Of a stretch of DNA of 32,778 bases, positions 1-32,778 are shown piece by piece. The notes beneath the pieces are model-generated. The model was given only the letters and a program-made list of their open reading frames with translations. It was not told where the DNA came from and ran no database searches. How positions within the stretch are numbered: the first letter of the stretch is position 1; each line of letters starts with the position of its first letter. Both the position numbers and the translations under genes were made by a program. Origin of the DNA: Alphaproteobacteria bacterium. Its GTDB lineage: Bacteria > Pseudomonadota > Alphaproteobacteria > Rs-D84. The stretch lies in the NCBI GenBank assembly GCA_017618595.1, contig JAFZTZ010000103.1:1-32778 (forward strand), given 5' to 3'.

Positions 1-1698
1 CTGTTCTTCTATTTTTGCTTTAAACTCAACATCTGGCGCAGGAAGACCAGCATCTTCAAAAGCGGTCTTTAGCTTTTCGCACTTTCTCTGTGTTGTACCT
101 ACACAATAATACTCAAAAACGAGGGGCATAGACTGCTTTTCAACACTACTACATTCCTGTTCCAAAATGGACTCTGCAAGCAGCGTGTTGGCATGTCCAT
201 CACGATTCACGGTATTATTTGATTGTTGGGGTGTGGAACCCTGGGTGCATTTTGATTTATCTATGTTACAGAACCATTCCCTGCCATAACTTGTTTGATT
301 AACGCCCCAATTACCACCTAATTTATCACACCAATAATGATAACCCGCCGCGTTCTTTATTTCCAATGTCAATGTTCTCTCATCACGATAGGCAGGCATT
401 AGTGCACCACCAACATGTCCCGTTTCGCCGCCGTTATTGCAGAAACGTTCTTGTGTCAAGCCATATGAATTTTGATTATCATCCAATATTGTCCAATCTG
501 GTGTATAAGCATTCGGCGCGGATCCCGATTGGCTTAGCGAAGATGAATGCAAACCGCCATCCCCAGAACTGCTAAGTGGCTTTGCAGCAATCGGTGTAAC
601 ATTTATTGTCCCAGGAACGCATTTACCCTGTTGTTTGTTGTATGTGGCGGTTGGATCCAAACATGTGCATTGTCTTTTATTTTCTGTTTGTGTCATCTTG
701 TCTGGACATATACAATCGCCGTCGGAATCACGTCCGGTTCCACCGCTATTCCGGCATTCTTCGTCCAATGCGGCGGTTAATTCATTCATACTGCGATAAT
801 ATACCGGTTGATCCGCAGGTGTATTTCCATTACCCGCGCCGGCATTATTATCCCGTATTTGGCTAAGGTATTCCGCCGCCCCAAGATCTTCGACATGTTT
901 CAACGTAGATCTATCCACAGTCGATAAATAATTTTTTAATCTGTTTAATGTTTCACACGCATCTCTCTCGTGTTCTTGAACGCCATTTGCGCTGTTATAC
1001 GATACGGTTGACCGCATCACATCCAGATTAACTGTAAATTTACTATAATCCCAATTAGGTGAAATTTGTACCGCCTTGTCACCCGGTATCATATAACCAT
1101 CGTGTGTATATAGTGCCGGTTTGCCTGCATCAAACCCAAATACCAATATCTGTTCTATTTCTTTTATACACCCAAGTATTGCGGCATCATTATTTGTCTG
1201 TATTGGCGCCGATGTTGTATTTTGTGTAATTGGTTTATCTTTGCATTCGCCGTTTACCCACATTCTGCCCAATTGTTCACATTCATATTGCACTCTATCG
1301 CGACATACACCATTTACATATACATGCGTACCATCAGATTCACATGCCATGCGTTTTTGTGCGGCATTACGTCTTGCGATTTCTGAATTTATCTCTACAA
1401 CCTTGGCCTGTTGTTTTTCCAGTTCCAAATTCTTTTCTTCTATCTGTTCCGTCAATTTGTTGCTCTTGCTGGCCTGGGCAATATTTACCCCCACACCAAC
1501 CGCCGTTAATCCAATTGTTGATATACCCGCAATCATAAACCCTTTGCGTTTACCATCGCATTCTTCAAGTTTTGATACCTTTTCTTGCTTTTCACGTACC
1601 AGACGCTGAATCTGTGATGTCATATTTACTGCATTCGCGTCATGCGCAACACAAAGAGCCGATAAACATATTATCGAAGTATATCCTATGAATTTCAT
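1..1698 (-). CDS. Large secreted Cys-rich hypothetical protein (partial, at least 566 aa, 3' end beyond window)
   Basis: Manually translated; absent from the ORF track because it has no stop in the window. ATG at 1698 follows a purine-rich RBS (AGGGGG). The frame is open to position 1. Signal peptide MKFIGYTSIICLSALCVAHDANA, then coiled coil, hydrophobic segment, coiled coil and many Cys pairs. Confidence 0.85.
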   Translation of the reverse strand, partial: MKFIGYTSIICLSALCVAHDANAVNMTSQIQRLVREKQEKVSKLEECDGKRKGFMIAGISTIGLTAVGVGVNIAQASKSNKLTEQIEEKNLELEKQQAKVVEINSEIARRNAAQKRMACESDGTHVYVNGVCRDRVQYECEQLGRMWVNGECKDKPITQNTTSAPIQTNNDAAILGCIKEIEQILVFGFDAGKPALYTHDGYMIPGDKAVQISPNWDYSKFTVNLDVMRSTVSYNSANGVQEHERDACETLNRLKNYLSTVDRSTLKHVEDLGAAEYLSQIRDNNAGAGNGNTPADQPVYYRSMNELTAALDEECRNSGGTGRDSDGDCICPDKMTQTENKRQCTCLDPTATYNKQQGKCVPGTINVTPIAAKPLSSSGDGGLHSSSLSQSGSAPNAYTPDWTILDDNQNSYGLTQERFCNNGGETGHVGGALMPAYRDERTLTLEIKNAAGYHYWCDKLGGNWGVNQTSYGREWFCNIDKSKCTQGSTPQQSNNTVNRDGHANTLLAESILEQECSSVEKQSMPLVFEYYCVGTTQRKCEKLKTAFEDAGLPAPDVEFKAKIEEQ

Positions 1699-1766
1699 AA
1701 CATCCCCCCTGTGACAAAATCACCTGACTATATTATATCATAAATTTGGAGTAATAAAAAATAGAA

Positions 1767-2831
1767 TTATTCTGATTTCAATTCAGAACGAATATGCGCC
1801 ATCGTCGCGACACGTCCACGAATAACATCATTCAGGTTTGCACCTGTCATATCCGCCGCATATTGAATTGCATTTGCGAATGCCAGCGCATCAGAATTAC
1901 CGTGCGTTTTCACCGCGAACCCATTAAGCCCCAAAAACGTTGCGCCCGCATATGAACGCGGATCAATTTTATGCTTTAACCGTTTGAAAACATGTACCAA
2001 GAAAAATGCACCAAGAACCGCCAAAATAGATTTTTTCATATTTTCGGTAATAACACGTTTAATCAATTTCGCCGTTCCTTCTACTGTCTTTAAAACGATA
2101 TTCCCGGTAAAACCGTCTGTTACGACAACCTGAACGCGCCCGGCACTAATATCTGTTGGTTCAACAAATCCAAGATATTCATACGGCAATTCATCACGAT
2201 GTGCCAACAAAACATTATTTACGCGCTGCAATGTTTCGTTTCCCTTGGTTTCTTCTTCGCCAATATTCAACACACCAAGTTTTGGTCGCACCATTTTTCC
2301 GATAATTTCGGCATACACACCACCAAGAATTGTAAAATCAAACAGATTTTCCGCATCACATTGAACATTGGCGCCCAAATCTAAAACAACCACACGTGAA
2401 TCACCCGCCCCCGATGGCAACATTGTTGTTATTGCCGGGCGTGAAATTCCATCAATTGTTTTTAACGCCAATTTAGACAAAGACATTAAAACACCGGTAT
2501 TTCCCGAACTGACCACCGCCGCAGAATTACCTTCGCGAACATCTTTGATGGCCATATACATAGATGTATCTTGGGCATGACGAATAACATCGCGTACTTT
2601 ATCCGTTCCACGAATTACACCCGGGGCATTTATAACCACCGAATTACGCGCAACACGTGGATAACGTGCCATCAATTTACGCAAAACCTTTTCATCACCA
2701 AAAATACGGAAAGTTATAGATGATTCACCATGCTGATATAAAAATTGGTTCATTCCACCAAGAACCGCGGCGGGACCTTTGTCGCCACCCATCGCATCAA
2801 TTGCAATAATTTTTCTATCGTTTTCCATCAT
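1767..2831 (-). CDS. plsX: Phosphate acyltransferase PlsX
   Basis: IAIDAMGGD N-terminus; SSGNTG, LDLGAN, LNIGEEETKG, VVTDGFTGN and KTHGNS motifs; adjacent to rpmF. Confidence 0.97.
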   Translation of the reverse strand: MMENDRKIIAIDAMGGDKGPAAVLGGMNQFLYQHGESSITFRIFGDEKVLRKLMARYPRVARNSVVINAPGVIRGTDKVRDVIRHAQDTSMYMAIKDVREGNSAAVVSSGNTGVLMSLSKLALKTIDGISRPAITTMLPSGAGDSRVVVLDLGANVQCDAENLFDFTILGGVYAEIIGKMVRPKLGVLNIGEEETKGNETLQRVNNVLLAHRDELPYEYLGFVEPTDISAGRVQVVVTDGFTGNIVLKTVEGTAKLIKRVITENMKKSILAVLGAFFLVHVFKRLKHKIDPRSYAGATFLGLNGFAVKTHGNSDALAFANAIQYAADMTGANLNDVIRGRVATMAHIRSELKSE

Positions 2832-2891
2832 GTATAAAAAATGCAGATAGGCACGAATGCGTGCCCAATCTGCGATTATTTTATTTGTGTT

Positions 2892-3041
2892 TTATTTTGC
2901 ACCGCATGCAGGACATACGTGATGTGGGCGTTTCTTTTCGCCACATGTTTTGCATACACCGCATGGCATTATAGACAATGCGTCATGGCTGCGACGTTGT
3001 GCGCCACGTGCTTTACTTGTTTTACTTCTTGGCGTTGCCAT
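2892..3041 (-). CDS. rpmF: 50S ribosomal protein L32 (49 aa, Zn-ribbon form)
   Basis: Manual translation MATPRSKTSKARGAQRRSHDALSIMPCGVCKTCGEKKRPHHVCPACGAK*. RRSH and RPHHVC motifs, AAGGA RBS, position upstream of plsX. Confidence 0.95.
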   Translation of the reverse strand: MATPRSKTSKARGAQRRSHDALSIMPCGVCKTCGEKKRPHHVCPACGAK

Positions 3042-3071
3042 TTTCTATCCTTTTTTATTTTTCTTCCGTTT

Positions 3072-3099
3072 ATTTTATTACAATATCTGGTTTTTGCAA
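3072..3099 (-). promoter_or_regulatory. Putative sigma70 promoter for rpmF-plsX
   Basis: TTGCAA-16 nt-TAAAAT on the - strand upstream of rpmF. Confidence 0.45.
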
Positions 3100-3163
3100 G
3101 AAAAAGTTTATCCGTTGTTGGCTAATCGGTGGGTGGCACGACACGCGCCACCCGCCTGTATCC

Positions 3164-7273
<4,110 letters not shown>

Positions 7274-7300
7274 ATTTTCTAACTCCTTAGTTAGTTTTTA

Positions 7301-7380
7301 TTAGTGGTTAGTGATAGTGATTAGTGTTGGCAGTGATTAGTAAAATTTACTAACCACTAACCACTTACACTATCCACTAA
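7301..7380. repeat. Imperfect palindrome built from TTAGTGG-like heptamer repeats in the rpoB-rpoC spacer
   Basis: Left arm TTAGTGG TTAGTG ATAGTGA TTAGTG...GATTAGTAAA; right arm TTTACTAA CCACTAA CCACTTA CACTAT CCACTAA. Confidence 0.8.
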
Positions 7381-10300
7381 TCAATCTTCTTTGGTGTCAT
7401 CGCCAACCCAAGTCCGCGCAATTCGCGTACGAACACGTTAAACGCTTCTGGGGTTCCTGTTTGGATATCATCACTGCCCGAAATGATGGATTCGTACATT
7501 TTGTTACGTCCAACAATATCGTCCGACTTTACCGTCAACATTTCACGCAGCAAGTGCGCCGCACCATGTGCTTCCAACGCCCAAACTTCCATTTCTCCAA
7601 GACGCTGACCACCCATGTGTGCTTTACCAGACAACGGCTGTTGTGTAACAAGTGAATAACTTGCCGTAGAACGTGCGTGAATCTTTTCATCAACAAAGTG
7701 ATGCAGTTTCAACATGTACATTACACCAACCGTAACTGGACGTGCAAACTTTTCACCCGTAACACCGTCGTACAATGTGAATTGACCGGTTTCTGGTAAT
7801 TTCGCCAGTTTCAACATCTTGCGAACATCTTCTGGGGTTGCACCGTCGAATGTTGGCGTTGCCATTGGCACACCATCACGCAACAATGCGGCCTGGGCAC
7901 GAACATCCGTATCGGTCATCTTGGCCAATTTTTCGGCTGTTTCTTTGCCATATATCTTGCCCATAATCGCACGCAAATCGTCGGTAACCGCGCGTTTTTG
8001 TTTTACTTCATCCAATACCGCGCCAATTTGTTCACCTAATGCACGTGCCGCCATACCAAGATGGGTTTCCAAAATCTGACCAAAGTTCATACGACTTGGC
8101 ACACCAAGTGGGTTCAGAACAATGTCAACTGGGGTTCCATCTTCCATGTGTGGCATATCTTCGATTGGAACAACGCGGGATACGATACCCTTGTTTCCGT
8201 GACGACCGGCCATTTTATCACCTGGCTGCAATTTCATCTTGTGCGCGATGTAAACTTTGACTTCTTTTAATACACCTGCGTTCAAAGAATTGCTTTCGGT
8301 TGCCTTTTCGATTTCGCGATCTGCATTTTCGTTCAGCTGTTTCAGTTTGATTAAATGCTGTTCACGCAATTCATCAATCTTGGCCTGAACTTCTTTATTG
8401 GCGACCGCCAATTTCTTGATATCAACCGGTTTAATCGCATCAAAAACTTCTTGTGTAAGTTTTTTGTTGATAAACGGTTTAATTGTGCCCGTACCAGATT
8501 CAATTGTTTGACCTTCGGCCATTTGGAATACCTGGTCTGCAAAGCCCTTTTCAATAATCAAGATTTCTTCGTCACGATCTTTGTTAATCTTGTTAATCTT
8601 TTCAAGTTCTATCATCTGGGTGCGTTCATCTTTCTTGACACCGTGACGTGTCAAAATGTTCACACCGATAACGGTTCCTTCTTCGTTTGGACCAACGCGC
8701 AAAGACGTATCTTTAACATTTTGTGCCTTGTCACCAAAGATGTTACGCAATAACGCTTCTTCTGGTGTCAGCAATGTTTCGGACTTTGGTGAAACGTGAC
8801 CGACCAAAATATCGCCCTGTTTCACACGCGCACCGATGTAAATGATACCAGATTCGTCCAAGTTCTTTAACGCTTCTTCGCTGACGTTTGGAATATCACG
8901 TGTTAAACTTTCTGGTCCCAATTGCGTATCACGAACCTTGATTTCTTTTTCAACGATTTTCACAGATGTGTAAACATCATCACGTGAAATCTTTTCGGAA
9001 ATCACGATAGAGTCTTCATAGTTATATCCGCGCCACGGCACAAACGCCACCAACACGTTACGTCCCAACGCCAATTCACCATAGTTCATAGACGAACCAT
9101 CGGCAATGATGTCGCCCGCAGAAATACGATCGCCGGCCTTGACCAATGGTTTCTGGTGCAAAATTGTATCGTTGTTTGAACGTTCATATTTTTCAAGGTT
9201 ATAAATATCAACACCCGTCACAACATTGCGGCTGTTCATACATTTTACCACGATACGATTTGCGTCGGCTGATTCGACAATACCGCTGTGCTTTGCAACT
9301 TTACCTGTACGGGAATCACGTGCAACTTCGCGTTCGATACCAGTTCCAACCAATGGTGTTTGTACACGCATTAACGGAACGGCCTGACGTTGCATGTTTG
9401 AACCCATCAAAGCACGGTTCGCGTCGTCGTTTTCAACGAATGGAATAAGTCCCGTTGATATAGACACCACCTGACGCGGTTCAACGTCGATTAAGTCAAC
9501 TTCGGCGCGTGGCACACGTGTAAATTCACCATCAACACGTGCCGTAACCAATTCTTCGGTCAAAACACCTTTGTCGTTTGTTGGGGTATTACCCTGGGCA
9601 ATCTTGTGACCCAATTCTTCATCTGCGGTCAAATATACCATTTTGTCGGTAATCTTGCTGTTTTCTACAACATAGTATGGTGTTTCGATAAACCCATATG
9701 GATTAACACGTGCATACGATGCAAGGTGGTTAATCAAACCAATGTTTGCACCTTCGGGCGTGTTAATTGGGCATAAACGACCATAGTGTGTTGGGTGGAC
9801 GTCGCGGACATCAATGCCGGCGCGTTCACGGTTAAGCCCCCCAGGACCCAACGCAGAAATACGACGTTTATGTTCCAATTCGGACAACGGGTTATACGCA
9901 TCCATAAACTGTGACAATTGACTTGTCCCAAGGAATTCTGCGACCAATGACATCAATGGATTTACATTAACAACATCTTGGGGTTGCATTGTCGCAATAT
10001 TTGGTGATGATAAGCTTTCGCGAACCAGACGTTCTATACGAACCATACCGGTACGGAAATTTTGTTCCAACAATTCACCAACCGTGCGAACACGACGATT
10101 TGACAAGTTATCAATATCATCAATTGTATCTTTGTGATCAATGATATTGGTCAATGTTTTCAAAACCGCCAAGAAATCGCCCTTGGTCAACAAGCGTTCA
10201 TCTTCTGGCTTTTTCCCAGAATCAATTTTCAAACGTTTGTTCATTTTGAAACGACCAACCGGTGACAAATCATAGTAAGCCAATTCAAAGCCTTGACGCA

Positions 10301-11513
10301 TAAACAGGTTGATCGCCGCTTCTAATGTTGGACGTTCACCCGGTCTGATGATGTTATAAATTTCAATCAAAGCTTCTTCACGATTTGCTGTCTTGTCTGC
10401 GGCCAATGTATTGCGCATATGTGCAGACAATGTGGTATTATCAATGGATATAAGTGATATTTCCTTGATACCCAATTTTTCAATATCCGCCAAGACTTCT
10501 TCGGTGATTTCGGTACCCGCCGGGTATAAAACCTGATCGCCAGACATAATCGGATCAAACAGATATTCACCAACCAGCGCATCCGGCAAAATACCAAATT
10601 CTTTGGATGCAGCGGTGATTTTCGCCAAACGTTTTGCGTTCAAACGATCACCCTTGTTCGCCAATGCCTTTTTATCTTTTGGATTTATCAAATCGTAATT
10701 CAAACGATATTTATCCAAACCTTCAAAGACGTTGGTTGCACCAACCCACATCTTGCCATTTGTTTTTAATGGAATCTTTTTATAGAACACAGACAAGATT
10801 TCCGTATCGGTCATACCACGAATAGTTGTTTTGCGTGGTTCGGCCAACCATTTCTTTTCGTCTTCGGCACATGGCAAGCAACGTAACAACACCGTTGCAG
10901 GTATTTTACGACGACGATCAATACGGACGTAAATAACGCCCTTGGATTCTTCAAAGTCAATCCAAGAACCGTGTTCTGGGATAATACGCGCAGTATACGT
11001 AATAGGATTACCGGCGATTTTGGCTTCCTTGGTGGTTGCGAAAACAACACCTTGGGTACGATGCATTTGCGAAACGATAACACGTTCAACACCAGATGCA
11101 ATAAAACTGCCACGTTCGGTCATAAGTGGCACTTCGCCCATAAAGATTTCTTGTTCTTTGATATCGCGCAAAGTTTTTTTGCCGTCTTCGGCGACGTCCC
11201 ATAAAATTAATCTCAGCTTCAATTTCAATTTGCTGGAATACGTCATTTTGCGTGCAAGGCATTCTTTCACGTTGTACGCAGGTTTTTCCAAATTGTATTC
11301 AACGAATTCCAATTCGGCGGCCCCCGCATAATCCTTGATTGGGAACATGGAAGAAAATACATTTTGCAATCCCACATTTCTACGATTTTGTGGTGCAACA
11401 TCTGCCTGCAAAAACTCTTTGTAAGAGTTGTATTGTATTTCAATCAAATCAGGAAGCGGAGTTTGCAAAAAACTTTTACCGAACGATTTTCTAAGTTTTT
11501 GGATAACTGCCAT
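7377..11513 (-). CDS. rpoB: DNA-directed RNA polymerase subunit beta
   Basis: SQLSQFMD...HKRRISALGPGGL, RALMGSNMQRQAVP, GDKMAGRHGNKG, GGQRLGEMEVWALEA. Confidence 0.99.
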   Translation of the reverse strand: MAVIQKLRKSFGKSFLQTPLPDLIEIQYNSYKEFLQADVAPQNRRNVGLQNVFSSMFPIKDYAGAAELEFVEYNLEKPAYNVKECLARKMTYSSKLKLKLRLILWDVAEDGKKTLRDIKEQEIFMGEVPLMTERGSFIASGVERVIVSQMHRTQGVVFATTKEAKIAGNPITYTARIIPEHGSWIDFEESKGVIYVRIDRRRKIPATVLLRCLPCAEDEKKWLAEPRKTTIRGMTDTEILSVFYKKIPLKTNGKMWVGATNVFEGLDKYRLNYDLINPKDKKALANKGDRLNAKRLAKITAASKEFGILPDALVGEYLFDPIMSGDQVLYPAGTEITEEVLADIEKLGIKEISLISIDNTTLSAHMRNTLAADKTANREEALIEIYNIIRPGERPTLEAAINLFMRQGFELAYYDLSPVGRFKMNKRLKIDSGKKPEDERLLTKGDFLAVLKTLTNIIDHKDTIDDIDNLSNRRVRTVGELLEQNFRTGMVRIERLVRESLSSPNIATMQPQDVVNVNPLMSLVAEFLGTSQLSQFMDAYNPLSELEHKRRISALGPGGLNRERAGIDVRDVHPTHYGRLCPINTPEGANIGLINHLASYARVNPYGFIETPYYVVENSKITDKMVYLTADEELGHKIAQGNTPTNDKGVLTEELVTARVDGEFTRVPRAEVDLIDVEPRQVVSISTGLIPFVENDDANRALMGSNMQRQAVPLMRVQTPLVGTGIEREVARDSRTGKVAKHSGIVESADANRIVVKCMNSRNVVTGVDIYNLEKYERSNNDTILHQKPLVKAGDRISAGDIIADGSSMNYGELALGRNVLVAFVPWRGYNYEDSIVISEKISRDDVYTSVKIVEKEIKVRDTQLGPESLTRDIPNVSEEALKNLDESGIIYIGARVKQGDILVGHVSPKSETLLTPEEALLRNIFGDKAQNVKDTSLRVGPNEEGTVIGVNILTRHGVKKDERTQMIELEKINKINKDRDEEILIIEKGFADQVFQMAEGQTIESGTGTIKPFINKKLTQEVFDAIKPVDIKKLAVANKEVQAKIDELREQHLIKLKQLNENADREIEKATESNSLNAGVLKEVKVYIAHKMKLQPGDKMAGRHGNKGIVSRVVPIEDMPHMEDGTPVDIVLNPLGVPSRMNFGQILETHLGMAARALGEQIGAVLDEVKQKRAVTDDLRAIMGKIYGKETAEKLAKMTDTDVRAQAALLRDGVPMATPTFDGATPEDVRKMLKLAKLPETGQFTLYDGVTGEKFARPVTVGVMYMLKLHHFVDEKIHARSTASYSLVTQQPLSGKAHMGGQRLGEMEVWALEAHGAAHLLREMLTVKSDDIVGRNKMYESIISGSDDIQTGTPEAFNVFVRELRGLGLAMTPKKID

Positions 11514-11679
11514 GGGTTTCTATCCTTTTTTTTATTGTGCGTTTTGCAAACGAAACTATTACGTATACTTTTTTTCGCCCGTCGCCCGCCGATAGATTTC
11601 TCTACGGCGGGCACGGATTTTACCACGAATGTCGTGGCCACTATTTTTTTCGAACCATGTTGGCTCGGTCAGAATTAAA

Positions 11680-12048
11680 TTATTTCAATTCTACCTTTGC
11701 CCCAGCTGCTTCGATTGTTGCTTTCATTTTTTCAGCTTCATCTTTTGCAACTGCTTCTTTCACGGCCTTTGGTGCGGATTCGACCAAAGCTTTGGCTTCA
11801 CCCAATCCCAAACCTGTGATATCTTTCACGGCTTTGATAACCGCCAATTTGTTTGCACCAACATCTGTCAGAACGACATCAAATTCGCTCTTTTCTTCTG
11901 CAGCTGCACCGGCGGCTGGGCCTGCGGCGACTGCAACAGCAGCAGCTGCGCTAACGCCCCATGTTTCTTCTAATGCCTTGGACAATTCAACAGCTTCCAA
12001 GACTGTTAATTTTGACAATTCTTCAACTAATTTTTGAATGTCTGCCAT
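11680..12048 (-). CDS. rplL: 50S ribosomal protein L7/L12
   Basis: [45 protein letters not shown]; operon position. Confidence 0.99.
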
Positions 12049-12092
12049 TTTTTGCTCCTATTTATTTTACTGGAAAGTTATATTCCAATAAT

Positions 12093-12572
12093 TTATTGAT
12101 TCTTTTTTCCATACTCTGCTGAAACACGTGCAAGGCGCGAACCTGGTTCGACCAAGATGCGTGCGATTGTACCACGTACTTCCAACAGCGACGGAAGCTT
12201 GGATAATTGCAAAATGCCGTCTTTGTTCAAGACATCTGCATCCATTTTACCACCGATAATGTTCAAATTTGCGTGTTCATCGGCAAATTTGGCCAACACT
12301 TTGGTAACCGCCAAGGCATCTGTTGCGACCGCAACCGCCGTTGGACGTTTCATCATATCGGATACATCTTCGAAATTGGTGCCCTTTAAGGCCAATTTCA
12401 TCAAACGGTTTTTAACAACCTTAAAGACCGAAACAACTGGGCGCAATTCATTGCGCAGCGCTTCGAATTCTTTAACGGTCAAACCGTTGTTTTCCACAAC
12501 GAAAACACCGTTTGCTTCTTGAAGAGACGACTGCAACGCTGAAATCAAAGTTGACTTTTCTTCGCGTTTCAT
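12093..12572 (-). CDS. rplJ: 50S ribosomal protein L10
   Basis: GLTVKEFEALR, KVVKNRLMKLAL, LSKLPS; lies between rplA and rplL. Confidence 0.97.
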   Translation of the reverse strand: MKREEKSTLISALQSSLQEANGVFVVENNGLTVKEFEALRNELRPVVSVFKVVKNRLMKLALKGTNFEDVSDMMKRPTAVAVATDALAVTKVLAKFADEHANLNIIGGKMDADVLNKDGILQLSKLPSLLEVRGTIARILVEPGSRLARVSAEYGKKNQ

Positions 12573-12660
12573 CTTTTTACCCTTACTTCTGATTCATGTA
12601 ACAGAATTACACAAACCACTTCTTGTTAAACTTTCCATCCGGTTTTATCCGGGATGGGAC

Positions 12661-12737
12661 CATTTCCTGTCCCAAAGAATTGTCTTTGTCTATGATGGAA
12701 ATTAAGCGTTTCCGCACCATCAGTCACGGACAGAAAT
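12661..12737 (-). promoter_or_regulatory. L10 leader (rplJ-rplL autoregulatory RNA structure)
   Basis: The - strand reads CTGTCCGTGACTGATGGTGCGGAAACGCTTAATTTCCATCATAGAC...GGGACAGGAAAT, matching the GAC...UUAA...UAGAC pattern of L10 leaders, with a closing stem, directly upstream of rplJ. Confidence 0.7.
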
Positions 12738-12777
12738 CTTGTTTGCGATTTATGGGTGCACCCACAAATCGCATTTA

Positions 12778-13452
12778 TTATTTTGCATCTATCTGCAGGC
12801 CTGGACCCTGGGTTGTTGCAACCGCAATACCCAAGATATATTGACCCTTGCATGATGCAGGTTTCACCTTTTTCAATTGGTCAACCAACGCATTTGCGTT
12901 TTCAACCAATTGATCCGTTGTAAATGACAATTTGCCAATACCTGCGTGGATGATACCATTCTTTTCCGCACGATATTCAATTTGTCCCGCTTTGGCATTT
13001 GCCACCGCTGTTGCGACGTCTGTTGTAACAGTTCCCAATTTTGGATTTGGCATCAAACCCTTAGGCCCCAATACACGTGCAACCTTGGACATCTTTGGCA
13101 TCATTTCTGGTGTCGCAATAACGCGATCAAAATCGATTTGACCGGCGGCGACTTTTTCGATTAAATCTTCGCCACCAATGACATCAGCGCCTGCCTTTTT
13201 GGCTTCTTCCTGTTTATCATTGGTAAATACTGCGACGCGAACCTTTTTACCGGTACCATTTGGCAAAGACAACATTCCACGAATGTTTTGATCTGCCTTG
13301 GTTACATCAACAGAAAGGCGAACCGCAATTTCCAACGTTTCATCAAACTTTTTTGAACCATATGGACGCAATGCTTCGATAGCATCTGCAAAAGAATATG
13401 TTTTTGCGCGATCCAAATCGGCCCATGTTTTTTGTCTTTTTGTAATTCTCAT
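12778..13452 (-). CDS. rplA: 50S ribosomal protein L1
   Basis: KFDETLEIAVRL, LPNGTGK, LGPKGLMPNPKLGTVT, IHAGIGKLSF. Confidence 0.99.
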   Translation of the reverse strand: MRITKRQKTWADLDRAKTYSFADAIEALRPYGSKKFDETLEIAVRLSVDVTKADQNIRGMLSLPNGTGKKVRVAVFTNDKQEEAKKAGADVIGGEDLIEKVAAGQIDFDRVIATPEMMPKMSKVARVLGPKGLMPNPKLGTVTTDVATAVANAKAGQIEYRAEKNGIIHAGIGKLSFTTDQLVENANALVDQLKKVKPASCKGQYILGIAVATTQGPGLQIDAK

Positions 13453-13455
13453 GGC

Positions 13456-13887
13456 TTATTCCTCCACCTTTACGCCCATTGAACGGCATTGACCCGCAAC
13501 AATGTTCATTGCAGATTCAATGGTAGAGCAATTCAAGTCCGGCATTTTATTTTCAGCGATTTCTTTAATTTGCGCTTTGGTAATTGTGCCAACAAAATCA
13601 CGGCCTGGTTTATGAGAACCGATTTTCAATTTCAACGCCTTTTTAATATAGTAAGAAACAGGTGGCAATTTCATAATGAATTCGAAACTGCGGTCTGTAT
13701 AAACAGTAATTATGCACGGAATTGGCATACCTGGTTCTTTGTCAGACGTTTTGTCATTGAATTGTTTGCAGAATTCGGCGATATTAACACCCGCCGCACC
13801 AAGCGCCGGCCCAATTGGAGGCGCAGGATTTGCCTGTTTTGCGGGGACAACAAGTTTCACGATCCCCTTAAGTTCTTTTTTTGCCAT
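13456..13887 (-). CDS. rplK: 50S ribosomal protein L11
   Basis: [28 protein letters not shown]. Confidence 0.99.
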
Positions 13888-13917
13888 TTTCTAATCCTTT
13901 TTTTGTTTTTTTGGATT

Positions 13918-13945
13918 CGTGGTGCGATGTGGCGCATCTACCACG
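13918..13945 (-). promoter_or_regulatory. Possible L1-binding leader hairpin upstream of rplK
   Basis: The - strand reads CGTGG-TAG-ATG-cgcca-CAT-CGCA-CCACG: two stems with an asymmetric internal loop, placed where L1 autoregulatory sites occur. Confidence 0.4.
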
Positions 13946-13989
13946 GTTGTTTTGTATGCCTTACACATACCCGCCGATTTTCTAATCGG

Positions 13990-14523
13990 TTAAACTCTTT
14001 CGACCTGTTCAAAGTCCAAATCAACGCTTGTTTCACGACCGAAGACCAAAATTGTAACGGTCATTTTTTGTTTTACGTTGTCAACTTCGGACACGACGCC
14101 GTTAAAGTTCGCAAATGGCCCATCGATGACATGGACTTCTTGGCCAACTTCGTAAACCATATCGTCTGGAACGGTGCTGCCCTCTTCTACCTGTTTCAAC
14201 AAGCGACGTGCTTCTTCTTCGCTGACCGCGACCGGTTTTTGACGCGCGCCAAGGAACATTACAACCTGGGGCATTAATTTCACCAATGAAAACGTTTCAT
14301 TGTTCATAACCATTTGAACGACGATATAGCCTGGGAAAAACTTTTTTTCTGTTTTAACGCGTTTACCTGCCTTGATTTCTGTAACTTCGCGTGTTGGAAC
14401 CAATATTTCACCGAAATATGCATTCAGGCGACGTTTATCAATTTGTTCGCGCAGATTACGGGCAACTTTGTCTTCGCATCCCGTATGAACATTAACGACA
14501 AACCATTGCATTTTATCTTCCAT
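13990..14523 (-). CDS. nusG: Transcription termination/antitermination factor NusG
   Basis: WFVVNVHTGCEDKV, KKFFPGYIVV, KOW motif VIDGPFANFNGVV, VFGRETSVDLDF. Confidence 0.98.
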   Translation of the reverse strand: MEDKMQWFVVNVHTGCEDKVARNLREQIDKRRLNAYFGEILVPTREVTEIKAGKRVKTEKKFFPGYIVVQMVMNNETFSLVKLMPQVVMFLGARQKPVAVSEEEARRLLKQVEEGSTVPDDMVYEVGQEVHVIDGPFANFNGVVSEVDNVKQKMTVTILVFGRETSVDLDFEQVERV

Positions 14524-14546
14524 CTATATTCCCTTTGGCAAACGCA

Positions 14547-14726
14547 TTAGAAAATCCAACTAACAAGTGCATTTAATATACTGTCGATTACAAAGAAGAA
14601 CAGCGCTGCGATACCCGAAAACACCAAAATCATAATTGTTGCACGAACGACTTCGGCGCGGGTTGGCCAAACAATTTTGAACCACTCGCTGCGGACACCA
14701 CGTATAAAATCCAGTATTTTTTTCAT
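14547..14726 (-). CDS. secE: Preprotein translocase subunit SecE (single TM, ATG start assumed at 14726)
   Basis: VRSEWFKIVWPTRAEV motif plus one TM helix; lies between tRNA-Trp and nusG. Confidence 0.95.
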   Translation of the reverse strand: MKKILDFIRGVRSEWFKIVWPTRAEVVRATIMILVFSGIAALFFFVIDSILNALVSWIF

Positions 14727-14779
14727 TAAACGCACCAATTACCTTTGTTTTTATAAATTCGGTTGCATTCCACAAGATG

Positions 14780-14853
14780 TGGCAGGGGCAGAAGGAATCG
14801 AACCCTCATCCGCGGTTTTGGAGACCGATGTTCTACCATTGAACCATGCCCCT
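14780..14853 (-). tRNA. tRNA-Trp (CCA)
   Basis: AGGGGCA TG GTTC AATGGTA GAAC A TCGGT CTCCAAA ACCGC GGAT GAGGG TTCGATT CCTTC TGCCCCT G CCA: cloverleaf, encoded CCA, G73, upstream of secE. Confidence 0.97.
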
Positions 14854-14943
14854 GGAACCCCAGGATTTTCGCATCCTTGGCCCGAATACATTCCGATATT
14901 CTGCGACAGGTTAGCACATATTCGCAGAAAATCAAGTGCAAAT

Positions 14944-14972
14944 ATTATATTTTTTTTAATAATTTAAAGCAA
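14944..14972 (-). promoter_or_regulatory. Putative sigma70 promoter of the tRNA-Trp/secE/nusG operon
   Basis: TTGCTT-17 nt-TATAAT on the - strand, preceded by an A-tract. Confidence 0.65.
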
Positions 14973-15094
14973 GTGTTTTTTTAGTGGGAAATGGTTAGTG
15001 AAAAGTGGTTAGTGGCTGGCGTAAAAACCGCTTTGATTATTTACCAATTACCAACCACCCAAAAAAACAATTTTTTTAGCAAAAAAACACTTGC
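14969..15094. repeat. 14-bp perfect inverted repeat enclosing a second TTAGTGG heptamer array
   Basis: GCAAGTGTTTTTTT (14969-14982) and AAAAAAACACTTGC (15081-15094). From 14981: TTAGTGG GAAATGG TTAGTGA AAAGTGG TTAGTGG...TTTACCA ATTACCA ACCACCC. Confidence 0.75.
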
Positions 15095-15120
15095 ATTGGG
15101 TGTCTGTTTTTTTCTAAACT
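15091..15120 (+). promoter_or_regulatory. Putative sigma70 promoter of the virB8-9-10-like operon
   Basis: TTGCAT-18 nt-TAAACT, preceded by an A-tract; GGGAG RBS follows. Confidence 0.4.
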
Positions 15121-15147
15121 TACCTTAAGTACAGGGAGAGTTATGTC

Positions 15148-15807
15148 GTGCAAAGCCGCGTAGAACCGCCAATTTTACTATCCAGATTACTGATGTTCGT
15201 GTTCGCTGGAACCGTCGTGGTGCTGTTTGCGCTGTTCTTGACGTTGGGAAAAATGTTCCCACTAAATCGGCCAAATGTGTTCTTCATAACCACGCGTCCG
15301 GCAAATTCTACGATTATTCAAATATCTGAAATGCCCGCAAATGACGAAAATATGGAACTTTACAAGCGCGCATTTGTTATGGAATATGTCCGCGCACGTA
15401 ACGAGGTCGAACACAATGTTTCGTTTATGCGCCAAAAATGGAAAAATGGCGATGGCGGTGTTATCGCCGAATGGTCAACCCCCGCGGTTTACCAGGCGTT
15501 CACTCGCACCGCAATGGTTAACGCCATCAACAGCGATATCCCAGATTTTGAATTTAACTGTCCGGTTGATATAATTGGAACGCCGCGTGCATTTCGTGCC
15601 GATAAATATACTGTGCGTATGCGTTATTATTGTGCAGATAATAGTGGACAAACCCCTGTAAAAGATTATACGATTTATGTTGGGTTAACGGTTGCAGATC
15701 AGGCCCAAATAGAATGGACAGAACGGTTGGATAATCCGTTGGGACTGAAAGTTTCAGAATACACCGTCGAAGGTGGCGTAGATCCATTGGATGCGGTGCA
15801 TAGGTAA
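15148..15807 (+). CDS. VirB8/TrbF-like type IV secretion inner-membrane protein
   Basis: GTG start after GGGAGAG; one N-terminal TM helix; FVMEYVRARNE helix and C-terminal RLDNPLGLKVSEY (VirB8-family NPxG motif). Confidence 0.8.
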   Translation: MQSRVEPPILLSRLLMFVFAGTVVVLFALFLTLGKMFPLNRPNVFFITTRPANSTIIQISEMPANDENMELYKRAFVMEYVRARNEVEHNVSFMRQKWKNGDGGVIAEWSTPAVYQAFTRTAMVNAINSDIPDFEFNCPVDIIGTPRAFRADKYTVRMRYYCADNSGQTPVKDYTIYVGLTVADQAQIEWTERLDNPLGLKVSEYTVEGGVDPLDAVHR

Positions 15808-15832
15808 TTAAATAGCGCAAAGGAAAGGAAAG

Positions 15833-17374
15833 ATGACGTTGTTAAAATTATTGAAGTTAAAAGTATCGGTGGTTGGTGTTATCTGCGCCATATTTACAAT
15901 GAACGCAAATTGTGCGACCAACTATGGCATACAAAGTGCATGGGATAATCCAAACGCCAATATGGCCACAGGCAGCGTGAAACCTGGATACACCCAATTG
16001 GCATGGGAAACGGGAACGGTATTACCGATAAAACTGCGTAATGGTATGGTTACGATGGTTAACCTGCCGAATGGCGAACAAATCGAAGATGCCGTTGTTG
16101 GAAATCCTGGGCTGTTTTCTATCGAAAGCCAACAAGGTACGCGCACAATGTATATCACACCGGCCCCAGACAATATGGGATCCGATACTAACTTAATCGT
16201 AACTGGGAAATCGGGCAACATTTATACTTTATATCTGCGCAGCGAACCATCCAACGCGGCCGATATTACATATTCCCAGGTTGATATCGTTTTGGACGGG
16301 AATGCGCGCATCGCGGGCATTGCACCTGCATCTGCCGGCGCAGCCAGCGGTACAAATTCTATATTCAAAAAATCCGCACCAAAAAGCAATACTGTTGGTG
16401 TCGATGGTGAAGATTACGGTTGGATAAAAACAATGAAAATTGATCCATCCGAATTCCGTTTCGATTTGGATATATTCGTTCCAAACCCGGATGATTATGT
16501 AATTGCACCGGAACGTGTATGGCGTGATCGCGTATTCACATACATTGATTTCGGTGACAAGGTTATTTCTATGACACAACGTCCGGTTGTTTCATTGTTG
16601 GTCGAAGGTGGCGAATCCCCGGTTGGTTTCCGTACCGATGGCCAAGATGGGCGTCTGTTAATCGTAGAAGCCGTTGGCGATATGGTTCTGCGCAGCGGTC
16701 AACGCATTGTATGTATTAAAAAGCGTTCAAAACCGTTCTTGATCGCCGATACTGCAAGTGTTATGGCCCTGGCCGAAGCAAATGTCGCCCAGAGCATGTT
16801 GTCAGGTCAGTCATTGAACAATGTTTTGTATAATTCTAACCAAACTGCAATAAATTCTGGTATGGGGGGGTATACCGCAAGCCCAATGCAGATCGGTAAC
16901 TATGGCACGCAACCAATGCCGATGTCAATGCCGGCACAAAATGGTGCAATGATAATGAATATGTACGGAACCAGCGGCGGTTCATCAACAAACCTGACCA
17001 TGTTACCGACCGAAAGAAATACCGCCGGTTCATATTTACCGCAATCTAATATTCCGCTGATATCCAGCAACCAAAACGGTGTTGCCGTTGAACTGCGTTC
17101 GGATAAAAGTGTCAAGGCATTAGATGATTACTGGGCGGAATTGTTGGCCAAATTTAGTGGCAACGACGGCAAAGGATTACTGACTAAATACAAAGACAGC
17201 GTATTCTATGCGGTTGATGAACAAGGTGTTGGCGAATTAGGTTCAACATCATCGGCGGCACGTCTGTATCGTCTGCGTATTGGTCCAATGCCAGATATTG
17301 ATACGGCACAACAACTGTGCGACCAATTGTTGAAGTTCAGCGGTGCCAGTTGCCAGGTCGTAAGAATCCAATAA
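15833..17374 (+). CDS. VirB9/TrbG/CagX-like T4SS protein with C-terminal SPOR-like domain
   Basis: Signal peptide; N-domain (MVTMVNLPNGEQIEDAVVG...TNLIVTGKSGNIYTLYL); C-domain (PERVWRDRVFTYIDF...PVGFR...VLRSGQRIVCI); low-complexity linker; LYRLRIGPMPDIDTAQQLCDQL...CQVV. Confidence 0.82.
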   Translation: MTLLKLLKLKVSVVGVICAIFTMNANCATNYGIQSAWDNPNANMATGSVKPGYTQLAWETGTVLPIKLRNGMVTMVNLPNGEQIEDAVVGNPGLFSIESQQGTRTMYITPAPDNMGSDTNLIVTGKSGNIYTLYLRSEPSNAADITYSQVDIVLDGNARIAGIAPASAGAASGTNSIFKKSAPKSNTVGVDGEDYGWIKTMKIDPSEFRFDLDIFVPNPDDYVIAPERVWRDRVFTYIDFGDKVISMTQRPVVSLLVEGGESPVGFRTDGQDGRLLIVEAVGDMVLRSGQRIVCIKKRSKPFLIADTASVMALAEANVAQSMLSGQSLNNVLYNSNQTAINSGMGGYTASPMQIGNYGTQPMPMSMPAQNGAMIMNMYGTSGGSSTNLTMLPTERNTAGSYLPQSNIPLISSNQNGVAVELRSDKSVKALDDYWAELLAKFSGNDGKGLLTKYKDSVFYAVDEQGVGELGSTSSAARLYRLRIGPMPDIDTAQQLCDQLLKFSGASCQVVRIQ

Positions 17375-17398
17375 TATAATGTCGGGGAAAATCATATT

Positions 17399-19840
17399 AT
17401 GGGAAAAATAAGTCAACATTTTTCAGATTTTCGTAAATCTACGCCCAAAGCGGTGCTGTGGTTGCTGTTGGTGGCGGCGTTGGTTATCGTCGTTATATTG
17501 TTGCTGTTGATTCTGGGAAATAAAAACAGCAAAAAGATCATCCCCGATACCGATGTTATTCCCGAAACCCCAGAATTGCGTTTTGAACCAAATGCACCAA
17601 TAGATTGGTCAAACACTATGGTTGGCGAAACACGCACCACCGAAATTCAGGTCTATTCCAATGGACGTGTGCAAATTACTGATATCGTTGTCCAAGTTGA
17701 AGACGAAGACGATGACAAGGTTGGTTTATCAACGACTACAACATGTACAAATGAACAAACATTTGTAACCGCGGATACGCCATGTCAGATTACGTTGAAT
17801 TATGAACCAATGCATGCGATGCCACGCACCAATATCGGTGTTGTGATTAAATGGACATCTGTGGATATGGGGCCAGAACCAATCGAAACGAAAAACGCAA
17901 TTACTGGTGTAATTAGTGCAAACGAAAAACCAAAGCCCAAGGTGGAACAAAAACCAGAACCAGAGCCCGTGGAAGAACCTGATGATTTCGATGATGAAGA
18001 TTTAGATGACGACGAAGAGGATTTTGATTCTGATTTCCAAGACGATATTAATGACATTGTGCCACCTGCGGATTTTGCCACACAGCCAATGCCAACAACC
18101 CCAACTGCAACATCGGGCAAATACCGTTCACCATTTGGGAATGGATGTTCTGATTTCTCGTTTCCGGGATATAACACCGCCGGTATACAAAGTGGTTGGA
18201 TAACCCCCAAGGGCGGCGCATATTATTATCATCCATTTTCTGATACAGAATGCAAAAATGCAACGGGCATTTATAATGCGGACACCGGGTACATTATGGA
18301 TATAACAAACCCAACACGTAAAATTGGTTCTGATGTTGAACATATTCGTTTAACACCCCAAGAACGCATGCCATCATTAACCGTGCGTGGCGGTTCTAAA
18401 CGTGCCGGCGCATCGCGTTCATATCAATTAAGTGATGCAGATTTGGGTATTCAAAAGGCGTCCCCAGGTGAAGTAGCTGCAGCCGATTTTAGTCAAGACG
18501 CGGCGTTTCACATCAAAATGAAACCGCACAAGAAAACAAATGAATTTGTCGGCTATGATGATGGTGATACGGTGTATTCCACCCTGCCCTATGACAGATC
18601 ATTTGTTCTGCGCCAATATAAACCAATTCCGGCAACAATTGTTTCAGATATTCAGGCCGATACAAAGTTATTGGAAAGTGGTTTGCCGGTGCGTGCAACG
18701 GTTGATCGTAATGTTTATTCTGATAATGGGCGCACCGTTATAATTCCAACCGGAACATTGCTGTTGGGACGTGTTGTTGGCGACCTGCCTGGGCCATATA
18801 AGGCCGTTGGCCGTATGGAAATAGAATGGTATCAATTTATCCGTCCGGATGGTGTTGAATTCTCGTTCAGTGGGAATAATCCGTTTTCTGGCGATTCCCA
18901 AGGGCGCAAGGGCGTTCCGGGCCACGGCAGTACCGATTATATTCAACAATTTGTTATGCCAATGCTGACCGCAATTGTTCCGGCGGCGGTAAATATGATT
19001 GCACCAATATCTGATGCATTTGTTAATCAAATCGATTTGGATAACAACACCGTTGTACAAAGTGGCACGGTGCGTTCATCTGAACTGGCCAAGAACGAAA
19101 TTATTACTGCATGGAACAATGTCGCAACGAAATTATTGGTTGATATGATGGATAATACAACACCACCGTTTTCTATTGCGGCCGGTACACGTATTACCGT
19201 ATTTTCACCTGTTGATTTGGTTATAACCTGTGGTGATCCAGACAGCGGTGATACACGTCATTGTGCGGTTCATGAACCTGCAAAAATTAAACGCGGGTCT
19301 GTGTCCAGAGAATTCCGGGAATCTCAAAACATGGAAGAGCTAATTGGTCAGGTTCGTTCATTAATGCAATCATCTATTCAGAAAGAATGCTGTGATTGCC
19401 AAGACAATGAATCCTGTGTTCCTATTACCGACGGCACAGGTAAACCAAAGTGCAGCCAATATAGTTTTGCAACAATCGATTTCTATTGCCGTTCATTTGG
19501 TACATACCAGGCCAAGAATAATGCGAAACAAGAAGCATTGTTTGAGAACCAGAAGCAACAGAGTCAAAATCTTACAAAAGGCAGCGTAGAATATAATACA
19601 CAGGTTCTTGGACTTAAATATGACGAAGATGGAAATATTAAAAATCCGTTTGAAAAAGAAAAGAAACCAAAGCCCGAAGCCGCAGCCCCCGAAGAATCTT
19701 CGGTTGTTACATGTGATGGTGGTGCGAACCCTGATGCAAACGGTTGCTGTCCGGGTGAAACATTAACCGATATGGGTGAAGATGGAATGAATTGCTGTCC
19801 GGATGCAGGTGGCGATTGCTTCCCACCAATTGAAATGTAG
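17399..19840 (+). CDS. VirB10/TrbI-like T4SS core protein with large N- and C-terminal extensions
   Basis: N-terminal TM anchor, Pro-rich and acidic linker, TrbI-type core (IPATIVSDI...PVRATVDRNVYSDNGRTVIIPTGTLLLG...GDSQGRKGVPG...IAAGTRITVF), Cys-rich tail; order VirB8-9-10. Confidence 0.85.
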   Translation: MGKISQHFSDFRKSTPKAVLWLLLVAALVIVVILLLLILGNKNSKKIIPDTDVIPETPELRFEPNAPIDWSNTMVGETRTTEIQVYSNGRVQITDIVVQVEDEDDDKVGLSTTTTCTNEQTFVTADTPCQITLNYEPMHAMPRTNIGVVIKWTSVDMGPEPIETKNAITGVISANEKPKPKVEQKPEPEPVEEPDDFDDEDLDDDEEDFDSDFQDDINDIVPPADFATQPMPTTPTATSGKYRSPFGNGCSDFSFPGYNTAGIQSGWITPKGGAYYYHPFSDTECKNATGIYNADTGYIMDITNPTRKIGSDVEHIRLTPQERMPSLTVRGGSKRAGASRSYQLSDADLGIQKASPGEVAAADFSQDAAFHIKMKPHKKTNEFVGYDDGDTVYSTLPYDRSFVLRQYKPIPATIVSDIQADTKLLESGLPVRATVDRNVYSDNGRTVIIPTGTLLLGRVVGDLPGPYKAVGRMEIEWYQFIRPDGVEFSFSGNNPFSGDSQGRKGVPGHGSTDYIQQFVMPMLTAIVPAAVNMIAPISDAFVNQIDLDNNTVVQSGTVRSSELAKNEIITAWNNVATKLLVDMMDNTTPPFSIAAGTRITVFSPVDLVITCGDPDSGDTRHCAVHEPAKIKRGSVSREFRESQNMEELIGQVRSLMQSSIQKECCDCQDNESCVPITDGTGKPKCSQYSFATIDFYCRSFGTYQAKNNAKQEALFENQKQQSQNLTKGSVEYNTQVLGLKYDEDGNIKNPFEKEKKPKPEAAAPEESSVVTCDGGANPDANGCCPGETLTDMGEDGMNCCPDAGGDCFPPIEM

Positions 19841-19862
19841 AGAGAATTAAATAAACTTAACC

Positions 19863-19890
19863 AAACCGCCATCATGGCGGTTTTTTTATT
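19863..19890 (+). terminator. Rho-independent terminator of the T4SS core operon
   Basis: AAACCGCCA-tca-TGGCGGTTT followed by a T-tract. Confidence 0.85.
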
Positions 19891-20141
19891 CAAAAGGATT
19901 GTATATGACATAGCATGAAAAATATCTTGGCCACAAAAAATACAGGGAGAGGGCGTTGCATTTTGCACGTCTTTTTTTATCAAAAAATATAATTGAACAC
20001 GATTCGTGTGCGAAAGAATAAAATCATTAAACGAATCGCAATTCAACGAATCTATTCAATTAAAAGTTGTAATATTTAATTTAGTCAATTGTATAGTTTT
20101 ATATAAAAATATGACGAAATAATAATCAAAGGAGAAATTTA

Positions 20142-20486
20142 ATGACAGATACCCAAACAAATTATACACCCGAAAAATTTCAAAACGCCGAACAATTGTG
20201 GTTCTGGTTTTTATATTCAAAATCTGTGCGCAATGATATTGGGGTGCACCAAAATAAAACATCCACGCGCAGAATTTGCGAATTGGTTGATGTGGAAACA
20301 TTAATTACAAAATTATATTTATGCGGGAAATTAAATGATGCGCATCTTGCCATTCTAAAGGAATTTGGGGATCGGCATCGTGCACCACACCAATATATAT
20401 GGCGCGAAAATCATGCGGCGGCTATTTGGAATTCTGCGATGAGCATCATTGAAAATGCCGCACGTGAACGTGGTTGGATAGAATAA
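20142..20486 (+). CDS. Hypothetical protein (F-x-x-AEQLWFWF motif)
   Basis: AAGGAG RBS with ATG; 114 aa; resembles, from recall only, an uncharacterised alphaproteobacterial family. Confidence 0.7.
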   Translation: MTDTQTNYTPEKFQNAEQLWFWFLYSKSVRNDIGVHQNKTSTRRICELVDVETLITKLYLCGKLNDAHLAILKEFGDRHRAPHQYIWRENHAAAIWNSAMSIIENAARERGWIE

Positions 20487-20506
20487 AAATAAAATGGAGT
20501 GTAAAG

Positions 20507-20842
20507 ATGGTTATAATTGCATTTGCACCGAAATCTTCAAAAATTTTACCAAATATTTTTTGCAAGAAATTTAAACATTGTGCAGTAATTGTGAAAAATC
20601 GAAATGAATTTTTGATGTACCAATTTATATCACGAAATCATATAGACATTATCAAAATCAAATTGCGTGATATTCGTATCTTGGGTCAACACGGATGGCG
20701 ATTCGTTTATATTCCATGCAATATACCATGCGTGTTTCCAATAAAAACATGGACATGTGTAAATTTGGCGAAATATGCAATTGGGTTGCGCGCACCATTT
20801 GTGCAAACACCGGATGCACTATATAAAAGGATTTATGATTAA
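20507..20842 (+). CDS. Hypothetical protein, possible permuted papain-like/NlpC-P60-type hydrolase
   Basis: GGAG RBS before ATG 20507; FKHCAVIV...TWTCVNLAKYAIG...QTPDALY gives His before Cys and a terminal TP-x-x-L. Confidence 0.6.
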   Translation: MVIIAFAPKSSKILPNIFCKKFKHCAVIVKNRNEFLMYQFISRNHIDIIKIKLRDIRILGQHGWRFVYIPCNIPCVFPIKTWTCVNLAKYAIGLRAPFVQTPDALYKRIYD

Positions 20843-20872
20843 AAAAAGTCCGGCATACGCCGGGCTTTCTTT
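20843..20872. terminator. Bidirectional terminator between convergent genes
   Basis: A-tract, AAAGTCCGGC-atac-GCCGGGCTTT, T-rich tail. Confidence 0.7.
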
Positions 20873-22467
20873 TATTTATTTGCCAATTGTTTTTTAATTA
20901 TATATGTTTGAACAATTCCAAATATATTTGATACCGTCCAATACAATACCAACCCCGCCGGCATCCATGCAAACATAACGGTAAATATTACCGGCAACCA
21001 TTTCATAACACGCCCCGTAGATGCCGCTATATCATTGGCATTTTTATCCGTTTTTTTTGTGCGCCCAGATTGCAAATATTGTTGCAACCACATCGTTGCA
21101 CCCATCAGTATCGGCAAAATGAAATATGGATCCATTGCCGCCAAATCATGTATCCACAAAAATCCCGCATTGCGCATATTAACCGAAACCAACAATGCCT
21201 TATACAATGCAAAGAAAATTGGAATCTGCAACAGCATTGGCAAACAACCCGACATTGGCGATGTCTTGTGTGTTTTATACAGGTTCATCATTTCTAATTG
21301 CAGACGCGCCTTGTCATTGGCATACAGTTTTTGTATGCGTTGCATTTCGGGCTGCATCCGTTGCATTTGAATAGATGACACATACGATTTACGCGTTAAT
21401 GGCCACATCAACAAACGCAATAATATTGTTAATAAAATTATCGCAACACCATAATTCATCACAACTGAATTTAATATATTCAATATCCAAAGTAATGGTT
21501 GCGCAAAGAACCAGAACCATCCATAATCAACCGTTTTATTCAGGCCCGACATACTTGTCGCGGCGGCATCCAATATTGTTTGGTCACGTGGGCCGGCAAA
21601 GATAGTCGTTGTAAATACACCTGTATTTCCAGGCATCACAACAACACCCGCCGCCGTACCATCGGTGACATATTTATCACCAACCGATTTGGCACGCATC
21701 GTTTGATCAGGTGATTTTATTTCGGCAATCGTTTGCCAATATTGATCTGCGAAACCAAAGAAACCATTTGTCGTAGAATATGCGTATGATTTTTTATCCA
21801 AACTGTTCCAATCGTTATATCGAACCTTGGAATTAGTATTTGTTATCGCCCCCGTGGAAACACCCGCTGCGTTTTCATGTCCGGTGCGAACAATACGCGC
21901 ATACGGCGCAAATGTTAATTCGCGATTTGTTTTATTTTCAATTGTATCGGTAACATTTATTAAATAACCATCTATTTTAATATCACGCGTGAAAATAACA
22001 CCATCGCCATTACGCCAAACCATTTTACCATCTTGTTCTGCCCAATTTGTTTTTACATCGGGCGCAGTTGTTCCAGTTGCGGTGAAACCAACCTCGGCAA
22101 AATCGGTATCATTGGCCAGTAATGTTACACGCGCACTATCATCTTTGGATGATGTTGCCGCATAAGCCTTTAAAGATACTTTTGATACACGCAACCCTTG
22201 GACATTGGCAACAATTTTATCGCCACTAATTTCACGTGCCGGCAATTCAATGTTATCCGTGGCAACAATTGCAATATCAGAATCTGTTGGTGCGGGCTTA
22301 TCGTTTGGTGTGGTCCACATGCTTAGTAACCACCATGTTCCCAGGAATAAAATCATCCACCACAAAAAACCACCCAATTTTGATTTTGGTTTGTCTGCAC
22401 CCATCGCATTGCGGTTCGCATTCCATGCCGCAAAACCAGAATTATTATTGTTAAGATACTGAACCAT
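20872..22467 (-). CDS. yidC: Membrane protein insertase YidC
   Basis: VDYGWFWFFAQP, NYGVAIILLTILLRLLMWPL, SGCLPMLLQIPIFFALY, WIHDLAAMDPYFILP, PAGLVLYWTVSN. Confidence 0.97.
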   Translation of the reverse strand: MVQYLNNNNSGFAAWNANRNAMGADKPKSKLGGFLWWMILFLGTWWLLSMWTTPNDKPAPTDSDIAIVATDNIELPAREISGDKIVANVQGLRVSKVSLKAYAATSSKDDSARVTLLANDTDFAEVGFTATGTTAPDVKTNWAEQDGKMVWRNGDGVIFTRDIKIDGYLINVTDTIENKTNRELTFAPYARIVRTGHENAAGVSTGAITNTNSKVRYNDWNSLDKKSYAYSTTNGFFGFADQYWQTIAEIKSPDQTMRAKSVGDKYVTDGTAAGVVVMPGNTGVFTTTIFAGPRDQTILDAAATSMSGLNKTVDYGWFWFFAQPLLWILNILNSVVMNYGVAIILLTILLRLLMWPLTRKSYVSSIQMQRMQPEMQRIQKLYANDKARLQLEMMNLYKTHKTSPMSGCLPMLLQIPIFFALYKALLVSVNMRNAGFLWIHDLAAMDPYFILPILMGATMWLQQYLQSGRTKKTDKNANDIAASTGRVMKWLPVIFTVMFAWMPAGLVLYWTVSNIFGIVQTYIIKKQLANK

Positions 22468-22470
22468 TAT

Positions 22471-22995
22471 TTACCCCTTTATATTCTTTAAACAACGACG
22501 GCGTGCCACCCACCAATTTAATATATACAGCAATACGCCAACGGTAATAAACACATCGGCGACATTGAATACCGGCCAATGCCATGCACCAACATGAAAA
22601 TCCAAGAAATCAACGACCGCGCCAAAACGTAATCTATCTATAAAATTCCCAAGCGCCCCACCAAGTATCAAAATCAATGGCGCACGTTCATAACTGTTGG
22701 CACGCGCGAACAGATAATACGCCACAAGGGCGATTATTATCCCTGTTGCAATAATCATTATCAACGGTGCACCAACCCCGAAATCGCGCAAGAACGAAAA
22801 CGCGGTTCCCGGATTCCAAGTAAACAAAATATTAAAGAAATTTGTTACGTGACTAATTTGAACGGGCGATATTCCGTCCCATACAAATTCAGGTGATTCC
22901 GGATGAAGCAACAAAAACAGCACTTTCCATTTTACAATTTGATCAATTGCAACTATGCCAAATATTGCGGCCAGAGTTTTTAATATCTTTATCAT
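22471..22995 (-). CDS. lspA: Lipoprotein signal peptidase II
   Basis: DQIVK, WNPGTAFS, GGALGNFIDRL, VVDFLDF, WPVFNVAD. Confidence 0.97.
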   Translation of the reverse strand: MIKILKTLAAIFGIVAIDQIVKWKVLFLLLHPESPEFVWDGISPVQISHVTNFFNILFTWNPGTAFSFLRDFGVGAPLIMIIATGIIIALVAYYLFARANSYERAPLILILGGALGNFIDRLRFGAVVDFLDFHVGAWHWPVFNVADVFITVGVLLYILNWWVARRRCLKNIKG

Positions 22996-23050
22996 TTTTT
23001 CTCCATTGAACCTTGGTCAAATATAGCAAGATACATAAACAAAAGCAATT

Positions 23051-23076
23051 AAAAATGCCCCAACCGGAGCATTTTT
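23051..23076 (-). terminator. Probable terminator downstream of the 23094-23948 gene
   Basis: AAAAATGC-cccaaccgga-GCATTTTT. Confidence 0.5.
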
Positions 23077-23093
23077 ATTTTTTGTTTTTTTGT

Positions 23094-23948
23094 TTATTTT
23101 TTCTCTTTTCCACCAAGCAATGCTGCTTTGACATGGAACAACACATTTTCATCATATGCCCCGATGGCCTGTTCTAATTTTTCTATGCCATATTTGCGCG
23201 CATATGCAACCAAACAACCATAATATAGCGTAAACGGAATATTCATCGAAATATCAACCAAGCGCAACAATATTGGATTAACGAACGAATAACCATTTCG
23301 TTCTGGTGTAATACCATAGCATTCATGGTGTTCAAACTTATGCGCCGCGACCATAAATATATCTACAAATTCTTGGTCGGTTTTTAATCTATTGTAATCT
23401 ATGTTCCGCAATGCCGCGCCGTTTGTTTTGCATGCGATTTGGCACAGATATTTATATTTACCTGCCTCTAAATATTCTGGGCGCACACACGCAATTTCAT
23501 GTCCCCATGCATCACCGCGTTCCCCGTTCCATGGGCCGCCCACATACGGTCCACGTGCCGACACCGCAATAATGCATAATTTATAATATAATTTTTTAGA
23601 AATCTTGTGTTCTTTGGGATCAACCAACGTCAATAATGTTCCGTAATTTGATAAAGGTGTTTTATAAATACGATAATATTGTTCTTCGTTGATTTTGTAT
23701 TTAACCGGTTCAACAAATGCAACATTGTTATTTTCCGCATCTATAAAATCTTCGCAAATTTGGGTATAGGTTTCTGCATCTGGTTTTTCAAACATACCAT
23801 AAACAGACATATAATCGCGCAGGTTAAAACCCTGTTCAACCATTTTACGTGTATCTTCGCGGTATTTTCTGCGTGTGCGCGCGGTGCGTGCCTGTTCGAC
23901 TTGCTGACGGCCAGGTGTTGCGGTTATAGTTTCTGTATCGTTTTGCAT
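23094..23948 (-). CDS. Hypothetical protein with degenerate helical repeats (DUF4116-like)
   Basis: AAAGGA RBS before ATG (MQNDT...); recurring units such as YTQICEDFI..VAFVEP, YYRIYKTPLSNYGTLLTLVDP, YYKLCIIAV..IACVRP, YKYLCQIACKTNGAALRNID. Confidence 0.7.
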   Translation of the reverse strand: MQNDTETITATPGRQQVEQARTARTRRKYREDTRKMVEQGFNLRDYMSVYGMFEKPDAETYTQICEDFIDAENNNVAFVEPVKYKINEEQYYRIYKTPLSNYGTLLTLVDPKEHKISKKLYYKLCIIAVSARGPYVGGPWNGERGDAWGHEIACVRPEYLEAGKYKYLCQIACKTNGAALRNIDYNRLKTDQEFVDIFMVAAHKFEHHECYGITPERNGYSFVNPILLRLVDISMNIPFTLYYGCLVAYARKYGIEKLEQAIGAYDENVLFHVKAALLGGKEKK

Positions 23949-24037
23949 GGTAAATCCTTTGGTTTTTAACATATTTACACAAAAAAAACGATGTCAATTT
24001 TTATTTATACAATAATTCTGGAAATAAATATATAAAT

Positions 24038-24067
24038 AAAAAAACCGACCATTCGGTCAGTTTTTTT
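24038..24067 (-). terminator. Probable terminator of the Kef antiporter gene
   Basis: AAAAAAACCGACC-attc-GGTCAGTTTTTTT; stem has a G-U pair on the - strand and is followed by a T-tract. Confidence 0.65.
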
Positions 24068-25775
24068 AATTATGTTGATCGGTTAACGCATTATCCAATT
24101 CTGAATAATTTTCCGAACGCATTTCGCCCAACAGTTTTAATACCACATCATCAGGTATCCCCAATTGGCCCAATACACCACGCGCCAACATCAGCGATGA
24201 TTCTATAGTTTCTGGCCATACTTCTTGGACACCTTCTTTAATCAGCACACGTGATTCCGCCAAATTGCGCGCACGCGCAAAAATCTTGGCCCTTGGTGCG
24301 ATGCTTTTGACGGTCAGAACAGCATTACGGGCGGTATTGCTGTTATCCAACGCGATTACAACTGCACGCAACCGACGATTATTAAATCCAAATTCACGCA
24401 ATACCGACGCATTTGTGCTATCACCATAAAATACATTGTAACCACTTTCACGCCCCAACATAACCGCATTAACACTTAGGTCCAGCGCGACATACGGGAT
24501 TTTGCGCACGCCCAACACATAGGCGATAATTTGACCGACACGTCCAAAACCGCATATCATAACAACAGGTTGAACCGCGCCTGCGCCAGCATTAAGTTGT
24601 TTTTGGCGCGATTTTGCAAACCATTTTGATGAACGACCGATTTTATCGTGAATTGCCAACAAGAACGGCGTCGATATAATTGAAAGGATTATTACCGCCG
24701 TTAATATTTCTTGGTGCGCCGGTGGAACCGCAGATATTCCGCTGGTCTTCATGGTTTGGAACATCAACAGCGCGAATTCACCGCCTTGGCTTAACATCAA
24801 TGCAATAAGGCGCGCATCATGTACCGCGACATCGCGCACACGTGCAACCATAAACAGCGCAACAAACTTAATACACACCAACCCAAGCATTCCCAACAAA
24901 ACAATATACCAATTATCCCACAATACATTGATATTTAATCCCATACCCAATGATATAAAGAATAGTGACAGGAACAATAACGCGTATGGTCCTATTTCTG
25001 CACGTATTTGATGGCTGTATATTGTTTCAGACATCAACATACCCGCCAAGAACGCACCCAATCCCGCCGGCAGTCCCAATAAATCCATAATCACCGCCCA
25101 CAGAACAATGTTCAACATCACGACCAGCAAAAATGCCTCGTGCGATCTTAATTTTGACACGCGTTTTATCAACGGATTTAATATGAAACGACCAACAATA
25201 ACAACACCAAAAATCAATGTTACCGTGGTGACAAAAACATCGATAACCGCCGCGCCCAAATTAAATGAACGCCCCGCCAAAACCGGCAACATTGCAAGCA
25301 ACGGTATGGATAACAAATCTTGGAACAACAATATGGAAAAAGTTTGATGTCCCATATTAGTATTTAATTGATTTCTGTCGGTCAATAATTGCATATCTTC
25401 GGACGTGCTGGACATTGCCATCAACAACGATACCGTTATCACCCCCATAATTGACCACGATGTTATGCCGACCAAAATTGGAAACAACATTACCGCGACC
25501 ATTAAAACCTGGGCCGCACCGAAACCAAAAATCGTCCGCCGCATTTGCCACAGACGTTTCATATTTATTTCCAAACCAATATTAAACCACAAAAACAATA
25601 TGCCTAAATCGCCAAGGAACGTCCATGTATCATTTACCTGAAATAAATCTAAAACAAATGGTCCCGACAGTATACCGGCCAATAGAAAAGCAACCAATGC
25701 ACCAACACGCGCAATTCGCAACACGAACACCAATGCAAAAACAATTGCGAAAAATATCAACACCGATATAGACAT
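24066..25775 (-). CDS. CPA2-family (KefB/KefC-like) K+/H+ antiporter with TrkA-N domain
   Basis: Many TM helices; AMSST, LLFQD, LGAFLAG, SQGGEFA; C-terminal ICGFGRVGQ and YGDST. Confidence 0.93.
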   Translation of the reverse strand: MSISVLIFFAIVFALVFVLRIARVGALVAFLLAGILSGPFVLDLFQVNDTWTFLGDLGILFLWFNIGLEINMKRLWQMRRTIFGFGAAQVLMVAVMLFPILVGITSWSIMGVITVSLLMAMSSTSEDMQLLTDRNQLNTNMGHQTFSILLFQDLLSIPLLAMLPVLAGRSFNLGAAVIDVFVTTVTLIFGVVIVGRFILNPLIKRVSKLRSHEAFLLVVMLNIVLWAVIMDLLGLPAGLGAFLAGMLMSETIYSHQIRAEIGPYALLFLSLFFISLGMGLNINVLWDNWYIVLLGMLGLVCIKFVALFMVARVRDVAVHDARLIALMLSQGGEFALLMFQTMKTSGISAVPPAHQEILTAVIILSIISTPFLLAIHDKIGRSSKWFAKSRQKQLNAGAGAVQPVVMICGFGRVGQIIAYVLGVRKIPYVALDLSVNAVMLGRESGYNVFYGDSTNASVLREFGFNNRRLRAVVIALDNSNTARNAVLTVKSIAPRAKIFARARNLAESRVLIKEGVQEVWPETIESSLMLARGVLGQLGIPDDVVLKLLGEMRSENYSELDNALTDQHN

Positions 25776-25828
25776 ATTTCTCTCTCCCCTATAAACTCAA
25801 TGGATATTATAGCAGAAATCTATATTGG

Positions 25829-26656
25829 TTATGCAACCAATTTTTTTGATATTTCTAAAAATTTTTCAGGGGATATTTCTTCGGCACGTTCGGTCCCGCT
25901 AAGTCCGAAATTTGCCCATTCTACATCACGCATTATTCCGCGTATCATCTTGCGACGCATACCAAATAAACGCGCGGTTAGATTTTCTATATTTTTTATA
26001 TCGCCAATATTTTTTATTTTGTTTGCGTTCGGAATAATTTGAACAACCGCGCTTTCCACACGTGGCCGTGGCACAACCGCAGTAGATGGCACATTAAATA
26101 ATATTTTTGCGTCTGCGACCAATGACACCAATACCGCCAAACGCCCGTATTGTTCATCGCCTGTACGTGCAACAATTCGTTCTGCAACCTCGCGCTGAAA
26201 CATTAGTGTCAAAGATTTTATTGGCACACCACACGCAATATCGTGCAACCATCGTACCAATAATTCGGTACCAACATTGTATGGCAAATTTGAACATATC
26301 GCAAATGCACCACCTGCCAATTTCGCCATATCTACGCGTAATGCGTCATCATAAATAACATTAAAACAACCATTTGATGCAGCAACAACCTGGGATAAAA
26401 TTGGTTCGGTTGTTTTATCTTTTTCAATTGCAATAACACGCGATGCGCCCGCCATCAACAATGCACGCGACAGACCGGCCGGACCGGGTCCGACCTCTAT
26501 AACCGTTGTTTTTTCTATATCAGGAACGCTGCGTGCAATACGACCTGTTAAATTCAAATCAAACAAGAAATTCTGACCGAATTGTTTTTTTGGTTCCAAA
26601 CCTGATGCACGCATCATTTCGGAAACCGGTGGCAAAGAAGAAATTAAATCTGTCAT
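25829..26656 (-). CDS. rsmA: 16S rRNA m6,2A dimethyltransferase KsgA
   Basis: KKQFGQNFL, IEVGPGPAGL, SNLPYNVG, MFQREVAERI, YGRLAV. Confidence 0.97.
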   Translation of the reverse strand: MTDLISSLPPVSEMMRASGLEPKKQFGQNFLFDLNLTGRIARSVPDIEKTTVIEVGPGPAGLSRALLMAGASRVIAIEKDKTTEPILSQVVAASNGCFNVIYDDALRVDMAKLAGGAFAICSNLPYNVGTELLVRWLHDIACGVPIKSLTLMFQREVAERIVARTGDEQYGRLAVLVSLVADAKILFNVPSTAVVPRPRVESAVVQIIPNANKIKNIGDIKNIENLTARLFGMRRKMIRGIMRDVEWANFGLSGTERAEEISPEKFLEISKKLVA

Positions 26657-27249
26657 AATGCGCGCCGCCCCCCAAATGCCAACGAAAGTGTCCCATCGTC
26701 AATATAATCTAAATCGCCACCCAATGGCATGCCCGATGCCAATTCGCTGAACGTAACATTGGGCCCGGCAAGTGTTGAAATTATGTATTGCTGTGTCGTT
26801 TTTCCTTCGACCGTATTTGGTAATGCAAAAATAATTTCTGTTATTTTTTCATTTGCGATACGCGCCGATAGATTTCCCATATTCAAATCATCCGGGGTAA
26901 CCCCTGCAACACCCGACAGTAAACCACCCAATATATGATAACGGCCATTAAACACGCCCGATTTCTCCAGCACCCAAACATCTGACAAATCACGCACTAT
27001 GCACAGCATTCCATTTGCACGCGCCATATCACGACAATATTCACATCGATCGGTATCCTTATCGGTCAGCACCCCGCAAATCGGGCATGGATAAATGTTT
27101 TCATTTGCATCAACCAATGCATCAACCAATTTTTCGATACGTCCCGTATTATCTTGCAACAGACCCAACACAATACGGCGTGCCGCACGGTTTCCAACGC
27201 GTGGCAATTTTGCAAATTGTTTAATAAGTTTTTCTATTTTCGGATTCAT
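26653..27249 (-). CDS. recR: Recombination mediator RecR (ATG start assumed at 27249)
   Basis: HhH LPRVGNRAARRI, Zn finger CPICG...CEYC, YHILGGLLS, TVEGKTT, GMPLGGDLDYIDDGTL; ATGA overlap with rsmA. Confidence 0.96.
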   Translation of the reverse strand: MNPKIEKLIKQFAKLPRVGNRAARRIVLGLLQDNTGRIEKLVDALVDANENIYPCPICGVLTDKDTDRCEYCRDMARANGMLCIVRDLSDVWVLEKSGVFNGRYHILGGLLSGVAGVTPDDLNMGNLSARIANEKITEIIFALPNTVEGKTTQQYIISTLAGPNVTFSELASGMPLGGDLDYIDDGTLSLAFGGRRAL

Positions 27250-27267
27250 TTGCACATATCGTAGCAA

Positions 27268-28401
27268 TTAATGAAATACATAGCAATCTATTCCTGCGGC
27301 AATACCACGATTTTTTAAATTCTGGGCCGCCGATTCCGAAAGGCCTGTTACACGCACACGATACAACCCCGTTCCCGTTGGTTCAACATGCGCGGCCGCG
27401 CCAAGCGTTCCCTTAATACGTGCAACCATAGAATTTGCCGCATCGGTGGTTGAAAACGCACCAAATTGGACCCCGACGCCACCGGTTGCATATTGGAATT
27501 TTGGCGCATCAGATGCATATTTTTGCACAATTGGCGATGTCGCCGGTGCTGGTTCAGAATGCACAATGGTCGTTGGGGTATTTTTTACAACCATCGGGGC
27601 ACCATTGTCCAACATTGCAAATCCGCGATTTAACATATCTGCGGCCACGTCAGAACGCACATCTTTGGTTTCTGCGCCCAATACCACCGAAATCAAATGA
27701 TGTCCCCCACGCGATGCGGTTGCAACCAATGAATATTTTGATTTATTAGTATAGCCCGTTTTCATACCATCGCATCCCGGGTATGTTTCCAACAACCGAT
27801 TACCATTACTGTATGTTTTGCCGTTATATGTCCAAGTTTTTATACCAAAATATTTCCAATATTGCGGAAAATGTTTATATACCGCCATGGACAGCAATGC
27901 AATATCACGCGCCGTTGAGAGATGATCATCATCTGGCAGGCCCGATGAATTTTCAAAGTTTGTTTGTGATAATCCAATTTCACGCGCGACCCGTGTCATC
28001 AGCGATGCAAATGTTTGCTCTTTGCCACCCTTTAAATTTTCGGCCAACACACGTGCAACATCATTCGCACTATATACCGCCAACGCAATAATCGCATCTT
28101 CGACACGAATTTTTGTTCCCGCGGTCAGCCCCAATTTTACCGGTGCCGCCGACGCAGCACTATTTGAAACGATTAAATAATCATCCAAATGCAAACGTCC
28201 ATGTTCCAACGCATCAAACGTCAAATACAGGGTCATTATTTTGGTCAAACTGGCCGGATAATTTTGCTGTTTTGCGTTTTCTGCAACCAACACACGCCCA
28301 GTATTCATATCGGCGACCAATGCCGCACGGTAATTTGCCGCGTTCGCAACCGCGCACGAAAAGATTAACGGTAAAACAAATAAAAATTTTCTCATTTCCA
28401 T
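27268..28401 (-). CDS. D-alanyl-D-alanine carboxypeptidase (peptidase S11) with C-terminal SPOR domain
   Basis: Signal peptide; SxxK (PASLTK), SxN (SAND), KTG (KTGYT); VQFGAFS...LYRVRV SPOR motif. Confidence 0.93.
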   Translation of the reverse strand: MEMRKFLFVLPLIFSCAVANAANYRAALVADMNTGRVLVAENAKQQNYPASLTKIMTLYLTFDALEHGRLHLDDYLIVSNSAASAAPVKLGLTAGTKIRVEDAIIALAVYSANDVARVLAENLKGGKEQTFASLMTRVAREIGLSQTNFENSSGLPDDDHLSTARDIALLSMAVYKHFPQYWKYFGIKTWTYNGKTYSNGNRLLETYPGCDGMKTGYTNKSKYSLVATASRGGHHLISVVLGAETKDVRSDVAADMLNRGFAMLDNGAPMVVKNTPTTIVHSEPAPATSPIVQKYASDAPKFQYATGGVGVQFGAFSTTDAANSMVARIKGTLGAAAHVEPTGTGLYRVRVTGLSESAAQNLKNRGIAAGIDCYVFH

Positions 28402-28438
28402 AGAATTTATGTTAATAAAAAAACGCTTTCGGGGTCAA

Positions 28439-30229
28439 TTATTTTTTTACTTCGTCTTGCAAAAATCCACCTGATTGCATTTTCCAAAGTTTTGCATATT
28501 CACCACCACGTCGCAATAGCGCGTTATGCGTTCCAGATTCTATAATTTTTCCCTTTTCCAAAACGACTATTCTATCCATATTACGCAATGTGGACAGACG
28601 GTGCGCAATTGCAATTGTTGTGCGGTCCTTGGATAATTTTTCAAAAGACTTTTGAATTGCAACTTCGGTTTCACTGTCCAGGGCGGATGTGGCCTCGTCC
28701 AATATCAAAATTGGCGCGTTCTTTAAAAATGCGCGTGCAATTGCAATGCGTTGACGTTGACCACCCGACATCTTTATTCCACGGTCACCAACCAATGTAT
28801 CGTATTTCTTTTCGGTGGACAGCACGAACGCGTGCGCCGATGCACTTTTTGCCGCACGCTGAATTTCGGTATCTGTGGCCGATGGATTACCGTATGCAAT
28901 GTTTTCACGAATTGTGCGGTTAAACATTACCGGATCTTGTGGAATAAATGATATATTTTCACGCAATGATTTTTGACTGACATCCCGAATATCATGACCG
29001 TCTATTAAAATTGCGCCACCTTTGACATCATAAAAACGCATCAGCAAATTTACCAACGTTGTTTTACCCGCACCTGATGGGCCAACAATTCCAACACGTT
29101 CGCCGGGCTTTATCGTCAAATTCAAATCACGCAGGACATATTTATTTTTATATTTGAACGATACTTTTTTAATTTCTATTTTTCCATGCGGCACCACCAA
29201 TTCGCCCGCATCTTCGGCATCCACCACCGTCAATGGCACAGACAATTCTTTATATCCCTTGTTTGCAGACGATACACCATCTATGACATTTGGAATTTCG
29301 TTTATCACGCTGCTTATCATGCCCATAACCGTGTAATATACCGAAACGCTGTAAACCACATCAGAAATTTTCATCATTCCGCGTCCAAACAGATACGCAC
29401 AGAAAATTAACATCGCCCCAAACATGATATCCCAGAAATACATTGGTATCGCCCATGACAACCGTTGAAAAAACGCCGCACGACGTTGGGCGCGCACATG
29501 ATTTTCACGTGGCGTTTCAAGATATTCATGTTCATACGTTTCGCCTGCAAACAACCGCACCGCCGTTTGATTTGCGAACCCATCCAATATTTTTCCCGAT
29601 AATTCAGATTCCGCAGATGCACGATTTTCCGCCGATGTTTTAATAGGTTTGCGCAATTTCCATACGAAACCCGCACGCAACACGAACATAAATAAAAACG
29701 TCCATGCGATATATTCATTTACCGTAAATAACAAAGTAGAATTCACAACGATAGCTATCAACCGTATGCATATTGTCCATATATCATTTATTATCGTTCG
29801 GGCACCAATATTACAAAAACGAATATTCGAACTGATTGAACCGGCCATACGATTCACCCAAAACGACATAGATTGCATATGTACATAATCGGTCAATACG
29901 GATGAAACGCGGCGACTCATATACGGCCACAGCACAGACGCCATATAGTCGCGCATAATATTCAATGTTGAAAATCCCATTTGGATACCAACCAGAACAA
30001 AGATGGTCGGCATAACATGCTGGTATATGGCATCGCCCAACGGTGCGCCTTCGAACATCGCAACCGTCCACCGTTCCGCATACGGCCATATAACCGCGCC
30101 AAATCCGTCCAGCAACCGCAACGTCATAAAGAATACGATGTATTTATACAGCCCCGGAAAACACTTTTTAAAATAAAATCCCAATAGAGTTTTGGGCATT
30201 ACATTGGTATTTTTTTCTGACGATTTCAT
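28439..30229 (-). CDS. ABC exporter, fused permease and ATPase (MsbA/multidrug-like)
   Basis: N-terminal TM domain; Walker A GPSGAGKTT, signature MSGGQRQR, Walker B ILDEATSALD, AHRLST. Confidence 0.95.
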   Translation of the reverse strand: MKSSEKNTNVMPKTLLGFYFKKCFPGLYKYIVFFMTLRLLDGFGAVIWPYAERWTVAMFEGAPLGDAIYQHVMPTIFVLVGIQMGFSTLNIMRDYMASVLWPYMSRRVSSVLTDYVHMQSMSFWVNRMAGSISSNIRFCNIGARTIINDIWTICIRLIAIVVNSTLLFTVNEYIAWTFLFMFVLRAGFVWKLRKPIKTSAENRASAESELSGKILDGFANQTAVRLFAGETYEHEYLETPRENHVRAQRRAAFFQRLSWAIPMYFWDIMFGAMLIFCAYLFGRGMMKISDVVYSVSVYYTVMGMISSVINEIPNVIDGVSSANKGYKELSVPLTVVDAEDAGELVVPHGKIEIKKVSFKYKNKYVLRDLNLTIKPGERVGIVGPSGAGKTTLVNLLMRFYDVKGGAILIDGHDIRDVSQKSLRENISFIPQDPVMFNRTIRENIAYGNPSATDTEIQRAAKSASAHAFVLSTEKKYDTLVGDRGIKMSGGQRQRIAIARAFLKNAPILILDEATSALDSETEVAIQKSFEKLSKDRTTIAIAHRLSTLRNMDRIVVLEKGKIIESGTHNALLRRGGEYAKLWKMQSGGFLQDEVKK

Positions 30230-30275
30230 GATTACCTTCCTAAATAAACGCGTTGTTAATAATTGCTAATATTTC

Positions 30276-30303
30276 TTGCAATTGCAAGTAAGTTTTTTAT
30301 AAT
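30276..30303 (+). promoter_or_regulatory. Putative sigma70 promoter of the GNAT gene
   Basis: TTGCAA-16 nt-TATAAT, ending 10 nt before ATG 30314. Confidence 0.55.
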
Positions 30304-30313
30304 TCTGCGCGTT

Positions 30314-30835
30314 ATGGCTATTGAACTAGAAGATTTTTCCCTGCGGCGCATTATTCCACAATTTCGTGAATTTAATTCTGCGACCAAAAATAACCAAGAA
30401 CGTCTTGCGCCGTATTTTTGGTGGTCGCGCACCAGTAATTATGAACGATTTAAATTCATTTTGTCGGGCGTTGTGGTGGAAAAATTGGCGCGATTATTGC
30501 GCGATTTGCCATATAACAAAAAATTCATTATTCGCGAAAACGGCAAATTTGTGGGCATAATCGGCCTTGATTTTGTATCAACGGGGGCAATTAGTTCGGA
30601 AATTTGGATGTTTCTTGATTCTGCGTACACGCACAAAAATCTTGCATCAGACGCATTAAAACAAATAGAAAATTATGCACGCAAGAAATCGGTACAATCT
30701 ATTCGTGCCACCACGTCCCCAAAAAATCAAAGTTCCAAACGTTTATTGGCCAAAAACGATTACGAACCGACCTATACCGACCAAGATTCAATTTTATGGT
30801 ATAAATTGCTACACACAAAAGTTATTGAAAAATAA
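30314..30835 (+). CDS. GNAT-family (RimJ/RimL-like) N-acetyltransferase
   Basis: NQERLAPYFWW, GKFVGIIGL, EIWMFLDSAYTHKNLAS, NQSSKRLLAKNDY. Confidence 0.8.
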   Translation: MAIELEDFSLRRIIPQFREFNSATKNNQERLAPYFWWSRTSNYERFKFILSGVVVEKLARLLRDLPYNKKFIIRENGKFVGIIGLDFVSTGAISSEIWMFLDSAYTHKNLASDALKQIENYARKKSVQSIRATTSPKNQSSKRLLAKNDYEPTYTDQDSILWYKLLHTKVIEK

Positions 30836-30865
30836 AATAAAATCGTTAGAATTATCGCATATTTT

Positions 30866-30940
30866 GGTCCCATCGTCTAGAGGTTAGGACATCGGATTCT
30901 CATTCCGGTAACACGGGTTCAATTCCCGTTGGGACTGCCA
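30866..30940 (+). tRNA. tRNA-Glu (CTC)
   Basis: GGTCCCA...TCGGA TTCTCAT TCCGG...ACGGG TTCAATT CCCGT TGGGACT G CCA. Confidence 0.95.
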
Positions 30941-30948
30941 AATGTTTC

Positions 30949-30973
30949 AAACGCTACAAAAGTGGCGTTTTTT
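30949..30973 (+). terminator. Terminator after tRNA-Glu
   Basis: AAACGCTAC-aaaa-GTGGCGTTT plus T-tract. Confidence 0.7.
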
Positions 30974-31055
30974 GTTAAAATTCTAATGCATATACGAGTT
31001 CGAAAATATTATATTCAAAAGTGAACCAATGTTGGTTACTTTCGAACTTTTTTAT

Positions 31056-31085
31056 AAAAAAACACCTGACTTTTCACAGGTGTTT
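31056..31085 (-). terminator. Terminator of the lipoprotein gene
   Basis: AAACACCTG-acttttca-CAGGTGTTT, followed by a T-tract on the - strand. Confidence 0.65.
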
Positions 31086-31106
31086 CAAGTTTTATAAAAA
31101 AACGAT

Positions 31107-31517
31107 TTATTTAAACAATATCTCTAATTCCTTTTGTGTCTTTTCATCTATCATTTTTGCTTGTAAATGTTGATGCGGGTTGTCGGCTTCGACTTCTGGC
31201 CAGAAACATTTATGGTCATTTAAATTGAAATCCATCTCTATCCAACTTTTATCTTCAGGAATTCCTATATTTTTGGTATCCAGTATAAAGAAATCTAATT
31301 TATAATCAGCATTTGAATACGTTATAAAGGTGTTTCTTACGCTTTCCTTTTCCAATTTTATATCTTTTCCATCAACAGATATTATTGCATAGTTTTTATA
31401 TAATTTTATATCCGTTGTTGGCCTACCTTCTTCAGCACCATCGCAGAAAAAACCTGTCCCTACATCAGAACAAGCAGTTAAGCCAATCAAAATCGGCAAA
31501 ATATATAGCAGTTTCAT
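31107..31517 (-). CDS. Hypothetical lipoprotein
   Basis: AAGGAG RBS; MKLLYILPILIGLTA-C lipobox. Confidence 0.85.
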   Translation of the reverse strand: MKLLYILPILIGLTACSDVGTGFFCDGAEEGRPTTDIKLYKNYAIISVDGKDIKLEKESVRNTFITYSNADYKLDFFILDTKNIGIPEDKSWIEMDFNLNDHKCFWPEVEADNPHQHLQAKMIDEKTQKELEILFK

Positions 31518-31678
31518 ATTCTTCTCCTTTTCAATATTCAGCGATAATTATATCACAAAATTCGTAAAAACACCTTAGTTTTTTTACCGAACTGTAATAA
31601 TTTTTTGATTTCATCAGTTCGTGAATTGCACAGTATGTACTGCCAAATGTTCAGCCATTTGGATGTTTTTTATTATAT

Positions 31679-32659
31679 TTATTTCCCCATTAATTGATAA
31701 ACATGTCCAACGGGTACATCACTCTGCTCATACGTGCCATCATGTTCATCATATATGACACCCCCTGTTTGCGCGTGATTATCCCCACCTATATGGTAAC
31801 CACCACGGGTAACTATGCTAACCAGTCTATTTGAATCATCGATCATTGGGCCACCTGAATTTCCGCCCCAACCCTGACATAAATTATTATTGTTACGGAA
31901 AAAGCATCTTGAGAGTTTTAATTGGTCATCATCAAAAATCTTCGACGCATATGAATGAGAAAAAACAAGAGATGCAGGTATCATTTGGTAATAATCTACT
32001 CCGTTATCGTTTTCTATACCAGTATTTTCATATGACATATCGGTTACACCGGCTTTTTCCAACGCTGCTATATATTTCTCTTTAAATTCTGCTATTTCAT
32101 TATCATTCATTATTTTTAAACTGCCGTATCCTATCAAACGAACGGGTCTGTTATCTCGTGTGGCATTAGAATCCGCGTATATCCATGGTATTTTATCATT
32201 TGGGGTTGAAACCTCTCTTCCGTGATATTGTACCATATTTCTGTATACATTTTCTACATAGGGATCTGTAGATTCTTTGAACGGATTAACGGGTAAACTA
32301 TATATCGCCCAATCCTCAGATACATTACTATCCTTGTTTATATCATAATTCCCCGCCGTGACCAATGTCACATCATATTCATCCCCATCTTGTAATTTAA
32401 TACGCAAATTTCTATCCGAAATACCATCACCATTTTGGTCTGTACAATGTTTGGCGGTAAATAAATACCAATTAGAATCTGGGGCTTCTTTATGTACAAA
32501 ACCGCGATCCCATCGTGCTATGGTTCCCGTACAAAAAGTGGATTTATTTAGTTTATTTCTTAACCATCCCCCATATGTGCTTATCAAACCAACCACTGCA
32601 TTGTATGGTTTTTGTTTTTTTTGGTCATTTGTTACATAACAACGTTTATCAATCGATGG
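31679..32659 (-). CDS. Trypsin-like (S1) serine protease body, lacking a credible start and signal peptide in this orientation
   Basis: FCTGT, TAKHC (His), EDWAIY (Asp), GGNSGGP (Ser). The only upstream start is a TTG at 32686 with no RBS. Confidence 0.85.
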   Translation of the reverse strand, partial: PSIDKRCYVTNDQKKQKPYNAVVGLISTYGGWLRNKLNKSTFCTGTIARWDRGFVHKEAPDSNWYLFTAKHCTDQNGDGISDRNLRIKLQDGDEYDVTLVTAGNYDINKDSNVSEDWAIYSLPVNPFKESTDPYVENVYRNMVQYHGREVSTPNDKIPWIYADSNATRDNRPVRLIGYGSLKIMNDNEIAEFKEKYIAALEKAGVTDMSYENTGIENDNGVDYYQMIPASLVFSHSYASKIFDDDQLKLSRCFFRNNNNLCQGWGGNSGGPMIDDSNRLVSIVTRGGYHIGGDNHAQTGGVIYDEHDGTYEQSDVPVGHVYQLMGK

Positions 32660-32698
32660 GAAAATAATGCAAAAAATACTGTGCAAAGATATCGTTGA

Positions 32699-32778
32699 AT
32701 GAAGAAATATATAATAGCATCTTTATTGGTTTGTATCCCGTTCATATCCATGGCGGCGGATCATTGCACAAACCCATC
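32699..32778 (+). CDS. Signal-peptide-encoding gene start (partial); probably the inverted N-terminus of the adjacent protease
   Basis: MKKYIIASLLVCIPFISMAADHCTNP(S): classic Sec signal, open to the window end. Confidence 0.7.
   Translation, partial: MKKYIIASLLVCIPFISMAADHCTNP

Follow-up and report, generated by a model that had tools for sequence, protein, structure and literature searches.

A virB8-virB9-virB10 islet and its dispersed type IV secretion system in Candidatus Enterousia, gut Alphaproteobacteria of the order Rs-D84

We analysed a stretch of 32,778 nucleotides (hereafter, the window) from a 0.94-Mb draft genome, 84.7% complete, of Candidatus Enterousia, order Rs-D84. Three co-oriented open reading frames (ORFs), virB8, virB9 and virB10, occupy positions 15148-19840, and all three scored above the Pfam cut-offs, in agreement with the original prediction, which had been made from the sequence alone. 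NCBIfam gave the three ORFs the same names as Pfam, but with scores far below its equivalog cut-offs. Automatic VirB9 and VirB10 names are already present for these genes in public records, and our literature search found no paper on this Enterousia type IV secretion system (T4SS).

The A+T-rich spacer between the tRNA-Trp gene (14780-14853) and virB8 (14854-15147, + strand) contains the ribosome-binding site GGGAGAG at 15134-15140, and the promoter is presumed to lie here. A promoter had been predicted, but we could not show one because the count of sigma-70-like sites in 14500-21000 was no better than chance (20 found vs 20.0 ± 5.3 in shuffled sequences). The sole such site listed on the + strand upstream of virB8 (14921-14948) had 9 of 12 matches, and an RNA-library contig (run X20) spanning 14882-15031 in the same spacer is only a weak hint of transcription. 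The operon is closed by an intrinsic terminator at 19863-19891, with a hairpin readable on either strand and its listed T-run on the + strand. The hairpin (19863-19883) begins 23 nt past the virB10 stop and has a 9-pair, G+C-rich stem with 5 G-C pairs and a loop of 3, followed by the T-run, so that the terminator had been called correctly. Two studies yielded RNA-library contigs identical to parts of virB9, over 271 nt and 204 nt. They hint weakly at virB9 expression, with DNA carry-over a possible source of the contigs; the missing cover of virB8 and most of virB10 is uninformative, since the contigs were at low depth.

The flanks consist of core genes, as had been noted: plsX, rpoC, rpoB, rplL, rplJ, rplA, rplK, nusG, secE and tRNA-Trp upstream, and yidC, lspA, a Kef-type antiporter gene, ksgA, recR, and genes for a D-Ala-D-Ala carboxypeptidase and an ABC transporter downstream. 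When 28 ORFs of the window were compared with Pfam, none of the 25 non-virB ORFs matched VirB4, VirB11, VirD4, VirB6, a relaxase or an integrase, and this claim of the original prediction was thus confirmed. Two overlapping small ORFs of 114 and 122 aa follow the terminator (20142-20842, + strand). They had no Pfam match, and any connection with the T4SS is unproven. Counterparts follow virB10 in five of the six same-genus loci, with identities of 59-68% and 40-50%, respectively. The nearest named Atlas clusters of the 122-aa ORF were YiiX/NlpC-P60-like (0.83 and 0.80), which we treat as a lead only.

VirB8 (15148-15807, + strand; 219 aa) is read from a GTG start 7 nt downstream of the GGGAGAG motif. 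It matched PF04335 over residues 16-207 (39.3 bits vs a cut-off of 23.2) and has the N-terminal hydrophobic segment of a bitopic inner-membrane scaffold protein. Comparison with PDB sequences gave weak matches to VirB8 chains (E 0.011-0.039), and identity was 34-50% in all six same-genus loci.

VirB9 (15833-17374, + strand; 513 aa), the outer-membrane core-complex subunit, matched PF03524 (CagX/VirB9) with 72.8 bits against a cut-off of 34.2. A signal peptide is followed by an N-terminal beta domain (residues ~53-154), a C-terminal beta domain (~200-297), a low-complexity linker (~298-415) and a tail resembling a SPOR domain. By sequence, nothing in the PDB matched at E <= 1. The AlphaFold model (me8f88eebe84e) was of low overall confidence (mean pLDDT 54; ~83 in the N-terminal domain), and its top Foldseek matches were Xanthomonas citri VirB9 (6gyb_B, 2.1e-12), TrwF of R388, the Legionella Dot/Icm system (7muc, chain H) and Helicobacter pylori CagX/CagY (6x6j). 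Identity over the full length was 67-71% for VirB9 of the same genus and 39-44% when the whole order was compared.

The SPOR-like tail (17081-17371, + strand; residues ~417-513) is predicted to have a peptidoglycan-binding type of fold. Residues 472-511 scored 23.4 bits against PF05036 (cut-off 21), and the AlphaFold model of the tail (pLDDT ~78) showed a beta-alpha-beta-beta-alpha-beta order, with a Foldseek match to the SPOR domain of RlpA (6i09_A, E 6.1e-3, TM by target 0.69). The tail resembles the SPOR-domain proteins RlpA, FtsN and DamX in family score and predicted fold, with the difference that in Enterousia the domain is fused to a subunit of a secretion channel. It was present in all 31 rows of the VirB9 alignment, which included 8 genomes of other families, and the region aligned in 5 of 5 sister-lineage genomes tested. 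Judged from these alignments, the SPOR tail of VirB9 is older than the order Rs-D84.

VirB10 (17399-19840, + strand; 813 aa), the envelope-spanning subunit, matched PF03743 (TrbI/VirB10) over residues 404-604 (63.2 bits vs a cut-off of 35). It begins with a transmembrane helix (17-39), a PapD/Ig-like beta-sandwich (56-178) to which Foldseek matched ASH/PapD-like domains, an acidic, Pro-rich linker (183-248) and a small beta domain (250-315). These are followed by the TrbI barrel with two antenna helices (~390-610), a helical extension and a Cys module. The AlphaFold model (mbc1cba34c964; mean pLDDT 61) was again of low overall confidence, and its top Foldseek matches were CagY (6x6k, 1.5e-9), TrwE, X. 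citri VirB10, TraF and ComB10. CagY was also the best match among PDB sequences (E 3.4e-6), and this value, together with those for VirB8 and VirB9 above, bears out the strong divergence that had been proposed for the three proteins. We found 884 homologues of VirB10, and among the 120 matches listed those aligning at full length extended down to 45% identity.

The C-terminal six-Cys module of VirB10 (19706-19834, + strand) ends with CFPP plus 1-2 residues. In a 24-row alignment it had 13 invariant columns, of which 6 were Cys, and no Pfam family covers it. A profile of the module, searched against 1.84 billion representatives, retrieved 297 proteins at E <= 0.001, and nearly all of the 150 matches listed carried it at the C-terminal end. 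The module is common to VirB10 and other envelope proteins of the genus; it was absent from 8 of 8 VirB10 proteins of other Rs-D84 families and from the one sister-lineage VirB10 compared. We considered whether it might be the C-terminal tether of a 615-aa Cys-rich protein of this genome and rejected the idea, since that protein has a hydrophobic tail at its end and no such module.

The original description of the genes as stand-alone proved correct for the locus but not for the system, as the remaining T4SS genes were found spread over five further contigs of this genome, with housekeeping genes around them in each case. virB4, virB11 and virD4, which it had been suggested might be sought elsewhere, were recovered directly by Pfam. 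Contig C46 carries virB3 (PF05101) followed by virB4, an 805-aa ORF matching PF03135 (49.6 bits vs a cut-off of 21). C20 carries a virB11-like gene (331 aa; PF00437, 77.5 bits) flanked by an FKBP gene and priA, and virD4 (766 aa; PF02534, 148 bits, with PF12696 and PF10412) is on C96. A 639-aa ORF after virB4 was considered as VirB6 and rejected, since it showed no hydrophobic stretch by eye and no family match.

Candidates for VirB6 and VirB2 were reached through indirect similarity. Contig C9 holds five adjacent polytopic paralogues with 5-8 predicted transmembrane segments each. In phmmer comparisons, four of these matched members of the five-gene arrays of family f3 (E 3e-13 to 1e-3), and the fifth matched its neighbour only (E 3e-3). 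The family-f3 arrays, found in two genomes with five VirB6-like paralogues in each, exceeded the cut-off of PF04610 (TrbL/VirB6), as did 11 of 61 genomes of the order overall; PF04610 had no match in the genome studied here, and a profile of 15 VirB6-like proteins gave no meaningful match to PDB sequences. Contig C83 encodes a VirB2-like protein of 119 aa with the signal peptide and two hydrophobic helices of the VirB2 layout, 40-54% identical to weak-match ORFs of two same-genus genomes; the cut-off of PF04956 (VirB2) was exceeded in 11 of 61 genomes, all of which lie outside the genus Enterousia. The assignment of VirB6-like and VirB2-like proteins in this genome, based on transitive similarity and topology with no direct Pfam match, is tentative. 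The lipoprotein gene adjoining the VirB2-like gene encodes a candidate VirB7, for which a predicted complex with VirB9 residues 185-300 (0.04 vs a mark of 0.32, run without controls) gave no evidence either way. We found no match to VirB5 (PF07996), a search whose control was weak.

The T4SS of this genome is therefore split into six or more loci, spread over six contigs. The proposed dispersal was confirmed in a closed genome of another member of the genus, one contig of 958,618 bp with five separate sites, at 27.7 kb (virB9), 68.7 kb (a VirB6-like gene), 131 kb (virD4), 206 kb (virB4) and 803 kb (virB11). virB4, virB8 and virB9 appear to be single-copy, as phmmer against all 3834 ORFs of the 84.7%-complete genome returned each protein itself only.

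We then considered the distribution and ancestry of the system. All 61 genomes searched in the order had one full-length copy of VirB4, with two copies split at contig ends, and none of the matches contained a stop. For VirB10 the count was 40 of 41, the sole miss being a 72%-complete genome, and the neighbourhood upstream of virB8 was identical in all six same-genus loci. All 80 loci returned by a related-locus search with the VirB4 alignment were from Enterousia-like metagenome-assembled genomes (MAGs), in confirmation of the genus. In a quick IQ-TREE analysis, the VirB4 proteins of the order fell into a single clade (SH-aLRT 99), within which they grouped by taxonomic family, and four plasmid VirB4 proteins lay outside; the tree left out G421, G112 and G101, class-level loci with an internal VirB4 stop, and L195, a duplicate of L105. 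VirB4 of the sister lineages, 39-43% identical, formed the sister clade to Rs-D84. These findings support vertical inheritance of the T4SS in Rs-D84, as originally proposed; the distribution of VirB4 is universal, not patchy as would be expected of a conjugative element.

Comparison with sister Alphaproteobacteria (nine families, 1.1-2.5 Mb), which share the long VirB9 with its aligned tail, was informative on how the dispersal may have come about. In two of these genomes, G137 and G103, the system forms one block, where virB3 and virB4 lead on to five or six exported ORFs, virB8 in two copies, and virB9. The G137 block continues with a 913-aa ORF, a 1571-aa virB10 and virB11, and in G103 virB10 and virB11 were not located. 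Because these genomes hold the system in one block, the comparison suggests that dispersal in Rs-D84 is derived.

The layout in Enterousia resembles that of the Rickettsiales vir homolog (rvh) T4SS, described as a chromosomal, vertically inherited P-type 'archipelago' of islets (Gillespie et al., 2009, PMC2653234). The likeness is one of layout and need not reflect common descent. Both are chromosomal P-type systems with islets among housekeeping genes in small-genome, host- or partner-dependent Alphaproteobacteria, with five VirB6-like paralogues (their identity in the present genome being indirect), with virB2 present (in Enterousia a VirB2-like candidate) and virB5 not found, and with VirD4 in the absence of a relaxase in nearly all genomes. 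The rvh system differs in duplicating virB4, virB8 and virB9, which are single-copy in Enterousia, where virB11 and virD4 form solo islets, VirB9 bears a SPOR tail and the 813-aa VirB10 carries extra domains. A further difference, the failure to detect the ATP/ADP translocase (PF03219) in any of 61 Rs-D84 genomes, is uninformative because the search matched no control genome either.

The part list of minimal P-type systems (Agrobacterium tumefaciens VirB/VirD4, R388 Trw, pKM101 Tra), namely VirB2, 3, 4, 6, 8, 9, 10, 11 and D4, is also represented here, with VirB2 and VirB6 as the candidates described above, and the two-domain fold of VirB9 and the barrel with antenna helices of VirB10 in TrwF/TrwE and TraF match the Enterousia models. 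In those systems, however, the genes form contiguous operons, for the most part on relaxase-bearing plasmids; the VirB9 (~250-300 aa) and VirB10 (~380-400 aa) encoded there are shorter by chain length, and VirB5 and VirB7 are unrecognised in Enterousia. CagY of the H. pylori Cag system shows that a VirB10 homologue can be oversized and bear lineage-specific extensions, but its homology to Enterousia VirB10 is confined to the barrel. The Cag genes form one contiguous pathogenicity island, which encodes many additional components, and CagY contains repeat regions.

We consider it likely that virB8-virB9-virB10 is an islet of a complete, vertically inherited, dispersed chromosomal P-type (VirB/VirD4-like) T4SS, whose most likely function is contact-dependent protein delivery and not transfer of a plasmid or integrative and conjugative element. 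After established T4SS architecture, VirB9 and the VirB10 barrel would form the outer-membrane core complex, with VirB10 crossing the periplasm from its inner-membrane helix. VirB8 would nucleate an inner-membrane platform with VirB3, VirB4 and the VirB6-like proteins, while VirB4, VirB11 and VirD4 would power the machine and select its substrates. The SPOR tail may anchor the VirB9 ring to peptidoglycan. On contact, proteins could be moved into or onto a partner cell, either a bacterium or a eukaryote, and such delivery would suit the dependence on partners that has been proposed for these bacteria with their greatly reduced metabolism. Rs-D84 are reported to lack most biosynthesis, respiration and standard transporters, and have been proposed to be obligate symbionts or parasites (PMC12306168). 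Of the 61 genomes, 31 had ORFs with ankyrin repeats above the cut-off, the highest number of matches in one genome being 13, but they do not prove a eukaryotic target because 5 of 14 control genomes matched as well.

A bolder form of this reading, which we hold to be doubtful as a whole, would make the T4SS the organelle by which an obligate, extracellular epibiont or parasite of the gut makes contact, anchored to peptidoglycan through the SPOR tail of VirB9, with the CFPP module docking envelope proteins at one site of the outer envelope, perhaps the core complex. On this view, a further reduced lineage of Alphaproteobacteria would have come to possess an rvh-like archipelago with five VirB6 proteins. 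The carriers of the Cys module range from small proteins anchored in the membrane through ~200-aa secreted proteins to ~700-aa bitopic proteins of TonB-like type, and common docking through this module, if true, would be an undescribed principle of sorting or assembly.

A machine for DNA transfer, either the mating channel of a scattered integrated conjugative element or a DNA-release system, seems unlikely. The closest named relative by sequence is plasmid pMVF16-3 of Microvirga sp. VF16 (NZ_CP069357.1; identity 32.5% for VirB4, 33% for the VirB9 core and 29% for the VirB10 barrel), whose long VirB9 (550 aa) has N-terminal and central motifs in common with that of Enterousia. This plasmid carries a contiguous virB2-3-4...8-9-10-11-D4 cluster adjoining a MobA/MobL relaxase, which speaks for DNA transfer, as does the presence of VirD4, the coupling protein used in conjugation. 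The pMVF16-3 cluster differs, however, in having no SPOR match in its VirB9 and no Cys module. Among the three relaxase families searched in these MAGs, PF03432 exceeded the cut-off in 2 of 61 genomes, with one copy broken and the other, in G030, intact and thus a point in favour of DNA transfer, whereas PF08751 and PF03389 were found in 0 of 61 each, against 61 of 61 for VirB4. The claim that the system is not conjugative is thus supported only indirectly, and the effector delivery or feeding originally proposed is a putative role. Moreover, the window has neither an integrase nor a relaxase, the VirB4 tree follows organismal families with plasmid proteins outside, and the islets sit at fixed sites among housekeeping genes within the genus.

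A bacteria-killing T4SS of the Xanthomonas type, injecting toxins into rivals on contact, is also improbable. The habitat is a dense bacterial community, the best fold match of VirB9 is the X. citri core complex, and X. citri VirB10 is among the top matches of VirB10, but the R388, Cag and Dot/Icm fold matches were of similar strength. The absence of XVIPCD (PF20410) from this genome is uninformative, as the search matched 0 of 14 control genomes. A ~0.9-Mb genome devoid of biosynthesis fits dependence on a partner better than rivalry (PMC12306168).

A ComB-like machine that takes up DNA to supply nucleotides would suit bacteria that lack nucleotide synthesis (PMC12306168), and one public source labels a VirB9 homologue 'ComB9 competence protein'. 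NCBIfam ComB10 also matches VirB10, but at 46.9 bits against a cut-off of 300, below the 63.5 bits of VirB10 in the same scan. VirD4 and VirB11 are both present in Enterousia and the H. pylori ComB system is not known to have either, so that we regard DNA uptake as distinctly improbable. That the genes are a decaying remnant without present function, as their dispersal and the undetected VirB5 and VirB7 might suggest, is very improbable given intact, strongly conserved frames (VirB9 at the within-genus identity given above), VirB4 without a stop in every genome, and the little room for relics in nine Enterousia MAGs of ~0.9 Mb with a coding density of 89-91% (PMC12306168, Table 1).

As a probable protein-delivery system, the T4SS is a leading candidate for how partner-dependent Enterousia reaches other cells. 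Found in every genome searched, it offers the most concrete handle on how Rs-D84 obtain metabolites and from whom, since its genes point to proteins to localise, to VirD4 as a substrate bait and to transcripts to follow in metatranscriptomes. For T4SS biology, Rs-D84 would be the second group of Alphaproteobacteria in which the system is scattered and the VirB6 paralogues number five, and its VirB9 has a SPOR domain, older than the order, that is a putative peptidoglycan tether; the contiguous system of the sister group makes the break-up of the operon traceable. Titles of public records place Rs-D84 and Enterousia widely in the guts of ruminants, horses, chickens, mice and humans.

We searched the ORFs of the window against Pfam, and all three co-oriented genes of the operon scored over the curated cut-offs of the families named in the original prediction. 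virB8 (15148-15807, + strand) matched PF04335 VirB8 at 39.3 bits, virB9 (15833-17374, +) matched PF03524 CagX/VirB9 at 72.8 bits, and virB10 (17399-19840, +) matched PF03743 TrbI/VirB10 at 63.2 bits. NCBIfam names for the three agreed with Pfam, at scores far under the equivalog cut-offs, and public pipelines already name genes 'TrbG/VirB9 family' and 'TrbI/VirB10 family'. The start codon of virB8 is GTG, with GGGAGAG 7 nt before it. The expected terminator was found 3' of the virB10 stop as a G+C-rich hairpin followed by a T-run (19863-19891). The promoter that had also been predicted was not established, because the 20 promoter-like sites seen equal the 20.0 ± 5.3 of shuffled sequence. RNA-library contigs from two studies exactly matched parts of virB9 (271 nt, X19; 204 nt, X20), which is a weak hint of expression only, since DNA can occur in such libraries.

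Core genes flank the operon, as had been stated, with plsX, rpoC, rpoB, rplL, rplJ, rplA, rplK, nusG, secE and tRNA-Trp upstream, and two small ORFs without assigned role, yidC, lspA, a Kef-type antiporter, ksgA, recR, a D-Ala-D-Ala carboxypeptidase and an ABC transporter downstream. Equally in line with the prediction, the 25 non-virB ORFs (of the 28 window ORFs searched) gave no Pfam match to T4SS ATPase, VirB6, relaxase or integrase families. Overlapping ORFs of 114 and 122 aa at 20142-20842 (+) belong to no Pfam family; among named Atlas clusters, those of YiiX/NlpC-P60-like hydrolases come closest to the 122-aa ORF (0.83), which is no more than a lead, and its closest clusters without a name are mostly viral. 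Pfam matches were also lacking for the ORFs at 1-1698 (-; cut short by the contig end, at least 566 aa), 23094-23972 (-; 292 aa) and 31107-31517 (-; 136 aa).

The last ~95 residues of VirB9 matched the SPOR domain at 23.4 bits against a cut-off of 21, and this tail was kept in 31 of 31 aligned sequences, 8 of them from other families. It was modelled as a beta-alpha-beta-beta-alpha-beta fold (pLDDT ~78), and Foldseek matched it to the SPOR domain of RlpA (6i09_A; E 6.1e-3, TM by target 0.69). A full-text literature search returned no paper linking VirB9 with a SPOR domain. A second SPOR fusion in the window is the D-Ala-D-Ala carboxypeptidase (PF00768; 27268-28401, -), which carries a C-terminal SPOR domain at 39 bits.

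In the model of VirB10 (813 aa, mean pLDDT 61), a membrane helix (17-39) is followed by a PapD/Ig-like sandwich (56-178), then by a linker that is acidic and rich in proline, and by a small beta domain (250-315). Next come the TrbI barrel, which bears two antenna helices (~390-610), a helical extension and a terminal six-cysteine CFPP module. Foldseek matched the barrel to CagY, TrwE, X. citri VirB10, TraF and ComB10. The cysteine module is also C-terminal in other envelope proteins of the genus. The smallest of these (80-98 aa) are TM-anchored, those of 176-230 aa are exported and have the module once or twice, and the largest (670-830 aa) are bitopic, each combining a single membrane helix with a conserved cytoplasmic domain and a linker rich in Pro/Glu/Val. 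A profile of the module matched 297 proteins at E <= 0.001 among 1.84 billion representatives, and nearly all of the 150 matches listed terminate in it. It was absent from 8 of 8 VirB10 proteins of other Rs-D84 families and from that of one sister lineage; the cysteine tail of VirB10 is thus a recent, lineage-specific addition. Within the draft genome that holds the window (G000), the module occurs in one TM-anchored protein of 89 aa and in two paralogues of ~225 aa that are exported (C50:7129-7398(-), C51:2046-2720(+) and C42:974-1657(+); relatives in loci L038-L057), and the two paralogues also have in common with VirB10 an acidic D/E/F-rich stretch.

The missing T4SS parts were sought by whole-genome searches of this draft (936,789 bp, 110 contigs, 84.7% complete, 6.2% contamination), in which the window is one entire contig (C69, 32,778 bp), and were found on other contigs, every set amid housekeeping genes. 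virB3 (PF05101) and virB4 (PF03135, 805 aa) follow ychF and a SufBD-like gene on contig C46; a VirB11-like ATPase (PF00437, 331 aa) is encoded between an FKBP isomerase gene and priA on C20; and VirD4 (PF02534, PF12696 and PF10412, 766 aa) is encoded near an LpoB-like gene, lpxD and RNA-modification genes on C96. virB4 is directly followed by two ORFs that match no family (C46:5478-8210, L006), one of 208 aa that is exported and possibly lipidated, and one of 639 aa. A separate pilus or T2SS-like cluster adjoins lpxC (C75:782-5475, L009); it encodes an ATPase of the PilB type (PF00437, 221 bits), a platform protein of the T2SSF family and an accessory protein of the PilO type (PF06864).

The VirB6 family PF04610 had no match in the window genome. 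It scored over the cut-off in another family of the order, f3, where its matches fall in arrays of five neighbouring genes for polytopic proteins. With these f3 proteins as queries, phmmer picked out four members of a similar group on contig C9, which has five polytopic paralogues side by side (E 3e-13 to 1e-3), and the fifth was tied to its neighbour only (E 3e-3). The five paralogues (422-481 aa, 5-8 predicted membrane segments each), four in tandem and one divergent, lie between rpmE and a UvrD-like helicase gene. Their identification as VirB6 is indirect, because they had neither a direct Pfam match nor a match in a PDB profile search. Best matches between the two arrays were roughly collinear, suggesting that the five-fold duplication may be older than the split of the two families. 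The VirB2 family PF04956 was over the cut-off in 11 of 61 genomes, none of them in the genus; weak matches in two same-genus genomes led to a 119-aa VirB2-like ORF on contig C83, which combines a signal peptide with two hydrophobic helices and adjoins the gene of a conserved 121-aa lipoprotein. VirB5 was not found in a search with a weak control, one SLT-domain protein is present with no link to the T4SS, and the 3834 ORFs of the genome include no paralogues of VirB4, B8, B9 or B10. We regard the structural identification of a T4SS as hardly open to doubt.

The proposed dispersal of the system was confirmed on single molecules. In the single-contig same-genus genome G075 (958,618 bp), virB9 and a VirB6-like gene lie at 27.7 and 68.7 kb, virD4 and virB4 at 131 and 206 kb, and virB11 at 803 kb. 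The virD4 match there (G075:C1:131209-133464) contains one in-frame TGA, which could reflect an error in sequencing, recoding or a gene that is broken. On a 648-kb contig of an f3 genome (G040), the VirB6 array occupies ~149-159 kb, with virB4 at 435 kb, virB2 at 480 kb, and virB11 and virB8-10 at 486-492 kb.

VirB4, full-length and single-copy (in two cases split by contig ends), turned up in all 61 genomes searched within the order, and VirB10 in 40 of 41, among them all 24 further same-genus genomes and 15 of 16 from five other families; the sole genome in which VirB10 was not found is 72% complete. The rpoB...secE block preceded virB8-9-10 in 6/6 same-genus loci, the two small downstream ORFs were kept in 5/6, and yidC-lspA followed in 4/6. 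Identity within the genus was 67-71% for VirB9, 41-48% for VirB10 and 34-50% for VirB8. In the same-genus locus L026 (G006:C8:38000-57999), neither the small ORFs nor yidC-lspA lies downstream of virB10, and a relaxase-like match ~7 kb away (G006:C8:39107-39322) was below threshold (21.4 bits). virB9 adjoined virB10 in all eight loci from other families, where the flanks are unlike those of the window and a 214-251-aa ORF at the VirB8 position is a candidate by position. Five of these eight (L029, L031, L032, L033 and L035, from f3, f4 and f5) have an exported 119-152-aa ORF after virB10, with a conserved motif near its N-terminus, which is absent from the same position in the window genus.

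A quick maximum-likelihood tree was built from 42 VirB4 proteins, excluding one duplicate and three loci in which the gene has an internal stop. In it, the 15 Rs-D84 proteins formed a single clade (SH-aLRT 99), with f1, f2 and f3 each monophyletic and f5 grouping with f6. Its sister clade comprised 17 proteins from nine alphaproteobacterial families (join support 100), and the four plasmid proteins fell outside. The near-universal presence, the synteny within the genus and a clade ordered by families uphold the predicted vertical inheritance, as opposed to a patchy distribution with clustering among plasmid systems next to a relaxase. The closest plasmid VirB4, that of Microvirga pMVF16-3, was only 32.5% identical, and its T4SS is a contiguous cluster adjoining a MobA/MobL relaxase gene.

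A class-level sample of 401 genomes held VirB4 proteins 39-43% identical in nine further families and 35-38% in five more; genomes of the sister clade measure 1.1-2.5 Mb. In five of five sister-lineage genomes tested, VirB9 was long (511-596 aa) and alignable through the SPOR tail, so the VirB9-SPOR fusion predates the order. Two sister genomes, G137 (contig C19) and G103 (C14), keep the T4SS in one block (L230-L233) of virB3, virB4, five or six exported ORFs of no assigned family, two tandem virB8 genes and virB9, continuing in G137 with a 913-aa ORF, a 1571-aa virB10 and virB11; virB10 and virB11 were not located in G103. Because these two sister genomes retain one block, the scattering in Rs-D84 looks like a derived state.

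Among known systems, the Rickettsiales vir homolog (rvh) T4SS is closest in organisation. As described in PMC2653234, rvh is vertically inherited and divided into five islets that form an archipelago; it comprises five paralogues of VirB6 and no virB5, and its virB4, virB8 and virB9 are duplicated. The Rs-D84 system resembles it in vertical inheritance, scattered islets, five VirB6-like paralogues and no virB5 found, but differs in that virB4, virB8 and virB9, when tested, were not duplicated. We therefore term it rvh-like in organisation and do not file it as rvh, since the likeness established is one of organisation. Full-text searches, which did not extend to Begmatov et al. 2023 (Microbiology 92:S50), returned no paper linking type IV secretion to Rs-D84; Enterousia and a secretion system were co-mentioned only in an unrelated context, and none of the Enterousia or Rs-D84 papers listed concerned secretion by title or abstract. 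The present analysis establishes the array of five VirB6-like genes, the islet with the VirB2-like gene, the counts of relaxase families, the contiguous system in sister lineages, the VirB4 tree and the closed-genome map.

Contact-dependent translocation of protein to a partner cell, of whatever kind, is on balance the probable function of the system. Conjugation is disfavoured as the conserved role because the T4SS occurred in every genome searched, whereas the three relaxase families were found in 2/61, 0/61 and 0/61. A ComB-type uptake system is also disfavoured, since ComB is not known to have VirD4 or VirB11, and the window genome has both.

Translocation to a partner can be set beside the lifestyle of the order. 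Enterousia/Rs-D84 genomes are under 1 Mb and lack amino-acid, nucleotide and lipid synthesis, upper glycolysis, the TCA cycle, respiration and standard transporters, and an obligate symbiotic or parasitic life has been put forward in a genome analysis that makes no mention of a type IV secretion system (PMC12306168). A VirB4-alignment scan of species-representative genomes returned 80 loci at 70-97% identity, from rumen, goat, sheep, yak, deer, horse, chicken, mouse and human gut. Rs-D84 MAGs come from termites both with and without flagellates, according to PMC11257099; a flagellate host is thus not general, which argues against a universal protist host. Ankyrin-repeat ORFs exceeded the cut-off in 31 of the 61 genomes, a single genome having as many as 13 matches, and also in 5 of 14 control genomes. 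They are compatible with effectors aimed at eukaryotic cells, and the small ankyrin-repeat proteins of the order are candidate secreted proteins. Small ORFs of this type occur, for example, at G000:C90:4319-4600 and in the genomes G069, G070 and G077, and three genomes of 0.6-1.0 Mb had 10-13 matches.
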